From assembly GCA_030647205.1 (NCBI GenBank), contig JAUSJO010000002.1, positions 177,112 through 241,111 of the forward strand: DNA of 64,000 nucleotides, written 5' to 3'. This document shows positions 1 to 64,000 of the stretch, in pieces. A model generated the notes under the pieces. The model had not been told where the DNA came from and made no database searches. It was given only the letters and a program-made list of their open reading frames with translations. Numbering within the stretch: the first letter of the stretch is position 1; each line of letters begins with the position of its first letter. The position numbers and the translations under genes are program-made. The stretch is from a bacterium. Lineage in GTDB: Bacteria > Patescibacteriota > CPR2 > UBA1875 > JAJYID01.

Positions 1-8
1 CTATCACA

Positions 9-1520
9 TTGGTTCTGATTCTTGCTGGGCTTGTAGCCGGCGGGGCCGGGGGATATTATGGCCGGAAAATGAAATCCCAGGACGCGCTTGAAAAGTCACA
101 GAAAGAAGCGGACAAGATAAAGAACGAAGCAAAAGAGGAAGCAAAAGAAGAGCTCCTAAAAGCTAAGGAAGAAGCGCTAAAGACCAAGGAAGAAGCAAAG
201 AAAGAGGAAAAAGAAAGGCGCGATGCCATTGCTCAGGGGGAGAAGAGAAACATTGAAAAAGAAAATGTTTTAGATGAGAGAACGAAGAAACTGGACGAAA
301 CTCGTGAAAAAGTCGAAAAGGATAAGGACGAAGTAGAAGCGGTCAAAAATGAGCTCCGTGACATCAGAAAAAAACAAATGGCAGCACTTGAGAAAATATC
401 AAAACTGACTACCGATAAGGCAAAAGAAAAACTCCTTGAGATAGTTGAGAAGGATTACAAAAAAGATGTTCTCGACTTTATCAAAAAAATTGAGGCAGAG
501 AAAAAAGAAGAGGCAGATAAAAAGGCGCGAGAAATTCTTTCAACTGCTATCCAAAGACTTGCCGGCGATATGACATCAGAGACGACTGTAACTGCCGTGG
601 CTCTTCCAAACGATGAGATGAAAGGTAGAATTATCGGTCGTGAAGGGCGAAATATTCAAGCCATCGAGAGAGCGACCGGTTGTGACATTATCGTTGATGA
701 TACCCCGGAAACTATTGTTATATCCGGGTTTGATCCGGTAAGGCGCCATGTGGCAAAAAGAGCCATTGAGGCAATGATGAAAGACGGTAGAATTCACCCG
801 ACAAAGATTGAAGAAGCAGTAGATAAAGCGCAGAAAGAAATCGATAAAGAAATCAAGGAAGCCGGTGAACAAGCCGTTTACAAAACGGGAGTGGCAGGCC
901 TTCCTTCAGATCTAGTGAAGGTTTTGGGTCGGTTAAAGTTCAGAACGTCATACGGACAGAACGTGCTTCAGCACTCAATGGAATGTTCATTCCTTGCGGG
1001 GACGTTAGCAAGCGAGCTTGGTGCGGACGTAAACCTAGCTAAAAAGGCAGGTCTTCTTCATGACATTGGTAAAGCGGTAGACCAGGAAATAGAAGGTTCT
1101 CATGCGATAATCGGTCGTGATATTGCCAAGAAGTTTGGTTTGGATGAAAAAATAATCAACTGTATTGAGGCTCATCACGAAGAGGCAGAGTTTAAGTCCG
1201 TCGAAGCGATTATTGTCCAGGTTGCGGATACTATTTCCGGCGGAAGACCCGGAGCAAGACGCGACACGATGGAAGCTTATATCAAGCGTCTTACCGAGCT
1301 TGAAAACATTGCAAACTCGTTTGAAGGTGTTGAAAAGTCATTCGCTATTCAGGCAGGACGTGAGGTCAGGGTGCTTGTATCACCAGAAACTCTTGATGAT
1401 CTTAAGGCCGAGAAACTAGCTAAAGAAATTGCCACAAAGATAGAGAAAGACCTGAAGTATCCAGGGCAAATAAAAGTTAATGTAATAAGGGAAAAGAGAA
1501 TAACCGAGTACGCAAAGTAG
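9..1520 (+). CDS. rny: Ribonuclease Y (N-terminal TM helix, coiled-coil, KH and HD domains); ORF reaches window edge, true start may be the TTG at 9 or upstream
   Basis: KH motif [21 protein letters not shown] motif LLHDIGKA, C-terminal [20 protein letters not shown] typical of RNase Y; followed by ymdB as in many genomes. Confidence 0.9.
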
Positions 1521-1523
1521 GAT

Positions 1524-2324
1524 ATGGCTACCAAGAAGATAATTAAAATTCTTTTTATTGCTGACATTGTCGGTAAGCCCGGCAGAAGAACAGTAAAACA
1601 AATTCTACCCGATCTGAGGGAAGAAGAAGGGATAGATTTTGTCGTTGCCAATGGTGAAAACATGACATCGGGTCATGGGATGACAAAAGGATGTATGGAC
1701 GAACTGCTGGAAGTAGGGGTAGACTTCTTCACCTCGGGAAATCATATTTGGAAAAAACCGGAGTTTTTTACCGAACTTGAGAAGAAAGAAACTCCCGTTG
1801 TAAGGCCCGCTAACTATCCAGAAGATTCTCCCGGAGTAGGCTACAAAATAGTCAAAACAAAGTTTGGTAAACTTTTGATCGTAAATCTACTGGGCCGTGA
1901 GGGCATAAACTCTAATGTTGAGTCGCCATTTAAAACCATTGACGAGATACTTGAAAAAACAAAAGGGAAATACGATCTTTCACTAGTGGACTTTCACGCT
2001 GAAGTGACAAGTGAGAAAGTAGCGTTTGGTCTCTACCTTGATGGTCGGGTCAACGTGGTGGTTGGTACACATACTCATGTTCCAACAGCAGATGCAAGAA
2101 TTTTAAAAAAAGGCACGGCGTATATTTCAGATGCGGGAATGACAGGTCCGATAGAATCTGTCTTAGGGGTAAGAGCAGATATTATTATTGAGCTCTTTAC
2201 AACCGGGATTCCTCAGAAGTTTTATCATGAGACTGAAGGCCCATGCGTTTTTAACTCAGTGATAGTTGAACTTGAAAAAAAAGGGAAGATAATCCAGATT
2301 CGGCGTATTGATAAAGAAATCTAA
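1524..2324 (+). CDS. ymdB: YmdB-family metallophosphoesterase (2',3'-cyclic nucleotide phosphodiesterase-like, TIGR00282 type)
   Basis: ILFIADIVGKPGR...VVANGENMTSGHGMT...FTSGNHIW metallophosphatase motifs; conserved rny-ymdB adjacency. Confidence 0.8.
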   Translation: MATKKIIKILFIADIVGKPGRRTVKQILPDLREEEGIDFVVANGENMTSGHGMTKGCMDELLEVGVDFFTSGNHIWKKPEFFTELEKKETPVVRPANYPEDSPGVGYKIVKTKFGKLLIVNLLGREGINSNVESPFKTIDEILEKTKGKYDLSLVDFHAEVTSEKVAFGLYLDGRVNVVVGTHTHVPTADARILKKGTAYISDAGMTGPIESVLGVRADIIIELFTTGIPQKFYHETEGPCVFNSVIVELEKKGKIIQIRRIDKEI

Positions 2325-2422
2325 GCTTATGGTTGCATGGCAATTTAATGTATGTTATAAATTTTACTACTGTGTAAATTAAATATAATTAAACAGCCTC
2401 TTTAAGGGGGATAGGAGAAAAA

Positions 2423-2695
2423 ATGACAAAACACGATTTAGTAGAATCTCTTTCAAAAGAGACCGGTTACTCAAAAAAAGAAGTTGAAGCTTGCTTGAAG
2501 ACACTGACAAGCATTATTACCGATAAGGTAAGAAACGGCGAGAAAGTTGCCATTACCGGATTTGGTACATTTGATCTTGGGAAGCGCGCTTCAAGACGAG
2601 GCAGAAACCCTCAAAACGGTGACTACATTACAATTCCGGAGATGAAAATGCCAAGATTTCGAGCCGGTAAAAACCTCAAGGAAGCTGTAAGATAA
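2423..2695 (+). CDS. hup: HU/IHF-family nucleoid DNA-binding protein
   Basis: 90 aa, GFGTF and RRGRNPQNGD DNA-binding arm motifs; RBS GGGGGATAGGAG upstream. Confidence 0.85.
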   Translation: MTKHDLVESLSKETGYSKKEVEACLKTLTSIITDKVRNGEKVAITGFGTFDLGKRASRRGRNPQNGDYITIPEMKMPRFRAGKNLKEAVR

Positions 2696-2706
2696 AATTC
2701 GTGTTA

Positions 2707-2745
2707 AAATAAAAAATGAGTGCCAAGTGCACTCTTTTTTTATTG
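2707..2745 (+). terminator. Rho-independent terminator after hup (GAGTGC-CAAGT-GCACTC stem + T7)
   Basis: inverted repeat followed by TTTTTTT read directly; convergent with tRNA-Pro 3' end. Confidence 0.55.
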
Positions 2746-2820
2746 GTCGGGGTGAGAGGACTCGAACCTCCGGCCTCCTGCTCCCAAAGCAGGCGCGCTA
2801 GCCAACTGCGCCACACCCCG
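2744..2820 (-). tRNA. tRNA-Pro (anticodon TGG)
   Basis: reverse complement folds as cloverleaf: acceptor CGGGGTG/CACCCCG, anticodon stem CCTGC/GCAGG with loop TTTGGGA, T-loop TTCGAGT, 3' CCA encoded. Confidence 0.85.
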
Positions 2821-2949
2821 TTTATCTAGGATATTATACCCCAAAAACAAGTTTTTCTAAAGTAGATTTGTGTTGTAAATTGATATAGAAAAAGATATTG
2901 TTTATTGATAGACTAATGTCTGAGATTTTAGTTAAATAGCCATACAAAT

Positions 2950-3579
2950 ATGGATTTCTATAACTTTATTGTAAGTTTCAAATACGTAGCAATCTTTATC
3001 GGCACTTTTATAGAAGGTCCGACAGTTGGTTTGATAGTGGGTTTTCTTTCAAGGGTTCACTACATTAACCTGACATTGGGTTATTTCTCCCATGTTGCCG
3101 GTGATTTGGCGGCTGATCTTGTGTACTATACAATCGGCTATTTTGGCGGAGTTAGAATTGTGCCTAGGATGGCCAGGATCCTAAGGTTTTCAGTTAAGGA
3201 TGTCGAAAATATCGAAGAATCCTTTGATAAACATAGTAAAAAGGTCATAATTTTAGGTAAAGTAACTCATGTGATCGGCCTCCCTATTTTAATAGCTGCC
3301 GGTGGTGTGCGATATAAATGGTATAAATTTATTATCTTTGACCTTATTGCCACCTTGATTAAGTCAGCAATACTTGTTTTCATCGGATATCATTTTGGAG
3401 GCTTATGGGAAAAGGCGGATAACATTATATTTATTTTTTCAGGCATCGGTTTAATAATAGTGATTGGACAGGTCAGCATATTACTTATTAGAAGGTTCAT
3501 CAAAATAAAGAATGGGGATATTAAGATAGATGGTGCAGAAGAGGAGAAGCTGTTTAAAAAATGGAGGAAAAGAAAATAA
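2950..3579 (+). CDS. DedA/VTT-family membrane protein
   Basis: multi-TM with FIEGPTVGLIVGFL motif typical of DedA/SNARE-associated family. Confidence 0.5.
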   Translation: MDFYNFIVSFKYVAIFIGTFIEGPTVGLIVGFLSRVHYINLTLGYFSHVAGDLAADLVYYTIGYFGGVRIVPRMARILRFSVKDVENIEESFDKHSKKVIILGKVTHVIGLPILIAAGGVRYKWYKFIIFDLIATLIKSAILVFIGYHFGGLWEKADNIIFIFSGIGLIIVIGQVSILLIRRFIKIKNGDIKIDGAEEEKLFKKWRKRK

Positions 3580-4772
3580 GGATTTTAATCGCTAACGAAA
3601 CATATCCCCCTAATCTCAATGGATGCGCGGTTTTTACTCAACGTTTAGCACAAAACTTAGCAAAAAGAGGTCATGAAGTTGCTGTTGTCGCTCCTGGTCT
3701 AAAGTTTGGCGATTATTTAGAAAAAGATCAATACGGCGTCAATGTTTACGGGTTGCGCTCAATCTCTGTAAAAATGATTCATCCTAATTATAGGATTGTG
3801 ACTAAAGTGGATATTACTAAATCTGTTAGAAAGATAATAGCCAAATTCCAGCCAGACATAATCCACATACAAAATCATTTTCTAGTTGGCAGATCTTGTC
3901 TGAAGATTGCCAAAAAACAAGGGATTGCAATAGTAGGTACTAACCATTTTATGCCCGAAAATTATCTTCAATTTGCACCCAAGGCTACGGAAGGAACAAT
4001 GGCTAAAGTTTTATGGGCTGATTTCTTTAAGGTTTATAACCAGCTTGATTGTGTTACCGCTCCATCGCGCGCAGCCGTTCAGATGCTATACGATGTAGGG
4101 TATAAGAAAAAGGCAGAAGTTGTTTCAAATGGCATGGAGTTTGATAAATTCAAAAAAAGACCAACAAGCGGGAAACTTTTAAAAAAGTATAAACTAGATC
4201 AGGATATACCTACATTTATCTCTGTTGGAAGGATTGAAAAAGATAAAAATTTAGATGTGATACTCGGAGCCTTTGCTCTTTATCTTGAAAAGAATGATGG
4301 GCAGTTAATACTTGTCGGTAATGGGAAGCTTGAAAAAGATCTAAAGAAGCTGTCTGTGGCTTTAGGTGTTAAGGAGAAAGTTGTTTTTACTGGTAAAATT
4401 ACCGTTGATGAAGTATTTGAAGTTTATTCTTTGGCAGATGTATATATTGGGGCCGGAACGGCAGAGCTTCAGGGACTATCGGTGATGGAGGCAATGGCGT
4501 CGGGACTTCCTATACTTGTGGTAAATGCCGTTGCGCTTCCCGAACTTGTTAAGGATGGGGCAAATGGATATCTTTTCGAACTTAGTGTAGCGGATTTAGC
4601 AGAAAAAATGGGGGAAATCTTAGAGGATAAGGTAAAAATCAAGGAAATGGGCGCAAAAAGTTTGGAGATTATCGGTGCACACGATATGGCTAATACGATT
4701 GGCAAGTTTGAGAGGATTTACGAAAAGGTTATTAAAGAAAAGAAAAAATCTTATCCAAACTCAAGGAAGTAA
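3561..4772 (+). CDS. Glycosyltransferase family 4 (GT-B fold)
   Basis: N-terminal RILIANETYPPNLNGCAVFTQRLAQNLAKRGHEV and C-terminal EAMASGLPILV...DG.NGYL motifs typical of GT4. Confidence 0.7.
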   Translation: MEEKKIRILIANETYPPNLNGCAVFTQRLAQNLAKRGHEVAVVAPGLKFGDYLEKDQYGVNVYGLRSISVKMIHPNYRIVTKVDITKSVRKIIAKFQPDIIHIQNHFLVGRSCLKIAKKQGIAIVGTNHFMPENYLQFAPKATEGTMAKVLWADFFKVYNQLDCVTAPSRAAVQMLYDVGYKKKAEVVSNGMEFDKFKKRPTSGKLLKKYKLDQDIPTFISVGRIEKDKNLDVILGAFALYLEKNDGQLILVGNGKLEKDLKKLSVALGVKEKVVFTGKITVDEVFEVYSLADVYIGAGTAELQGLSVMEAMASGLPILVVNAVALPELVKDGANGYLFELSVADLAEKMGEILEDKVKIKEMGAKSLEIIGAHDMANTIGKFERIYEKVIKEKKKSYPNSRK

Positions 4773-4840
4773 TCTTAATTGTAAAAACAATTAGTCAAAT
4801 TCACTCTACCTCCTGATAGGCATTGTATGGCAAGACCTTT

Positions 4841-4851
4841 GTGCTATAATT
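4841..4851 (+). promoter_or_regulatory. Extended -10 (TGTGCTATAAT) upstream of giant surface protein gene 1
   Basis: TGnTATAAT consensus read directly ~75 nt before GTG start. Confidence 0.4.
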
Positions 4852-4923
4852 TTATTAGGTTATAAGCAAAAAAAGCGGGGGTTTATTGTAGTAAAGAATT
4901 CATCTAATAAAAGACCAGAAAAA

Positions 4924-7900
4924 GTGGGGCCTTTCAAGTTTTTGAGTTGGATTAGGTTTCATACTACTTTTTATTTGCACATGAAAGCTCACAAAATGAC
5001 TTGGTATAAAGAGTGGCATCAGGGTCGTTTACACCATCATTTCCATATTGCTATGCTTGCGTTTTACGCCGCCAGTATCTTTTTTGGTTTACTCGGTGTC
5101 TTTATCTCGGTTACACCAAAAAATGCTCTAGCTTCTACAAATTATGAATGGAACCTTAATACACCGTCTGAATATACCTATAATCCTAGCTATATCCAAT
5201 TTAATAGTGGAGTAGCCCAATCAACGGGGTATTCTGATCTTAAGATATATGCTTACGACATGTATTGTACAGATGTAAGCACATGTTTTTTGCTTGGTGA
5301 TTATGGAGGAGGCAAGTTATACAAGACTACAGATGGTGGAGAAAATTGGGTTTCAAAGAACCCAGGAACCACGCAAAGTTTACTGAGTGCCTATTTTGCC
5401 AATGCAAATGTTGGTTATATTGCTGCAACTAACGCCACAATTACAAAAACAACAAACGGTGGGAATAACTGGTCAGCTCCCCAGACCATGCCGCCTGAGG
5501 CAACAGGACGGAGCATCTATGGTATCTACTGCAAAGATCCGGAAGGGGGAACACCCGGAGATAACTGTTATGCAGTTGGTGGAAATGGTACTACCGGCCA
5601 AAGTATTATTTTAAGGACCACGAACGGAGGAACAACATGGACCGCACAAGCTCACGAAACAGCGGGCTATACCTATTTGGATGGTATTTTCTGTACAGAC
5701 TCTAATACTTGTTATGCGGCAGGGCATAGTGGTAAGCTCTTAAAAACTACTGACGGTGGCACAACTTGGGTAGCCCAAACATCAAATACGACAAACTCTC
5801 TTTTCCGGGCTTACTGTACCGATAGTAATACTTGCTACATGTCCGGAAGTGGTGGAACAATTTTAAAAACTACTGACGGAGGATCAAACTGGGTCGTGCT
5901 GGACTCGGGTAATCCGACTGCCCTTTTTAGGGATATTCAGTTTACAGACAGCCAAACAGGTTATGCAGTAGGATATATTGGAACGAACGGTCTTATTGTA
6001 AAAACTACTGACGGTGGGGCTACCTGGGCAACAAGTTGGACAGTTCCGGCGTCTTTATCTTACTTATATGGTATAAGTTGTCCTTCTGCCAATGTCTGCT
6101 ATATTGGAGGTTTTAATCAAGTAAAAACGGTAAATGCCGGTTCGAGCTGGACACCCATAATCTATCAACCAATACCCACCATCGTTCCTAACACGAGTCA
6201 AGATTTCACTGATTTGGCTGGATTTAAGGAAACATTAGGTGTTGGGAACGTAGGCACTATTCATTATCAAATTTCAAACAATGATGGAGCAACATGGTAT
6301 TGGTATAATAGTCAAAGCTCTGCCTGGGAAATCGCATATGATAGTTATTATCAAAATACAGCCGCAGAGATAAATAGCAACATCACAACTTTTACCGGTA
6401 ATTATGGAGGAGGTACCGGAAAGTTCAAGTGGAAAGCAGTATTTTATTTAGCGAGCGGAGGAGATCAAATGAAGCTTGATAGTGTCCAATTATCTCTCAA
6501 GGGTAATACTCCAAATAAACCTGAGTCACTTACTATTTCAGATGTGTCCAATAGGGATAAAGATGTTTGGGCACTTGCGCTTTCTTGGGATTCGCCACTT
6601 CCTGGGGCAGGAGAAATTAACTTTTTCAAAATAGAACGTTCTGATAATGGCGGACCTTGGACAGAAGTCGGCACAACAAACGATGGAACAAAAAGAGCTT
6701 ATGCAGAAGTTGTCCCAAGCTCGGAAGCCACATATTCTTATAGGGTGAGGTCGGTTGACCATGACGAAGTGGGAGGAATCTATAATGACGAATCTGAGCC
6801 ATCAAATGTTGTATCAATGATGCCTACAGGAAAGTATTCCAGTTTGCCATCCTTAATCGGTACGCCAACCACGACTACAACTGCAACATCTGCTAACATA
6901 AGCTGGTCAACGGACAGGGTGTCTTCTTCAACAGTAAAATATAGTACGGATACGAGTTATACTTTTATCGCCAGCAGTCCGCAGGTTGAAGTAACTTCTC
7001 ATGCGGTTTCGCTTAAAGGTTTGTTACCGGGAACAACCTATCATTATAAGCTTCAGTCACTTGATACTGAAAGGACCTACGGAACCGATGTTTACTATAC
7101 TGGTGAATATACTTTAACAACCCCATCTGCAACTGAAATATCCGGCTTAAAAATTTATGATATTCTCTCTGGCAGCGCCCTTGTTTCTTGGCAGACAAGC
7201 ACTGATATGGCGACTATCCTTTATTATGGAAAAGACAATAGCTATGGTACAACCATTGAGGCAAATAGCGGCACAAATCATGTAGCGAAGCTGATAGGAC
7301 TTCAAGATAACACCACCTACCATTTAAAAGTGAGCGGGACGGATGCCGGGGGTAATGCTATCCATTCAGATGACTACTCCTTCGAGACCTTGGCTTTGCC
7401 TAAAGCGACAAACATTGACTTTCAGGAGCTCAGAGATAGGCCTTCTTCAACTATAAAAATCACCTGGGAAACAAACATACCCACTTCCTCAGTGGTTGAG
7501 TATTCGGAGTCCGGAGGTAAACCTCAGGAAGTATCCGCTTATCAGCTTGTCACAAAACATGAGATGGTTGCATCGGGGCTAAAGGATAAAGATGAGTATA
7601 CTATGACCATAAAAGGACGTGATGCGTTCGGTAATGAGGTTACAACCTCGCCCCAAAAAGTAAAAACAGATATTGATGCAAGGCCGCCCGAGATTTCAGA
7701 AATCACTACAGAAACATCTATTGATGGTTATGGATCTGGCGCCAAGGCTCAGATGATTGTTTCTTGGTCTACTGATGAACCGGCGACATCACAAGTTGAG
7801 TACTCAAAAGGAGATGACGGAAAAAATCTAAGTATGGTAACTCAGGAAGACCCTTCTCTTACTACTTCTCATGCGGTAGTGATTTCCGGTCTTGAGCCAT

Positions 7901-8070
7901 CGACCTCTTATTATTTTCGTATAGTTACCAAGGATAGATCTACAAATGAGACAAAGTCAGAACTTAAGTCAGCCTTGACCGATCAAATTCGTCTTTCTAT
8001 TTTTGATATTATGTTGAAATCATTTGAGTCAACTTTGGGCTGGCTTTTTGGGGTTCAGAGTATTAACTAA
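4924..8070 (+). CDS. Giant secreted/surface protein 1: His-rich N-terminal segment + TM anchor, 7-bladed Asp-box (BNR/Ycf48-like) beta-propeller, array of fibronectin-III-like domains, conserved C-terminal motif
   Basis: repeated TTDGGxxW / TTNGGxxW Asp-boxes (x7), FN3-like units with YxYxxxSxD...S.S.TVxYSTDTSY...TSHAVSLKGLLPGTTYHYK; N- and C-termini paralogous to ORF 10940..15730. Confidence 0.75.
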   Translation: MGPFKFLSWIRFHTTFYLHMKAHKMTWYKEWHQGRLHHHFHIAMLAFYAASIFFGLLGVFISVTPKNALASTNYEWNLNTPSEYTYNPSYIQFNSGVAQSTGYSDLKIYAYDMYCTDVSTCFLLGDYGGGKLYKTTDGGENWVSKNPGTTQSLLSAYFANANVGYIAATNATITKTTNGGNNWSAPQTMPPEATGRSIYGIYCKDPEGGTPGDNCYAVGGNGTTGQSIILRTTNGGTTWTAQAHETAGYTYLDGIFCTDSNTCYAAGHSGKLLKTTDGGTTWVAQTSNTTNSLFRAYCTDSNTCYMSGSGGTILKTTDGGSNWVVLDSGNPTALFRDIQFTDSQTGYAVGYIGTNGLIVKTTDGGATWATSWTVPASLSYLYGISCPSANVCYIGGFNQVKTVNAGSSWTPIIYQPIPTIVPNTSQDFTDLAGFKETLGVGNVGTIHYQISNNDGATWYWYNSQSSAWEIAYDSYYQNTAAEINSNITTFTGNYGGGTGKFKWKAVFYLASGGDQMKLDSVQLSLKGNTPNKPESLTISDVSNRDKDVWALALSWDSPLPGAGEINFFKIERSDNGGPWTEVGTTNDGTKRAYAEVVPSSEATYSYRVRSVDHDEVGGIYNDESEPSNVVSMMPTGKYSSLPSLIGTPTTTTTATSANISWSTDRVSSSTVKYSTDTSYTFIASSPQVEVTSHAVSLKGLLPGTTYHYKLQSLDTERTYGTDVYYTGEYTLTTPSATEISGLKIYDILSGSALVSWQTSTDMATILYYGKDNSYGTTIEANSGTNHVAKLIGLQDNTTYHLKVSGTDAGGNAIHSDDYSFETLALPKATNIDFQELRDRPSSTIKITWETNIPTSSVVEYSESGGKPQEVSAYQLVTKHEMVASGLKDKDEYTMTIKGRDAFGNEVTTSPQKVKTDIDARPPEISEITTETSIDGYGSGAKAQMIVSWSTDEPATSQVEYSKGDDGKNLSMVTQEDPSLTTSHAVVISGLEPSTSYYFRIVTKDRSTNETKSELKSALTDQIRLSIFDIMLKSFESTLGWLFGVQSIN

Positions 8071-8095
8071 AAAGTATTTTTAAGGATACAAAAAC

Positions 8096-10057
8096 ATGTC
8101 AGATAAAGAACCACTGCTAATAGTTAAGAACATCAAAAAAAGATTCCTTGTTGGTAAAAGGGAAGTAAATGTTTTAAAGGGGGTTAATCTTGAGATAGAT
8201 CCCGGTGATTTTATTATAATAATCGGTCCATCAGGAAGCGGGAAAACCACACTTTTAAATACGATATTAGGACTTGAAAAACCCGATGAGGGGGAAATCA
8301 TTATCTCCGGTAAAAATATTTATAGTATGGATGAAGATAAAAGAGCTTATTTCAGGCGGGAAAAATTTGGTGTTGTTTATCAGCAATCGAACTGGATTAA
8401 ATCTCTAAATGTGATAGATAATGTTGCTTTTCCTCTGTCTATATCGGGTTTATCGCCCAAGACGATTAGGCGTAAAGCAAAAGAGATACTTTATCTTTTC
8501 AATTTTGATAAGTTTTCAAAGTATAGGCCGTCAGAACTTTCAGGGGGAGAACAGCAAAAACTTTCTGTTTGTCGAGCGCTTATTTCTGATCCACCCATAA
8601 TTTTAGCTGATGAGCCAACCGGCAATCTTGATTCTATCACAGCGGATGATTTGATGTATGACCTAAGGACCCTCAATGTTGAATCTAAAAAAACTATGAT
8701 TATGGTAACTCATAACCCTGATTATGAGAGATATGCTACAAAATTTGTTTGTATGGAAGATGGGGTTATCAAGAGTGTCAAAGTAAAAAGAAAAAATCTT
8801 TTGCAGACAGAGAAATCGATCAAAAAAACGGTTAACATATCTAAATATAGTTTTTGGATGAAGCTATGGTTTCTTTTAAAGTTATCTTTTAAAAATTTCA
8901 AAAAAAACAAAATGAGAACTCTTCTGACGTCAGGTGGCGTAGCCCTAAGTATTGGTTTTATTGCTTTTTTAGTTTCGCTTAGCTATGGTTTTCAAAATCT
9001 TTCTACGGAGGGGATCAAGAAAATGGAAGCGTTTCAGATGCTAGATGTTGATACGGGAAAATCGAAAATAGCCAATATAGATGATGAAGCTATTAAAAAA
9101 ATCTCAAACATTTTTGGGGTTGAGAAGGTGTATCCTTCAGTAAGTGTCGCCGGCGATTTCACTTTTCATGATAAAAAAATAAATGGGATTATATATGGTA
9201 GAGATATCGAAACCTTGAAAATAGAGAGGCCGAGAATCGTTGCGGGGGAGTCGTTTTCTTCAGATACATCCGAAGAAGTTATCCTAAATATAGTGCTAGC
9301 CAAGAAATTGGGGATGAGTAGTCCTGGCTCAATTGTTGGACAGAACATTGAAGTGAATACGATTATTCGTCCGGAGCTTCTAGAAAATGGCGGGGAAAAC
9401 TTCAAGTCTGATAATAGGCAATACAAAATAGTGGGACTAGTCGAAGAGGGTAACGCTCCGTATGTTTATACTCCTTTGGGGAGTTTGAAAAAAATGGGGA
9501 TTGTCAACTATAGCGAAGCAAAGGTTAAAACAACGACTCCGGACAATATAGATAGGATTAAGTCCCTCATAGAGCGCATGGGTTTCAAGGCAAGCTCAAT
9601 AAAGGATACGGTCGATCAGGCAAATCAGTTTTTTGGTATATTTAGAATGATTTTAGTCGTCTTTGGTATCATTGCAATTGCTGTTTCTTGCGTTGGGATG
9701 TTCAATACTTTGACCATTTCCCTAATCGAAAAAACTCGGGAGATAGGTGTCATGAAATCTATGGGGGCAACAAAGAAAGATGTGAGAAATATTTTTATTC
9801 TTGAAGCTTTATTTGTTGGTGTTATAGGGGGCTTATCGGGGGTGGCTCTTAGCTATCTTTTGGGAGAATTCTTTAATACCAGTATATATGCCCTAGCAAG
9901 ATCAACAGGTAATGAACCGGTTAAAATATTCATCTTTCCGCCGAATCTGCTGATATTCTCAGTGCTTCTGTCTTTGCTAATCAGTATTCTCACGGGTATT
10001 TATCCCGCAAGAAGGGCCTCAAAGATTAGCGCACTGGATGCTCTAAGGTATGAGTAG
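8096..10057 (+). CDS. MacB-like fused ABC ATPase + FtsX-family permease (single 653-aa ORF)
   Basis: Walker [10 protein letters not shown], signature [15 protein letters not shown], Walker [12 protein letters not shown], then in-frame FtsX permease ([16 protein letters not shown]..., 4 TM with large extracytoplasmic loop); paralogous to split pair 15764/16532. Confidence 0.8.
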
Positions 10058-10355
10058 TAAAACAAGCGAAGTTTATAAAGTAGTTTCTGACATTCCCAAA
10101 GGCAAAGTGATGACTTATGGGCAGATTGGGGAAATCTTGAGCATGAATCCGAGACTAGTTGGCAGAATATTACACGAAAATCCGGATCCGGAAACTGTCC
10201 CTTGTCATAGAGTAGTAAACTCACGTGGTGAGGTGGCAGAAAAATATGCATTTGGCGGAGGGGATGCTCAAAGACAGAAGTTAAAGCAAGAAGGCGTTGA
10301 GTTTGTTGGTAACAGAGTAAATATTGAAAAAAGCTTTTACAAAAGAAATCATTGA
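10050..10355 (+). CDS. MGMT-family protein (O6-alkylguanine-DNA alkyltransferase DNA-binding/active-site domain only)
   Basis: VPCHRVV active-site Cys motif and preceding HTH region GQIGEIL; start overlaps upstream stop (ATGAGTAG). Confidence 0.6.
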   Translation: MSSKTSEVYKVVSDIPKGKVMTYGQIGEILSMNPRLVGRILHENPDPETVPCHRVVNSRGEVAEKYAFGGGDAQRQKLKQEGVEFVGNRVNIEKSFYKRNH

Positions 10356-10381
10356 CTTCGTCAAGAAAAGGGTGTATTATA
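10353..10381 (+). promoter_or_regulatory. Sigma70-like promoter (TTGACT-17-TATTAT) for RRM-protein gene with ~75-nt structured leader
   Basis: TTGACTtcgtcaagaaaagggtgTATTAT read directly; leader contains GAACGG...CCGTTTT hairpin just before start. Confidence 0.5.
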
Positions 10382-10460
10382 CGGGGGAACTAGAGAGCTC
10401 GCGATATTTAAGTAGATTTTTTCGAACGGATACCCGGGGGTTTCAAAGGGTTCCGTTTTA

Positions 10461-10760
10461 TTGTTTAAGAAAGGAAAAGCATTGGAAACAGAAGCAAACA
10501 AGCTATATGTCGGAAACCTGCCTTACAGCATGACCGACGAGTCTTTGGCAGAACTTTTCACCTCATTTGGTGAAGTTACCGAAGCAAAAGTCATTTCTGA
10601 CAAGTTTTCCGGTCGTTCAAAAGGCTTTGGTTTCGTAACCATGGCTGATGAGAAAATGGCCGAGAAAGCTATCGCTGAAATGAATGGCAAGGAAGTTGAA
10701 GGACGAGCAATCGTTGTCAACGTTTCAAGACCAAAAGAACCAAGACCAAACAGATACTAA
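10461..10760 (+). CDS. RRM-domain RNA-binding protein (glycine-poor bacterial Rbp type)
   Basis: RNP-2 LYVGNL and RNP-1 KGFGFVTM motifs. Confidence 0.8.
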   Translation: MFKKGKALETEANKLYVGNLPYSMTDESLAELFTSFGEVTEAKVISDKFSGRSKGFGFVTMADEKMAEKAIAEMNGKEVEGRAIVVNVSRPKEPRPNRY

Positions 10761-10788
10761 GATATCTTTAAAATCTTGATTTAAAAGA

Positions 10789-10822
10789 AAAATACCTCGA
10801 AAGGGGTATTTTTCTTTTTGGG
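10789..10822 (+). terminator. Rho-independent terminator after RRM gene
   Basis: AAAAATACCTCGAAAGGGGTATTTTTCTTTTT hairpin + T-run. Confidence 0.6.
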
Positions 10823-10939
10823 ACTTTTTGTTTTTCATTTATTTTGTTTGTGATATAATTTTTATATACTGTTTAAGGCAAAAGAAGGGAGGGTTGGATC
10901 GAGCCAAAGAAATCCCTTAGAAAAAGTAGGAAGATATCT

Positions 10940-13900
10940 ATGAGAGTGAAATCTCTTAAGTTTTTACGTAGTTTGAGGTTTCATACTACTTTTGCTTTGC
11001 ATTTAAAAGCCCACAAAAATAGCTGGTACAAAGAGTGGCACCAGTGGCGTTTTCATCATCATTTCCATGCGGCAATGTTTGTTTTTTATACTGTAAGTGT
11101 TCTTTTGGGATCTTTTGCAACACTGCTTCCGAACGCCAACAATAAAGCATTGGCAGCAGCCCTGAACTATGATCAAACTTTTGATACCGGAACCGGACTG
11201 ACATACGATAGCAGTAAAATAAATATCCCCGGTGATGGTTTGGCTACCTTAAAATCCCATACGCCAGGCAGTGACTGGATAGCGACAGATAATGATGGTG
11301 GATACAACTGGAGTTATAGGAAGGCTATCACTATCACAAATCCGAATGCCACGAATGACTTTCAGGTCCAGCTGACTGGTATAGATACGGTTTTGGGCGG
11401 GAAAGTGCAAGCTAATTGCTCCGACATGCGTTTTACCTCTGATAATGGTGTGACTGTTATACCACATTGGGTTGAGTCCACAAGTTGCCCATCTGCCTCT
11501 ACTACGATATGGGTAAAGGTGCCTGCCACGAAGACAACCATATACATGTATTATGGAAATTCAAAACCAGAGTGGATGGCAAGAGAAACTAATCGCACTT
11601 GGCGTGGTGTGGCATCTTCCTCAGACGGCACCAAACTGGCAGCAGTAGTCAATGGCGGTCAAATATATACTTCAACTGACTCCGGCGCCACCTGGACCCC
11701 AAGAGATTCTAGCCGTGCCTGGTGGAACATCACCTCTTCTTCAGATGGCACCAAACTGGCAGCAACAGTCAACAACGGCCAAATATATACTTCAACTGAC
11801 TCCGGCGCCACATGGACTCCGAGAGAGTCTAGTCGTGGTTGGGACGCAATGTCTTCCTCCTCAGATGGCACCAAGCTGGCAGCAGCAGTTTGGGGTGGTC
11901 AAATATATATTTCAACTGACTCCGGCGCCACTTGGGCAGCCAGAGCTTCTAGTCAAAACTGGGCCAGTGTTAGTCTCTCTTCAGACGGCACAAAAATAGT
12001 GGCAACAGCGGATAGTAGCCAAATCTACACAACGACTATACCCAGTAGTGATACGGCGGTATTTGAGGATGTTATTAGTAATGTGCAGGGTGCCTGGGAA
12101 ATGGGTGATAATCCAGGGGGTGCGGGCGTGGATTCATCTGGTAATAACCTTACAAGCACACTGAACGGTACAGCTGAAGTCAGCGATAGGAATAGTAGAA
12201 CCGCCAAAGCTCGCAACTATGCTGCCGGTGGTGATGGTGTAGATAATATAACAGTAAGTGACAATACTGTTATAAGGCCAACACCAGGAACTGTGATTAC
12301 CCTTTCAGTTTGGGCCCGATCTGGTGATAACACCGACACTTCTTATATTATAAAGAAAAAAGAAACTTATTCTCTAAGGATTCTTGCAGATGGGACGATA
12401 AATACCAATTTCTTTATTGCTAGTGCGTGGAGGACGTGCTCAAGTGCAGTTGGTGCCTTCCCAGAAACCAACACATGGACTCATCTAGCTGTAACCTATG
12501 ACACTGTGGGTGGCTCATATAAGATCTACAAAAATGGAACAGAGGTTGCCTCCTGTCCAGCTCAAACAGGCGATATCTCGTCCGTGACTAACACGGAATT
12601 GCTACTGGGTACCTATAACTTTGTTAATAATGACTGGAATGGTGATCTGGATGATATAAGGGTTTACAACAAGGTTTTGCCTGTTGCAGATATGCAGAAG
12701 CTTGCAGTGACCTCAAATATAAGTGAGTTCAGTACCGCGCATCCAAATATGGAATATGTCAAGAAGTATACCGCCGGTCTAAGCGTCGGCGCACCAAGCA
12801 GTGAAGAGGGGATTGTCTATAATGACAACCCCAGTATAGGTAATACAGCAGCGATAAACATGAGTAAGCTCGTGGGCTTTACGGGGACGGCCGGCGGTGG
12901 CTCGACCGGCACTTTCGAATATCAGTTATCACCGGACAATGGGGCTCATTGGTATGAATGGTTTGAAGGTGATGATTGGTATGAAGTGACAGGATCAACT
13001 AGTACTATTGACCAAGCCGCTGTTGATCAGTTTAACGAGAGGTTTGCCACGCCCGACACAGCTGGTTATATACAGTTCAAGTGGAGAGCCGTTTTAATTT
13101 CTAATGGGACGCTTAGCCAGATACCTAAACTCGACGAGGTTACTTTTAGCTATTATTATGATACGGCGGATCCGGACAATGTAGTCCAGTCTGATGCTTC
13201 ATATGGAGGTAACTCACTAAATCAAGCGAGTTATTATAACTACATCCAGCCTATATTTGACTGGTCTTCATATGCTCCACTTGATAATAATAGTGGAGGA
13301 GGAGAGTCAAACTCCGGCATAGACGGCTACTATGTTTTATTCTGTAGTACCGCATTGAACAACGACACTGACTGTAATCCGGCAACTAATGGATATTCCA
13401 CTTACACAACAGGTACGACATATACTGCGCCTGACATGACAGGATGGACAAGTGATAACTATTATCTAAGAATAAAAACCAAAGATAAGGCTGGAAACAT
13501 ATCTGATACCACCTCAGTTCCCTTCGTTTATCATTTTGACGTTAATAAACCTACTAATCCCCCAACGCTTACTAGAACTCCATATGCTCCGACAGATGTA
13601 CAAAACAACTTCCGTTTTGACTGGTCGGGAGCAACAGATCCTGACCCAGACGGAGCGGGGTCACTTGAAGCTTCGGGGATAGCCAAGTATCAATGGCGAA
13701 GAGCAATCGATGATCCTGTAACCGGCTGGACAGACACTGTTAATACCTATGCTACAGGTGTCTCTGCCTATCAAATTGGTGAAAACTTGTTCTATGTCAG
13801 GACAGTTGATAATGCTGGGAATGTTGCGGATGGCTATAGCCAGATCAGATATCTCTGGTCCGGAAATGCTCCGCCGGCTCCGACAAATCTCGAAGTAGTC

Positions 13901-15730
13901 CAAAATGACGAAGCGGGCAACATTCAGCGTTTTAGATGGAAGGCGCCGACTCATGATGAAGCTATCCAGGAATATCGTTATGCGGTAAATGTAGCTGATA
14001 TGAATGAAAATAATACCGTTAGCGTAGACCCGACTCCTGACGGATCAGGCTGGATATATACGCCGGTGGGCTCCTATGGAACCCAACAGGGGACAAATAC
14101 TTTCCGGGTAGTGGCGAAAGACGTCCTAAATCAGGTTAACTATACTTACTTTGCTCCGATAGAGTTTAATGTTTCAACCCCCGGACCGGGCTTTCCGACA
14201 GCTCCTGTGATCTCTGATATATCAAACATGGATACCAGCAAATGGGCTCTTGCCCTTTCGTGGGATGCTCCGTCTTCAGGCGGGACACAGGTGGCTAGCT
14301 ATGCTATCCAAAGAACGACAACCCCCGCCGATGATAACAGCTGGGCAGACTTAGCGACTACAATATCTACCGTGTATGCCGATAACTATCAGCTGAACAA
14401 TACAACCACATACTACTATCGAATCCTTTCTGTTGATAATGCCGCAAAGAGAAGTACCCCGTCTGATGTAATCTCAAGGATGCCAACAGGCAAGTATTCT
14501 ACCAAACCGGCAATAGTTACGGGTCCAGCCGCTTCTACTACAGCCACTTCAGCAACTATCACATGGTCTACGGGGCGCGAAGCAACTTCGTTTGTTAAAT
14601 ACGGGGTTGGCAGTTTCGGTTCCTCGGTCGGTTCAAACACGCTAGCTACAACTCATTCAGTCGCTCTTGCCGGCCTAAACCCAGGCACAACATATACCTA
14701 CAAGGTTCAGTCTTTTGATGAGCAAAGAGAATACAATATTAATGACGAAAGCTCATGGTCTCCAACAATAACTTTCTCTACTCAGGCTGCTCCAGGCATC
14801 TCCGATGTAAAAATATCAGATATCCGTCTTGATAGCGCTATCATAACCTGGAAAACTACATCATCTGCCACCTCAACACTTAAGTACGGCAAGTCAAACT
14901 CATATGGCAAAGAAATATCCGACTCTTCCGGTTCAGCCGTAACAACTCACACGGTAAAGCTTTCAGGTTTAGATAATTCATCTACTTATCACTTTAAGAT
15001 TTTTGGTACAGACACGGATGGTAACCAGATGCAATCGGATGATTACAATTTTGACACTCTAACATTCCCGAGAGTCTCAAATGTCAAGTTTGATCAAATA
15101 AAAAATACAGCTACGTCGACGCTGAAAGTAGCATGGGATTCAAATGTTCCTATTTCTTCAACGGTCAGGTATACCGATCCAACAGGAAAAACAATCGAGG
15201 CATCCCAGTCGCAGCTTGTAACCAAGCATGAAATGGTTGTTTCAGGTTTGAAAGATAACACCGAGTATAGCATGGCCGTAAGTGGCAGAGATGCATACGG
15301 CAACGAGGGTACATCGGGGAGTGAGAAAGTAAAAACAGACTTTGATACCAGACCGCCAGCAATATCAGAAATTACTACTGAAACATCGATCAACGGCTAT
15401 GGCACAGATGCTAAAACACAGATGATAGTTTCCTGGAACACTGATGAACCGTCAACTTCTCAAGTTGAGTATGCCAAGGGTGTTTCCGGAGACACATTCT
15501 CCCTTGCAACCCAAGAAGACACAAACCTTACAACCTCACATGTTGTAGTTGTCAGTGATCTTGACCCGTCAAGTTCGTACTACTTCAGAGTGGTTTCCAA
15601 GGATAATTCAAAAAATGAGGCAAAGTCAGAAACCAACTCAGCTCTAACCGAACAAGCCCGTTCATCCGTTTTTGATATAGTGCTGAAATCATTTGAGTCA
15701 ACTTTAGGTTGGCTTTTTGGTGGCCGTTAA
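10940..15730 (+). CDS. Giant secreted/surface protein 2: same His-rich N-terminus + TM anchor, Asp-box repeats (4 tandem 40-aa units), LamG/ConA-like lectin-type domain, long FN3-like array, same C-terminal motif
   Basis: N-term LKFLRSLRFHTTFALHLKAHKNSWYKEWHQWRFHHHFH and C-term SVFDIVLKSFESTLGWLFG nearly identical to ORF 4924..8070; STDSGATW Asp-boxes; C-terminal ~450 aa collinear with protein 1. Confidence 0.75.
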   Translation: MRVKSLKFLRSLRFHTTFALHLKAHKNSWYKEWHQWRFHHHFHAAMFVFYTVSVLLGSFATLLPNANNKALAAALNYDQTFDTGTGLTYDSSKINIPGDGLATLKSHTPGSDWIATDNDGGYNWSYRKAITITNPNATNDFQVQLTGIDTVLGGKVQANCSDMRFTSDNGVTVIPHWVESTSCPSASTTIWVKVPATKTTIYMYYGNSKPEWMARETNRTWRGVASSSDGTKLAAVVNGGQIYTSTDSGATWTPRDSSRAWWNITSSSDGTKLAATVNNGQIYTSTDSGATWTPRESSRGWDAMSSSSDGTKLAAAVWGGQIYISTDSGATWAARASSQNWASVSLSSDGTKIVATADSSQIYTTTIPSSDTAVFEDVISNVQGAWEMGDNPGGAGVDSSGNNLTSTLNGTAEVSDRNSRTAKARNYAAGGDGVDNITVSDNTVIRPTPGTVITLSVWARSGDNTDTSYIIKKKETYSLRILADGTINTNFFIASAWRTCSSAVGAFPETNTWTHLAVTYDTVGGSYKIYKNGTEVASCPAQTGDISSVTNTELLLGTYNFVNNDWNGDLDDIRVYNKVLPVADMQKLAVTSNISEFSTAHPNMEYVKKYTAGLSVGAPSSEEGIVYNDNPSIGNTAAINMSKLVGFTGTAGGGSTGTFEYQLSPDNGAHWYEWFEGDDWYEVTGSTSTIDQAAVDQFNERFATPDTAGYIQFKWRAVLISNGTLSQIPKLDEVTFSYYYDTADPDNVVQSDASYGGNSLNQASYYNYIQPIFDWSSYAPLDNNSGGGESNSGIDGYYVLFCSTALNNDTDCNPATNGYSTYTTGTTYTAPDMTGWTSDNYYLRIKTKDKAGNISDTTSVPFVYHFDVNKPTNPPTLTRTPYAPTDVQNNFRFDWSGATDPDPDGAGSLEASGIAKYQWRRAIDDPVTGWTDTVNTYATGVSAYQIGENLFYVRTVDNAGNVADGYSQIRYLWSGNAPPAPTNLEVVQNDEAGNIQRFRWKAPTHDEAIQEYRYAVNVADMNENNTVSVDPTPDGSGWIYTPVGSYGTQQGTNTFRVVAKDVLNQVNYTYFAPIEFNVSTPGPGFPTAPVISDISNMDTSKWALALSWDAPSSGGTQVASYAIQRTTTPADDNSWADLATTISTVYADNYQLNNTTTYYYRILSVDNAAKRSTPSDVISRMPTGKYSTKPAIVTGPAASTTATSATITWSTGREATSFVKYGVGSFGSSVGSNTLATTHSVALAGLNPGTTYTYKVQSFDEQREYNINDESSWSPTITFSTQAAPGISDVKISDIRLDSAIITWKTTSSATSTLKYGKSNSYGKEISDSSGSAVTTHTVKLSGLDNSSTYHFKIFGTDTDGNQMQSDDYNFDTLTFPRVSNVKFDQIKNTATSTLKVAWDSNVPISSTVRYTDPTGKTIEASQSQLVTKHEMVVSGLKDNTEYSMAVSGRDAYGNEGTSGSEKVKTDFDTRPPAISEITTETSINGYGTDAKTQMIVSWNTDEPSTSQVEYAKGVSGDTFSLATQEDTNLTTSHVVVVSDLDPSSSYYFRVVSKDNSKNEAKSETNSALTEQARSSVFDIVLKSFESTLGWLFGGR
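11590..12012 (+). repeat. Four tandem ~120-nt coding repeats (40-aa Asp-box unit SSSDGTKLAA.VNGGQIYTSTDSGATWTPR.SSR.W) inside giant protein 2
   Basis: near-identical blocks beginning tcagacggcaccaaactggc at ~11621, 11741, 11861, 11981. Confidence 0.85.
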
Positions 15731-15763
15731 AGGTAAGATAGAAGGTAGTTAGCGAGGGTAAAT

Positions 15764-16531
15764 ATGACAAAAAAACGAATACCGACAGTAGAGATAAAAA
15801 ACCTTAAAAAGAGCTTTTTCGTAGGTAAAGAGGAAATCCCGGTTTTAAAGGGTCTCGACTTCACTATAGATTTTGGAGAGTTTGTTGTGATCCTTGGACC
15901 ATCGGGTTGCGGGAAAAGCACACTACTTAATACTATTTTGGGGCTTGAGCAGCCGACTGAAGGACAAGTTCTTATTAGGGGCAAAGAAGTATACTCTATG
16001 GATGAAGATGGGCGCGCATCTTTCAGACGCCAGAAGTTTGGTATGGTTTATCAACAGCCGAACTGGATCAGATCTCTTAATGTAATAGAAAACGTTGCTT
16101 TCCCTTTACACGTATCAGGTACACACCATCAAACAGCTATGAGTAAAGCAAAGAATATTCTCTATCTCTTTAAGTTTGATAAGTTTGAAAAATATTATCC
16201 GATGGAGCTCTCGGGAGGACAACAGCAGAAACTATCAGTTTGCCGAGCACTTATTACAAATCCTTGGATTATTATGGCAGATGAGCCGACCGGTAATCTT
16301 GATACGGTGACAGCTGAGGACTTGATGTATGACCTTAAGGTGTTGAATGCTGAGTCAAAAAGAACAGTGATAATGGTTACTCACAACCCGGAATATGAGA
16401 GATACGCAACCAAACTGATTTATATGGAGGATGGCTTGATCAAAAATATAAAGCAAAAGAGCAAACCCTTGATATCTTCAGAAGAAGAGGAGAGAGTGGT
16501 CGACTTGGCCGAAGGGGAGGGAATAGTATAG
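15764..16531 (+). CDS. ABC transporter ATP-binding protein (MacB/LolD/FtsE-like)
   Basis: Walker [10 protein letters not shown], signature [15 protein letters not shown], Walker [13 protein letters not shown]-loop VTHNP. Confidence 0.85.
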
Positions 16532-17731
16532 ATGAAATTTCGATTTATTATAAAACTAGCTTTTAAAAATCTCAAAAGGTACAAGCTGAGGACCTTCTTG
16601 ACTGCCGGAGGCGTAGCTATAAGTATCGGTTTTATATCTTTTTTGACTGCACTTGGCTATGGACTTCAGAAGGTTTCAACAGACCAAATCGCAAATATGG
16701 AAGCTCTTCAGATACTCGATGTTGACACAGGAAAATCAAAAATTGTAGCTGTAAATGAGGAGGCAGTTAGGAACATCTCAAACCTTTTTGGTGTTGAAAA
16801 AGTTTACCCTATGGTGTCAGTTGCTGGAGATCTAAGTCTTCAGGGGTCAAAGGTTGATGGTATAGTTTATGGGAAATCGCAGGGTATTTTAGAGATTGAA
16901 AAACCGAATGTGATTGTTGGGAAATCATTCACATCCGACTCGGCGGAGGAAGTTCTCGTCAATATCGCTGCTGCTAAGAAACTTGGAGTAGCAAACTATG
17001 CAGACTTAGTTGGTAGAGATTTGACTCTAAACATGGTTTTGAGGCCTGAGCTCATTGGGGGTGATCAAAAAGTCTCTAAAAGGGAGACAAGAAAATATAG
17101 AGTTGCGGGAATTTTGGAAGAAGGTAACTCCCCCTATGTCTATCTTCCGCTTAATAACTTCAAAGCTTTGGGGGTTACAAGTTATAGCGGTGCAAAGGTA
17201 AAAACTACAAGCCGTGAAAACGTAGACAAGATTAAAGTTTTGATAGAACATATGGGATTTAAGGTTAGCTCCATCAAAGATACGATTGATCAAGTAAACC
17301 AGTTTTTTGGTGTATTCCGCATGGTTTTAACCGGCTTTGGTGTGATTGCTGTTATTGTCTCATGCATCGGCATGTTTAACACTCTGACTATCTCCTTGAT
17401 TGAAAAAACCAGAGAAATAGGAATAATGAAATCACTAGGGACAACTAAGAAAGATATCAAAAGAATATTTATCTCAGAAGCCCTTCTAATAGGAATGGTT
17501 GGCGGTGTTACGGGTATAGCTGTGAGTATGATTCTTGGAGAAATATTTAATGCAAGCATTTATGCTTTAGCAAACTCTACTGGGAATACTCCGGTGAAGA
17601 TATTTATTTTCCCGCCTGAACTTCTGATTGTCGCACTAGTGCTTTCAGTTTTAATCAGTTTTCTTACAGGGGCTTATCCATCTAGAAGAGCATCGAGGAT
17701 CAGTGCTCTAAATGCTCTGAGGTATGAATAA
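16532..17731 (+). CDS. FtsX-family (MacB-type) permease with large extracytoplasmic domain
   Basis: N-terminal TM, ~230-aa loop, three C-terminal TM; ends ...SALNALRYE like other FtsX permeases in window. Confidence 0.8.
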   Translation: MKFRFIIKLAFKNLKRYKLRTFLTAGGVAISIGFISFLTALGYGLQKVSTDQIANMEALQILDVDTGKSKIVAVNEEAVRNISNLFGVEKVYPMVSVAGDLSLQGSKVDGIVYGKSQGILEIEKPNVIVGKSFTSDSAEEVLVNIAAAKKLGVANYADLVGRDLTLNMVLRPELIGGDQKVSKRETRKYRVAGILEEGNSPYVYLPLNNFKALGVTSYSGAKVKTTSRENVDKIKVLIEHMGFKVSSIKDTIDQVNQFFGVFRMVLTGFGVIAVIVSCIGMFNTLTISLIEKTREIGIMKSLGTTKKDIKRIFISEALLIGMVGGVTGIAVSMILGEIFNASIYALANSTGNTPVKIFIFPPELLIVALVLSVLISFLTGAYPSRRASRISALNALRYE

Positions 17732-18191
17732 ATACAAATTTATTAAAAAATTGAAAGAAAAAAAGGAAACAGGGTTTACCCTGATAGAAATCGTGGTTGT
17801 CATGGCTATTATTGCTGTTTTAGCGGTATTAGTTGTGGGAGCTATCAGTATCGCGAGAAACATGACCAAGGAGACAACACACCGAGCAAACGCAAGAAGT
17901 ATCCAGACCGGGATGGAGGCATATTATTCCAGAAATAGGCAGTTTCCGCCCGCTACGGAGGGAGGGAATGGTCTCTTTGGAAGCGAGAGTATTTCTTTTG
18001 AAATGGTTGCGGCAAATGATCCAGAATATCTAAACGTATCACTTAGTCCCGCATCTGAATGTGATGGTCCCGATGAATGGGGGGATGGGGGTGGACAGGT
18101 TTGGATAACAACGGATAGGCAGCATTATACAATCACTCCATATGACTCTGGTTGTAGCGACGAGATGATTAAGGACAGACTAATGCAGTAA
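17724..18191 (+). CDS. Type IV pilin / pseudopilin (prepilin with class-III signal peptide)
   Basis: leader MNKYKFIKKLKEKKETG followed by FTLIEIVVVMAIIAVLAVLVV (G|FTLIE prepilin peptidase site); start overlaps permease stop. Confidence 0.75.
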   Translation: MNKYKFIKKLKEKKETGFTLIEIVVVMAIIAVLAVLVVGAISIARNMTKETTHRANARSIQTGMEAYYSRNRQFPPATEGGNGLFGSESISFEMVAANDPEYLNVSLSPASECDGPDEWGDGGGQVWITTDRQHYTITPYDSGCSDEMIKDRLMQ

Positions 18192-18244
18192 TCTTGGGGT
18201 GATGGTAACAAAGTTTCAAGGTTTAAATACATAGGTGGGAAATA

Positions 18245-18979
18245 ATGGTACAAGCGATTATTTTTGGTGCAGTGAGCGGGCTTTCCCTACTCTTCGGAGC
18301 AGCAACTGGCCTAATATTCAAGCTAAATCAAAAAGTAATTGCCCGTTTTATGGCATTTGGCGCCGGGGTTTTGGTCTGCGCGTTGACCTTTGGGCTCATG
18401 GAGGAGGCATTTGGTCATGGCGGATTTGATGCTATCATTATTGGATTCTTGCTCGGCGGTATTGTATTTATTCTTGGCGATTATGTCCTCCATCTAAAGG
18501 GTGGACGTCGCCATAAAAGGCACCAGCTTGTCGAGGCTCGCAAAGACTCAAACGGGAAGGTTATTACTATGGGAGCGCTACTCGATGGCATTCCGGAGTC
18601 TGTAGCCCTTGGGATAGCGCTTTTTACGGGTGGAGGTACGGGCATCCTGATGCTTGTGGCTATAGTATTATCAAACTTTCCGGAGGGCATATCATCGGTG
18701 GATGGGCTCAAGAAAGAGGGGTTCACAAGCGCTGGAATTTACAAAATATGGGGGGTTGTAGCGCTACTTGCTCTTATATTCACAGTTTTGAGCTTCGTAT
18801 TTTTGCATGACATAACTCCGAATACTATTGGCATTATTGAAGCGTTTGCCGCTGGGGCAATCCTCGCCATGCTTGCAGACTCTATGATGCCTGAGGCATT
18901 TGATGATGGAGGATTTAGTATTGGTATACTTACCGTTCTTGGATTTCTAACAGCTTTTATTGTATCAAAGTTGAGCTAG
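18245..18979 (+). CDS. zupT: ZIP-family divalent metal transporter (ZupT-like)
   Basis: 8 predicted TM, His-rich loop HLKGGRRHKRHQ, conserved LSNFPEG motif region. Confidence 0.55.
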   Translation: MVQAIIFGAVSGLSLLFGAATGLIFKLNQKVIARFMAFGAGVLVCALTFGLMEEAFGHGGFDAIIIGFLLGGIVFILGDYVLHLKGGRRHKRHQLVEARKDSNGKVITMGALLDGIPESVALGIALFTGGGTGILMLVAIVLSNFPEGISSVDGLKKEGFTSAGIYKIWGVVALLALIFTVLSFVFLHDITPNTIGIIEAFAAGAILAMLADSMMPEAFDDGGFSIGILTVLGFLTAFIVSKLS

Positions 18980-19087
18980 GAATATTGTCATTCTGGCTTG
19001 ACCAGAATCGTATTTATCATCCTGAGGCACTAAGGATCTCATTCTGTCATTCCCGCGGAGGCGGGAGTCCAGTTCTTTAAATAATTT

Positions 19088-19112
19088 CTACTTTTTTAGA
19101 AAAAGTAGAACA
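19088..19112. repeat. Perfect 11-bp inverted repeat TTCTACTTTTT-tag-AAAAAGTAGAA in long structured intergenic region
   Basis: read directly; lies in 360-nt non-coding stretch with two more hairpins (ATTCTGGcttgaCCAGAAT; TCCCGCggagGCGGGA). Confidence 0.5.
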
Positions 19113-19340
19113 AAAATCGCGGCTTAAACGGGCTCTTAAAGTATCGTCTGATTTGCTCTCTCATCTTTAAAAAAATTAACTCGCTTCACTCAGACAAAAT
19201 TCTTTTTAAAGGTTCGATCACTCCCAGACTTTCTTTTTGAGCCGATAGCCGCAAGAGAACTCTCTTTGAAAAAATCATGCGGATCAGCCTAAGATAGTTT
19301 GTATACTGGAATCGACTCTCAATTAGGCTAGAATAAAGCT

Positions 19341-20501
19341 ATGCAGAGAGGTGTAGCTACATTTACCTTAGACTGGGGGAAGTGTCCGCCGTGGTTGTTC
19401 CGGCGGATGGTTTCACTTGGGCGCGAAATGACTGAAACGCTCATTGCCGAGTATGGACCGGATGAGTTCGTCAAAAGATTGGCTGATCCGGTTTGGTTTC
19501 AGTCGCTTGGGACAGTTCTAGCTTTTGACTGGAATGCGAGTGGACTTACGACTATTCTTACAGCGGCCCTTAAAGAGTCTATTCGTGGTCAGGAGCGTGA
19601 TCTTGGCGTCTTTATCTGCGGGGGCAAGGGCAAAACTTCACGGAAAACTCCGGATGAGATAATGAATTGGGGCCAAAAGTTATCTTTGTCTGATGGCAAA
19701 GCCGAGAATTTAGTATATAACTCCAAAATGAGTGCTAAGGTGGACAGTTCTCTCATTCAAGACGGCTATCAAATCTATCATCATAGTTTTATTTTCTCGA
19801 AAAATGGTGCTTGGGCGGTTGTCCAGCAGGGTATGAATACCGAGGAGCAGACGGCGCGGCGTTATCACTGGTTCTCTGATGATATCAAGGATTTGGTTGT
19901 TGAGCCGCATAAAGGCATCGCTTCGCAAAGAATCAATAAGCTAAATAGTACCTTGAATATGTCTTCTAAAAAGAGCGATAAAAATAGGCAGATTTCAACA
20001 GAGCTCGTGAACTCAAACTATAAAACAATCATGAAAGACATAGAGATCTTGCGCCGGCACTCATCTGACTTGTCGCAAATGATTAGTTATCGTGAAAATA
20101 ATGGTGACAAAACTACATTAGCTTCCCTTGCCCGAAAGGAGTTTAAAACTCATCCCGTGATGGTGGAGGACTTTGGCAAAAGCAAATATCTGGAAAGAAT
20201 TCTAGGGAAACTTACGGATGAAAAACCGGATAATTATGAGTCTTTGCTTGCTACGAAAGGAGTTGGGCCGAAAACGATTCGAGCACTTTCGCTAGTTTCT
20301 GAAATTATTTATGGCGCAGATGCATCATATGAAGATCCGGCCAGATATAGTTTCGCTCACGGCGGAAAAGATGCAACCCCTTATCCGGTAGATAAGGAGA
20401 CCTACGACAAAACTATAAATACTATGAGGGAAGTAGTTAAAAAAACCAGAATTAATCCTTTGGAAAAAGATAAAATTTATAAAAGGCTCAGTCCTTTGTA
20501 A
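19341..20501 (+). CDS. DUF763-family protein (function unknown; family common in archaea)
   Basis: N-terminus GVATFTLDWGKCPPWLFRRMVSLGREMTETLIAEYGPDEFVKRLADPVWFQSLG recalled as DUF763-like; GC by eye higher than neighbours. Confidence 0.4.
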   Translation: MQRGVATFTLDWGKCPPWLFRRMVSLGREMTETLIAEYGPDEFVKRLADPVWFQSLGTVLAFDWNASGLTTILTAALKESIRGQERDLGVFICGGKGKTSRKTPDEIMNWGQKLSLSDGKAENLVYNSKMSAKVDSSLIQDGYQIYHHSFIFSKNGAWAVVQQGMNTEEQTARRYHWFSDDIKDLVVEPHKGIASQRINKLNSTLNMSSKKSDKNRQISTELVNSNYKTIMKDIEILRRHSSDLSQMISYRENNGDKTTLASLARKEFKTHPVMVEDFGKSKYLERILGKLTDEKPDNYESLLATKGVGPKTIRALSLVSEIIYGADASYEDPARYSFAHGGKDATPYPVDKETYDKTINTMREVVKKTRINPLEKDKIYKRLSPL

Positions 20502-20544
20502 AAATAAACCATATTTCCTTCTTTTTTGCTGATATAATGAGGTT

Positions 20545-21858
20545 ATGGAAAACACAGCCTTAGAAATAGTTAAAGAACTAAAAGATAAGGGATTTGAAAG
20601 CTACTTTGCCGGTGGTACTGTCCGGGATTTGTTGCTTGGTAAAGCTCCGAAAGACTATGACATTGTTACATCGGCGAAACCTGAAGAAATAGAAGATATT
20701 TTAGAACATACTATCCCGATTGGTAAAAAATTCGGTGTGATTTTAGCAGTCAGAAACGGACATAACTTTGAAGTGGCGACATTTCGATCTGATGCGGCTT
20801 ACTCTGACGGTCGCCGTCCTGATGCGGTGTACTTTACTGACCCAAAAGAGGATGCTCTCAGACGGGACTTCACGATAAACGGCATGTTTTATGACCCAAT
20901 GACGAAAAAAGTTCTCGACTTTGTCGACGGACAGGAAGATTTAAAAAACAAGACTTTGAGATTCATTGGTGATTCGCATGAGAGAATTGTTGAGGACAAT
21001 TTACGGCTCCTTCGTGCGATTAGGTTCAAAAATTCACTAGATTTAGAGTATGCACCAGGAACCCTTGATGCAATCAAAAACAATAAAGAGCTAATTCAAA
21101 ATGTTTCTGCCGAGAGAATACAGGATGAACTAACTAAAATCCTGCTTGGCAAAAATCCAGGGCAAGCACTCCGGGAAATGTCTGGGGCGGGAATCTTACA
21201 GATTATTTTACCTGAAGCAGAAGCCTTGAAAGGTGTGAAACAGCCGGAACTCTACCATAAAGAAGGTGATGTTTTCGAACATATCTTGATGTCGCTGGAT
21301 GCTCTACCGGAAAAACCTTCTACGGAACTTGCTTGGGCGGTTTTGCTCCATGACATTGGCAAACCCCAGACGTATTCGGTTTCTGATAGGATCAGATATA
21401 ACGGTCATGCCGAAAAAGGATCGGAACTAGTCGGAGAAATCGGCAAAAGATTGAAATTTTCAAATGAGATGGCATCAAACTTGAAGTGGTTGGTTGCTCA
21501 TCATATGATGCTTGGGGATTTACTGAAGATGAAAAAGGCTCGCCAGGCGCATTGGATACATCAGCCGTTATTCAACGAACTTTTAGAACTTCTTCGAGCG
21601 GATGCGCTCGGTACAAAACCGAAAGATCTAAGCTTGTATAATGAACTTAAAAAGCTGTCAGAAGAAAAGGAACTGCTTTTGCCAAGTCCGGAGATTTTAC
21701 TGACCGGAAAAGAGATTATGGAGGAGTTTGGTATAAAAGAAGGGCCAGAAATCGGGGAAATACTGGATAAAGTCCACCATGCGCAAATGGAAGAGCATAT
21801 TAGAACAAAAGAAGAAGCTTTAAAGTTCGTCCAAGAAATATTGGAGAAGAGACCTTAG
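20545..21858 (+). CDS. cca: CCA-adding tRNA nucleotidyltransferase with C-terminal HD domain
   Basis: GGTVRDLLLGKAPKDYDIVT pol-beta NTase head, RRDFTING motif, HD motif LLHDIGKP. Confidence 0.8.
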   Translation: MENTALEIVKELKDKGFESYFAGGTVRDLLLGKAPKDYDIVTSAKPEEIEDILEHTIPIGKKFGVILAVRNGHNFEVATFRSDAAYSDGRRPDAVYFTDPKEDALRRDFTINGMFYDPMTKKVLDFVDGQEDLKNKTLRFIGDSHERIVEDNLRLLRAIRFKNSLDLEYAPGTLDAIKNNKELIQNVSAERIQDELTKILLGKNPGQALREMSGAGILQIILPEAEALKGVKQPELYHKEGDVFEHILMSLDALPEKPSTELAWAVLLHDIGKPQTYSVSDRIRYNGHAEKGSELVGEIGKRLKFSNEMASNLKWLVAHHMMLGDLLKMKKARQAHWIHQPLFNELLELLRADALGTKPKDLSLYNELKKLSEEKELLLPSPEILLTGKEIMEEFGIKEGPEIGEILDKVHHAQMEEHIRTKEEALKFVQEILEKRP

Positions 21859-21860
21859 CA

Positions 21861-22196
21861 ATGGATAACAACACTCAAGACAAAATAGAAGCCTATAATG
21901 CTGAAAGCGGACTAGAATCAAAAGCATTCAACCCAAAGGAGATTGAATATGCGGCTATCCAACAGCAAATCAACGAAGCGAAAGAAAAAAAGAGGAAGTC
22001 GCCATTTTATATTGTAGGGAAGATAATATTATATTTTGTTTTGTTGCCAATAATAACTTCATTGATTTATATCCGTTCATCAGACGGTTCAGATAACCCA
22101 TTGACTGAGGATATACCATTCATAGCCAAAGTAATTGCTGTTTTTTTGTGGGTTCTATTATTTATATCCGGTCTTGGTTGGTTATGGCTTACCTAG
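21861..22196 (+). CDS. Small membrane protein, unknown function
   Basis: two predicted TM helices; no recognisable motif. Confidence 0.35.
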   Translation: MDNNTQDKIEAYNAESGLESKAFNPKEIEYAAIQQQINEAKEKKRKSPFYIVGKIILYFVLLPIITSLIYIRSSDGSDNPLTEDIPFIAKVIAVFLWVLLFISGLGWLWLT

Positions 22197-22262
22197 ATTT
22201 CTTAATGGGCTACACTTGAATTGTTGAAATTTGACTGATTTTCGGGTATAATATTCAGGTTC

Positions 22263-22337
22263 GCGGGTATTGTATAATGGCTATTATGTCACCCTTCCAA
22301 GGTGAAGATGCGGGTTCGATCCCCGCTACCCGCTCCA
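22263..22337 (+). tRNA. tRNA-Gly (anticodon TCC)
   Basis: acceptor GCGGGTA/TACCCGC, anticodon stem TCACC/GGTGA loop CTTCCAA, T-loop TTCGATC, CCA encoded; promoter GGTATAAT at ~22244. Confidence 0.7.
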
Positions 22338-22340
22338 TAA

Positions 22341-22418
22341 GCGCCCTTAGCTCAGTTGGATTAGAGCGTCTGGTTTCGGCCCAGAAGGCCGCAGGTTCGA
22401 GTCCTGCAGGGCGCACCA
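22341..22418 (+). tRNA. tRNA-Arg (anticodon TCG)
   Basis: GCGCCCTTAGCTCAGTTGGATTAGAGC..., anticodon loop TTTCGGC, T-loop TTCGAGT, CCA encoded. Confidence 0.8.
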
Positions 22419-22427
22419 AAATATCGT

Positions 22428-22505
22428 GGTGGCTGTAGCTCAGTTGGTTAGAGCATCGGTTTGTGGTACCGAGGGTCGTGGGTTCGAATCCCATCAGCCA
22501 CCCCA
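22428..22505 (+). tRNA. tRNA-His (anticodon GTG) with extra 5' G(-1)
   Basis: G-1 + GTGGCTG acceptor pairing CAGCCAC, anticodon loop TTGTGGT, T-loop TTCGAAT, CCA encoded. Confidence 0.8.
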
Positions 22506-22563
22506 AGCATAAGCAGTATAAAAGAGACTTCATAATGGTCTCTTTTTGAGTTAAAATTGCACT

Positions 22564-23250
22564 ATGGTATTAAAAATTGCACGAAGAGGAGCGTCTGGTT
22601 ATTGTCCTGAAAACACAATGGCTGCATTTGATAAGGCGGTAGAGATTGACTGTGATACTATCGAGTTTGATATTCATAAAACCAAAGATGGTCATATCAT
22701 TGTTATGCATGATGACAATGTTCAGAGAACGACAGATGGTCTGGGAAATATCAAAGACTTAACACTCAAAGAAATTAAAATGTTTCATGAGCCAAATGGC
22801 GAATCTGTCCCAACACTACAAGGAGTTTTTGACTTGTTAAAGAATAAAAAAAGAATGATGCTTGATATTAAGGACCAAAATATGGAGAAGGAGGTTCTTA
22901 GCTTGGTAAATGATAACGATTTAGAAGAATACGTTATCATTGACTCAGACTTCCCTGATGTTGTAAAAAAAATAAAAAAGATGAATCCTAAAATTCATGT
23001 TTATCTTGGTGGGGTAACAAAGGATAATTATAAATCGGCCGTCCAAGAAGCTAAAATCATTGATGCTGAAATGATAAAAGTGGAAAATATCTTGGTTAAT
23101 GAAGATTTAGTGAAAGAAGCACATAACAATGGTATAGGAGTGTATGTTTGGGGCGCAGAAGAAACAAATGATATTAAAAATATGCAGGATTTAGATGTTG
23201 ATGCTATTGTCTGCGATTTCCCTGACAAGATTCCTGAATTCAGCTTCTAA
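22564..23250 (+). CDS. Glycerophosphodiester phosphodiesterase (GDPD family)
   Basis: IARRGASGYCPENT...IEFDIHKTKDGHIIVMHDDNVQRTTDG motifs. Confidence 0.75.
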   Translation: MVLKIARRGASGYCPENTMAAFDKAVEIDCDTIEFDIHKTKDGHIIVMHDDNVQRTTDGLGNIKDLTLKEIKMFHEPNGESVPTLQGVFDLLKNKKRMMLDIKDQNMEKEVLSLVNDNDLEEYVIIDSDFPDVVKKIKKMNPKIHVYLGGVTKDNYKSAVQEAKIIDAEMIKVENILVNEDLVKEAHNNGIGVYVWGAEETNDIKNMQDLDVDAIVCDFPDKIPEFSF

Positions 23251-23260
23251 ACTATTATTT

Positions 23261-23312
23261 CAGTTCTGACATCGCTAACTACCTGTCCTCCGAAGGAGGG
23301 TCCGACCCCAAG
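23261..23312 (+). repeat. Cassette-junction element copy A (CAGTTCTGACATCGCTAACTACCTG...CCGACCCCAAG)
   Basis: one of six related elements after successive genes; 3' half resembles tRNA-His 3' end; followed by hairpin 23327-23349 and TGCTAGAATAT -10. Confidence 0.7.
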
Positions 23313-23370
23313 TATAAGCATAATAAAAGAGGCAGAAATGTCTCTTTTTATGCTAGAATATAACTTGAAA

Positions 23371-23847
23371 ATGGATATTCAAATTAGGGAAGCTAAAATT
23401 GAAGATTATGATGATATTAACGCTCTTTACAAAGAAGTAGACGAGTTTCATTTTGAAATGAAGCCGAACCGACTAAAGGGCCCTGGTCACTTCGGGAGAG
23501 AAAAGCAGCATTTTGAGGGAGTAATTAAAAATAAAAACTCAACTATTCTTGTAGCCACTCAAGGCACTGCTATTGTCGGATTTGCGGAGTTAGTCATAGA
23601 GAACGAACCCGAGAGTAATTTTTTACATCCTGAGAACCATGTAGAAATTGAGTTTTTTGTGGTGAAGGAGTCCTATCGGGGTTCGGGCGTGGGAAGATTA
23701 TTGATGAGAGGAGTTGAAGATTGGGCAAAGGCGAAAAAAATCAAGGCCCTTACACTAAACGCCCATTCTGCCAATGAAATGGCATTAGGATTTTATCAAA
23801 AAAATGGATATAAAATAACCAGCATTAATTTGCGTAAAGATTTGTAA
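23371..23847 (+). CDS. GNAT-family N-acetyltransferase (start moved to MDIQIRE; ORF-track 23338 start lies in terminator/promoter)
   Basis: acetyl-CoA motif VVKESYRGSGVGRLLM...FYQKNGY. Confidence 0.75.
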   Translation: MDIQIREAKIEDYDDINALYKEVDEFHFEMKPNRLKGPGHFGREKQHFEGVIKNKNSTILVATQGTAIVGFAELVIENEPESNFLHPENHVEIEFFVVKESYRGSGVGRLLMRGVEDWAKAKKIKALTLNAHSANEMALGFYQKNGYKITSINLRKDL

Positions 23848-23853
23848 TTATTT

Positions 23854-23883
23854 TAGCTAAGACATCGTTAGTTATCTGACACC
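23854..23883 (+). repeat. Cassette-junction element copy B (degenerate: TAGCTAAGACATCGTTAGTTATCTGACACC)
   Basis: same position relative to stop codon; followed by perfect terminator AAAAAGAGTCTCAAATGAGACTCTTTTT (23896-23923) and TGTGATATAAT -10. Confidence 0.5.
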
Positions 23884-23942
23884 ATCTTAATGATTAAAAA
23901 GAGTCTCAAATGAGACTCTTTTTAATGTGATATAATTAGTTA

Positions 23943-24617
23943 ATGAAGTCAGAAGATTTGTCAGAAGAAGCAATTAGGGAAAATTGTCCTCATTGCAATA
24001 TAAAGTCTCAAGCTTTTCATGATTTTTTAGACGAATCAGACAATTTTTTTATTGTTTGCGATAGCCATCCTCTTGAAGAAGGGCATATCTTGTTGATTCC
24101 TAGGAAACATATTTCTTGTATTGGAGAATACCCAGACGATATTATTGATGAATTTTTAGATTTATATAAATATATTGCTAAATTCATCAAGAAAACGTAT
24201 GGAAGTGTGGCTATTTTTGAGCATGGAATTACTGGACAAACAGTTTTCCACTCACATATTCATTTTCTTCCATTTGAAGGCAATCCTGCCAACATAATTC
24301 CAGAGGGGAATGAATACATCCAACAGATTGATAGTGTTATTGATTTGAAGAAGATATTTAAAAAAGACGGTAAATATCTATTTTTCTCTATGGGAAAAAG
24401 TAATTGGGTTGTTGATACAAAAATTACTGCGCCTCGGTTTTTTCGCGACAGGTTTGCCATATCGTTGGGTAACAGAGAAAGGGCGGATTGGAAGAAGTTT
24501 CATTCCAACAAATCACTTATGCAAGAAGGCTATAAAGAAAACGAAGAGTGTAAAAACAAGTGGAAAGAATATAAGAGGAATGATCCTACAGACCTTATTA
24601 AGAGAACGTTACAATAG
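23943..24617 (+). CDS. HIT-family (histidine triad) nucleotide hydrolase/transferase with C-terminal extension
   Basis: CPHC N-terminal, GHILLIPRKHI, histidine triad HSHIHFLP. Confidence 0.65.
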   Translation: MKSEDLSEEAIRENCPHCNIKSQAFHDFLDESDNFFIVCDSHPLEEGHILLIPRKHISCIGEYPDDIIDEFLDLYKYIAKFIKKTYGSVAIFEHGITGQTVFHSHIHFLPFEGNPANIIPEGNEYIQQIDSVIDLKKIFKKDGKYLFFSMGKSNWVVDTKITAPRFFRDRFAISLGNRERADWKKFHSNKSLMQEGYKENEECKNKWKEYKRNDPTDLIKRTLQ

Positions 24618-24647
24618 TTCTGACACCTGCAACTACCCGACCCAAAG
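24615..24647 (+). repeat. Cassette-junction element copy C (TAGTTCTGACACCTGCAACTACCCGACCCAAAG; stop codon is part of element)
   Basis: followed by hairpin AGAGACCTCATTTGAGGCTCTTTTT and TGTTAGAATAT -10, RBS AAGAGGAG. Confidence 0.7.
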
Positions 24648-24721
24648 TATAATCATTATAGAAGAGACCTCATTTGAGGCTCTTTTTATGTTAGAATATT
24701 AATATTAAGAGGAGAGTGAAA

Positions 24722-25345
24722 ATGAATGAAGGCGTAAATCAAACAGGAGATTTACCAGAAATAAAATATGAAGATATTGAGGGTGAATTGTCCCGATCAC
24801 TTAATCATATGTTTTTGGAAAAATATTGGACAAAAGGTAAGACCAGCAAGGAAGCCATTGAAGAGCTAAATCTGCCACATGGATTAGAGTCGAGTGCGGG
24901 AACAAATTTTCCACCTGTTGCAGGGAGATCGGGTCTTCACCTTATGAGGATTTTGGGTCCTGGTCGCTCTGAATCTGAGAGGGAGTTTGGTCTTTCAGTT
25001 TTAAGAAACTCCGGCAAAATTAACTATGAAGAGGGTGAGATAGAAAATAACCGATTAAAGCACTCGGGTGAAGGTGCTGACACCGCTATGTTTTGGACAT
25101 TTTCACCCTATCTATACAAGGCGTTAGGTCAAAAAGGCTTATCAGATGAAGAGGCACTTAAAAAAACATTCTTGTGGGGTCATAATGAAAATGAAGAGGG
25201 AAAATATATACACCTAAGAGGTTTAGAAAAATACAAAAATGCTTGGATATTAATGCAACCCGGTGATGTAACCCATCAGTTTACCGAACAAGAAGCAAAT
25301 AGAATCGTTGATGAAGTTATTTTGGCAGAACAACCAGAAAAATAG
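24722..25345 (+). CDS. Hypothetical protein (207 aa; start at ATG after GAGGAG RBS)
   Basis: ORF only; no recognised motif. Confidence 0.4.
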   Translation: MNEGVNQTGDLPEIKYEDIEGELSRSLNHMFLEKYWTKGKTSKEAIEELNLPHGLESSAGTNFPPVAGRSGLHLMRILGPGRSESEREFGLSVLRNSGKINYEEGEIENNRLKHSGEGADTAMFWTFSPYLYKALGQKGLSDEEALKKTFLWGHNENEEGKYIHLRGLEKYKNAWILMQPGDVTHQFTEQEANRIVDEVILAEQPEK

Positions 25346-25373
25346 TTCTAATATCTCTAACTACCCGACCCCA
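25343..25373 (+). repeat. Cassette-junction element copy D (TAGTTCTAATATCTCTAACTACCCGACCCCATG)
   Basis: overlaps stop codon; followed by hairpin AAATCACCGATTTTACGGTGGTTTTTT. Confidence 0.7.
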
Positions 25374-25474
25374 TGAAAAAATCACCGATTTTACGGTGGT
25401 TTTTTCTTTGTGAATTAATGAATGGAAGGTTGGGAGACAAAGGAATATTAAAGAAACGAACTAAGTTGAATTTA

Positions 25475-25912
25475 TTATTTGAAGAAATCGAAATCATTAG
25501 CAATATGTTTTCCGATAGTCCTAGGAATATCGTTCCCAGGTCCTAATGAATCATAAAATTCTAATATTCTATCAACTTTCTCCTTGTTAAGGTCATCTTT
25601 GCTTAATCCGCTTTCTTCAATAGCCTCAATAATAAATGGAAAAGCACTGCTGCTTCCTGCGTAAGATTTTTGCCAGCGCTCAAGGAGGCCTTCGGCTCGT
25701 AACCTTTCTTCGTTTTCGTCATCTCTTTGCTTTAGTATTCTCTGGATTTCCTCATACCAGTCTTTCTCTTCTCTAAGATCGGGCATGTTTTCACCAACCA
25801 TATAATCTGCCGCTTTTTTTGCTTCGCCTTCTGAAAATACGTCATCAATTAATGCTCGATACTCTTCGCCGACTTCTCCTGAGGGAATTCGGCGGTTTTC
25901 TGGATTTACCAT
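25475..25912 (-). CDS. Hypothetical acidic protein (145 aa), only minus-strand unit in the array
   Basis: ORF only. Confidence 0.4.
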   Translation of the reverse strand: MVNPENRRIPSGEVGEEYRALIDDVFSEGEAKKAADYMVGENMPDLREEKDWYEEIQRILKQRDDENEERLRAEGLLERWQKSYAGSSSAFPFIIEAIEESGLSKDDLNKEKVDRILEFYDSLGPGNDIPRTIGKHIANDFDFFK

Positions 25913-25984
25913 TATAACCTCTAAGTTAATTTGTATAGATTATCTCATCAGTTTAGTTAAATTTGCAACTCACTTTCATAATTT

Positions 25985-26068
25985 CAGTCCTGACATCGCT
26001 AACTATCTGTTCGTCCCCGCCAGAGGTTGGGTAAACTCCGCTTTAACGAAGGATGATCCGACCCCAAG
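25985..26068 (+). repeat. Cassette-junction element copy E, long form (CAGTCCTGACATCGCTAACTATCTG + 46-nt insert + CCGACCCCAAG)
   Basis: lies upstream of MazG-like gene after a divergent gene; followed by hairpin AATAATACCTTTATGCAGGTATTATT and TATGATATAAT -10. Confidence 0.7.
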
Positions 26069-26124
26069 ATATTAAATAATACCTTTATGCAGGTATTATT
26101 TTTATTTATGATATAATCTACTTT

Positions 26125-26493
26125 ATGGATTATAAATACAAACATTCTGACGCCTCTCAGGAAGTAGATTATCCCAAATTAGTTAGGGACAATATTCCGG
26201 ACATAAATCTAAAACGTTGGGGCAAAGAGCTTGACCATCGTATTGCCACAGACGATAAAGAATACTTAGCCTACCTTCTCAAGAAACTAACCGAGGAGGC
26301 TGAGGAGTTACAGTTTTCGCCCGCTGAAGAAATTGGTGACGAGATAGCTGATGTTTATGAAATTATTGATGCGATTATAAAGGTGGTGGGTTTATCGAAA
26401 TCTGAAATCGAAAAATTTCAAAAAGTAAAAAGGACCGACCAGGGCGGTTTTGAAAAAAGAGTTTTAATGCTCTCTAAGAACATGCCCGAATAG
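26125..26493 (+). CDS. MazG-like nucleoside triphosphate pyrophosphohydrolase (YpjD-like small all-alpha NTP-PPase)
   Basis: KLVRDNIPD N-terminal motif and EE..E....DE acidic helices typical of MazG-type. Confidence 0.6.
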   Translation: MDYKYKHSDASQEVDYPKLVRDNIPDINLKRWGKELDHRIATDDKEYLAYLLKKLTEEAEELQFSPAEEIGDEIADVYEIIDAIIKVVGLSKSEIEKFQKVKRTDQGGFEKRVLMLSKNMPE

Positions 26494-26520
26494 CCTCAGT
26501 TCTGACATTGTCAATCGATT
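26494..26520 (+). repeat. Cassette-junction element copy F (degenerate: CCTCAGTTCTGACATTGTCAATCGATT)
   Basis: followed by hairpin AAAAGAGACCGATGAAGTCTCTTTTTTT and TGTGATATAAT -10. Confidence 0.5.
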
Positions 26521-26570
26521 AGAAAAGAGACCGATGAAGTCTCTTTTTTTGTTTGTGATATAATTTTTTC

Positions 26571-26939
26571 ATGGGAAAGATCAACTCAAAACTAATAGCT
26601 CCTTGTGGGATGAACTGTGGGATTTGTCTTCATTACTTAAGGGCAGAGAACAAATGTACGGGTTGTTTTTCGGGAAGGAAGGTAAATGGCAGACCCATAA
26701 AATGCAGTATAAAACTTTGCAAGGATAGACGCGGCGAATACTGCTTTGACTGCGATAAATTTCCCTGTGAAAGACTTGATCGATTGGACAAGAGATACAG
26801 AGAAAGATATGGTATGAGCGAAATTGAGAATTTAGAGTTTATTCGTGACAAGGGGATGGATGAGTTTATAAAGAGAGAGCGGGGGAAGTGGCAGTCTGAT
26901 AAGGGTATCCTCTGCGTTCATGACAAAAAATACTATTAA
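26571..26939 (+). CDS. Cys-rich small protein, DUF3795-like (putative metal-binding)
   Basis: APCGMNCGICLHY...CTGC...C..KLC....YCFDCDKFPCERL pattern. Confidence 0.45.
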   Translation: MGKINSKLIAPCGMNCGICLHYLRAENKCTGCFSGRKVNGRPIKCSIKLCKDRRGEYCFDCDKFPCERLDRLDKRYRERYGMSEIENLEFIRDKGMDEFIKRERGKWQSDKGILCVHDKKYY

Positions 26940-26982
26940 GGTTGTGTTATAATTGCCTCATCACATTAAAAAAGGAGTTTGT

Positions 26983-27312
26983 ATGAGCAATATGAAAATG
27001 GATAAGCCTTTAGCGCTAAAGACCTTGAGAAATACGGTAGCTGCCGCGATATATATTTTTGGCGTTTCGCAACTCATGGCTAACGGTGAAAGACTGTTTG
27101 GCAGTGAAGATAACCATACTTTTGCTCCATTTGCTATTTTGCTGCTCTTTTCACTCTCGGCTGCTGTTGTGGGCGGGCTAATCTTCGGTCAATCCGTATA
27201 CCTTTTTCTGGATAACAAGAAAAAGGAAAGCGTAACGGCGATATTCTATAGTATTGGATGGCTGGCGCTCATCACGGTACTTGGGTTTACCCTTTTGTTC
27301 CTAATGAAATAA
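26983..27312 (+). CDS. Small membrane protein (3 TM); start at ATG after AAGGAG RBS and TGTGTTATAAT -10
   Basis: ORF + promoter/RBS read directly. Confidence 0.4.
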   Translation: MSNMKMDKPLALKTLRNTVAAAIYIFGVSQLMANGERLFGSEDNHTFAPFAILLLFSLSAAVVGGLIFGQSVYLFLDNKKKESVTAIFYSIGWLALITVLGFTLLFLMK

Positions 27313-27395
27313 AAGCCTAAACTCGCTTGAGTCATAGGGGAGCCCAACATTAAAAAATAGAGTTTTTAATTTTGGGTAAAAAACACTTGACAAAG

Positions 27396-27430
27396 AGTAT
27401 ACGTATATTTATACTTATACCAGTACTATT
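27396..27430 (+). promoter_or_regulatory. Sigma70-like promoter TTGACA-N18-TATACT with AAGGAG RBS before 27447
   Basis: read directly. Confidence 0.5.
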
Positions 27431-27446
27431 AAAAAAGGAGAAGACC

Positions 27447-27956
27447 ATGGGTAATAAAACAATCTATGTGAAAGGCAGTGACGAAAACGTCTATAAAGAG
27501 GCACAAAAGATTGCAGGTGAAGCACTATCATCTGTCATCTCAAAGGCGCTCAGGGAGTTTGTCGACCGATCTAAGGCACTCAAGGGGGAGATGCGTGAGA
27601 TCAGCGTCAATGTTGGCTCAAAAGATGCTATGCGTGAGCAAAAGTTTATCGGTAACCAGATTGGCAAGTGGAGAGGTTTTTCTAAGGACAAGGAGTATTG
27701 GCAAACTGCCAAGGTATATGAAACGCAGAAAGGTAATATAGCCATTTTGCTAACGACTGTCTGTAAGGCGAGCTTGATGACAAATCCGAGAGATTGGAAG
27801 AAAAACCATGAATATTACAAAGATGTTGCTAACTCAGAACTACTCACAGCAAAAAAGCCAAAAGAGTTTAAGGACAAGATACCTGAAGATCTTTTGAAAA
27901 AGATAGAGGACTTGCTAAAAAAGGAAGAAAATAAAGTCGAATATTTGGACATCTAG
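27447..27956 (+). CDS. EXLDI-family protein (ends ...VEYLDI)
   Basis: C-terminal E-x-L-D-I motif characteristic of TIGR04342-type family (recalled); start moved to MGNKTIY after RBS. Confidence 0.45.
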   Translation: MGNKTIYVKGSDENVYKEAQKIAGEALSSVISKALREFVDRSKALKGEMREISVNVGSKDAMREQKFIGNQIGKWRGFSKDKEYWQTAKVYETQKGNIAILLTTVCKASLMTNPRDWKKNHEYYKDVANSELLTAKKPKEFKDKIPEDLLKKIEDLLKKEENKVEYLDI

Positions 27957-28031
27957 GCATTTTAGTAAAATAACACCTATTTTTAGGTGTTATTTTTGGT
28001 TATGATATAGTTTCAAAAAGGGATTTAAACT

Positions 28032-28283
28032 ATGCCAAAAGAAAAATTTGGGTCTGAAAAGGTTATTAAAATCAAAAAAGACGGACCGTATGTTGTGTGC
28101 GGTAATATTCCTATGGCGAAGCAGACCATCATTACCGATGAAGATGGGGTGTCTGTCCGTTGGGAAAAGGGAGAGGAATATCCGAGGATGGAACAGTATT
28201 CTCTCTGTCGTTGCGGCAACTCAGAAAATAAGCCATTTTGTGACAGTATGCACATACATACCGGATTTAGGGACGATGAATAG
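28032..28283 (+). CDS. CDGSH-type iron-sulfur domain protein (mitoNEET-like, variant CDSMH)
   Basis: CRCGNSENKPFCDSMH matches C-x-C-x2-S-x3-P-x-C-D-G-[SA]-H pattern with one substitution. Confidence 0.55.
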   Translation: MPKEKFGSEKVIKIKKDGPYVVCGNIPMAKQTIITDEDGVSVRWEKGEEYPRMEQYSLCRCGNSENKPFCDSMHIHTGFRDDE

Positions 28284-28436
28284 CATTTTTATGTATCATT
28301 TGTAAAAATGAAAGTATCTTTAATATCCGAAATAGCCTAAGCTTAGACGGTACATGCTTTGCGTATTTTTACTTCTGCGCTGGTAAATTATTGTATATAT
28401 AAAAATTCCGGATAATTAAGAGTTAAGAGAGGCGTT

Positions 28437-29609
28437 ATGAAAATTTGCATAATTGCGCCGCTTGTCATACCGATTCTGGGTAACGAGCAGGAATACGGCG
28501 GCATCGAGACAGTTATATCGATAGCATCGGAAGAACTTGTGAAAAGAGGTCACGAGGTCTATATGTTTGCTTCAGGTGACTCTAAAACCTCGGCGAAACT
28601 AATAGCAACAACACCAAAATCTTTTGGGCAAGGCATCTCTTTTGAGAAAGAAAAAGAATTTAACTTAAAAGCCTATAAGATGGCAGTAGATATGCAGCCG
28701 GATATTATTTGGGATCATACACTGGCAATACATGCTCACACGCTTCACAAAGACACGTCAAAGTTTATCTTCAAGATGGATATTGAACTTAAATCTGAAG
28801 AGCTAGTCGATACAAATGATATACCGGTTATTCATACTTTGCATGGGCCAGCCAAGGACCATACTCCGAAGATAATTCAGGCTTTGTCAGATGCAGGGCA
28901 TTTCTTGGTTAGTATTAGTAAAGATCAGGCAAGGCAGTTTTTGCCTTTTTTTGATATCAAACAGCATCTGGGAACTGTTTATAATGCTGTCAACTTAGAC
29001 CTATACTCTGCCAATTACGATAAAAAAGGTGACTATCTGCTTTGGGTAGGAAGGTATTGTATGGAGAAAGGCCCGCACATAGCCATAGAAGTGGCTCATA
29101 AAGTAGAAATACCGATTAAGCTAATTGGTAAGGTGGCTGAAAAGCACGAGGTCGCATACTTCAAAAAATTTGTTGAGCCGATGCTGAGTCCAAAAGATAA
29201 AGTTCTCGGCATGGTGAGCGCGAAAGAAAAAATAAATCTTCTCAGAAATGCTAAAGCGACAATGATGACAAACTTATGGGCCGAGCCGTTTGGTTTAGTG
29301 GCGGCCGAGTCTATGGCTTCCGGGACGCCGGTAGTGGGGCCATCTCTTGGTTCGCTCACTGAGCTTATTGATCAAGCCGGCGTTTTGGTACCGGTAGGCG
29401 ATCTCACATTAGACGAAAATGACACGAGGGTGACGTCATCTCAGCGTGAATATATTGACCGGATTGTTAAATATATGGGGAAAATAGACAAAATCCCTCC
29501 ATCAGTACCGAGGAAAAGGGCAGAATTTTTATTTTCTCCAAAAAATAACGCCGATGGTTATGAAGAAGCTTTCTTAAAAGCTATGTATCTCAAGAAATCT
29601 CTCTCTTAG
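28437..29609 (+). CDS. Glycosyltransferase family 4-like (GT-B)
   Basis: N-terminal ICIIAPLVIPILGNEQEYGGIETVISIASEELVKRGHEV and C-terminal E.FGLV..ESMASGTPVVG motifs. Confidence 0.65.
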   Translation: MKICIIAPLVIPILGNEQEYGGIETVISIASEELVKRGHEVYMFASGDSKTSAKLIATTPKSFGQGISFEKEKEFNLKAYKMAVDMQPDIIWDHTLAIHAHTLHKDTSKFIFKMDIELKSEELVDTNDIPVIHTLHGPAKDHTPKIIQALSDAGHFLVSISKDQARQFLPFFDIKQHLGTVYNAVNLDLYSANYDKKGDYLLWVGRYCMEKGPHIAIEVAHKVEIPIKLIGKVAEKHEVAYFKKFVEPMLSPKDKVLGMVSAKEKINLLRNAKATMMTNLWAEPFGLVAAESMASGTPVVGPSLGSLTELIDQAGVLVPVGDLTLDENDTRVTSSQREYIDRIVKYMGKIDKIPPSVPRKRAEFLFSPKNNADGYEEAFLKAMYLKKSLS

Positions 29610-29666
29610 ATTCAACCACATCTATTATTTTGACATAATGATATTTTTAGTTGTTAATATGAAATT

Positions 29667-29696
29667 ATTATTGACAAAATAAAGTGATTATGTTAA
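29667..29696 (+). promoter_or_regulatory. Promoter TTGACA-N17-TAAGAT (AT-rich, host-like) driving the GC-rich island
   Basis: read directly. Confidence 0.4.
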
Positions 29697-29822
29697 GATT
29701 GTATTTGCCATTTTATTTGGCATATTTTTTTGTTCCTTAAAAACTAGAAAAGGAGAAATTATCGACTGAAACCACTGTGTTCAAGTTATTACTAGAGGAA
29801 GGCATAAAACGAGGAGATCCAG

Positions 29823-30074
29823 ATGAACAATCGACAACATGGATTTGTAACTGGGTCTCATCAGGCATCAGAAGGACGCAGGGTCTGGACGGTGCGTGTG
29901 AAAGACCCAAGCAGCAAGTACGATGGGCGCAAGCTTGTCGTTGCTTCAGTTCGCGAAGAACTGGAGTTGGCAAGAGGACTTAATGTCCACTTTGCCATTG
30001 GCAGCGTAGATGACCGTGAAGGGAAAAAAACTCTAAGAGCGGTCGATGTATGCCTTGAAGAAGTAGGCGATTAG
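29823..30074 (+). CDS. Small protein of unknown function, first gene of GC-rich island
   Basis: 83 aa, GAGGAG RBS; markedly GC-rich codons unlike neighbours. Confidence 0.45.
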   Translation: MNNRQHGFVTGSHQASEGRRVWTVRVKDPSSKYDGRKLVVASVREELELARGLNVHFAIGSVDDREGKKTLRAVDVCLEEVGD

Positions 30075-30084
30075 CACTATCGTA

Positions 30085-31611
30085 ATGTCAAATCCGAAAA
30101 GGAGAGCCGAGATGGACAACCAGTCAAAAGTACGGGACATGTTTCAGGAAGCAATGCAGGGTGGGAGCAATCCTCTGAGTGAGGCGTTCGAACAGTTTAT
30201 ATCAACTCTGATGTCGGGTGCCGACGATCATGTCTATGATCCTTCTGTCGAGAGAACTGGTGACAAGGTCATCATTCCCGATGGAGCAAGTATCCCCGAT
30301 GTGATGTCGTCTCTGAGGCGCCAGCATATGATCGAGGAACAGGTCACAAAGATTCATTTTGACCTTCCTGTCTCTCCATGGGACGGTGCTTTGGCGCTGA
30401 CGAAGGCGATCAAGAAGAACATAGGCCCGATTATCCAGAAAGATGGCCTTTTTGGAGCACATCAGATGGATGTCGAGGTCGATCTTGGGAAGACCGTTTC
30501 CGTACCGTGGGGATACTTTGAGATTCCCGGTATGGACGACGCAGAAGTTCAGACTGATTACACGTTCAGAGATGGCCGCGTAGTCTTCCAGTGCAACATC
30601 GAGTGCAAGCGCAAGTATGAGGAGCGGGTTCGCCGGTTGATCGATACTGTTCGTGAGATAGCTGCGAAGGAGAGTCTCCATCGCGGTAAGGCGTTCAGTA
30701 TCGCTTTCCGCGATGAAGATGGAGATCCTATCCGGCTACCGATGCCGAAGTTCTTCGAATTCCTGGATGATGAGCCGATTTTCTCAACCGAGATGGAAGA
30801 GCAGATCGAAAGGAACGTTTTCGTTCCGATTCGGTATGCCGAAGAGATGCGGGAAATGGACGAGTCACTCAAGCGCGGAGTGCTTTTCACCGGTAAATAC
30901 GGTGTGGGCAAGACTCTGCTTGCGAGCCACATTGCTCGTATTGCTACGGCTGAGGGCTGGACGTTCATATATGTCAAGGACTCCAGGGAGCTTCCGGCGG
31001 CGCTTCGGTTCGCCCAGCAGTATCAGCCGGTAGTCGTATACGCTGAGGATGTGGATCGCGTAGCTGGTCCGGAACGTACCGATGATGTGAATGATCTCTT
31101 AAATGAGCTCGATGGTGTTGACTCGAAGTCGGCGGAAATTCTAACGATCCTGACTTCAAATCATCCCGATCATATCAACGCAGCTATGCTGCGTCCCGGA
31201 CGTGTCGATCTGGTGCTGGAAGTTCTGCCTCCTGACGCCGAAACCGTGCAGCGTATGATCATACGCTACTGCGGTGACGCGCTCGAGCAGAATGCTGACC
31301 TAACGGCAGCGTCACAGATCCTCGAGGGAGAGACTCCCGCGCGGGTTCGCGAAGCTATCGGTCGGGCAAAGCTCGAGTCCCTGCGTCGTACGGGAGATCG
31401 GACAGCGAAGATCACCGGTGATGATCTCGAGGCAGTTGCCAACGAGGTCAAGGCTGAGGCCAGCCTTATCCAGTCGAACGCAAAAGGCTCGGGCAAAGAT
31501 CATACTGCTCAGATCGCAGATGGGTTCGCTGATGTGATCAGCGCCGTAAAGGCATCTATGACTGATGGCGGCAACGGCCATGGTAAAAAGGACCAGATCG
31601 CTCGCGTTTAG
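30085..31611 (+). CDS. Classical-clade AAA ATPase with ~250-aa N-terminal domain of unknown function
   Basis: Walker A GKYGVGKT, Walker B VVVYAEDVD, sensor-1/SRH TSNHPDHINAAMLRPGRVDLV (Arg finger). Confidence 0.75.
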   Translation: MSNPKRRAEMDNQSKVRDMFQEAMQGGSNPLSEAFEQFISTLMSGADDHVYDPSVERTGDKVIIPDGASIPDVMSSLRRQHMIEEQVTKIHFDLPVSPWDGALALTKAIKKNIGPIIQKDGLFGAHQMDVEVDLGKTVSVPWGYFEIPGMDDAEVQTDYTFRDGRVVFQCNIECKRKYEERVRRLIDTVREIAAKESLHRGKAFSIAFRDEDGDPIRLPMPKFFEFLDDEPIFSTEMEEQIERNVFVPIRYAEEMREMDESLKRGVLFTGKYGVGKTLLASHIARIATAEGWTFIYVKDSRELPAALRFAQQYQPVVVYAEDVDRVAGPERTDDVNDLLNELDGVDSKSAEILTILTSNHPDHINAAMLRPGRVDLVLEVLPPDAETVQRMIIRYCGDALEQNADLTAASQILEGETPARVREAIGRAKLESLRRTGDRTAKITGDDLEAVANEVKAEASLIQSNAKGSGKDHTAQIADGFADVISAVKASMTDGGNGHGKKDQIARV

Positions 31612-31640
31612 GCGATTCTCTCGATCTAGTTACAAGTCCC

Positions 31641-31692
31641 CCGCTGACGTTAAGTCGGCGGGGGATATTTTTTATTTTTTTCTGTTATCGGA
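31641..31692 (+). terminator. Strong rho-independent terminator ending GC-rich island
   Basis: CCCCCGCTGACGTTAAGTCGGCGGGGG + long T-run. Confidence 0.75.
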
Positions 31693-31800
31693 GTGAGCTA
31701 GGAGGTATATGAAGGCGCCGAGAAAAACCAGGAATAGTCCTGTTCCAATAGGTGACCCCCAGCCAAGAATCGGATATAAGTCCATTTTTAGCTCCTTTAA

Positions 31801-31992
31801 TTATTTTTTATCTTTGACTTTGAAGTCACAGCACGACCAAGAGTGCATCGATCTTCTTTTAACTAATATAGAGATGCCGAACGCGATAAGCAGTAGCGGC
31901 CAGAAAATACTCCAGAAGTCCCCCGGAAGATAGCCGAGATTTTGTAGTAGCCATGCAATGCCGGCGACAATTATCATACTTGCAAATATCAT
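31801..31992 (-). CDS. Small 2-TM membrane protein
   Basis: ORF with hydrophobic helices; RBS-like GGAGTAAAAAATG. Confidence 0.35.
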   Translation of the reverse strand: MIFASMIIVAGIAWLLQNLGYLPGDFWSIFWPLLLIAFGISILVKRRSMHSWSCCDFKVKDKK

Positions 31993-32129
31993 TTTTTACT
32001 CCTTTTTATCTTCCTTTTATTATATTTTATTTATAGTAGTTTACAATAGCCTATGTATTCTGCTGTAATCTATCCATTTTTAGCATTCACAAATTGTGCA
32101 AAATCAGCTATAATAGTCAAGTTAAATCC

Positions 32130-32205
32130 GCCCTGGTAGCTCAATGGATAGAGCAACAGCCTTCTAAGCTGTAGGTTACTGGTTCGAGTCCAGTCCAGGG
32201 CACCA
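32130..32205 (+). tRNA. tRNA-Arg (anticodon TCT)
   Basis: acceptor GCCCTGG/CCAGGGC, anticodon loop CTTCTAA, T-loop TTCGAGT, CCA encoded. Confidence 0.85.
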
Positions 32206-32221
32206 GAGAAATTTAATATGC

Positions 32222-32297
32222 GGGTTGCTAGCTCAATCGGTAGAGCAACTGCCTCTTAAGCAGTAGGTTCTGGGTTCAAGTCCCAGGCAACCCACCA
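32222..32297 (+). tRNA. tRNA-Lys (anticodon CTT)
   Basis: acceptor GGGTTGC/GCAACCC, anticodon loop CTCTTAA, T-loop TTCAAGT, CCA encoded. Confidence 0.85.
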
Positions 32298-32429
32298 AAA
32301 TAAACCTTCGTTTTGCGGAGTTTTTATTTTTGGTTGTATTGGGTGAGAATACAGTCTAAGATTAAAATCAAAAGACATTGAAACCAGGTATGAATCGTGT
32401 ATAATATATTTACTAAGTAGGAGAAAAAA

Positions 32430-32975
32430 ATGGCAGAGGATCAAAATACAATTCAGGATAACAATAATATGAAGATTGCGGTTACCATAATAATTTTATT
32501 AGTGGTGCTACTTGCGGTAGCGGTTTTTTCTTTACAACAAAAGAAAAACAGTAATAGTGTAGTCAGCGATACGGCAGCAACCAACACAACCGAAAATACA
32601 GGATCTGCTTCTGGCAGAGATACAGTAGCCGGTGATGCCGGGTCTCTTGGTAAAAACGAAGTGAAGCTCACTGATGCAAACTTTGCTTCTGAGGTAGAAA
32701 ACTCTAAGGGGGTATTCCTAGTGGATTTTTATCTTTCTACTTGTCCTCATTGCCAGAAAGTAGCTAAAGATGTAACAGCAGTATCTGACGAGCTTGTGGG
32801 GAAAGCTAAAGTTGGCAAACTCGAGGGGAGAGAAAGCAACACAACAGCGACCAAATATAATGTTCAAGGAGTACCAACTTTCATCGTCTTTAAGGATGGA
32901 AAACAGGTCGATCAAGCTGAAGGAGAGAGAACTAAGCAGCAGCTTTTGGATATGGTAAATAAATATCTAAAATAA
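32430..32975 (+). CDS. Membrane-anchored thioredoxin-family protein
   Basis: N-terminal TM, CPHC active site, QGVPTFIVFKDG thioredoxin fold motif. Confidence 0.75.
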   Translation: MAEDQNTIQDNNNMKIAVTIIILLVVLLAVAVFSLQQKKNSNSVVSDTAATNTTENTGSASGRDTVAGDAGSLGKNEVKLTDANFASEVENSKGVFLVDFYLSTCPHCQKVAKDVTAVSDELVGKAKVGKLEGRESNTTATKYNVQGVPTFIVFKDGKQVDQAEGERTKQQLLDMVNKYLK

Positions 32976-33024
32976 ACTTTCAAAAGAAAATGGAGGCTCA
33001 AACGAGCCTCCATTTTCTATGTGA

Positions 33025-33405
33025 TTATTTCTTGTAGTATTTCAAGATCTCTTTGACTTTGTTTACCACTTCGATAGGAGTCATGTCAGCTTTTACTATA
33101 TAGTCAGTTGCACCGATCTTATAAATCTCCTCGGACGTAGCCTCATTGCCCAGATTTGTCAGTATTATGACGAGCATATCTTGTTTATCGGGGGTTTGCC
33201 TAATATTTTTTAGCACTTCAAGGCCATTAACTTTTGGCATCATGATATCTAGAAGGATAATATCAGGTGTGAAAGTTTCCAGTTGGTCAAGGGCTGCTTG
33301 CCCGTCCTCTGCAACATGAACTTCAAAGCCTTCAAGTTCAAACTTGCGCTTGTACATGTCAATAAGCTGGATATCATCTTCGGCAAGAAGTATTTTGTAT
33401 GCCAT
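33025..33405 (-). CDS. Single-domain response regulator (CheY-like receiver)
   Basis: ILLAEDD...DIILLDIMMPKVNGLEVL...K motifs (Asp phospho-acceptor pocket). Confidence 0.8.
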   Translation of the reverse strand: MAYKILLAEDDIQLIDMYKRKFELEGFEVHVAEDGQAALDQLETFTPDIILLDIMMPKVNGLEVLKNIRQTPDKQDMLVIILTNLGNEATSEEIYKIGATDYIVKADMTPIEVVNKVKEILKYYKK

Positions 33406-33506
33406 AACCTTCGACTATCTTATGAACCGATTTTAGCCTTTATTTATGTCCTTGTCAAACAGGACCGTTTCTATAGAAAAATTTACAAATCTGTTATAAT
33501 TATGCC

Positions 33507-33854
33507 ATGAGAAAAGATGTATCTTTGCTCAGAAGACCCGGTTTATTATGGCTACCTGCATTTGTTTTGCCAAGTATGTCCTATGCCCAGACAATAGACT
33601 TAGCTGATAAGTCCACGTCATTGACTGATTTGTTTTTGAGGGCAGTTAACTGGGGTCTTTTAGCTATAATTTTAGCTGGACTTTTAACGATGCCTTTGGT
33701 TGGACGTTCTTGGTATAAAAGAAATCGGGCAGACCACACTTGGGTTGATTTCTTCAAATCAGGAAATTTTGCGATCAGGATTTCCATCATTATTCTTGCA
33801 TTTATACTGTGGATCTTTAAGATTATCGACTACGTCACCCATAAGTTTCTTTAG
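33507..33854 (+). CDS. Small membrane protein, unknown function
   Basis: ORF with 3 hydrophobic segments. Confidence 0.3.
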   Translation: MRKDVSLLRRPGLLWLPAFVLPSMSYAQTIDLADKSTSLTDLFLRAVNWGLLAIILAGLLTMPLVGRSWYKRNRADHTWVDFFKSGNFAIRISIIILAFILWIFKIIDYVTHKFL

Positions 33855-33931
33855 ATAATCCTAGGGGCAAAAAGTTTTATTGACGGGTGGGAATATAAAG
33901 CTTTATAATTTAGGAAGTAACTTACGAGATT

Positions 33932-36052
33932 ATGGAAGAAAAATATACAACATGGAAAGATATGCGAGAGCCGCTTCCCTATGAAAATGATGGTAAAAAA
34001 GGGCAAAAACCAGGGGGAGAACAGGCATTAGCAAATGATAAGAAAGCGGAGTATTTGGGAGCTTTAGATAAGGAGCTTGCTTCCCTTGTTGAATCCGGCA
34101 GGATTAGCCCGGAAGAAGCTAAGGGGAAAAGAGAGAGAGCTGAGCAGATCAAAACCGGGTTTTCCGATGACCTGGCTCACGATGCTCTTATGTTCGCTAC
34201 AGCAGGGGTTGTTAGTGAGAAGGAAAGAATAGAAATTATCAATAAGGGCCGAAAAGGCAAATCTGACTTCAAGGGTGTAAATCCCTCTGATTTTCGCACG
34301 CCTTATGATTGGGAGGAGAAGAGTGATGATTCTGAGGCAGAGCCTCATAATGAAAAACAAAAAGAAGAATTTCTTAAGGCGCTAGACAAAGAGCTCGTCT
34401 CCATGGTTAGGTCCGGTAAAATTAGCCTAGAAGAGGCAGAAGGAAAAAGAAAAAGAGCTGAACTGATCGAAACCGGACTTTCTGATGATCCGGAAGAGAA
34501 GGCGATTAGTTTTGCTCGAGAGGGCATTGAAGGCGCTGAAGATGATCCTAAGACCAAAGATCTCAACTCAGAAAAAAGTGAGAAGATCAAAGCTCTAAGA
34601 GAAAAGATTGACAAGATTAGCAAAGAACTGGAAGGACTAATCAAGGAACTTGAAAAGATTCAAAGTGGAGAGACTACTTCAGAGGAGGATGAGGAGAAGG
34701 AAGATGAAGAAGACGAAAAGGCAGACATTTATGAGACCCCGGCCTATAAAGAGGTGATTGCCGAGAGGGAAAAATACCTTAAAGCTATGGCGAAGAAAAG
34801 GAAGTGGTTTAGACGGGGGGCGAAGAACGGCACTGAGGAGCTAAGAGAAAAATATATCGACAGTTTGAACAAGTTTGTTGCCGAAAGGGTTGCCGCAATG
34901 AAGGGAGAGGGTCTTTCTGAAGAAGAGATAAGCCGTGAAGTTTCCAAGTTGGTTGTCGGGGAAACATACGACAGAACTAATAGAGAGGTTGAACTGGCGA
35001 ATGATAAAAAATCGAGGAGGGTTTTAAACTGGTTCAAGCAACATCCGAAGCTGCGTATGGTGATAGGTGGAGCTTTGACTGTAGGGGCTGTCGCTGCAGG
35101 TGCTACGGGTGCATTTCCGTTATCTGTCGCTTTTCTTGGCGCAAGGGCAGCAGTTGGAGGTGTGGGTACAGCTATCGCGGCCGAAGGCGGACTTGACTGG
35201 TTAGGAGAAAAGTATAGCCGTAAGCGCGGTGCAATGAGCGGAAACTCAAAGGAAGATATAGACGCGCTGAGGCATAAGGAAATGACAAGCTGGAATCTAA
35301 ACCCTACCGATAAGATGAGTTATGAGGAATGGGTAAAGACAATGGCAAGAGCGGAGGATATGGTTGCAGCGACATTGTCTCAGTCACTAGACAAAAAGCT
35401 GGCGGCTCATCTGGCGCATTCCGTGAGAAAAGGAAAGATGTTCGAAAAAGAAGATATAGTCGATATATCGGTAGAAAAACGAAATCAGTTTGAAAGAGAT
35501 ATGGTGTCAATGATGGCAAAGGGTATAAGTGTAGACGGAGCAAGGGCAAATCTTGTTGAAGCTTCGGTCCGTACAGAGCTCTTGGCAGTCGAGAATGCTC
35601 AAGACAGAGAAAGAACCAGATCCATACAGAGATGGGCAGCAGCAGGAGCTCTTGGTGTTATTTCGGCAGGAGTTTTCTTTGGCAGAGGTCTTGGTAATAT
35701 AAGAGCCCAAGAAGCTGCTATGTCCGGCAAATCGTCCTTGGCGGATCATCCTAAAGCAGCAGCATCAGTACCAAAAGAAGCGGCTCATGTTCCATCTTTA
35801 CAAGAAAAGGTTAGCAATTACAGCGTAACTGAAGTTGCAAAGCCGGGTGATGGAAACTGGATGCTTGCCGAAAGAGGTCTGGATAGTTTCAAGGACCAGT
35901 TTGGCTTCCATGATTTGACCAAGACTCAAGATATTATAGCTACTGATTATATAAAGGATGTTTTGGGTGAGCAAGGACTACAGATAGGGGAAACCAAACG
36001 GATACCCGGTACTCTTATCAACGAGGCGTATAACTATGCCAAGGCTCATTAA
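33932..36052 (+). CDS. Large charged/coiled-coil protein with two ~55-aa internal repeats and a Gly-zipper TM segment; unknown function
   Basis: repeat EYLGALDKELASLVESGRISPEEAKGKRERAEQIKTGFSDD vs EFLKALDKELVSMVRSGKISLEEAEGKRKRAELIETGLSDD; GGALTVGAVAAGATGAF segment. Confidence 0.45.
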   Translation: MEEKYTTWKDMREPLPYENDGKKGQKPGGEQALANDKKAEYLGALDKELASLVESGRISPEEAKGKRERAEQIKTGFSDDLAHDALMFATAGVVSEKERIEIINKGRKGKSDFKGVNPSDFRTPYDWEEKSDDSEAEPHNEKQKEEFLKALDKELVSMVRSGKISLEEAEGKRKRAELIETGLSDDPEEKAISFAREGIEGAEDDPKTKDLNSEKSEKIKALREKIDKISKELEGLIKELEKIQSGETTSEEDEEKEDEEDEKADIYETPAYKEVIAEREKYLKAMAKKRKWFRRGAKNGTEELREKYIDSLNKFVAERVAAMKGEGLSEEEISREVSKLVVGETYDRTNREVELANDKKSRRVLNWFKQHPKLRMVIGGALTVGAVAAGATGAFPLSVAFLGARAAVGGVGTAIAAEGGLDWLGEKYSRKRGAMSGNSKEDIDALRHKEMTSWNLNPTDKMSYEEWVKTMARAEDMVAATLSQSLDKKLAAHLAHSVRKGKMFEKEDIVDISVEKRNQFERDMVSMMAKGISVDGARANLVEASVRTELLAVENAQDRERTRSIQRWAAAGALGVISAGVFFGRGLGNIRAQEAAMSGKSSLADHPKAAASVPKEAAHVPSLQEKVSNYSVTEVAKPGDGNWMLAERGLDSFKDQFGFHDLTKTQDIIATDYIKDVLGEQGLQIGETKRIPGTLINEAYNYAKAH

Positions 36053-36084
36053 TTTTTAGAAAGTTTTATTAAAGGAGGTACTCG

Positions 36085-36420
36085 ATGAATAACCAAACAA
36101 GCAACTTAATAACCGATCTCGGTCTCGATGGACTACCGGAAGATGAAAAGAATGAAATGATAGTAAAGCTTTCGGAGTCACTGCAAAACAGGATCACCCT
36201 AAGGCTGACTGATACTCTATCTGATGAGCAAAAAAAAGAAATGGATAAGCTGATAACACAAGGTGATGACGACAAAGTCGGGGAATATTTGGTCAAGTCA
36301 GTTCCGGGTATAGACTTCATCATGAAAGATGAATATGAAAAGTTTAGAGATGAGATTTTGAGTGAAAATCAGGAAATAAAGGGAAGAATAGAAGAATTTC
36401 AGAAAAAACAAAAATCTTAA
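36085..36420 (+). CDS. Small acidic hypothetical protein
   Basis: ORF with AAGGAGG RBS; terminator hairpin 36457-36496 downstream. Confidence 0.4.
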   Translation: MNNQTSNLITDLGLDGLPEDEKNEMIVKLSESLQNRITLRLTDTLSDEQKKEMDKLITQGDDDKVGEYLVKSVPGIDFIMKDEYEKFRDEILSENQEIKGRIEEFQKKQKS

Positions 36421-36541
36421 GCAGACCATTCTATAGGCTTAAGTTCTAAAGTTAGCAAAAGAACCAAGAAATAGTGTGAATTCTTGGTTCTTTTGTAATA
36501 TAAGTACTTAAAAATAATATTTTTTACGTTATAATCTACTT

Positions 36542-37429
36542 ATGTCAAAGGCAGTTATCCAAATCAAAGATCTGAAAAAATACTTCGGCAAGGTGAAAGC
36601 TGTCGACGGTATTTCTTTTGACATAGAAAAGGGAGAGATTTTTGGATTCCTAGGTCCGAATGGCGCAGGGAAAACAACTACCATAAGATGTATAATGAAC
36701 TTTTTGTATCCGACCTTAGGTTCTATTTCGATACTTGGTAAAGATGCGGTTAAAGACAGTGTATTTTTGAAATCAAAGATCGGCTATCTGCCGGGAAATG
36801 TCAGCCTGAATAACAACTGGACAGGAAAGAGTCACATAGAATATATAGAGTCCATCAGGGGGAAGTCGGAAAATGCCCGTGAGCTGGCTAAAAAATTCGA
36901 TCTTGATCTCTCGAAGAAATTTAAAAACCTCTCATCGGGAAACAAGCAGAAACTTGGCCTTGTTCTGGCTCTGATGTCCGATCCCGAGATAGTTATTATG
37001 GATGAGCCAACTGTTGGGCTTGATCCGCTTCTTCAGAATCTTATATATGAAGTGCTGGAAGATCTGAGGAAAAAGGGGGCAACTATCCTTATTTCCTCGC
37101 ATAATCTCAGTGAAGTCGAGAGACTTTGCGATAGAGTCGGGATAATCAAGGCCGGCAAGATGGTTACGGTGGAGCCAGTCGCGAAACTGGAGGGAAAGAA
37201 ACTCCATAGGGTTGAAGTGCGCTTTTCCGACAAATATCAGAAAGAAGAATTCAAAGTTAAGGGTGTTGATACAATAGAGGAAATAACCGGGGGATTCATC
37301 TTTACGGTTGGGGGAGATTTGAACCCGTTGCTACAAAAAATAACCAAGCATAAGATCACTGACATTGAAATAACTCATGCCAATCTGGAAGAGATATTTT
37401 TAAAGTTTTACGAGGGAGGGCCGAAGTAA
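36542..37429 (+). CDS. ABC transporter ATP-binding protein (ABC-2 exporter type)
   Basis: Walker A GPNGAGKTTT, signature LSSGNKQKL, Walker B IVIMDEPTVGLD. Confidence 0.8.
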   Translation: MSKAVIQIKDLKKYFGKVKAVDGISFDIEKGEIFGFLGPNGAGKTTTIRCIMNFLYPTLGSISILGKDAVKDSVFLKSKIGYLPGNVSLNNNWTGKSHIEYIESIRGKSENARELAKKFDLDLSKKFKNLSSGNKQKLGLVLALMSDPEIVIMDEPTVGLDPLLQNLIYEVLEDLRKKGATILISSHNLSEVERLCDRVGIIKAGKMVTVEPVAKLEGKKLHRVEVRFSDKYQKEEFKVKGVDTIEEITGGFIFTVGGDLNPLLQKITKHKITDIEITHANLEEIFLKFYEGGPK

Positions 37430-38238
37430 TGCGAGGTATATTTACGAGATTCTTTAAGGATAAAAAAGCCATGACCATTGGCTTCTGCCTTGGCGCATTA
37501 GGGTTTATCGAGATGTATGTCGCTCTCTTCCCCTCAATCCAAAAGCAAGCGAACGAACTCAATAAAATGATGGAGTCATTTCCGAAAGAGTTTATGAAGG
37601 TATTTGGCATGGATAGTGCTCAGCTGATGTTTGCTAAACTGGAAAATTATATGTCAACTGAGTATTTCAGTTTTTTCTGGCCGATCTTGGTGACTATTAT
37701 GGCAATCTCATTCGCAAATGCTATCTGTGTGGGTGAAATAGAGAAAAAAACAATTGAGATTACCTTGGCTCAGCCGATTTCCAGGGCCAAAATACTACTC
37801 TCGAGATATCTGGGAGGCGCCTTGGCCATCACACTTTTTACTGTCGTTTCCTCATATGGCATTCTTGGTTTCGCATTTCTGCACAAGATAGACTATAGTC
37901 TGGCTAACTATGCCACGGTTGCTTTTGTGGGCACTCTTTGCGGTTTGGCAATATTCTCAATAGCGACATTTTTCTCTGTTCTTTTTTCAGAAAGAGGGCG
38001 CTCGACCATGGCCACTGTAGGTATTTTGCTCCTTATGTATGCCCTAAACATCATTTCCGGGCTGAAAGATAGCTTACAAAATCTAAAATATGTATCTTTC
38101 TTCCACTATTTCAATGCTCCTGAAGTCTTTGGTAACAACAGGATAGTTGACTGGTCGATAATAGTTTTTGCAGGAACAATATTGCTCTTTCTCCTAGCCG
38201 CGGTCCTCCGTTTTCAGAAAAGAGATATTTCAGTCTAG
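37429..38238 (+). CDS. ABC-2 family permease (6 TM)
   Basis: translationally coupled to ATPase (TAATG overlap); multi-TM. Confidence 0.6.
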   Translation: MRGIFTRFFKDKKAMTIGFCLGALGFIEMYVALFPSIQKQANELNKMMESFPKEFMKVFGMDSAQLMFAKLENYMSTEYFSFFWPILVTIMAISFANAICVGEIEKKTIEITLAQPISRAKILLSRYLGGALAITLFTVVSSYGILGFAFLHKIDYSLANYATVAFVGTLCGLAIFSIATFFSVLFSERGRSTMATVGILLLMYALNIISGLKDSLQNLKYVSFFHYFNAPEVFGNNRIVDWSIIVFAGTILLFLLAAVLRFQKRDISV

Positions 38239-38313
38239 CCATCAACTCGTAATTTCCTTGTTCTCAAGGCAAATTTGTGCTAGAATCTTTGCTATTCGTT
38301 TAATATAGGAAAA

Positions 38314-40074
38314 ATGAAAAATCTGAAGAAATTATATCAAATAATGAAACCTCTGAAATGGGTAATAATTTTACTCTCTTTTTTGGCTATTTTAGAGTCT
38401 GTTTTAGGCGTTGTTACGCCGCTGGTTTATAAAGTTATCGTAAATAATATTACGAATATTGTAAGCGGGGCATTAACGAAAGATGCCGGTATAAGGAACA
38501 TGATATATGTAACTATACTTTTACTTTTAATCTTCGCGGTCACGACTATTAGTTACATTCTAAAGAGTTATTATGGTCCAAAACTTGAAGTTCAGACACA
38601 AAGGCTGATAAGAGAAAGAATATTCAATCATCTTACCGAGCTATCAGTTGATTTCTATGAAAAAGAACGCGTCGGTTCTCTTATGAGTAAATTTAACAGG
38701 GGAATAAGCAGAGGCAGTTCCCTTATGAGTCAGATAGTGAACTGGCTGGCTTCTCAGTTGTTGACCGGTATTTTTTCTATGGTAATGATATTTGTTATTG
38801 ATTGGCAAGCGGGGCTTATAGTTCTTGGTTGCACATTTATATATCTATTTAACACTTCCAGATTAGTGAAGAAAGTTAACCCGTTACACAAAGCCATTAA
38901 CAAAAAATATGATAGTATAAGCGGTCAAATATTTGAAGTTGCCTCAGGGATACATACTGTTAAGTCCTTTGCCCAAGAAGACAATGAGACACTTTCGTTT
39001 GTCAAACGCAATAGCAGCTGGGTGGATATGAGCCTGGAAAGAGCTAAGAAAAGGGCTGTTTATGTTTTGGGACGCCACACGATTATTGATTTTGCGGGAG
39101 TGGTGATAATGGTTATGGCGGGGTTTAAGGCACTAAACGGTCAAATTACACCCGGAGACATTGTCCTCTACGTAACGTATATCAGGTATATAATTTGGCC
39201 GCTTAGCAACTTGACCTGGCTTTATGATGATGGCCAGGAAGCAATGCGTTCTATTGAGGACATCTTCGAATTTTTGGAAACGAAGCCAAGCGTACAAGAT
39301 ACTAAAAACGCAGAAAATATTGGAAAGGTCAGTGGAAACATTGAGTTTTCAAATGTTGGCTTTAGCTATCGTGAGCAGACAAAGGTTCTAGATAAGATAT
39401 CTTTTATCGCTAAACCCGGGGAATCTATCGCGCTGGTGGGTCCATCAGGAACAGGCAAGTCAACTATTGCCAAGCTTCTGATCCGATTTTATGATGCAAC
39501 CGAAGGAAAAATCCTTATAGATGGGAAGGATATCAGAAATATAACCCAAAAGTCTCTCAGGAAAAACATTGGTGTAGTCCAGCAGGAAGCTATGCTTTTT
39601 AACCAAAGCATAAAGAAAAATATTGGCTATGGAACCCCTAGTGCAAAAATTAAAGACATAGAAAGGGCAGCAAAGGCGGCAAACATTCATGATTTTATTA
39701 TGGGCTTGCCGGAAGGTTATAACACTTTGGTTGGTGAAAGAGGAATCAAACTTTCCGGAGGAGAAAAACAAAGGGTTGCTATCGCTCGCGCGCTACTCAA
39801 AAATCCGCCAATCCTTATTCTTGATGAAGCTACATCTCACCTTGACTCGAAGTCGGAACAGTTGGTGCAGGAAGCTATTTGGAGGCTTATAGAAGGCAGG
39901 ACGACGGTTATTATCGCTCATCGTCTAGCTACTGTTATGAAGGCGGACAAAATAATAGTGATCCAAAAGGGCAAGATTATTGAAGAAGACACCCACGAAG
40001 AGCTGGTTGCCGCGGGAGGACTTTATGAAGAACTATTTAAGATTCAGTCAGGGGCAATGCTCTCGGAGGATTAG
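38314..40074 (+). CDS. ABC exporter, fused TMD-NBD (ABCB/MsbA type)
   Basis: 6-TM N-terminal half; Walker A GPSGTGKST, signature [15 protein letters not shown], Walker B ILDEATSHLD. Confidence 0.85.
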   Translation: MKNLKKLYQIMKPLKWVIILLSFLAILESVLGVVTPLVYKVIVNNITNIVSGALTKDAGIRNMIYVTILLLLIFAVTTISYILKSYYGPKLEVQTQRLIRERIFNHLTELSVDFYEKERVGSLMSKFNRGISRGSSLMSQIVNWLASQLLTGIFSMVMIFVIDWQAGLIVLGCTFIYLFNTSRLVKKVNPLHKAINKKYDSISGQIFEVASGIHTVKSFAQEDNETLSFVKRNSSWVDMSLERAKKRAVYVLGRHTIIDFAGVVIMVMAGFKALNGQITPGDIVLYVTYIRYIIWPLSNLTWLYDDGQEAMRSIEDIFEFLETKPSVQDTKNAENIGKVSGNIEFSNVGFSYREQTKVLDKISFIAKPGESIALVGPSGTGKSTIAKLLIRFYDATEGKILIDGKDIRNITQKSLRKNIGVVQQEAMLFNQSIKKNIGYGTPSAKIKDIERAAKAANIHDFIMGLPEGYNTLVGERGIKLSGGEKQRVAIARALLKNPPILILDEATSHLDSKSEQLVQEAIWRLIEGRTTVIIAHRLATVMKADKIIVIQKGKIIEEDTHEELVAAGGLYEELFKIQSGAMLSED

Positions 40075-40496
40075 TTAGTCTCTAGCTTAGGTTGAACTTT
40101 TTCCAAATAATCCTTTAAGTTCTGATAACTTAGTCTTTTTGATACTTGTTCAAGCGGGACCCACTCAACTTTATCGTGATCAAACTCTGCTCTTAAGTTC
40201 TCGGTGGTTGGTTTTGCCAAGAACATATACTGTCTCACATCTCCATCATGGTCATTGTGGTAGTAAATAGTAGGCAAGATTTTTATAATTTCAATCTCAA
40301 GTCCGGTTTCTTCGCGGATTTCTCTTATAGTTGTTTCCTCAGGAGTTTCACCCTTTTCCATTCCGCCTTTTGGGAAGCTCCAGTCTTTTAGGTATTCTCT
40401 TTCACGATACTCCAGTAAAACCTCCGTTACTCCTTTGTTGTCGTGAACGATGATTGCTCCGGCTTTTTCAAAATATGTTTTGGTTTCTTCATTCAT
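40071..40496 (-). CDS. NUDIX hydrolase
   Basis: Nudix box GGMEKGETPEETTIREIREETGL. Confidence 0.75.
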   Translation of the reverse strand: MNEETKTYFEKAGAIIVHDNKGVTEVLLEYREREYLKDWSFPKGGMEKGETPEETTIREIREETGLEIEIIKILPTIYYHNDHDGDVRQYMFLAKPTTENLRAEFDHDKVEWVPLEQVSKRLSYQNLKDYLEKVQPKLETN

Positions 40497-40538
40497 ATGT
40501 CTTTAAGTATAGCATAAGCTTTGAAACTTTTTTGAATA

Positions 40539-41561
40539 GTGGTATTATCTAAACATATTATGAAAGCTTTATCTATTATAGTCTTGATTATCATCTTCCC
40601 GCTATTTTTTCTGGCAATTTTTGGCCTGTCTCTAAAGTTTACTGTCCAAAATAAAAATTTCATAAAGAAGGAGCTAAAAAGCCAAGAAGCTTATAACAAA
40701 ATCAATAGAAATCTTCCAGAAATCGTTAGTCTTTTCCCTGAAAATAAAGAGGGAGGGGGTGTCGCTCAGGTTTTCACAAACGTAGCACTCGGAAATATTT
40801 TAAAAGAAGCACTGACACCACAAATTTTAGAAGAAAATACAGAGTTATTACTGGATGGTAAACAGGCTAGTGAAAATCAACAAAAGCGTTTTAGTGACAG
40901 TATAATGAAGATAGTTGAAGCTAAATATAACACTCTGCCCGTTTGCTCTCCAAATCAAGACACAAGTGAGATGACATGCCGGCCGGCTGGTGTTTCTTTC
41001 GAACAGTTGCAGAGCCAGTTGCCTGCAGATAGTGTCCTGCACATCACAAATGCGGATGGGGAGTTTAAAATAACACAAATGACCGATAAAGAAGCTAGTG
41101 ATGCAAGCCAAGATCCTCAAGCTTCACAGCCTCAGAACAACTCAAGCCTATCGTTGCTTTCCATGATTGGTAAACTAACCTATATATTGCCAGTTATTCT
41201 ATTTTTCATAATTCTTTTTTTGGCACGCGGTTTTGCCGGAAACTGGCGGGGAATGGGGAAGATTTTCGGAATCTTCCTTGCAGTTCTTTCGACACTCAGC
41301 CTTCTAGTTAGCCTTTTGCTTTCTCTCTTTAACAAAAACTTGGCATCTTTGATTGCAGGATTCGCGAACGGTCTCCCGAAGTTAAAAAATGATCTCATAT
41401 TGCCGATGGTTCAAGACATTTTTTCTAAGATCAGTTCTATGGAGATGAAGATTTCAGTGGCCCTGATCGTTTTTGGGATTATTATGATAGTTGGGTCATG
41501 GGTTCTGAACAAGTTTGTTTTTAAAAAACGAGATGTTACAAAAATCGAAACAGAAAAATAA
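40539..41561 (+). CDS. Membrane protein with large extracytoplasmic domain, unknown function
   Basis: N-terminal TM, C-terminal 4 TM; no motif. Confidence 0.35.
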   Translation: MVLSKHIMKALSIIVLIIIFPLFFLAIFGLSLKFTVQNKNFIKKELKSQEAYNKINRNLPEIVSLFPENKEGGGVAQVFTNVALGNILKEALTPQILEENTELLLDGKQASENQQKRFSDSIMKIVEAKYNTLPVCSPNQDTSEMTCRPAGVSFEQLQSQLPADSVLHITNADGEFKITQMTDKEASDASQDPQASQPQNNSSLSLLSMIGKLTYILPVILFFIILFLARGFAGNWRGMGKIFGIFLAVLSTLSLLVSLLLSLFNKNLASLIAGFANGLPKLKNDLILPMVQDIFSKISSMEMKISVALIVFGIIMIVGSWVLNKFVFKKRDVTKIETEK

Positions 41562-41660
41562 AGGCCTTTATTTTTAAAATTGTTTTAGTTGTCTCTACGA
41601 GTGTAGTATTTTACTTATTTGCCGGGGCGAAGAAAAATCCTTTTGTTAACAATAATGATT

Positions 41661-41690
41661 GACTTTTTTTAAAAAATGACTATAATTGTG
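41661..41690 (+). promoter_or_regulatory. Sigma70-like promoter TTGACT-N17-TATAAT upstream of ABC-F leader
   Basis: read directly. Confidence 0.5.
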
Positions 41691-41718
41691 ACATCCAAAG
41701 CGGAAGTAACTTGACAGA

Positions 41719-41754
41719 CATGAATGTCTTCGAGCGTATCTATGTTAATCTCTA
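41719..41754 (+). promoter_or_regulatory. Candidate leader uORF (MNVFERIYVNL*) in 5' UTR of ABC-F gene, overlapping AGACATgaATGTCT palindrome
   Basis: short ORF with own start/stop 24 nt before ABC-F RBS GAGGAGG. Confidence 0.35.
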
Positions 41755-41777
41755 AATATCCGAGGAGGTGGTAAAAG

Positions 41778-43451
41778 ATGATAAAAATCAGCAACCTTTC
41801 AAAGTCATATGAAGTGGGGAAAGTCCTATCTCATGTAAACCTTGTCGTAAACGAGGGTGAAAAAGTCGGCTTAGTTGGTCCTAACGGAGTAGGTAAGTCA
41901 ACTTTGCTTAAACTTGTGGCTGGCAAGGAGCGTTCTGATGAGGGAAGTATCCAACTGGAGAAAAATGATAAAGTTGGGTATCTTGCTCAAGAAGTAAATC
42001 CTTCATCTCCATCTCAGACCGTACGAGATTTTCTCCTTTTTCCGTTTGCTGAGCTGATGAAGATAGAAGAAGAGATGAACGGACTTACGGAAAAGATCTC
42101 TGAGGCTGAAGGAGAAAAACAACAGAAACTGCTGTATGAGTATGGTGACCTTCAAGAAAAGTTCATGAAAGGTGATGGTTATGAGATTGAAACACGTCTC
42201 AAACAGATTGCCGAGGGACTTAGCTTGAAACCACTAATGGACTTAAAAATGTCTTCTCTTAGCGGTGGCCAGAAAGCAAGAGTATCAATAGGCCAAATGC
42301 TGATGGAAAATCCAACGATACTTTTGTTGGATGAGCCGACAAATCATCTTGATCTTCCTTCATTGTTATGGCTAGAAAGCTATATTATGAAAGATAATCG
42401 TCCACTAATAGTAGTGTCACATGACCGGCGTTTCTTGGATAAGACCGTATCTCGAGTAGTCGAGGTTGATCCGTTCAGTCATGAGGTTACTTCTTTTGGA
42501 GGAAACTACAGTGATTATCTGGAGGAAAAAAAGAGATTAAGAGAGAGGCAGTTGCAGAACTATGAGCAGCAGCAGAAGAGGTTCGATAAGCTCGATGAAG
42601 ACATCAAAAAAACGAAGGGTCAGGCACTAAGGACAGAAACGTCAACGAAGAATGACGTCTTACGGAGATATGCCAAGAAGGTTGCCAAGAAGGCGAAGTC
42701 AAGAGAGAACAGGCTACAAAAGATGAAAGAGTCTGAGGAAGCTATAGAGAAGCCGAGGGAGAAAGATAAACCAAAGCTGAAACTAAAAACTTCCGGTAAG
42801 GGCGGTAACCTGCTTGTGAAGCTTTCCGGTATATCGATAGCTTTCGGTAAAAAAGAACTGCTGAGAGATGTCGAAATATCTATAAGGTCCGGAGATCACA
42901 TAGCTATACTGGGCAGTAATGGTAGTGGTAAATCAACTCTTCTGAAGATACTTCTGGAAGAGATAAAGCCTAATGCCGGGATAGTAGAGAAAGGGAAAGA
43001 TGTCAGTGTTGGATACTTGCCCCAGGAATATGGCCATCTTCCTAAAGAGAAGAAAGCTCTGGAATGGTTCAGAAGCCAGGTCGTGATGCATGAAGATGAG
43101 GCAAGGTCCTTATTGGGCAGTTTATCTTTCTCTCAGGATGTTCTCTTTAGCCCGATAGGTAAACTTAGTCGAGGCGAAGTGGCGCGACTGCTTCTGGCAG
43201 TCTTGGTAGCCGGTGATTATGATCTTATCCTTCTGGATGAGCCTACTAATCATCTTGATCTCGACTCACTAAGTGCTATGGAGGAAGCTCTGACGAGCTA
43301 TAAAGGGTCAGTTGTGCTGGTTACTCACGACAGATACTTTCTTGACAAAGTAGGTATCGATGAAGTGCTAGCACTTGAAGATTGCCAACTCAAAAAGTTT
43401 TCCTCTTGGAAAGCCTATGAGAAGGCGGTAACTACTCAAGATCGGAGGTGA
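41778..43451 (+). CDS. ABC-F family ATPase (two NBDs, long inter-domain linker; translation-factor type)
   Basis: two Walker A (GPNGVGKST; GSNGSGKST), two signature motifs (LSGGQKARVSIG; LSRGEVARL), charged ~100-aa linker. Confidence 0.8.
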   Translation: MIKISNLSKSYEVGKVLSHVNLVVNEGEKVGLVGPNGVGKSTLLKLVAGKERSDEGSIQLEKNDKVGYLAQEVNPSSPSQTVRDFLLFPFAELMKIEEEMNGLTEKISEAEGEKQQKLLYEYGDLQEKFMKGDGYEIETRLKQIAEGLSLKPLMDLKMSSLSGGQKARVSIGQMLMENPTILLLDEPTNHLDLPSLLWLESYIMKDNRPLIVVSHDRRFLDKTVSRVVEVDPFSHEVTSFGGNYSDYLEEKKRLRERQLQNYEQQQKRFDKLDEDIKKTKGQALRTETSTKNDVLRRYAKKVAKKAKSRENRLQKMKESEEAIEKPREKDKPKLKLKTSGKGGNLLVKLSGISIAFGKKELLRDVEISIRSGDHIAILGSNGSGKSTLLKILLEEIKPNAGIVEKGKDVSVGYLPQEYGHLPKEKKALEWFRSQVVMHEDEARSLLGSLSFSQDVLFSPIGKLSRGEVARLLLAVLVAGDYDLILLDEPTNHLDLDSLSAMEEALTSYKGSVVLVTHDRYFLDKVGIDEVLALEDCQLKKFSSWKAYEKAVTTQDRR

Positions 43452-43639
43452 AAACTATGACACAAGAACCTGAGGTACAAACCCATCGCCTCTGTCACAT
43501 TGATCAGAACTGTTGCCCTGAGGTAGCAGTTGGTCGTGAGACGGTAAGTATCACCGATGATGATGGCGGGAGGGTGGAGCTGCCAGTGTCCGCTTGGAAC
43601 ATCCTGAAAGATAGGATTTCCAGCGGGGAAATCACGTAG
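43448..43639 (+). CDS. Small Cys-containing peptide (63 aa): candidate RiPP precursor or truncated PqqD-like RRE
   Basis: CHIDQNCCPE cluster; start overlaps ABC-F stop (ATGA); followed by strong terminator then rSAM gene. Confidence 0.4.
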   Translation: MKTMTQEPEVQTHRLCHIDQNCCPEVAVGRETVSITDDDGGRVELPVSAWNILKDRISSGEIT

Positions 43640-43656
43640 TTGTTTTACTAGATCGT

Positions 43657-43692
43657 ATGGGGGTGTACTTTGTACACCCCCTTCTTTTTTAG
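43657..43692 (+). terminator. Intrinsic terminator GGGGGTGTAC-TTT-GTACACCCCC + T-run between peptide gene and radical-SAM gene
   Basis: 10-bp perfect stem read directly. Confidence 0.7.
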
Positions 43693-43704
43693 AAGGAGGC
43701 ATTG

Positions 43705-44694
43705 ATGGTTGATTTACCTTTGTATGTATTGACGACCACAAGATGCAACTTTGTGTGTAGATACTGTTTTGAGGAAGGAATACCTCAGTCGGATATGCTA
43801 CCCACCATTAAGGACAAGATGATAAGTTTTATAGAAGGAATAGTCGTTAGTAAAGGTATATCGTCTATAAATCTTACGTTGTTTGGAGGGGAACCCTTGA
43901 TGACGGGGATGTCTCCCGAAGTTGCAAAAGACATAAAAGAAGTTGCAGTTTCAAGAAGTACTGACTACCATTTGAGCCTAATAACTAATGGCTATCTTCT
44001 TTCTCCAACCACTCTAGAGAAGTTAGTTGGCTTGGGGTTAGACAAAGTCATAGTGAGTATTGATGGTTCAGAGAAACAACACAACAGGAACAGACCGTTG
44101 AAAAATGGCGACCCGACTTTCGATATGATTGTCGACAATGTTGAAGCTGTTTTGCCTGTTGTACCAGTCGTTATCCGGGTGAATTATTATCCCGGCGAAA
44201 TTGCTGAGGTTATAAAGGGGCTTAAAAGAATAAAAGAGATGGGAGCTAACAGCGTATACTTTTCTCCGATACGCCCTTCTTCAGAAAAAAGTTGTGGAGA
44301 AGTGCCAGCAAGCAAGAACGATTTTGATGAACTGGTGATTCTTCATAAGAGTGCGAAAGAGATGGGGCTACTACCACATGACGATTATAGGTTCGGACCC
44401 TGTATGGCTCACCATCCTCATGCAATGGTCATAAATCCTTCCGGCGAGATATATAAATGTTTGTATGGCGTTGGAAGGTCATTTTGTCGGTCAGGAAGTA
44501 TCTTTGATGGTTATAAGCCAAATCAAAGAATAGTGCAAAAGGAGTATATGTCCGATAAGTGTCATTTGTGTGAACTGCTTCCCTTTTGTTTTGGAGGATG
44601 TAGATATGACGCTTATCAGAGTACAGGATCTTTCGAGGGTACCGTTTGCAAAAAGGGTGGTCTTGGAAGATTACGTAAGATCAAAAAAATGTAA
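43705..44694 (+). CDS. Radical SAM enzyme with C-terminal SPASM-type auxiliary Fe-S domain
   Basis: CNFVCRYC (CxxxCxxC) after RBS AGAAGGAGG; C-terminal Cys cluster C..C....C...C.LC...C.GGC. Confidence 0.75.
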   Translation: MVDLPLYVLTTTRCNFVCRYCFEEGIPQSDMLPTIKDKMISFIEGIVVSKGISSINLTLFGGEPLMTGMSPEVAKDIKEVAVSRSTDYHLSLITNGYLLSPTTLEKLVGLGLDKVIVSIDGSEKQHNRNRPLKNGDPTFDMIVDNVEAVLPVVPVVIRVNYYPGEIAEVIKGLKRIKEMGANSVYFSPIRPSSEKSCGEVPASKNDFDELVILHKSAKEMGLLPHDDYRFGPCMAHHPHAMVINPSGEIYKCLYGVGRSFCRSGSIFDGYKPNQRIVQKEYMSDKCHLCELLPFCFGGCRYDAYQSTGSFEGTVCKKGGLGRLRKIKKM

Positions 44695-44799
44695 CAAAAA
44701 GGCAGGCTTTTAAGCCATTTGCGGATTTGCCTTGGACTCTAGCAGTCTAAAACCGCTTTTTAACTTTTTATATTATTATTTTAAGAGTAAGATTTTATT

Positions 44800-45723
44800 A
44801 TGAACCGATTTATCGAAACATATCAAAGAAAGCCAGCGGATATACTAAATCTCATCAAACAAATATCTGGGAACCTTGATGTCAAAACTATTTCAGATTT
44901 TTGTGAAGCAGAATATCAGCTTTTTTCAATTTTCCAATATGAGAGGGATATTTTAGATGTCAGCGGGACTGGAGGCGCGGAATATGATACGGTGAATGTT
45001 GGGACTATCAGTGCTTTCATTCTGGCTTCTTTAGATATCCCTGTAGCTAAACTATCATTTCCCAGTTACTCTGGCTCTCTAGGAAGTGAAAATATACTAA
45101 AAAAATATGGTATTCCTATTAGAATCTCTCGAGAAGAAATATTTAAAGATTTAGACAAATTCAACTTATGTTTTTTGCAGCGTGAGTATAGTTTAGAAGG
45201 ACTGGAAAGAAACAAGAAAACAGCAGAAATAGCTAATATGATGCCTCGAAGGTCTATATTTAGGTTACTTGGCCCACTTTGCCATCCTTTAAAGCCGGAT
45301 TTTAGGGTTTATGGCCTTGCCAAAAACACTGAAGGCGAGGCTATAAGCTGCTATTTAAGGGAAAACACAAAAAGGTACATGGTTGTTTCTGGTAAAAGTG
45401 GCATAGACGAAGTAGATATTTGTGAGTCTACAGATATTTGGGAAAATGATGGATCATACAGCCTAGATGTAGAGACACTAGGCCTTAAAAAAGAATCCAT
45501 AAAAGACATACAGGTTGGTAATGTAAAGAGCGAAGAGTTATTTTTGAAAATCTTGAATAATCAAGTCGGGGGACCCTTAGCTGAGCTTGTTTTAATAAAT
45601 GTTGCGGCAGGTATCAAGGTGGTGAGGGGAACGGACTGGGAGAAGAGTTATAAAATAGCAGAAGACGAACTAAAGTCAGGAAGACCTTTTGAGATATTTA
45701 GGCAAATGAGCTTGTTACCATGA
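44800..45723 (+). CDS. TrpD-like / glycosyltransferase-family-3 fold protein, divergent (GTGGA instead of GTGGD)
   Basis: LDVSGTGGAEYDTVNVGTISAFILASLDIPVAKLS resembles anthranilate phosphoribosyltransferase PRPP-binding region. Confidence 0.4.
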   Translation: MNRFIETYQRKPADILNLIKQISGNLDVKTISDFCEAEYQLFSIFQYERDILDVSGTGGAEYDTVNVGTISAFILASLDIPVAKLSFPSYSGSLGSENILKKYGIPIRISREEIFKDLDKFNLCFLQREYSLEGLERNKKTAEIANMMPRRSIFRLLGPLCHPLKPDFRVYGLAKNTEGEAISCYLRENTKRYMVVSGKSGIDEVDICESTDIWENDGSYSLDVETLGLKKESIKDIQVGNVKSEELFLKILNNQVGGPLAELVLINVAAGIKVVRGTDWEKSYKIAEDELKSGRPFEIFRQMSLLP

Positions 45724-46166
45724 ACTCTGATTTGTTAAATATTCTGATAGAACAGCTGAAGGAAGATAAAAGTATTGTCTTGGTTGGTCCCACTGACTTG
45801 GGGAAGACACATTTTGTAGCTAGCCAGCTCTTACCTGCTCTAGGAAAAGCAGGCATAGATGCGCGGATGGTCAAAGATTGTGACGAGGACTTCAATATTC
45901 TTGAAGGAGTCGATATTGCTATCTTCGATGAGGTTGAGACGTTTATAGATAGAGAGTTTCTAGAGAAAAGACATCCGGAGGAAATACCGTATTATACGTC
46001 TATGTATGCTAAAAAAGTTCTGGGGTGGTTTGATAAGCTAGGAAAGGTAGAAATACCCGCTGTTTATATTATTACGAGAAACGAAAAAGAAGAGGTTGAA
46101 TATCTTGTAGAAAATATGCGCCTTACTGACTGGGGTCGAAAAGTAAAAACCCTATCTTTCCTGTAG
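45720..46166 (+). CDS. Small P-loop NTPase
   Basis: Walker A GPTDLGKT, Walker B IAIFDEVE; ATGA overlap with upstream gene. Confidence 0.45.
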   Translation: MNSDLLNILIEQLKEDKSIVLVGPTDLGKTHFVASQLLPALGKAGIDARMVKDCDEDFNILEGVDIAIFDEVETFIDREFLEKRHPEEIPYYTSMYAKKVLGWFDKLGKVEIPAVYIITRNEKEEVEYLVENMRLTDWGRKVKTLSFL

Positions 46167-46255
46167 ATTGTAGGAACTTTCCGTTTGATTTTGGGGGTCA
46201 TTAAAATGGGTCGTTTATCACGCCTGGTAAGGCCGACATATAATAGCCGGATATT

Positions 46256-46495
46256 TTATTTTTTAGTAGTTTCTGATACGGCTTGGCCGAGAGGAGTAAG
46301 TACGTAGCGGTCTACGGGCTTTTCCTCTATAATCTTCAGAAAGCCGAGCCTACCGAGCTTCAGGATACTCTTGTCTAGCTCTTCGCTTGCGCATTCTATG
46401 CCGCCACGAGCAAGCGATCTCTTCACTTCGGAGAATGTCTTTGGCTCCTGCGTCAGGGTGGCCAAGATCATTGTCCCGATCTTCTTCGTGCCCAT
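46256..46495 (-). CDS. Small winged-helix transcriptional regulator
   Basis: 79 aa, HTH-like segment TFSEVKRSLARGGIECASEELDKSILKLGRLGFL; GC-elevated. Confidence 0.4.
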   Translation of the reverse strand: MGTKKIGTMILATLTQEPKTFSEVKRSLARGGIECASEELDKSILKLGRLGFLKIIEEKPVDRYVLTPLGQAVSETTKK

Positions 46496-46932
46496 TTTTG
46501 CCTCCGGTGTTAAATGATATTCAACCCCCCGAAAACTTCAGGCACCCCCATGAAAAAAGAGAGTCTAAAAGACTCTCTTTGTTTCTAAAATTTGGTTTTA
46601 AGAAACAAATACGTTATTGATTCTCTGCAAACTAATAACTGTTTCTCCATTAATTATTTTGCTTATTTTATTTGCCCTTATTATAAGCATTTCCGGAAAA
46701 TTGTCAATAATATTTTACAAAAATTCCTTATTTATCTCATGAATTATGTTAGAATAAAGGCGGAGAACAGCATAAATTCGTTGACAAAAAAAGCGTAATG
46801 TTGTATCATCTATCTCCAAGAGTTCTTTTACAGCTGAATATGTAGTTTCTCAACACTTGTATAACGCCTTTTGGCTAGATATATATCTCCAGTTTGGAGC
46901 TTAGATAAAAGGGAAAAAGGGAAAGGGTTGTC

Positions 46933-47562
46933 ATGAAACACGGTAACAAAATGTATAGCTTTAAGATCTGCGAAAACGAGGTTGAAAGGATAGCCTCACG
47001 AGAGCTCAGATTTGAGGTGTTTTGTGTGGAAAAGGGTTGGATAGACCCAAGTCAATTTCCAAACAGTCAGGAATTCGACGAATTCGATGATTATGCAAAG
47101 CACATCATTGCTCTAAATGAAAAAGGCGATGTTATCGGCACTGCCCGTGTGATAATGCCGTCCGCCGCAGGACTTCCGATAGAAAAACTGCTTTTGGAGG
47201 ATCAGCTTGATCCCAGTGAGACAGTGGAAGTTTCAAGGCTTGCAGTCCGCGAGGATGCTAGGGGCAACGAGTCAGTTGTGTTTTTCGGCGTAACACGACT
47301 GATGTGGAAGTACGTATCGACTCAGCCTATCAACTACTGGGCTGCATCTGTCGATGTACCTCTCTACAATCGTCTTGAGAGGCTGGGAATGCCATTTATT
47401 GAAGTGGCAGAACCAACATTCTACGTCGGATCGGAATCGGTGCCATTTGTGGCCGACTTTCACAAGACCGAAGATGTCCTCTTCGGTGCCTTTGTAAATC
47501 GCGTTATGTCAAGGATGGGAGGTGGTCAAGATGATACCTTACGAAGCGCTAACAGCGCGTAA
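46933..47562 (+). CDS. GNAT-fold N-acyl amino acid synthase / autoinducer-synthase-like acyltransferase
   Basis: ELRFEVFCVEKGW motif characteristic of LuxI-like/N-acyl amino acid synthase GNATs. Confidence 0.5.
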   Translation: MKHGNKMYSFKICENEVERIASRELRFEVFCVEKGWIDPSQFPNSQEFDEFDDYAKHIIALNEKGDVIGTARVIMPSAAGLPIEKLLLEDQLDPSETVEVSRLAVREDARGNESVVFFGVTRLMWKYVSTQPINYWAASVDVPLYNRLERLGMPFIEVAEPTFYVGSESVPFVADFHKTEDVLFGAFVNRVMSRMGGGQDDTLRSANSA

Positions 47563-48316
47563 TGCGGGTATTATCCAGGACCAGGAGTGCTTGAAAAGGG
47601 CCACAGTGGCGATAGCCGGCTGTGGCGGCGCTGGTGGTAAATCTCCAGCGACATTCGCAAGGATGGGGGTTGGCAAGATAAGGTTAGCCGACCCGGATAC
47701 ATTTGATGTCTCAAACCTTAACCGGCAATATGGATCCAGTGTCCGCACGTTGGGTCAAAACAAGGCCCAGGCCATCGCTGATCTGGTGAAGGATATCAAT
47801 CCACATTGCGAAGTTGAAGTCTTCGAGGAGGGTATCACCGAAGACAACATCGCTTCGTTTCTCCAAGGAGTAGATGTGGCCATAGAGGAGATTGATATCC
47901 AGGCCGCTTACTTCTCAGTGATTTTCCATCGTACTGCAAGGGCAATGGGAATCCCTGTCTTAACCGGCGTTGAAGTTGGTTGGGGCGCAAACCTCTTCTA
48001 CTTCGATCCCGAGGGGATGACCTTCGAGGAGTACGTTGGGATTCCTGACGGCGCAAGCAAGGAAGAGATCGAGAAGCATCCTATCCCGATCACTGCGTAT
48101 AGTCCGGAGATACCGGAGTATGTGACCGAGGATATTCTCGGCATGATCATGAGCGGCGAGATCGAAATACCGGCGATAGCGCCATCAGCGAACTTAACCG
48201 CAGCAATGATTGCGGTGTACACATACCTTCTGCTCAGTGGAGCCAAGAAGGTAGAACCGGTGCCTTACTACTATCCTGTCGACATATTTAATGTGGAGGC
48301 AAGAAGAGTAGTGTAG
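47522..48316 (+). CDS. ThiF/MoeB/E1-like adenylyltransferase
   Basis: Rossmann motif VAIAGCGGAGG and RLADPDTFDVSNLNRQ. Confidence 0.75.
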   Translation: MVKMIPYEALTARNAGIIQDQECLKRATVAIAGCGGAGGKSPATFARMGVGKIRLADPDTFDVSNLNRQYGSSVRTLGQNKAQAIADLVKDINPHCEVEVFEEGITEDNIASFLQGVDVAIEEIDIQAAYFSVIFHRTARAMGIPVLTGVEVGWGANLFYFDPEGMTFEEYVGIPDGASKEEIEKHPIPITAYSPEIPEYVTEDILGMIMSGEIEIPAIAPSANLTAAMIAVYTYLLLSGAKKVEPVPYYYPVDIFNVEARRVV

Positions 48317-48412
48317 CTTTATAACTTCAGAGTGTTACTCTGAAAATTGCCAACCCCGTGGGGTTGGCAATTTTCTTTTATATGAATTATACTTAATTAA
48401 AAGCGAGGGAAA

Positions 48413-50686
48413 ATGTTACTTTTTTATTTGTCTCTAGTTGGGATTTCAAATTTATTCTTAGGTTTTTTGGCTTTGTTTAGAAACAAAAAAGATGCCTCAA
48501 ATATTGCTTTCTTCACCTTGACAGTACTAATTGTTAGTTGGTTATCCATGAACTATGTCGCAGACTATGCGACAACAATTGATCTCAATCTATTGTTTAC
48601 AAAGTTGACTATGGTTCTTGCTTTTCTTGCTGCCCTTGGCTTCTACCTTTTTTCAATTCTTTTTATGAGGAGGATAAAAAAGATAGGACCACATACAATT
48701 ATACTTTTCATTTTGACATTAACTATTGTTTTGATATCCATTTTTTCCGATAAAATTATTAAGAGCACATCTATTTCAAACAATGTTACCGATGTTGTGT
48801 TTGGTGATTTTGCTATTATTTACTTTGTTCTTTTTATCTATTTTTTGATTGTATCTTTAGGATGTTTATTTTTAAAGCTGAGATCTTCTTCCGGGGTTGA
48901 TAAAAAACGTATTATATTTGTCGCAGTTGGGCTTGCACTGATGTCTGTAATGGCGACATTTACCAACCTAATCATGCCGCTTGTATTTAGTATTTTTTTA
49001 CTAACTCCATTCGGTGGATTTTCAACATTGTTTTTTACCGGTTTCACCACTTATGCCATAGTCAAGCATCGTTTGATGGATATTCGCATGGTGGTAGCAA
49101 AATCCGTAGCATTTATGATACTTATAGCGTTTATTGGAATCTTCTACACATTCACGATGATATGGTTAGAAAAGATTATTTTTCCTGAAACCGGAGGTAA
49201 GTTAAGCCCTGGTCAGATTGTATTTAGGATTATTCTAACGCTATTTGTTGTCTTCACTTTTCAACCACTTCGGAGTTTCATTACAAAGAAAACTGATAAG
49301 ATATTTTTCAAGCAATCATATGAGCCGGAAAATCTTTTGGATACGTTATCGCATACGATGGGATCAAGTATTGTGCTCATAGAGCTTCTGTATAAGATTT
49401 TGAATATTCTGACCAGTAATATGAAGGTTTCGAGAGGGTTTTTTGTTATTTTGAAAGATGGGGACAAGATTGATACCACCCAAGGGGTCGGTTATAAAAA
49501 AAGTCCTGTAATATCTTTGAGAGAGATTGAAATTTTGTCTAAAGATGGTATTTGCATATATGACGAACTGGATGATAAGTCACAAGTAAAACGGATATTA
49601 AGAAAACATGATGCTTCCTTAGCTATCCCCCTTAAATCAAACAACAAAGTTTCCGGCATCCTTTTCTTGGGTGAGAAAAATTCTGGCGATATGTACAGCG
49701 CTCAGGATATTAGGATCTTTGAAATCCTAGGGCCTGAGGTGACAGTAGCAATAGAAAACGCCAAATCTTATGAAGAGATTCAGCAGTTTAACGCGGTGCT
49801 TAGGACGGAAGTACAAAAAGCCACCAGAGAGCTTAAGGGGGCAAACCAGAATCTGCGTGAGCTTGATAAGGCAAAAGATGAGTTTATATCCATGGCTTCT
49901 CATCAGCTCCGTACACCGCTGACAGCCATCAAAGGTTATCTCTCGATGCTTTTGGAGGGTGATGCGGGTGAGATAAAGGTTGGGCAATATGAGTTTGTTC
50001 AGGAAGCTTACTACGGTGCAACAAGAATGGTTTCTTTGATTAACGATCTTTTAAATGTTTCGAGGATGGAGACAGGAAGATTCTTTCTTGAAATCAAGGA
50101 GTTTGATCTGACAAAAACCGTGGAGGAGGAGATTAAGCAGTTGGAAAAAGTTGCCAGAGATAAGGGAATCAAGCTCGTATATCAAAAACACGGGCACGTC
50201 AGTCTGTGTGCTGATGAGATGAAGGTAAGACAGGTAGTTATGAATTTTGTAGATAACGCTATCTACTACACACTAGACGGGAAAGTTGTGGTGAATCTTT
50301 ATGATGAGGGTAAAAATGTTCGATTTGAAGTAACCGATAATGGTATCGGAGTGCCAAAGGAACAGCAGAAGAATCTTTTCACTAAATTCTTTCGCGCAGA
50401 AAATGCCAGAAGCACGCGGCCTGATGGAACTGGCCTTGGGCTCTTTATGGCAAAAAAGGTTATAGAGGAACATCATGGCGAGGTAATCTTCCATTCTGTT
50501 GAAGGAAAAGGTTCTACTTTTGGATTCCGACTGCCTAAAGTAGCAAAGGTTACTAAGGATAACACTTCTGCCTTCGATCCTAATATTCCTTTGGAGACGC
50601 CGGTTAACAAAGCAATAGAGGTTATGGATAAAAAGATAAAGGATAGTGCACAGAGCGATAAGAAAGAGAAAAAAATACTGGTATAA
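48413..50686 (+). CDS. Multi-TM sensor histidine kinase (HisKA + HATPase_c)
   Basis: H-box FISMASHQLRTPLTAIKGY, N/G boxes DNGIGVP...GTGLGLFMAKK. Confidence 0.8.
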   Translation: MLLFYLSLVGISNLFLGFLALFRNKKDASNIAFFTLTVLIVSWLSMNYVADYATTIDLNLLFTKLTMVLAFLAALGFYLFSILFMRRIKKIGPHTIILFILTLTIVLISIFSDKIIKSTSISNNVTDVVFGDFAIIYFVLFIYFLIVSLGCLFLKLRSSSGVDKKRIIFVAVGLALMSVMATFTNLIMPLVFSIFLLTPFGGFSTLFFTGFTTYAIVKHRLMDIRMVVAKSVAFMILIAFIGIFYTFTMIWLEKIIFPETGGKLSPGQIVFRIILTLFVVFTFQPLRSFITKKTDKIFFKQSYEPENLLDTLSHTMGSSIVLIELLYKILNILTSNMKVSRGFFVILKDGDKIDTTQGVGYKKSPVISLREIEILSKDGICIYDELDDKSQVKRILRKHDASLAIPLKSNNKVSGILFLGEKNSGDMYSAQDIRIFEILGPEVTVAIENAKSYEEIQQFNAVLRTEVQKATRELKGANQNLRELDKAKDEFISMASHQLRTPLTAIKGYLSMLLEGDAGEIKVGQYEFVQEAYYGATRMVSLINDLLNVSRMETGRFFLEIKEFDLTKTVEEEIKQLEKVARDKGIKLVYQKHGHVSLCADEMKVRQVVMNFVDNAIYYTLDGKVVVNLYDEGKNVRFEVTDNGIGVPKEQQKNLFTKFFRAENARSTRPDGTGLGLFMAKKVIEEHHGEVIFHSVEGKGSTFGFRLPKVAKVTKDNTSAFDPNIPLETPVNKAIEVMDKKIKDSAQSDKKEKKILV

Positions 50687-50776
50687 GTCCGGACTTCAAT
50701 CGTTTGTAGCTTTAAACATGGCAAAAGCCGTGTTTTTTGTTTATTTTAGAAACAGTATTTAAACAAGGAGATAACT

Positions 50777-50965
50777 ATGCAATTCTATAATGTAAAAAAA
50801 AGAGAAAAGGTTGAAATACCCGAGGACCAACTAAAAAAGACCATTTATAAAGGCAAAGGCGGTCAGGTTCGATACGCTGCAAGAGCGGTAGACAATGATG
50901 GAACAAATCTAACTAGATTTTTGTCGAAGGACGACTATGATGCGCTAGACGCACCTGAGGAGTAA
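50777..50965 (+). CDS. Small hypothetical protein (62 aa)
   Basis: strong RBS AAGGAGATAACTATG. Confidence 0.35.
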   Translation: MQFYNVKKREKVEIPEDQLKKTIYKGKGGQVRYAARAVDNDGTNLTRFLSKDDYDALDAPEE

Positions 50966-51340
50966 TCATTCTTTTATTTGTTCAAGCAGATTTTTGGGTA
51001 CTCTTCTAACCATGATCTTTTTGTAACCAAGCGACTTGGCTTTGGCAAGCCGATGTATGCCGTCCAAAACTATCCATTTATTACGGTGGAGATATATCTC
51101 TAGTGGATATTTCAAATCAGCTTTATCCATTTTCTTTGCATGGGTTGGTTCTTTGGCTAAATTTGCTAAGAGTTGATTGATGCTTAGATTCCAATCATCT
51201 GTATTTTCTTTCTCCAGATAAAATATATCAAAATTATATTGGAGTTCTGATAGATCAAGTTCCTCAACTGGCAAACTAAGTGCCCATAATTTTTTATGAT
51301 TTATTTTGAATCCATAATCTATTTCTTTCGGTTTTCCCAT
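50966..51340 (-). CDS. ParB/Srx-fold (ParB N-terminal nuclease-like) domain protein
   Basis: IVLDGIHRLAKAKSLGYKKIMVRRV resembles ParBc DGxHR motif. Confidence 0.45.
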   Translation of the reverse strand: MGKPKEIDYGFKINHKKLWALSLPVEELDLSELQYNFDIFYLEKENTDDWNLSINQLLANLAKEPTHAKKMDKADLKYPLEIYLHRNKWIVLDGIHRLAKAKSLGYKKIMVRRVPKNLLEQIKE

Positions 51341-51408
51341 GTGAGGATCTTATCATAGAACTCACCGTAACTAAAGAAGGCAACGATATGCAAGATATCA
51401 TTGCCTTC

Positions 51409-51427
51409 TTGGTAGCCCGTAGGGGAA
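51409..51427 (-). repeat. 19-nt direct copy of tRNA-Glu 3' end (TTCCCCTACGGGCTACCAA on minus)
   Basis: ttggtagcccgtaggggaa identical at 51409-51427 and 52264-52282. Confidence 0.8.
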
Positions 51428-51728
51428 CTTACCGCTATCATATACTGTTTGCATGGCAACAGTTTGGGTACGAATTATTGAATTTCTGTAACTTATTTTT
51501 CTAGATTATTCTATCACCTCAGGAGTTCTCATCCCGATGTACTAAAAAAGCCGACAATGTAGCGAGTACATTATCAGCTTTTTGGTAGACCGAGTCACTT
51601 TAAATTGGAACTCTTTACTCTCTGAACTTAAGGCAATGTCAGAGTTATTTACCCCTGCTCAGAACGTTATGTCTGGATGATTACCATTGTTTATTAGAAC
51701 AAAAAAGGAAAATAAATTGAAAGAGGTT

Positions 51729-52193
51729 TTATCGCTTACTACAATATTCGGATAAACCCTCCATCTTAATACCATAATTATTTACTAAATATTTTCCCTC
51801 TTTTAAAGAAACAGGGACTTCACATTTTTCCGTCAAGGAACCATCCCAATTTGGATTCTCTATCTCAGTTCCGTAATAGAAAACACACTTGTCATTATTT
51901 ATTCCCTCAAAAGAAAAATGGGTTGAGCCGAACCCAAAATAAACTACATCTTTTCCTTTAGAACAGTTTGCAAAATTTATAACAATAGAACTTGCTTTAC
52001 CGGGTTGTGGCAATTGAGTAATTGCACTCTCACTATCAACTTGTTTCTGTGTTGCCTGAATATTTTTGTTTTTTACAGTTTCATCCTCTTTAACTTTTTT
52101 GCCTACTATATAATACCAAACACCTATATTTAAAGCAGTCAAAATAATTATTAAAATGATGAGTAATATGTATGATTTCTTTTTCTCTACCAT
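51729..52193 (-). CDS. Secreted/membrane-anchored hypothetical protein (N-terminal TM, Cys-containing ectodomain)
   Basis: ORF; signal-anchor ILLIILIIILTALNIGVWYYIV. Confidence 0.4.
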   Translation of the reverse strand: MVEKKKSYILLIILIIILTALNIGVWYYIVGKKVKEDETVKNKNIQATQKQVDSESAITQLPQPGKASSIVINFANCSKGKDVVYFGFGSTHFSFEGINNDKCVFYYGTEIENPNWDGSLTEKCEVPVSLKEGKYLVNNYGIKMEGLSEYCSKR

Positions 52194-52264
52194 AAAAATA
52201 TTATATCATAAAGGTTATAAAAATATTACAAACAAAAAAATGGCTATAAAAAGCCAAAATAATT

Positions 52265-52339
52265 TGGTAGCCCGTAGGGGAATCGAACCCCTGTTACCAG
52301 GATGAAAACCTGGCGTCCTAACCACTAGACGAACGGGCC
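52265..52339 (-). tRNA. tRNA-Glu (anticodon TTC)
   Basis: rc: GGCCCGTTCGTCTAGTGGTTAGGAC... anticodon stem CCAGG/CCTGG loop TTTTCAT, T-loop TTCGATT, CCA; close to E. coli tRNA-Glu architecture. Confidence 0.8.
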
Positions 52340-52426
52340 GTAAATACCAAGAAATTATAGCAGAAAAACTCTGATAAATCAATAATATGCTTGAAAAACG
52401 ACCTCAAATGTGCTATACTCACACAT

Positions 52427-52797
52427 GCTAAGCAAGTCGGATGATCGCTCCGCAAGGAGAGGAAAGTCCGGGCACCATATGAGCAAGGTAGTTGCGAAAC
52501 GCAACCGGTCGAAAGGCCCGAGCCAGTGCCACAGAAACATATACCGCCTCAATTTATTGAGGTAAGGGTGAAAAGAGTGGGGTAAGAGCCCACAGCGTTT
52601 GCCGGTGACGGTAAATGGAGGTAAACCTTACTTGGTGCAAGTCCGGTGGGCTGAAGTTTTCCTAGATTGTGTCTTAGCTTTGCGAAAGCAAGGTGTGGCT
52701 CTAAAATAGCGAGGTGTTGCTCGCACTGAAAACTAAGGTCCGGACGCACAGATAGATGATCATCGATAACAGAACCCGGCTTATAGACTCGCTTAGC
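52427..52797 (+). ncRNA. rnpB: RNase P RNA (bacterial type A), with TGCTATACT extended -10 upstream
   Basis: conserved P4 strands AGGAAAGTCCGGGC and ACAGAACCCGGCTTA, CCAGTGCCACAGAAA, GGGTGAAA..GGTAAGAGCCCACAG; P1 GCTAAGCAAGTC/GACTCGCTTAGC. Confidence 0.85.
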
Positions 52798-52895
52798 AAT
52801 AAAAAAGTCTCGAATCCTTGAGGCTTTTTTGTATTTTTAAGTGCTGACAACGCAGAATTATTCATGTAAAATATAAAGACTAATCGGGATTTTTT

Positions 52896-54188
52896 ATGTT
52901 TGAGATACTTAGAAATATGTTTCGGAGGAAGCTAAGGACAACACTGACTATCTTTGGTATTGTCATTGGTATTTTAGCATTAGTTGTTCTTGGATCATTG
53001 GCTGAGAAAATGAACTTAATGATGAAGGGTGGAGAAAAATTTCTGACAGGACAGATTTCGGTGTCTTCCGGTGCGCCATCGAACGAAGGTGGCAATCCAT
53101 TTGCTTCATCGGGATTTCTGACTCAGGATAAAATAAGACAGATTGAGAAAGTCAATGGCGTGAAAGCGGTTCAAGCCGGGGTCGAAACGCCATATGTAGA
53201 TCCGGATAAAAAAGATGGAGGCGGTATAAGCTTTGGAGCACCGCCAACGATCATGGGATCGGATCTAAACTCTACATTTGAGAATGTAAACTGGAAAACA
53301 TTAGCCATGAAAAGTGGTCGAATGATAACTAGGGGAGATAAAGGCGTAGTTGTTGTTGGGTCAGATATAGCTACTGACAAAAAACTCTATACGAACGATA
53401 CGATGAAAATTGGTGGGAAAGACTTTAAAGTTATCGGAGTACTAGAAAAAACAATGACAGGTCCGGACTCATATATTTTTATGGAGCTGGGTGATTCAAG
53501 GGAAGTTCTCATTACTCAAAATCCAACCCTTAAAGACCTAAGAGACAAGTCGACGAGCGCGAAAAAGACACTAGCCGATCCATCATTTAAATATCTTTCC
53601 CCTGAAGTGCAGGCGCAGATAAAACAAGCGGCGAACTTCAATGATGAAGATATTATTACCGGAGCATCAGTCAGTTGGAAGGATGGTGTCGATCCTGAAA
53701 AACTCTCAAAAGATATCAAAGATAAAGTTCAGGGGGTGAAAACTCTATCGCCGGCTGACGGGAAGAAAATGATACAGTCTATCTCTGTTCTCATGAATGC
53801 AGTGATTGTTGGGAGTGCTTTAATCGCCTTAGTCGTCGGTTCGTTGTCGGTGATTAACACGATGATAATGTCAGTCTCAGAGAGAAAACGTGAGATAGGC
53901 GTCAAAAAAGCAGTTGGTGCTCACGACAGACACATTATTAAAGAGTATTTGATAGAATCATCAGCAATCGGTCTTCTCGGAGGACTCCTTGGTCTTGGTA
54001 TTGGGAGCTTGATAGTATTTTCAATCAATAAAATGACCGAGTCGAGTAATATCCAGGTATTTCAGGTTACACCACGACTTGCTATAGGGGCACTTATCTT
54101 CTCTATTACACTTGGGGCGGTAGCAGGACTATATCCGGCATGGCACGCCGCGAGAATCAATCCGGTAGCAGCATTAAAAGAAGAGTAA
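52896..54188 (+). CDS. FtsX-family (MacB-type) permease with large extracytoplasmic domain
   Basis: 1+3 TM topology, ~270-aa loop. Confidence 0.75.
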   Translation: MFEILRNMFRRKLRTTLTIFGIVIGILALVVLGSLAEKMNLMMKGGEKFLTGQISVSSGAPSNEGGNPFASSGFLTQDKIRQIEKVNGVKAVQAGVETPYVDPDKKDGGGISFGAPPTIMGSDLNSTFENVNWKTLAMKSGRMITRGDKGVVVVGSDIATDKKLYTNDTMKIGGKDFKVIGVLEKTMTGPDSYIFMELGDSREVLITQNPTLKDLRDKSTSAKKTLADPSFKYLSPEVQAQIKQAANFNDEDIITGASVSWKDGVDPEKLSKDIKDKVQGVKTLSPADGKKMIQSISVLMNAVIVGSALIALVVGSLSVINTMIMSVSERKREIGVKKAVGAHDRHIIKEYLIESSAIGLLGGLLGLGIGSLIVFSINKMTESSNIQVFQVTPRLAIGALIFSITLGAVAGLYPAWHAARINPVAALKEE

Positions 54189-54199
54189 TTTAAATTATT

Positions 54200-54901
54200 A
54201 TGGTTAAGAAAAAAACAGACAATATAATACTTCAAGCGAAGAATCTAAAAAAAACCTACAAACCAAGTAAGGAAAATATTGTTCATGCTTTAAATAATCT
54301 CAGCCTTGATATCAAAGAAGGGGAGATAGTGGCCATCATGGGGCCGTCCGGGTCGGGAAAGTCTACACTACTTAATATGTTTGGAATCCTTGATAAGCCA
54401 ACAAGTGGGAAAGTAGTAATAGATAAAAAAGATATTTATAAAGAAAGGAAATCTGAGTATCCGCAAATCCGCAGCGAAATGGTTGGGTTCATTTTCCAGC
54501 AATATAATCTCATTCCAACACTAACCGTACTAGAAAATGTAACATTGCCACTTAGATATTCTCGAGTTAAAAAGGGGAGTGCAAAGAGAAGAGCACTTAA
54601 GATTTTGGAAGAAGTGGGGATGAAAGAGAGGGCAAAGTCTAGGCCGACTCAGCTTTCTGGTGGACAGCAACAAAGAGTGGCGATAGCGCGAGCGCTCATA
54701 AATAATCCGGCAATAATCTTAGCTGATGAACCGACTGGTAATCTTGATACGAAAACAGGCGATGAAATCATAGAAATGATGGTTCGTCTAAACAAAAAAA
54801 CCGGACAGACATTTGTAATAGTCACTCACAACCCTGATGTTACAAGGATTGCTGATCGTGTGATTCACCTTCGCGATGGTAAACTCGAAAAAATTAGATA
54901 G
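54200..54901 (+). CDS. ABC transporter ATP-binding protein (MacB/LolD-like)
   Basis: [35 protein letters not shown]. Confidence 0.85.
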
Positions 54902-54903
54902 TT

Positions 54904-55452
54904 ATGAGACTTGTTAATCTATCCGATTTTGGTATTAAGAGCATAAACTATTATTGGGAGCGAAGAAAAAACTTTAATCTATCTGAAGCTGAACTTTTTG
55001 AAGTTGGCATTACCGGTAATGAGGCGCAGGTTGATGAGAGATTAATCCCTAAGTTGAAAGAAGCTAACGAAATCTTTAAGAAGTATGGTTATGAGATAAT
55101 TATCAAGGACGCTTACCGGTCGCCTGAACTCTATAGGCTTGTCCAAAAGAAGCGCTATGAAAATGATGGCAAGGAGATTACCGACAGAACGCTCAATGCA
55201 GTAACGATGCCTCATGCCACAGGTCTTGCTGTGGACATCAATCTGATAAAATTGAGTGATGGGGAAGAAGTTGAGATGTGGGATAAAGCAGACTGGCCGG
55301 AAGGGATTTTCGTCGACTATTATAGAGATAGAAAAGATACGAAAAGCCAAGAGTATCAGGGGTTACAAGATTTGCTCGTCGATAATATGCTGGGGCTTGG
55401 ATTCAGGATTGGTAGTAAGAAAGAATTCCATCATTTTGAGTATAAAAAGTAG
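54904..55452 (+). CDS. Peptidase M15-like (VanX/D-Ala-D-Ala dipeptidase-type zinc hydrolase)
   Basis: MPHATGLAVDI (S/HxxGxAxD) and EFHHFEY (ExxH) zinc-ligand motifs. Confidence 0.5.
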   Translation: MRLVNLSDFGIKSINYYWERRKNFNLSEAELFEVGITGNEAQVDERLIPKLKEANEIFKKYGYEIIIKDAYRSPELYRLVQKKRYENDGKEITDRTLNAVTMPHATGLAVDINLIKLSDGEEVEMWDKADWPEGIFVDYYRDRKDTKSQEYQGLQDLLVDNMLGLGFRIGSKKEFHHFEYKK

Positions 55453-55604
55453 CTTTTGATTTAATAGTTTCTTTGTATCAACTCGATAGTTATAAATTGT
55501 GGTAAAAACTATTTGCCAACAATCTTTTTATGATATAGATTAGTAATATAAGTACCTTGCAGGTTTAGTTTTTCCTCTATCCAAGATTACATTGAGGAGG
55601 AGAG

Positions 55605-55985
55605 ATGGATATTAAGTATGAGCTTGAGATGAGAGCGCTTCATAAATATCTCGAACGGATGCAAAAGGGTGAAGTTACGGGAGCAGAGCCTTTCCATGTA
55701 GTTGTCAACTTGATGGGGAAAGCATCTGATATAGCGCTCAAAGATGCCCGAAGAACACTCATTGATGAACGCAAGAGAGTGGTCAATGAAGGAGATCCTT
55801 TCCCCTTGAGCATTGAAGATCTGATCTCCGGAGCTTCTCAAGAAGGTCTTCTCGAGGTTTCGAGAATCTTTGCCGAGGATAGTCTAGTTGTTTTGGGTTT
55901 TATGGAAGAGCAAGAACAACAGATCGCGGCGGAGGCATTTCACGAGAAGTATACAGGGGAGAGACATCTTCAGCTTGTCTTATAA
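55605..55985 (+). CDS. Hypothetical protein (126 aa)
   Basis: ORF with GAGGAGGAG RBS. Confidence 0.35.
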   Translation: MDIKYELEMRALHKYLERMQKGEVTGAEPFHVVVNLMGKASDIALKDARRTLIDERKRVVNEGDPFPLSIEDLISGASQEGLLEVSRIFAEDSLVVLGFMEEQEQQIAAEAFHEKYTGERHLQLVL

Positions 55986-56043
55986 ACTAAACCATTTTGG
56001 GCGACCCTTCCGGGTCGCCCAAAATCTTATCTAAGTTTATTTT

Positions 56044-56229
56044 TTAGTGTCCGCAGCCGTGGCAAGATGAGCATCCGCCGTCTCCGCATCCGCCTTCTTC
56101 AAATACCTTTGAACTTTGTTTTTCCACGTTTTTGCTTTCGCAAGCGATACATTTTACTTCTACTGTATTCCCTTCAAGAAGCTCGAATTCTGCTTCGCAA
56201 TCTGCACATTTGTATTTGTTGACTGTCAT
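56044..56229 (-). CDS. FmdB-family zinc-ribbon protein with Cys/Gly/His-rich C-terminal tail
   Basis: YKCADCEAEFE...KCIACES zinc ribbon; tail GGCGDGGCSSCHGCGH. Confidence 0.5.
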   Translation of the reverse strand: MTVNKYKCADCEAEFELLEGNTVEVKCIACESKNVEKQSSKVFEEGGCGDGGCSSCHGCGH

Positions 56230-56242
56230 TTTCCCCTCGTTA

Positions 56243-56575
56243 TTATTTCAATAATTTTTTAAACACGTTTGGTTCTGTTGCGGCCAGGTCTGCAAGGATT
56301 TTTCTATCTAGTTCGATATTTCTGGTTTTTAAAGAATTCATAAACTCAGCATATCTTGTTCCGTTTTCACGGCAAGCTGCTGAAATTCTTGTTACCCAAA
56401 GTTTTCTGAAGTCTCTTTTCTTGGTTCGTCTGTCACGGTATGCATAAGACAGAGAGTGGAGCAGAGCTTCTTTAGCCTTCTTCACACTCGAAGTACGCGC
56501 ATGGCTCATGCCCTTGGTCTGTTTTAGTATCTTCTTATGTTTTTTCTTGGTAGTTGTACCTCGTTTAACTCGCAT
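56243..56575 (-). CDS. rplT: 50S ribosomal protein L20
   Basis: RVKRG...RKLWVTRISAA motif. Confidence 0.9.
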   Translation of the reverse strand: MRVKRGTTTKKKHKKILKQTKGMSHARTSSVKKAKEALLHSLSYAYRDRRTKKRDFRKLWVTRISAACRENGTRYAEFMNSLKTRNIELDRKILADLAATEPNVFKKLLK

Positions 56576-56578
56576 CCT

Positions 56579-56773
56579 TTATGCTCCTATCATTTCTTTT
56601 ACATTTTTAACATCAGCATTTGAAACACCCGTAGTTTTTGAGTTTCCTCTTTTTCTATCCGGCGCCTTTTTCTCTAGTTTATGGTTAAAAGTAGACTTAG
56701 CTCTTTTGGCCTTGCCCTTTTTTGTTATTTCAAATCTCTTTGCTGCGCTCTTGCGCGTTTTCATTTTCGGCAT
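56579..56773 (-). CDS. rpmI: 50S ribosomal protein L35 (start at MPKMKT, not the longer ORF-track start)
   Basis: MPKMKTRKSAAKRF canonical N-terminus; RBS GGAAAGGA. Confidence 0.85.
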   Translation of the reverse strand: MPKMKTRKSAAKRFEITKKGKAKRAKSTFNHKLEKKAPDRKRGNSKTTGVSNADVKNVKEMIGA

Positions 56774-57299
56774 TAGTGTCCTTTCCATCTTTCTTTTTTG
56801 GAGCGAGAATCATGTTTACCTCTCGTCCTGTAAATGCTATATTCTGATCAATTTGTGCTACTTCTTCAAGTTCATGAGCGAATTTTCTCAAAACGTCTGC
56901 GCCAATGTCTTTGTGAACTATTTCCCGGCCTTTAAAAATAAGCCGAACCTTTACTTTGTTGCCGGCTTCCAGGAATTTTCTGGCATGTTTGGCTTTTGTT
57001 TGGAGATCATGTTCGCCGATTTTTGAACTTAGGCGAATCCCCTTAACTTCTACGTTTTTTTGTTTCTTCTTCTGGGTTCGTGACTGTTTTTGCTGTTCGT
57101 ATTTGAACTTCCCCCAGTCGATAATTTTGCAAACGGGAGGAACTGCATTGGGAGATATTTCTACAAGGTCAAATCCTTCTTCTTCTGCCAGTTTTAAGGC
57201 CTCTGATAAAGATACAACTCCAAGCTGCTCTCCATCTATGCCGACTAAGCGTACTTCACTAGCCTTGATCTGATGATTTAACCGATTTTTAGTAGAAAT
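56730..57299 (-). CDS. infC: Translation initiation factor IF-3, initiating at ATT; absent from ORF track; 3' end overlaps rpmI by ~44 nt as sequenced
   Basis: manual translation: (ATT)STKNRLNHQIKASEVRLVGIDGEQLGVVSLSEALKLAEEEGFDLVEISPNAVPPVCKIIDWGKFKYEQQK...NMILAPKKK; RBS AAAGGGAG 8 nt upstream; ATT preceded by in-frame TAA. Confidence 0.75.
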   Translation of the reverse strand: MSTKNRLNHQIKASEVRLVGIDGEQLGVVSLSEALKLAEEEGFDLVEISPNAVPPVCKIIDWGKFKYEQQKQSRTQKKKQKNVEVKGIRLSSKIGEHDLQTKAKHARKFLEAGNKVKVRLIFKGREIVHKDIGADVLRKFAHELEEVAQIDQNIAFTGREVNMILAPKKKDGKDTNAENENAQERSKEI

Positions 57300-57365
57300 T
57301 TATTATGGCTCCCTTTAGTTTTACCTTCGATATAATAGCAAAAATTGGCGTTAGTGTCAATGTAG

Positions 57366-57412
57366 TATTCTATTTTTCATAAGAAAAGCCGCGCTTCGAA
57401 AGAAGCGCGGCT
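57366..57412. terminator. Bidirectional terminator hairpin AAAAGCCGCGCTTCGAAAGAAGCGCGGCTTT between convergent transcription units
   Basis: 10-bp GC-rich stem flanked by A/T runs. Confidence 0.6.
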
Positions 57413-57428
57413 TTGTAATATCACTTGT

Positions 57429-57779
57429 TTAGCACCCTCCAGAGGAGGCTTGGGGAGTCTTGACAACGACGTGAGTGTAGTTTTTCAGAAGCTGTAACTT
57501 CTCCTTTTTCCTGCTCAGCTCCTCTAACATTTGCTTCTTTCGTTTTGTGTTCAGACTTTCATCTATCAGCTTGCGCATGCTTTGGGCTTCCTTGACCAGC
57601 CTGTTGTATTCCGTCTCTGCCTTTTCGACTAGTGCTCTGTATTCCTGCTCGCGAGGGTCCTCGGCGCCGATTTGTGACTCGAGACTCTGAATCTCTTTCT
57701 CGAGCTCGGCGATAGATGCCAGCCTTGTTTGTTCAAGATCTGCTTCGATCTCATTTGCTGGTGACTGTTTGTCTGCCAT
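57429..57779 (-). CDS. Small coiled-coil protein ending ...KTPQASSGGC, overlapping end of radical-SAM gene
   Basis: ORF; heptad-rich; C-terminal Gly-Gly-Cys. Confidence 0.4.
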   Translation of the reverse strand: MADKQSPANEIEADLEQTRLASIAELEKEIQSLESQIGAEDPREQEYRALVEKAETEYNRLVKEAQSMRKLIDESLNTKRKKQMLEELSRKKEKLQLLKNYTHVVVKTPQASSGGC

Positions 57780-58986
57780 TTTCCGTCTCCTTTGCTTTGG
57801 ACGCTTTTTGCAGATTTTGCTTTTTGTAGTTCACACATGGTTTTGCATCTTTTTCACCGAGCGCTCTTATTCCTCTAAAAAGCGGCGAATCCATGATTTC
57901 CATGATCGTCATGTCTCTGATATTGCCCGCAGAGATGTTAGAGAAAAGGCATGGTTCCACCGATCCGCTCGGAGTGATATGGAAGTGGCGATCCGCAGCA
58001 TCACAGACTCTAAGTTCGTCTATTGCTGCTCTGCCACACCGTACGTAAAGAGGATACTTATCCTTGACTACCTCTGACCACATTTCAAGGATCAGTTTTT
58101 GGTTTTTCGTAAGGATAAGATTCTCATTTGGGTTTGAGTCTGTGGGGATATACTGATTATAGACGATGCCATAAGCGCCCTTTTCTACGACCATATCGGT
58201 GAACTGACTGCTTACGATTTCATCAAAGTTTTCCCTCGTCACAGTTACAGTGACGCCGAAAACATGATTGACCGCACGTAAGTGCTCCATCGCTTCAATG
58301 GCTTTTTGGTATACTCCTTCACCTCGTCTGGCATCCGTTTTTTCTTCGAAGCCGTCTAGACTGACTGACATAAAGAGGTTACCGATTTTGGCGATTCTTT
58401 CCGCAGCCTTTCTGTCCAGCGTTGTTCCGTTAGTGAAGACGATGAAACATACATCGGGATGATTTTCGTATACTTCCCACATATCTTCACGAAGCAAGGG
58501 TTCACCGCCAAGGATACTGTAGATCACGGTGCCGTTTTGAGAGCCCTCAGTGATAGCTTTGTCTATCACTTCTGTTGGCAGGTCAATCTTGGGGAATCTC
58601 TCGGCGTAACAGTTGCTACAGGCGATATTGCACTTACCCGATATAGTTATCTCTATCTGTGAGGGCACATCCTTGCCATTGGCCCCGCAGACGAGCCGAT
58701 TGATAATCAAGTTTTTGGCAAAAGCCTGCCAGTAGGCTGGGTTTGATCTTGCCAATTTTCTGGCGAGATGGAGATAAGGATGATTTTTCGTGGCGAGTTT
58801 TTGCAACAACTCATCGAATTTGAAGAAGTAGTTCTTCTTTGATGTGAACGGCTTTGTGATTATGAGCATTGCCTTGGCAAAACCGTTTAGAACCGGATCC
58901 GGTGAAAGGAAAACGGCTCGCAGGAAGGATACATATAGCACATTTATAAACCATGAGTTAAGCAGATATTTCCTGAAGCCTTTCAA
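57751..58986 (-). CDS. Radical SAM enzyme with C-terminal Cys-rich (SPASM/twitch-like) domain and ~110-aa N-terminal extension
   Basis: GKCNIACSNCYAERF (CxxxCxxC); C-terminal C...C..C cluster PCLFSN...KPCVNY. Confidence 0.65.
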   Translation of the reverse strand: MKGFRKYLLNSWFINVLYVSFLRAVFLSPDPVLNGFAKAMLIITKPFTSKKNYFFKFDELLQKLATKNHPYLHLARKLARSNPAYWQAFAKNLIINRLVCGANGKDVPSQIEITISGKCNIACSNCYAERFPKIDLPTEVIDKAITEGSQNGTVIYSILGGEPLLREDMWEVYENHPDVCFIVFTNGTTLDRKAAERIAKIGNLFMSVSLDGFEEKTDARRGEGVYQKAIEAMEHLRAVNHVFGVTVTVTRENFDEIVSSQFTDMVVEKGAYGIVYNQYIPTDSNPNENLILTKNQKLILEMWSEVVKDKYPLYVRCGRAAIDELRVCDAADRHFHITPSGSVEPCLFSNISAGNIRDMTIMEIMDSPLFRGIRALGEKDAKPCVNYKKQNLQKASKAKETENGRQTVTSK

Positions 58987-59100
58987 GGGACACTCCTTTT
59001 GTAGTGATATATTTTATTTTCAAGATTCTTTGTTTACTCAACAAAAAAGAGGGTTTTCCCTCCGTTTGATTATTTAACCACAAAAATTAAATTTTTTCAA

Positions 59101-59985
59101 TTATTTCTTGGGTTTTGCCTTGATTGTACTTTTTTGTCGGGCGACGATAATTTTCAGTTTTCTACCGGATATTTCACAAAGAACGGGAGTTTTATACAGA
59201 ACTTTTCCGTCAACAGAAACTTGAGCCGGTTTTTGTGTGTTTATGACAACTCTTTTTGTCCTAAAAAGAGATAAGTCCGGCTTTTTTTCCTGTTTTAGAC
59301 TGTCCGGATTTAAAATATATTTTAGAGAATTTAGGTATGACATTTTACCCGTAATAAGAACATCGAGCATATTGCTTGACTCGTCACCTTTGTTTTCCGG
59401 TGTTCTGGTGTTTGAAATCTTGATATTGAAAAAGTCTGTGTCGATCCGGTAATCATCATTGAAGTTGAGAGTTGCTTTTTGTGGTTTGAACTTTGAAGAC
59501 CATGAAAGCGCACGTTTATAGTACATAGTTTTATGAATCAGTGAGTTCTCTTCTGGTTTTTGTTCCGACATTTCAGCTTCAAATCCGATATTAACGGCGG
59601 TGATGAAGTAGCTTTTTCCAACCCTACCGATATCAAGAGTTTCTATTTTTCTGGCGGCTAAAATATTGCAAGCGCTTTGCCAGTCAATGATGCCAAGCGA
59701 TCTTGCTAGCTCATTTTTGTCACCAATGGGGATGATCCCGACCGCAACTTCGCTTTTGCCGACACCGTTTATTACTTCATTTATGGTTCCGGTACCGCCA
59801 ACGGCAACGATGGTTTTGTATCCTTTTCGGACGCCCATGGCAGCGAGCTTTCCAGCATCGCCTTCGCCAATACTTTTAACAAACTCGCCAGCTATGCCGA
59901 GTTCTTTCAGTCTCGCCTTGAGACGATCCTGAATTTTATTAATGCGTCCGCCTCCGGAAGCAGGATTCAAAATATAGTAGTACAT
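59101..59985 (-). CDS. DAGK-catalytic-domain lipid kinase (YegS/BmrU family)
   Basis: YYYILNPASGGGR and AVGGTGTINEV motifs. Confidence 0.7.
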   Translation of the reverse strand: MYYYILNPASGGGRINKIQDRLKARLKELGIAGEFVKSIGEGDAGKLAAMGVRKGYKTIVAVGGTGTINEVINGVGKSEVAVGIIPIGDKNELARSLGIIDWQSACNILAARKIETLDIGRVGKSYFITAVNIGFEAEMSEQKPEENSLIHKTMYYKRALSWSSKFKPQKATLNFNDDYRIDTDFFNIKISNTRTPENKGDESSNMLDVLITGKMSYLNSLKYILNPDSLKQEKKPDLSLFRTKRVVINTQKPAQVSVDGKVLYKTPVLCEISGRKLKIIVARQKSTIKAKPKK

Positions 59986-59997
59986 ATTAGAAAAAAA

Positions 59998-60435
59998 TTA
60001 TTTTTCTTTTTTGTTTTCTTCTTCTGGTTCCTGCTCTTCCTCGAGGATAGGCTCGAGTTCAATGTCTCTTTTGGTTTCAAGCATTGTACACTTGCCGGAG
60101 AAAAGGGCTCCGGGAGATACGACAAGTACTCCGGCGTGAATATCGCCGTAAACTTTGCCGGTCTCTGATATTTGTAGAGTTTCTTTAGCTTCAATGTTTC
60201 CTTGGACTACTCCGGAAACTTGGACATTTGCTGCTTTTACGCTTGCAACCACGTTTGCGCTTGTGCCGACTTGAACGCTGGCTTTTGTTTTAACATCTCC
60301 GGCGACAGAACCGTTGATGATAATATCACCGTCACTTTTAAGGTTACCTTTTAGTTTTACTGATTCGCCAACTATCGTTTCAACGCTTTTGTTGTCGACA
60401 GTAGGGAAGTCTTCTTTTTTATCAAACATTTTCAC
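59998..60435 (-). CDS. Bactofilin (DUF583 beta-helical cytoskeletal protein)
   Basis: repeating G.V.G.V beta-helix units IINGSVAGDVKTKASVQVGTSANVVASVKAANVQVSGVVQGNIEA. Confidence 0.75.
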   Translation of the reverse strand: MKMFDKKEDFPTVDNKSVETIVGESVKLKGNLKSDGDIIINGSVAGDVKTKASVQVGTSANVVASVKAANVQVSGVVQGNIEAKETLQISETGKVYGDIHAGVLVVSPGALFSGKCTMLETKRDIELEPILEEEQEPEEENKKEK

Positions 60436-60438
60436 TCC

Positions 60439-60915
60439 TTATTCTTTAGTTGCTTTTTTAATTGCTTCAACTTCTTCATCGCTTAATGTATTTGTGGATT
60501 TACCATCAGACACACTTTTTGCGTACACTCTGGTACCTTCACGCGCGTGCATGCTGGTTATTACAAATCCACTATTATCATTATCAAGCAGGGCTATGGA
60601 AAAACTTTGGTTTCCACCGGTATCGTTTTTCCCGAAGGGGTTATAGCGGATAAATCCGATCCTCTGGATACTTTTTTGCATTTTTTTAGAAACTTTCGCC
60701 ATCTCTATTTCCAGTTTTTTCGCATAGTTTTCGACTTCTTTGGTTTCTTCAAGATATTTTTTCAGAACTTGATAGATATCGCCATCTTTTGAAGTATCAA
60801 AAAGTTCGTTCGCTCTTTTGTACATTTTTTGTTGTCTGTAGGTTAAAAAAGCGACCCATAAAAGAAGTAATCCGATTACTGATATGAGAATAATGATTTG
60901 TGTGTTTACATCCAT
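60439..60915 (-). CDS. DUF4446-like membrane-anchored protein (start uncertain; longest ORF begins with TTG at 60981)
   Basis: TM then IGFIRYNPF...GGNQSFSIALLD..GFVITSMHAREGTRVYAK. Confidence 0.4.
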   Translation of the reverse strand: MDVNTQIIILISVIGLLLLWVAFLTYRQQKMYKRANELFDTSKDGDIYQVLKKYLEETKEVENYAKKLEIEMAKVSKKMQKSIQRIGFIRYNPFGKNDTGGNQSFSIALLDNDNSGFVITSMHAREGTRVYAKSVSDGKSTNTLSDEEVEAIKKATKE

Positions 60916-61074
60916 GATAAGAAAGTTAGATTTTACAGAAATAAAAAGTGGTTTCTGTTTTTGAAAAGAAATCACCTCCAAGTGCTTTGATTATAAAGAA
61001 AAATCTTGCCTTCTTCAAGAGGAATTTGTCAAAGGTGTATGAATTTAATATAATCAAAAGGAAAGGATATATAA

Positions 61075-61374
61075 ATGTCAAAAAACAAAAGAAGAAAGAG
61101 CGAGAAGAAAAGAAACCTTAAGTATGGGAATATTACTGTAGAGAAAGTAAAAAATCTGTCAGCAAGCGATATAAAAGATAGGGCTGTTAAGGGCTCTGAA
61201 AAAAATCTTAAGACCAAAAGTGATAATGGTTTTAGAAAAGAACTGAGAAAAAATCTGACCTTTGTCGGCATTTTTTTAGTGTCTCTTGTAGTTTTATATT
61301 TTGTTTTAACTTACACAAGTATCTTAGATCCGATATTAAATTATTTCGGACTGAGTGGAGTTTATAAAAAATAA
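61075..61374 (+). CDS. Small basic protein with C-terminal TM, unknown
   Basis: ORF; Lys-rich then TFVGIFLVSLVVLYFVL. Confidence 0.35.
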   Translation: MSKNKRRKSEKKRNLKYGNITVEKVKNLSASDIKDRAVKGSEKNLKTKSDNGFRKELRKNLTFVGIFLVSLVVLYFVLTYTSILDPILNYFGLSGVYKK

Positions 61375-61423
61375 AGATCATTTGGCTTTAATTTTCCTCT
61401 GCCTATCTGTATAATGGATACAA

Positions 61424-62317
61424 ATGGCAAAAACACCTGTAATAAAAGCAATAAACCTTTCAAAAACCTTCAAACTCAGTAAGGATAATGAGGTTATTGC
61501 TTTGCACTCGGTGAGTTTTGAAATATATTCGGGTGAACTGATCTGTTTTTTTGGCCCTTCCGGTTGCGGGAAGTCTACTCTTCTCTCCATGCTCGCCGGC
61601 CTACAACCTCCGACTTCCGGTGAAGTTATTGTCAGGGGGAAAAATCTAGCTACCCTTAAAAAGAAAGAGTTAGCCGAATACAGAAGATCAAAGATTGGTA
61701 TGGTTTTCCAACAGTTTAACCTGATCATATCTATGAATGTTCTTGAAAACATTGCTCTGCCTATGGCATTTGGTGGAATGAAACGAAAAAGGAGGATGCA
61801 GAGAGCGGAACACTTGCTTGAAGTTGTAGACTTGGGCGATAAAAAGAAAAGTGTGCCGGCCAATCTTTCAGGTGGACAACAGCAAAGAATAGCCATTGCC
61901 AGATCTTTAATTAACAACCCATGGATCATAATGGCTGATGAACCAACTGGAAATCTTGATTCAAAATCGGCGGATGACGTTATGAAACTTTTGATATCGC
62001 TTTCACGGAAGTCGAAAAGAACAGTCATTCTCATTACTCATAACCCGGACTATTTACAGTATGTTGATAGAATATTCAGGATGAAAGATGGCCGAGTTGA
62101 TAAAATAGAAGTAAATGCAAAGACCGCAAAAGTTGAGCTTATAGATGCAGTATCAAAGCTCGATAAGTTAAAAAGCGATAAAGAAGAGGCTAGTGAAGAG
62201 GACGAGCCGATATTTACTTCTGAAATCAGCAAGATAGAAGCAGAGAAAAAGGAAGTTATGTCTGGTAAAGCGGGTAAATCAAAAGAAAAGGAAGAAAAAA
62301 ACAATGAAACTGATTGA
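61424..62317 (+). CDS. ABC transporter ATP-binding protein (MacB/LolD/FtsE-like) with ~70-aa charged C-terminal extension
   Basis: [35 protein letters not shown]. Confidence 0.85.
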   Translation: MAKTPVIKAINLSKTFKLSKDNEVIALHSVSFEIYSGELICFFGPSGCGKSTLLSMLAGLQPPTSGEVIVRGKNLATLKKKELAEYRRSKIGMVFQQFNLIISMNVLENIALPMAFGGMKRKRRMQRAEHLLEVVDLGDKKKSVPANLSGGQQQRIAIARSLINNPWIIMADEPTGNLDSKSADDVMKLLISLSRKSKRTVILITHNPDYLQYVDRIFRMKDGRVDKIEVNAKTAKVELIDAVSKLDKLKSDKEEASEEDEPIFTSEISKIEAEKKEVMSGKAGKSKEKEEKNNETD

Positions 62318-63461
62318 TATTTTCAGGATAGCTGCAGGGAATCTCAAGAGAAACAGACTTCGAACTGTTTTGACAGTTTCGGGGGTGGTTGTCGGAGTTG
62401 GTGCGATAGTTTTCTTGGTTTCTCTTGGATTTGGACTTCAAAAGTTAGCATTGGATAAGATAGTCCGGCTTGAAGCCCTTAAAGTTATAACTGTGACATC
62501 GGGATCAAAAACAGAGTCTCAGCTCAATGCGGGTATAGCCGAAGAGTTTGAAAAAATAAGCGGAGTTTCAGCGGTCAGTCCTATCACCAGAAACATTGTT
62601 AGTTTTAAAATTGGGAATACCGAGACAGAGCAAGTTGTGTATGGTGTTAAACCTGAGTTTCTTGATATGGAAAATCTAAAGATTTCCACAGGACAGGCTT
62701 TTTCTAGCAAAGATGCTAAAAATGAGATGATAATATCAAAAGAAATCCTTACAAATTTTGGGTTAAATCAGGATAGTATTCTGGGGAAAGACATTGACTA
62801 TACTTATGCCATTTCAGGAGGAGAAAATAAAGGGACACTCAAAGTTGTGGGTCTTTTTGACGAAAAGGGAGTCTATGCCCCCTTTGATGCTATTTCGGGG
62901 AACAATGAGTCATATGCCTCCGTTAAAGTGAAGGTGGCTGATAAGGTGAATGTTCCGGAGGTCAAAAAAACTATTGAAAGTATGGGATATAATACATCGG
63001 TCATCCAAGATCAGTCCGCAGCCGTCAATCAGGTTTTTTCTATTATAAATATTGTTTTAGGCGGTTTTGGTATGATTGCCTTTTTTGTCGCTGCCATAGG
63101 AATATTTAATACAATGACGATATCACTTTTAGAGAGAACTCATGAAATTGGTGTAATGAAAGCTATCGGCGGTAATAGTAAAGATATCGCGATGATTTTT
63201 ATCACAGAATCAGCTCTCATTGGTTTTCTTGGCGGAATTTTTGGTCTCAGTGTTGGTTGGCTTTTAGGGGGATTGCTCAATCTTCTTGTCAATTTCATGG
63301 CAACTGAGTCCGGCGGTGAAGCGGTATCTCTCTTTGCTATTCCTCTTGTTTTCGGTATTTTAACTATCTTCTTCTCGTTTTTGGTCTCTACGGTTGCCGG
63401 CATTTGGCCAGCAAGAAGGGCGGCAAAACTTAATCCTCTTGAAGCCTTACGTTACGAGTAA
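62304..63461 (+). CDS. FtsX-family (MacB-type) permease
   Basis: 1+3 TM with ~230-aa loop; ends LEALRYE like paralogues. Confidence 0.75.
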   Translation: MKLIDIFRIAAGNLKRNRLRTVLTVSGVVVGVGAIVFLVSLGFGLQKLALDKIVRLEALKVITVTSGSKTESQLNAGIAEEFEKISGVSAVSPITRNIVSFKIGNTETEQVVYGVKPEFLDMENLKISTGQAFSSKDAKNEMIISKEILTNFGLNQDSILGKDIDYTYAISGGENKGTLKVVGLFDEKGVYAPFDAISGNNESYASVKVKVADKVNVPEVKKTIESMGYNTSVIQDQSAAVNQVFSIINIVLGGFGMIAFFVAAIGIFNTMTISLLERTHEIGVMKAIGGNSKDIAMIFITESALIGFLGGIFGLSVGWLLGGLLNLLVNFMATESGGEAVSLFAIPLVFGILTIFFSFLVSTVAGIWPARRAAKLNPLEALRYE

Positions 63462-63467
63462 CAAAAG

Positions 63468-64000
63468 TTAACTTTTTGGCCGATATTGTAAAGCTTCGGC
63501 AATGTGCTGGGATTTTATGTTGCTGCTTTCATCTAGGTCGGCGATGGTTCGGGCAATTTTCAAGATTTTCGTATAAGATCTAGCCGATAAATAGAGCCGC
63601 TCAATTGCAGATTTTAAAAGTTCCAAAGACTCCTTTGAGAGCTTGCAGTATTCTTTAATGTCACTTGATGTCATTTCAGAGTTTGTTACTTTTGAAGTTC
63701 CCTTAAATCTCTTTGCCTGAATTTCTCGTGCTTTTTCGACTCTCTTTTTAATGTTTTCCGAGGACTCTGATCGACTGTCAGAAGTTAACTTGTCAGTTTC
63801 TACTCTTGGAACGTCTATGTGGAGGTCTATCCGATCTAAAATTGGTCCTGAGACTTTTTTCTGATACTTTATTATTTGTCCGGGACTACAAGAGCAATTC
63901 TTTACAGGATCATTTAGATATCCGCAAGGGCACGGGTTTTGGGCGGCGACAAGAACGAAGTTTGCAGGAAAGCTTAATGTGCCATTAGCGCGCGAAATTG
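63468..64000 (-). CDS. comM: Mg-chelatase-like AAA+ protein ComM/YifB, C-terminal part (gene continues past window end)
   Basis: manual translation upstream of ORF-track M gives ...ANFVLVAAQNPCPCGYLNDP...SCSPGQIIKYQKKVSGPILDRIDLHIDV... plus C-terminal LSARSYTKILKIARTIADL...AEALQYR. Confidence 0.7.
   Translation of the reverse strand, partial: ISRANGTLSFPANFVLVAAQNPCPCGYLNDPVKNCSCSPGQIIKYQKKVSGPILDRIDLHIDVPRVETDKLTSDSRSESSENIKKRVEKAREIQAKRFKGTSKVTNSEMTSSDIKEYCKLSKESLELLKSAIERLYLSARSYTKILKIARTIADLDESSNIKSQHIAEALQYRPKS

What the first reader, a model, noticed from the sequence alone, without database searches (positions are those of the whole stretch)
43448..46166. RiPP-like operon: Cys-containing small ORF, intrinsic terminator, radical SAM/SPASM enzyme, divergent TrpD-like protein and small P-loop NTPase, translationally coupled to an ABC-F gene
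Small ORF: A 63-aa ORF (43448-43639; CHIDQNCCPE cluster; its start overlaps the ABC-F stop as ATGA) is followed by a 10-bp-stem terminator (43657-43692). Downstream of the terminator comes a radical SAM gene with CxxxCxxC and a C-terminal SPASM-type Cys cluster.

Downstream genes: Next, with 4-nt overlaps, come a TrpD/GT3-fold protein lacking the canonical GTGGD Asp (it has GTGGA), and a 148-aa P-loop NTPase.

Interpretation: A small-peptide gene separated by a leaky terminator from an rSAM-SPASM maturase is the classic organisation of RiPP or cofactor-peptide systems. The C-terminal half of the small ORF (ETVSITDDDGGRVELPVSAWNIL) also loosely resembles the N-terminal part of PqqD-type RRE domains, so it could be a recognition partner rather than the substrate.

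Novelty: I do not recognise the combination with a TrpD-like fold and a P-loop protein.
Genome-neighbourhood comparison in other genomes for co-occurrence of these four genes.
Heterologous co-expression of the peptide with the rSAM and mass spectrometry for crosslinks or modification.
The rSAM showing best matches to a well-defined non-peptide-modifying family such as anaerobic sulfatase maturase with its cognate sulfatase nearby.
Basis: partly seen in the sequence, partly recalled or inferred. Interest (0 to 1): 0.65.

Follow-up and report, generated by a model that had tools for sequence, protein, structure and literature searches.

The report
Cysteine mini-protein with radical SAM module
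A 60-residue, three-cysteine protein gene lies between a ribosome-protection-type ATPase gene and a radical SAM enzyme gene, and because the same combination recurs in many uncultured bacteria it is probably an undescribed protein-modification module rather than a classic antibiotic-peptide operon.

Summary
The features are real, with corrections. The small gene most likely starts at ATG 43457 (60 aa), and 105 nt, not a 4-nt overlap, separate the rSAM and TrpD-like genes.

The small ORF is not an orphan. It belongs to a widespread family of ~55-65-aa proteins that no library holds: predicted β4-α fold, near-invariant LC…CCP…DDxGG.

In 16 loci (11 lineages, GC 27-64%) this gene is followed directly by a SPASM radical SAM gene. 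An MTAP-like phosphorylase follows in all 13 loci long enough to show it. A ribosomal-protection-type ABC-F is adjacent in seven of the 16.

The window carries the same functional order (ABC-F, small protein, SPASM rSAM, glycosyl/phosphoribosyl-transferase), but with different enzymes. Its rSAM is short, lacks an RRE and belongs to another clade. A TrpD-like protein with an altered acceptor site replaces MTAP.

Best reading (about 0.45): the folded mini-protein is the rSAM's substrate, probably through Cys cross-linking.

It is not a leader-core RiPP precursor and not an RRE. The family also occurs without any rSAM, next to DUF1360 membrane proteins and in phages. The P-loop gene is lineage-specific.

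Main rival: ABC-F plus small gene and rSAM plus TrpD-like are separate units.

The parts
41659..41686 (+). Sigma-70-like promoter candidate upstream of the ABC-F gene (TTGACT-16-TATAAT)
   Evidence: It matches 11 of 12 consensus positions. This is a consensus match only. No comparable site lies between 43450 and 43705.
41778..43451 (+). ABC-F ATPase of the ribosomal-protection-like type (557 aa)
   Evidence: - Two ABC_tran domains plus ABC_tran_Xtn.
- NCBIfam NF000355 scores 443 bits, above the cut-off of 380. EttA scores 350, below its cut-off of 599.
- Homologous ABC-F genes adjoin the small gene in L004, L008, L014, L038, L047, L062, L098 and L105.
43457..43639 (+). Small Cys3 protein, 60 aa (ORF open from GTG 43448). 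Member of an unnamed LC-x(4-6)-CCP ... DDxGG family.
   Evidence: - phmmer against 1.84 billion representatives finds about 20 full-length relatives of 52-66 aa.
- Scans with a degenerate DNA pattern returned 110 loci (22 genome, 76 metagenome, 12 viral).
- AF2 gives pLDDT 86 and a b-b-b-b-a fold.
- No Pfam, NCBIfam, PHROG, PADLOC or PDB relative.
43659..43691 (+). Intrinsic terminator between the small gene and the rSAM gene
   Evidence: It has a 10-bp stem, a 3-nt loop and a T-tract. Centroid energy is -22 kcal/mol, z = -3.8. The T-tract ends 14 nt before the rSAM ATG.
43705..44694 (+). Radical SAM / SPASM enzyme, 329 aa, with no N-terminal RRE domain
   Evidence: - PF04055 at 1.6e-15.
- Best NCBIfam hits are peptide maturases, all below cut-off: geopeptide 165.7 (cut-off 400), TIGR04463, CefB, PapB. 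They align from profile position ~88 onward.
- CxxxCxxC and the 7-Cys SPASM motif are read directly.
- One close relative only: P0003/L002 at 86% identity.
44695..44799 (+). Spacer between the rSAM and TrpD-like genes, conserved in L002
   Evidence: It is 83-91% identical to the L002 spacer. It contains small hairpins and CCGC followed by T5. There is no Rfam match, and folding is no better than shuffles.
44800..45723 (+). TrpD-like (PF00591-only) glycosyl/phosphoribosyl-transferase paralogue, 307 aa
   Evidence: - PF00591 at 1.3e-36, with no PF02885 domain.
- trpD TIGR01245 scores 159, below its cut-off of 199.
- Best PDB matches are all TrpD, E = 1e-22.
- GTGGD is changed to GTGGA, KHGN to KLSF and NLLGPLxNP to RLLGPLCHP. 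The N..T, K, R and DE positions are kept.
- It is paired with the rSAM gene in L002 and L119.
45720..46166 (+). 148-aa P-loop NTPase (Walker A GPTDLGKT, Walker B IAIFDE), lineage-specific
   Evidence: - No family reaches significance.
- It is absent from L002, where the TrpD-like gene is followed directly by the wHTH gene.
- The AF2 single-sequence model is unusable (pLDDT 48).
46256..46495 (-). 79-aa winged-helix-like protein, convergent. It is conserved next to the TrpD-like gene in L002.
   Evidence: It is 59% identical to L002 1875-2114 on the minus strand. Only weak HxlR/MarR-type hits are found. Its role as a regulator of the unit is inferred.

Best explanation
The window holds a divergent copy of a recurrent, undescribed gene module with four constant roles:
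1. A ribosomal-protection-type ABC-F ATPase.
2. A ~60-aa folded protein with three near-invariant cysteines and a DDxGG turn.
3. A SPASM-type radical SAM enzyme encoded directly downstream.
4. An enzyme of N-glycosidic or ribosyl-phosphate chemistry after that.

Proposed mechanism:
- ABC-F and the small protein are made from one transcript, and their translation is closely coupled.
- A strong terminator lets only a fraction of transcripts continue into the enzyme genes.
- The rSAM/SPASM enzyme has no RRE and so probably recognises a folded protein rather than a leader peptide. It uses SAM-derived 5'-deoxyadenosyl radical chemistry on the mini-protein.
- The most probable reaction is an intramolecular Cys-based (thioether-type) cross-link between the Cys loop and the neighbouring acidic turn.
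- The next enzyme is MTAP-like in the canonical module. Here it is a TrpD-fold protein that keeps the ribose-phosphate/Mg residues but not the anthranilate-site residues. It deals with the adenosyl side of the reaction, most simply by removing the inhibitory by-product 5'-deoxyadenosine.
- The ABC-F link suggests that the product acts on, or is handled at, the ribosome.

Shown here: gene order, motifs, family membership and conserved neighbourhoods. Inferred: substrate status, the chemistry, the role of the TrpD-like protein and the ribosome link. The P-loop gene is an accessory of this lineage only.
For: - Family: full-length relatives of 52-66 aa at 36-53% identity. The first Cys is 99% conserved and the preceding Leu 95% among 80 non-identical sequences, although neither was part of the search pattern.
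- Fold: pLDDT 86. The Cys loop lies between strands 1 and 2 and the DDxGG turn between strands 3 and 4. In a strand meander these two loops would lie at the same end of the sheet. That placement is my inference; no coordinates were inspected.
- Module: small gene then rSAM/SPASM in 16 loci, forming 11 lineages at <70% rSAM identity, GC 27-64%, from Patescibacteria, Berkelbacteria, Pseudonocardiales and others.
- An MTAP-like gene follows the rSAM in all 13 loci long enough to show it, usually overlapping it.
- ABC-F is adjacent in 7 loci in three different arrangements, all ribosomal-protection-like by NCBIfam.
- Class-A small proteins share a class-specific Cys loop, LCGVQGCCPT, across phyla.
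- Window: the same functional order; no promoter-like site and only 14 nt between the terminator T-tract and the rSAM start.
- The rSAM's best matches are all Cys-directed or cross-linking peptide maturases, and its RRE region is absent.
- The TrpD-like protein keeps GTGG, N, T, K, R and DE but loses D83 and KHGN. No MTAP-like gene is found anywhere in the 64 kb.
- 5'-deoxyadenosine is a by-product and inhibitor of rSAM enzymes, and that study built an insertion mutant of MTA phosphorylase (MtnP) in its work on 5dAdo salvage (PMC8102628).
Against: - The window's rSAM is not an orthologue of the class-A rSAMs. It is 21-28% identical to them (E 1e-6 to 1e-12), against 30% (E 1e-40) to geopeptide-maturase-like proteins that sit in ordinary RiPP contexts.
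- The window's small protein has a different loop (CHIDQNCCPE). One of the two other proteins sharing this loop (P0178, locus L105) has the order ABC-F, small gene, terminator, then a methyltransferase-like gene, not an rSAM.
- The only related rSAM + TrpD-like loci (L002, L119) are cut upstream, so co-conservation with the small gene is untested.
- Most family members have no rSAM neighbour, so the unmodified protein must have a function of its own.
- The terminator is strong.
- Class-A small and rSAM genes are mostly tightly spaced without terminators, unlike here.
- The 5'-deoxyadenosine role of a TrpD-fold enzyme has no precedent that I know of.
Confidence: 0.45

Rival explanations
1. There are two independent units that merely abut. 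ABC-F plus the small protein form one operon closed by the terminator. The rSAM + TrpD-like (+ P-loop) genes form a separate unit acting on another, unidentified substrate, either a peptide encoded elsewhere or a small molecule.
For: - A strong terminator follows the small gene.
- L105, L104 and L106 show the small gene followed by a terminator and then unrelated genes (methyltransferase-like, recombinase).
- The window rSAM lies outside the class-A rSAM family.
- rSAM + TrpD-like travel together in L002 and L119.
- No close rSAM fragment matching the gene downstream of P0161 appeared in the rSAM homologue list.
Against: - The chance that an unrelated downstream neighbour is a SPASM peptide-maturase-like rSAM, followed by a ribosyl-transfer-type enzyme, is small. 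This is exactly the functional order of the module found in 11 other lineages.
- There is no promoter-like site, and no space for one, between the terminator and the rSAM gene.
- No other candidate substrate ORF lies next to the rSAM gene.
Confidence: 0.27
2. The small protein is a metal- or Fe-S-binding or thiol-redox partner, for example a dedicated electron donor or sulfur carrier for the rSAM enzyme. It is not the enzyme's substrate. The same general redox or metal role would explain its presence beside CxxC membrane proteins and in phages.
For: - Three near-invariant Cys plus two invariant Asp lie in two loops that a meander topology would place together; the placement is inferred.
- The family occurs in three unrelated contexts: rSAM, DUF1360-like CPFCxGFW membrane protein, and phage modules.
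- Class-A genes are mostly tightly spaced with the rSAM gene, which fits roughly equal amounts of the two products.
Against: - Only three Cys are present, two of them vicinal, which is an unusual ligand set.
- There is no similarity to ferredoxin, rubredoxin or thioredoxin families in Pfam, or by sequence or fold search of the PDB.
- The window's architecture (small gene, then terminator, then enzyme) favours an excess of the small protein over the enzyme.
Confidence: 0.13
3. This is a classical RiPP operon. The 60-aa product would be a leader-core precursor that is modified, cleaved and exported as an antibiotic, with ABC-F as self-resistance.
For: - The order small gene, leaky terminator, SPASM maturase.
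- The nearest NCBIfam families are RiPP maturases.
- The ABC-F is of the ribosomal-protection type. The actinobacterial module copies score best against the producer-type TlrC/CarA/OleB/SrmB model, at 452-455 bits against a cut-off of 800.
- An ABC-B exporter gene lies 1.7 kb upstream at 38314-40074.
Against: - The protein is conserved along its whole length as a folded domain, with no variable core or conserved leader.
- There is no RRE, no leader peptidase and no C39 domain on the exporter.
- The exporter is separated from the unit by an opposite-strand Nudix gene and a membrane-protein gene.
- Most family members, including phage copies, lack any maturase.
Confidence: 0.07
4. The small ORF is a stand-alone RRE (PqqD-like recognition element) that presents an unidentified peptide to the RRE-less rSAM enzyme.
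For: The window rSAM lacks the N-terminal ~85 residues present in its 430-aa relatives.
Against: - No PqqD hit in any of 20 family members at E <= 1.
- The predicted fold is four strands plus one helix. From general knowledge, an RRE is a three-strand, three-helix winged helix.
- Class-A rSAMs keep their own N-terminal extension and still pair with the small protein.
- No other peptide gene lies nearby.
Confidence: 0.03

Closest known systems
QhpC/QhpD (gamma subunit of quinohemoprotein amine dehydrogenase and its SPASM radical SAM maturase)
   Same: A small Cys-rich protein, rather than a short leader-core peptide, is the substrate of a SPASM rSAM enzyme, which makes intraprotein Cys-to-Asp/Glu thioether links (from general knowledge). 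The class-A rSAMs score 70-107 bits against the QhpD model. Here too the conserved residues are Cys plus Asp.
   Different: - All scores are far below the QhpD cut-off: 62.8 bits for the window rSAM and up to 106.8 for class A, against 453.
- No QhpA/B dehydrogenase genes are nearby.
- The small protein has no sequence relation to any curated family.
- ABC-F and phosphorylase partners are not part of the Qhp system.
Ranthipeptide/sactipeptide-type RiPP systems (PapB, SCIFF/ScfB, CefB, 'geopeptide' maturase)
   Same: These are the best-scoring families for the window rSAM: geopeptide 165.7, TIGR04463 134, CefB 129 and PapB 116 bits. They are Cys-directed SPASM enzymes encoded next to a small Cys-containing gene.
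   Different: - Every score is below the family cut-off.
- The window enzyme lacks the RRE region.
- The candidate substrate is a conserved folded domain that also exists without any maturase.
- No protease or exporter lies in the operon.
Radical SAM enzymes paired with a purine-nucleoside-phosphorylase-family enzyme
   Same: An rSAM gene is followed by an NP-I family (MTAP-like) gene in all 13 informative class-A loci. Two precedents exist. One is 5'-deoxyadenosine clearance by MTA phosphorylase (PMC8102628). The other is removal of adenine from adenosylated rSAM products, as in HpnH/HpnG and MqnE/MqnB (from general knowledge).
   Different: - In the window the slot is filled by a TrpD-fold protein, a different fold class, with no known activity on adenosine derivatives.
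- No hopanoid or futalosine genes are present.
- The MTAP-like proteins score just below the equivalog cut-offs, 221-241 bits against 275.
ARE-type ABC-F ribosomal protection proteins in antibiotic gene clusters (OleB, CarA, SrmB, TlrC type)
   Same: The window ABC-F and the module-associated ABC-Fs tested reach or come close to (375.6-467 bits) the NF000355 'ribosomal protection-like' cut-off of 380. The actinobacterial ones score best against the producer-type model. They are encoded next to biosynthesis-like genes.
   Different: - They fall below the cut-offs of every specific resistance family.
- No antibiotic is known.
- In a small genome this could equally be the housekeeping translation ABC-F.
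Anthranilate phosphoribosyltransferase TrpD
   Same: It has the PF00591 fold, all PDB matches are TrpD (E = 1e-22), and GTGG, Asn, Thr, Lys, Arg and the Asp-Glu metal site are kept.
   Different: - It scores below the trpD equivalog cut-off, 159 against 199.
- GTGGD is changed to GTGGA (GTGGT in L002), KHGN to KLSF, and the NLLGPLxNP Asn residues are changed.
- No PF02885 N-terminal domain is detected.
- No trp genes flank it; the window's other genes were only partly annotated.

Membership tests
RiPP biosynthetic operon (leader-core precursor + maturase) | Short precursor gene adjacent to the maturase gene on the same strand | tested here: met
   The 60-aa gene ends 65 nt before the rSAM start.
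RiPP biosynthetic operon (leader-core precursor + maturase) | Bipartite precursor, with a recognisable leader and core that differ in conservation | tested here: not met
   Conservation is spread over residues 11-50 as strand/turn/helix periodicity, and the fold is confidently predicted.
RiPP biosynthetic operon (leader-core precursor + maturase) | RRE (PqqD-like) domain fused to the maturase or encoded separately | tested here: not met
   The rSAM aligns to maturase profiles only from position ~88. No PqqD hit is found in the small protein family.
RiPP biosynthetic operon (leader-core precursor + maturase) | Leader peptidase and/or dedicated exporter in the cluster | tested here: not met
   None lies between 41778 and 46495. 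The ABC-B exporter at 38314-40074 lacks a peptidase domain. An opposite-strand gene separates it from the unit.
RiPP biosynthetic operon (leader-core precursor + maturase) | Co-occurrence of the precursor family with the maturase family across genomes | tested here: inconclusive
   This is met for the small family with class-A rSAMs (16 loci). It is untestable for the window's own rSAM clade, because L002 and L119 are cut upstream.
SPASM-domain radical SAM enzymes | CxxxCxxC SAM-cluster motif | tested here: met
   CNFVCRYC lies at residues 14-21. PF04055 hits at 1.6e-15.
SPASM-domain radical SAM enzymes | Seven-Cys C-terminal motif for two auxiliary clusters | tested here: met
   C-x13-G-x4-C ... 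CHLCELLPFCFGGC ... C is read from the translation. Full-length alignment to SPASM maturases supports it. The Pfam PF13186 model itself gave no hit at E <= 1.
Geopeptide radical SAM maturase (TIGR04280) / PapB family (NF047865) | Score at or above the curated cut-off | tested here: not met
   165.7 bits against 400, and 115.8 against 340.
Anthranilate phosphoribosyltransferase TrpD | Equivalog score; GTGGD and KHGN motifs; N-terminal helical domain PF02885 | tested here: not met
   159 bits against a cut-off of 199. The motifs read GTGGA and KLSF. Only PF00591 is detected. The metal-site DE and the K, N, T and R positions are retained.
Ribosomal-protection-like ABC-F (NF000355) | Score at or above the curated cut-off; two ABC domains with an inter-domain linker | tested here: met
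   443 bits against 380. Two ABC_tran domains plus ABC_tran_Xtn.
PqqD/RRE (as an identity for the small ORF) | PF05402-type sequence match and a three-strand, three-helix fold | tested here: not met
   No hit in 20 members. The predicted fold is b4-a1.
DUF397 (PF04149; my own recalled resemblance) | Pfam match at the gathering threshold | tested here: not met
   Only 2 of 20 members hit, with a best E of 0.029. The window protein gives no hit.
Canonical 'small Cys3 protein - rSAM/SPASM - MTAP-like (+ABC-F)' module defined here | Small protein belongs to the family | tested here: met
   E = 3e-26 against the family HMM. That HMM was built from alignment A2, which includes the window protein, so the score is partly circular. 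Independent support comes from reciprocal phmmer hits. All near-invariant residues are present except T41 (Pro here) and Q/E44 (Ala here).
Canonical 'small Cys3 protein - rSAM/SPASM - MTAP-like (+ABC-F)' module defined here | rSAM is an orthologue of the class-A rSAMs (434-470 aa, FibroRumin-like best hit) | tested here: not met
   It is 21-28% identical to them, 329 aa long, and its best NCBIfam hits differ.
Canonical 'small Cys3 protein - rSAM/SPASM - MTAP-like (+ABC-F)' module defined here | MTAP-like phosphorylase directly after the rSAM gene | tested here: not met
   No MTAP-like ORF is found anywhere in the window. A TrpD-like gene occupies the position.
Canonical 'small Cys3 protein - rSAM/SPASM - MTAP-like (+ABC-F)' module defined here | Ribosomal-protection-like ABC-F adjacent | tested here: met
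   It lies directly upstream with a 5-nt spacer.
Known anti-phage defence systems (PADLOC), including viperin | Match to a defence-system protein model beyond the generic domain | tested here: not met
   Only generic rSAM similarity to pVip (56 bits) and generic ABC/AAA hits are found. Nothing hits the small, TrpD-like or wHTH proteins.

The most novel reading that the evidence does not exclude
The module makes a ribosome-directed, radical-SAM-modified mini-protein. In this reading the rSAM does more than cross-link the Cys loop: it adds the 5'-deoxyadenosyl moiety to the protein. The phosphorylase-type enzyme (MTAP-like, or TrpD-like here) then removes adenine and leaves a ribosyl-type adduct, as HpnH/HpnG do on hopanoids. 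The ARE-like ABC-F protects or services the producer's own ribosomes. That would be a new class of protein modification, and a new ribosome-targeting effector, in candidate-phyla and actinobacterial genomes.
Probability: 0.08. Interest if true: 0.9.

Novelty: new variant of a known kind. Interest (0 to 1): 0.6.

Why it matters
- SPASM radical SAM enzymes are a major source of new peptide and protein chemistry, yet most have no known substrate. This work links a widespread, uncurated family of ~60-aa Cys3 proteins to such enzymes. The family was found in 110 loci from bacteria, metagenomes and phages.
- It defines a compact three- or four-gene module that can be tested directly by co-expression and mass spectrometry.
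- The constant company of a nucleoside-phosphorylase-type enzyme and a ribosomal-protection-type ABC-F is unusual for rSAM systems. It points either to dedicated by-product clearance or to adenosyl-derived chemistry, and to a link with translation.
- The window is the informative outlier. Both enzymes are replaced by non-orthologous analogues while the functional order is kept. That argues the roles, not the particular proteins, are what selection keeps together.
- Much of the spread is in Patescibacteria-type genomes, where hardly any secondary or protein-modification chemistry has been characterised.

Tried and rejected
- Word-indexed homologue search for the small ORF found only itself. The exhaustive phmmer search was needed.
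- The search for related loci with the TrpD-like protein in metagenomes found nothing.
My first hand-typed DNA pattern was one base off and missed the window. It was rebuilt by script.
- L002's upstream part proved to be an assembly chimera, and L119 is only 1.3 kb. The relative's upstream genes could therefore not be seen.
- The P0161 contig has no DNA on file.
- A PDB sequence-profile search gave only chance CCP matches to properdin.
- My own recalled resemblance to DUF397/BldB was not confirmed.
- A defence-system reading was rejected, and no PHROG family holds the small protein.
- The P-loop protein has no family or PDB relative (TsaE at E 0.43 is not significant). Its single-sequence AF2 model has pLDDT 48, so no fold search was run.
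- A riboswitch or RNA element in the two spacers was rejected: no Rfam hit, and the 105-nt spacer folds no better than shuffles.
- Literature searches for ABC-F + SPASM, rSAM + MTAP + RiPP, and the motif strings found no description of the module.
- The nearest 30%-identical rSAM homologues sit in ordinary RiPP-like contexts without the small family.
- The second rSAM/SPASM gene in the window (57751-58986) is unrelated to this unit.

Full report
**1. What is in the sequence**

The region lies in a chromosomal stretch of an uncultured bacterium. RNase P RNA and tRNAs are present, GC is 40.7%, and NCBI names the source only 'MAG: bacterium' on a 428-kb contig. On the plus strand the region reads as follows.

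- ABC-F gene, 41778-43451.
- Small ORF, open from GTG 43448.
- Hairpin plus T-tract, 43659-43691.
- Radical SAM gene, 43702/43705-44694.
- A 105-nt spacer.
- PF00591 (TrpD-like) gene, 44800-45723.
- 148-aa P-loop gene, 45720-46166, overlapping the TrpD-like stop by ATGA.
- A convergent 79-aa winged-helix-like gene, 46256-46495, on the minus strand.

- The overlap with the ABC-F stop is GTGA. The better start is ATG 43457, with GGAGG ending 8 nt upstream. It gives the 60-aa product that NCBI also calls.
- The rSAM and TrpD-like genes are 105 nt apart and do not overlap.

The terminator is real: 10-bp stem, 7 G-C pairs, centroid energy -22 kcal/mol, z = -3.8.

The rSAM has CNFVCRYC and a complete seven-Cys SPASM pattern, read directly from the translation. 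The Pfam SPASM model itself does not fire.

**2. The small ORF is a member of a real, widespread, uncurated family**

The word-indexed search found only the protein itself. An exhaustive phmmer search of 1.84 billion representatives found about twenty full-length relatives of 52-66 aa at 36-53% identity.

I derived a degenerate DNA pattern from the alignment and verified it on the window. It returned 22 loci from reference genomes, 76 from metagenomes and 12 from viral contigs. The genomes include Patescibacteria, Berkelbacteria, Gottesmanbacteria, Saccharibacteria, Pseudonocardiales, Desulfosporosinus/Peptococcaceae, Dehalococcoidia and Chloroflexia.

The pattern forces CCP, DD and one Gly, so their invariance in this set is by construction. 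However, they are also invariant or nearly so in the pattern-free phmmer set. Positions the pattern did not require are also strongly conserved: the first Cys 99%, the Leu before it 95%, and Gln/Glu at position 44 98%.

AlphaFold2 with the family alignment gives a confident model (pLDDT 86).

- Strand 1, residues 8-11.
- Cys loop, residues 12-21.
- Strands 2 and 3.
- The DDDGG turn.
- Strand 4.
- A C-terminal helix, residues 44-56.

In a strand meander the Cys loop and the DDxGG turn would lie at the same end of the sheet. This is my inference, since no coordinates were inspected. If correct, the conserved residues form one site.

No Pfam, NCBIfam, PHROG or PADLOC model covers the family, and no PDB sequence or fold relative was found.

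**3. Genomic contexts of the family**

*Class A: 16 loci, forming 11 lineages at <70% rSAM identity, GC 27-64%.*

- The small gene is followed directly by a 434-470-aa rSAM/SPASM gene. Its best NCBIfam hit is the FibroRumin maturase, below cut-off. PapB, QhpD and anSME are among the next hits.
- An MTAP-like phosphorylase follows the rSAM in all 13 loci that extend far enough, usually overlapping it. It scores 221-241 bits on TIGR01694 against a cut-off of 275.
- An ABC-F gene is adjacent in seven of these loci, in three different arrangements. It is upstream on the same strand in L038 and L062, divergent in L008, L014, L047 and L098, and downstream in L004.
- Five of the six ABC-Fs tested, including the window's, pass the NCBIfam 'ribosomal protection-like' cut-off of 380 (385-467 bits). 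L014's falls just short at 375.6 bits.
- The actinobacterial ABC-Fs score best against the producer-type TlrC/CarA/OleB/SrmB model.
- Class-A small proteins share a class-specific Cys loop, LCGVQGCCPT, across phyla.

*Class B: 33 loci.* The small gene is overlapped by a ~102-aa membrane protein with a CPFCxGFW motif. It is a marginal DUF1360 match, 21.1 bits against a cut-off of 21.

*Class C: 49 loci.* Contexts vary. Many are phage, next to portal and Neck1-type genes, which fits the 12 IMG/VR hits.

The domain therefore exists, and presumably functions, without any rSAM in most places. A specific, tight association with SPASM rSAM enzymes has arisen in one large class.

**4. Where the window fits**

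The window has the same order of functional categories as class A: ABC-F, small protein, SPASM rSAM, then an enzyme of ribosyl or N-glycosidic chemistry. The parts differ.

*The rSAM*

- It is 329 aa and lacks the first ~85 residues (the RRE region) of its relatives.
- It is only 21-28% identical to class-A rSAMs, which are 26-100% identical to one another, median 35%.
- Its nearest relatives, apart from one 86%-identical fragment, are ~30%-identical 430-aa geopeptide-maturase-like proteins. Two that I inspected sit in ordinary RiPP-like contexts.

*The third gene*

- It is a PF00591-only TrpD paralogue, not an MTAP-like gene.
- All PDB hits are TrpD (1e-22), but it scores below the trpD cut-off, 159 against 199.
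- In the alignment with genuine TrpDs it keeps GTGG, the Asn and Thr of the PRPP loop, the Lys, an Arg, and the Asp-Glu metal site.
- It has GTGGA for GTGGD, KLSF for KHGN and RLLGPLCHP for NLLGPLTNP. The ribose-phosphate side is kept and the anthranilate side is not. Residue roles are from general knowledge of S. solfataricus TrpD.
- No MTAP-like ORF exists anywhere in the 64 kb.

*The small protein*

- Its Cys loop is one residue longer than in class A (CHIDQNCCPE). Two proteins share this loop: P0161 and P0178.
- In L105 (P0178) the order is ABC-F, small gene, terminator, then a methyltransferase-like gene.
- The P0161 contig has a gene of more than 512 aa, then the small gene, then a cut gene, with no DNA available.

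*The related loci*

- The only loci related to the window's enzyme pair are L002 and L119. They keep rSAM (86% identity), the spacer (83-91%), TrpD-like (67%) and the convergent wHTH gene (59%).
- They lack the P-loop gene, and both are cut or chimeric upstream.

**5. Interpretation**

The family-level neighbourhoods support this.

The local architecture supports it too. The T-tract ends 14 nt before the rSAM start codon, those 14 nt hold the Shine-Dalgarno sequence, and no promoter-like site lies between 43450 and 43705. The rSAM gene can therefore only be reached by read-through.

The small protein is not a leader-core precursor. It is conserved as a folded domain, it has no RRE, protease or exporter partner in the operon, and most relatives have no maturase. 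It is not an RRE either.

The closest functional analogy is a small Cys-rich protein substrate such as QhpC with QhpD. Cys-to-acidic-residue thioether formation, as by PapB, is a second analogy.

An rSAM without an RRE fits recognition of a folded protein. The conserved Cys loop and Asp-Asp turn are the obvious reaction site.

A phosphorylase-type gene accompanies the rSAM in all 13 informative class-A loci. This can be explained by removal of 5'-deoxyadenosine, the inhibitory by-product of rSAM enzymes (PMC8102628). Less conservatively, it could process an adenosylated intermediate, as HpnG and MqnB do. That the window places a TrpD-fold enzyme with an intact ribose-phosphate site in that slot suggests an analogous replacement. 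This step is inference only.

The ABC-F link suggests a connection to the ribosome, as immunity, handling or target. Nothing here tests that.

**6. Rivals**

- *Two abutting units.* The strongest rival is that the window holds ABC-F plus the small gene, closed by the terminator as in L105, next to a separate rSAM plus TrpD-like unit. Non-orthology of the rSAM and the L105 context favour it. Against it, a SPASM maturase-like gene followed by a ribosyl-transfer-type gene is unlikely to land by chance exactly where the canonical module has them. I put it at about 0.27, against about 0.45 for the substrate reading.
- *Redox or metal partner.* About 0.13. It would unify the three contexts of the family, but it has no positive support beyond the Cys/Asp site.
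- *Classical exported RiPP.* About 0.07.
- *Stand-alone RRE.* About 0.03.

**7. Novelty and limits**

I found no description of the small family, or of the module with rSAM, MTAP-like and ABC-F genes, in four HMM libraries or in the searchable literature. The kind of system, a SPASM rSAM acting on a small Cys protein, is known. The partner set, and the window's double replacement of enzymes, are new variants.

All functional statements rest on gene neighbourhood, motifs and a predicted fold. The fixed-spacing DNA pattern under-samples the family and fixes some columns. Gene calls in the fetched loci are from a crude longest-ORF caller, so stated overlaps are upper bounds. The key test, whether the window's own rSAM + TrpD-like lineage always carries the small gene, could not be made.

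Noticed in passing
window 46933-48375: A GNAT/FeeM-like N-acyltransferase (TIGR03694, 84 bits, below its cut-off of 112) overlaps a ThiF-like E1 adenylyltransferase (PRK08223, 195 bits, below 266) by 41 nt. A very strong terminator with a 15-bp stem follows at 48342-48375. The pair is absent from the related locus L002.
   Followed up: partly
window 57429-58986 (minus strand): A second, unrelated rSAM/SPASM gene (411 aa, with an N-terminal extension; PF13186 at 38 bits) is overlapped at its 3' end by a 116-aa coiled-coil ORF ending ...ASSGGC. This could be another enzyme-substrate pair.
   Followed up: partly
window 45720-46166 versus L002 1809-1875: The P-loop gene is a clean presence/absence difference between the window and its only relative. 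In L002 the TrpD-like stop is followed directly by the convergent wHTH gene.
   Followed up: yes
window 44695-44799; L002 777-876: The rSAM/TrpD-like spacer is 83-91% identical between the two loci. That is about as conserved as the rSAM coding sequence and much more than the TrpD-like coding sequence (53-87%). It has small hairpins and CCGC followed by T5, no Rfam match, and folds no better than shuffles.
   Followed up: partly
L002 1-170: The left end of this ENA contig is an assembly chimera. It translates to the adapter-type artefact peptide ...RRRHTR...GVQTCALPIY, which truncates the rSAM gene.
   Followed up: yes
L003, L009, L010, L013, L015, L017, L020-L023 and about 20 metagenome loci: In Desulfosporosinus/Peptococcaceae and others the small Cys3 gene is translationally coupled to a ~102-aa DUF1360-like membrane protein with a CPFCQGFWCG motif. 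This is a second conserved partnership of the family.
   Followed up: partly
L094, L092, L061, L074, L076 and L107-L118 (IMG/VR): Members of the small family lie in phage contigs next to portal (PF06381) and Neck1/tail-completion (phrog_5) genes.
   Followed up: partly
L058 9547-10335; L081 2776-3570: L058 lacks an ABC-F within several kb on either side. L081 lacks one downstream, and its upstream side is cut. Both share a 262-264-aa nucleotidyltransferase-fold gene right after the MTAP-like gene, with only weak MntA/ANT(9)-type hits.
   Followed up: partly
L042, L044, L049, L064-L066, L097, L099: Freshwater class-B loci carry an AAA_28 P-loop gene upstream of the small gene and a type-I phosphoribosyltransferase (PF00156) downstream. 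This loosely parallels the window's P-loop and TrpD-like genes and may be coincidental.
   Followed up: no
L012 6073-6318: The small-family gene of a Chloroflexia MAG has an in-frame stop (…VLI*DDFGG…). It could be a pseudogene, a sequencing error or recoding.
   Followed up: no
L004 2510-3487: The Patescibacteria class-A locus carries a second, short (325 aa) RRE-less rSAM/SPASM gene, convergent with the ABC-F gene.
   Followed up: partly
window 44800-45723: The TrpD-like protein matches a phage protein family of unknown function (phrog_15632, 98.6 bits, E = 8e-28).
   Followed up: no
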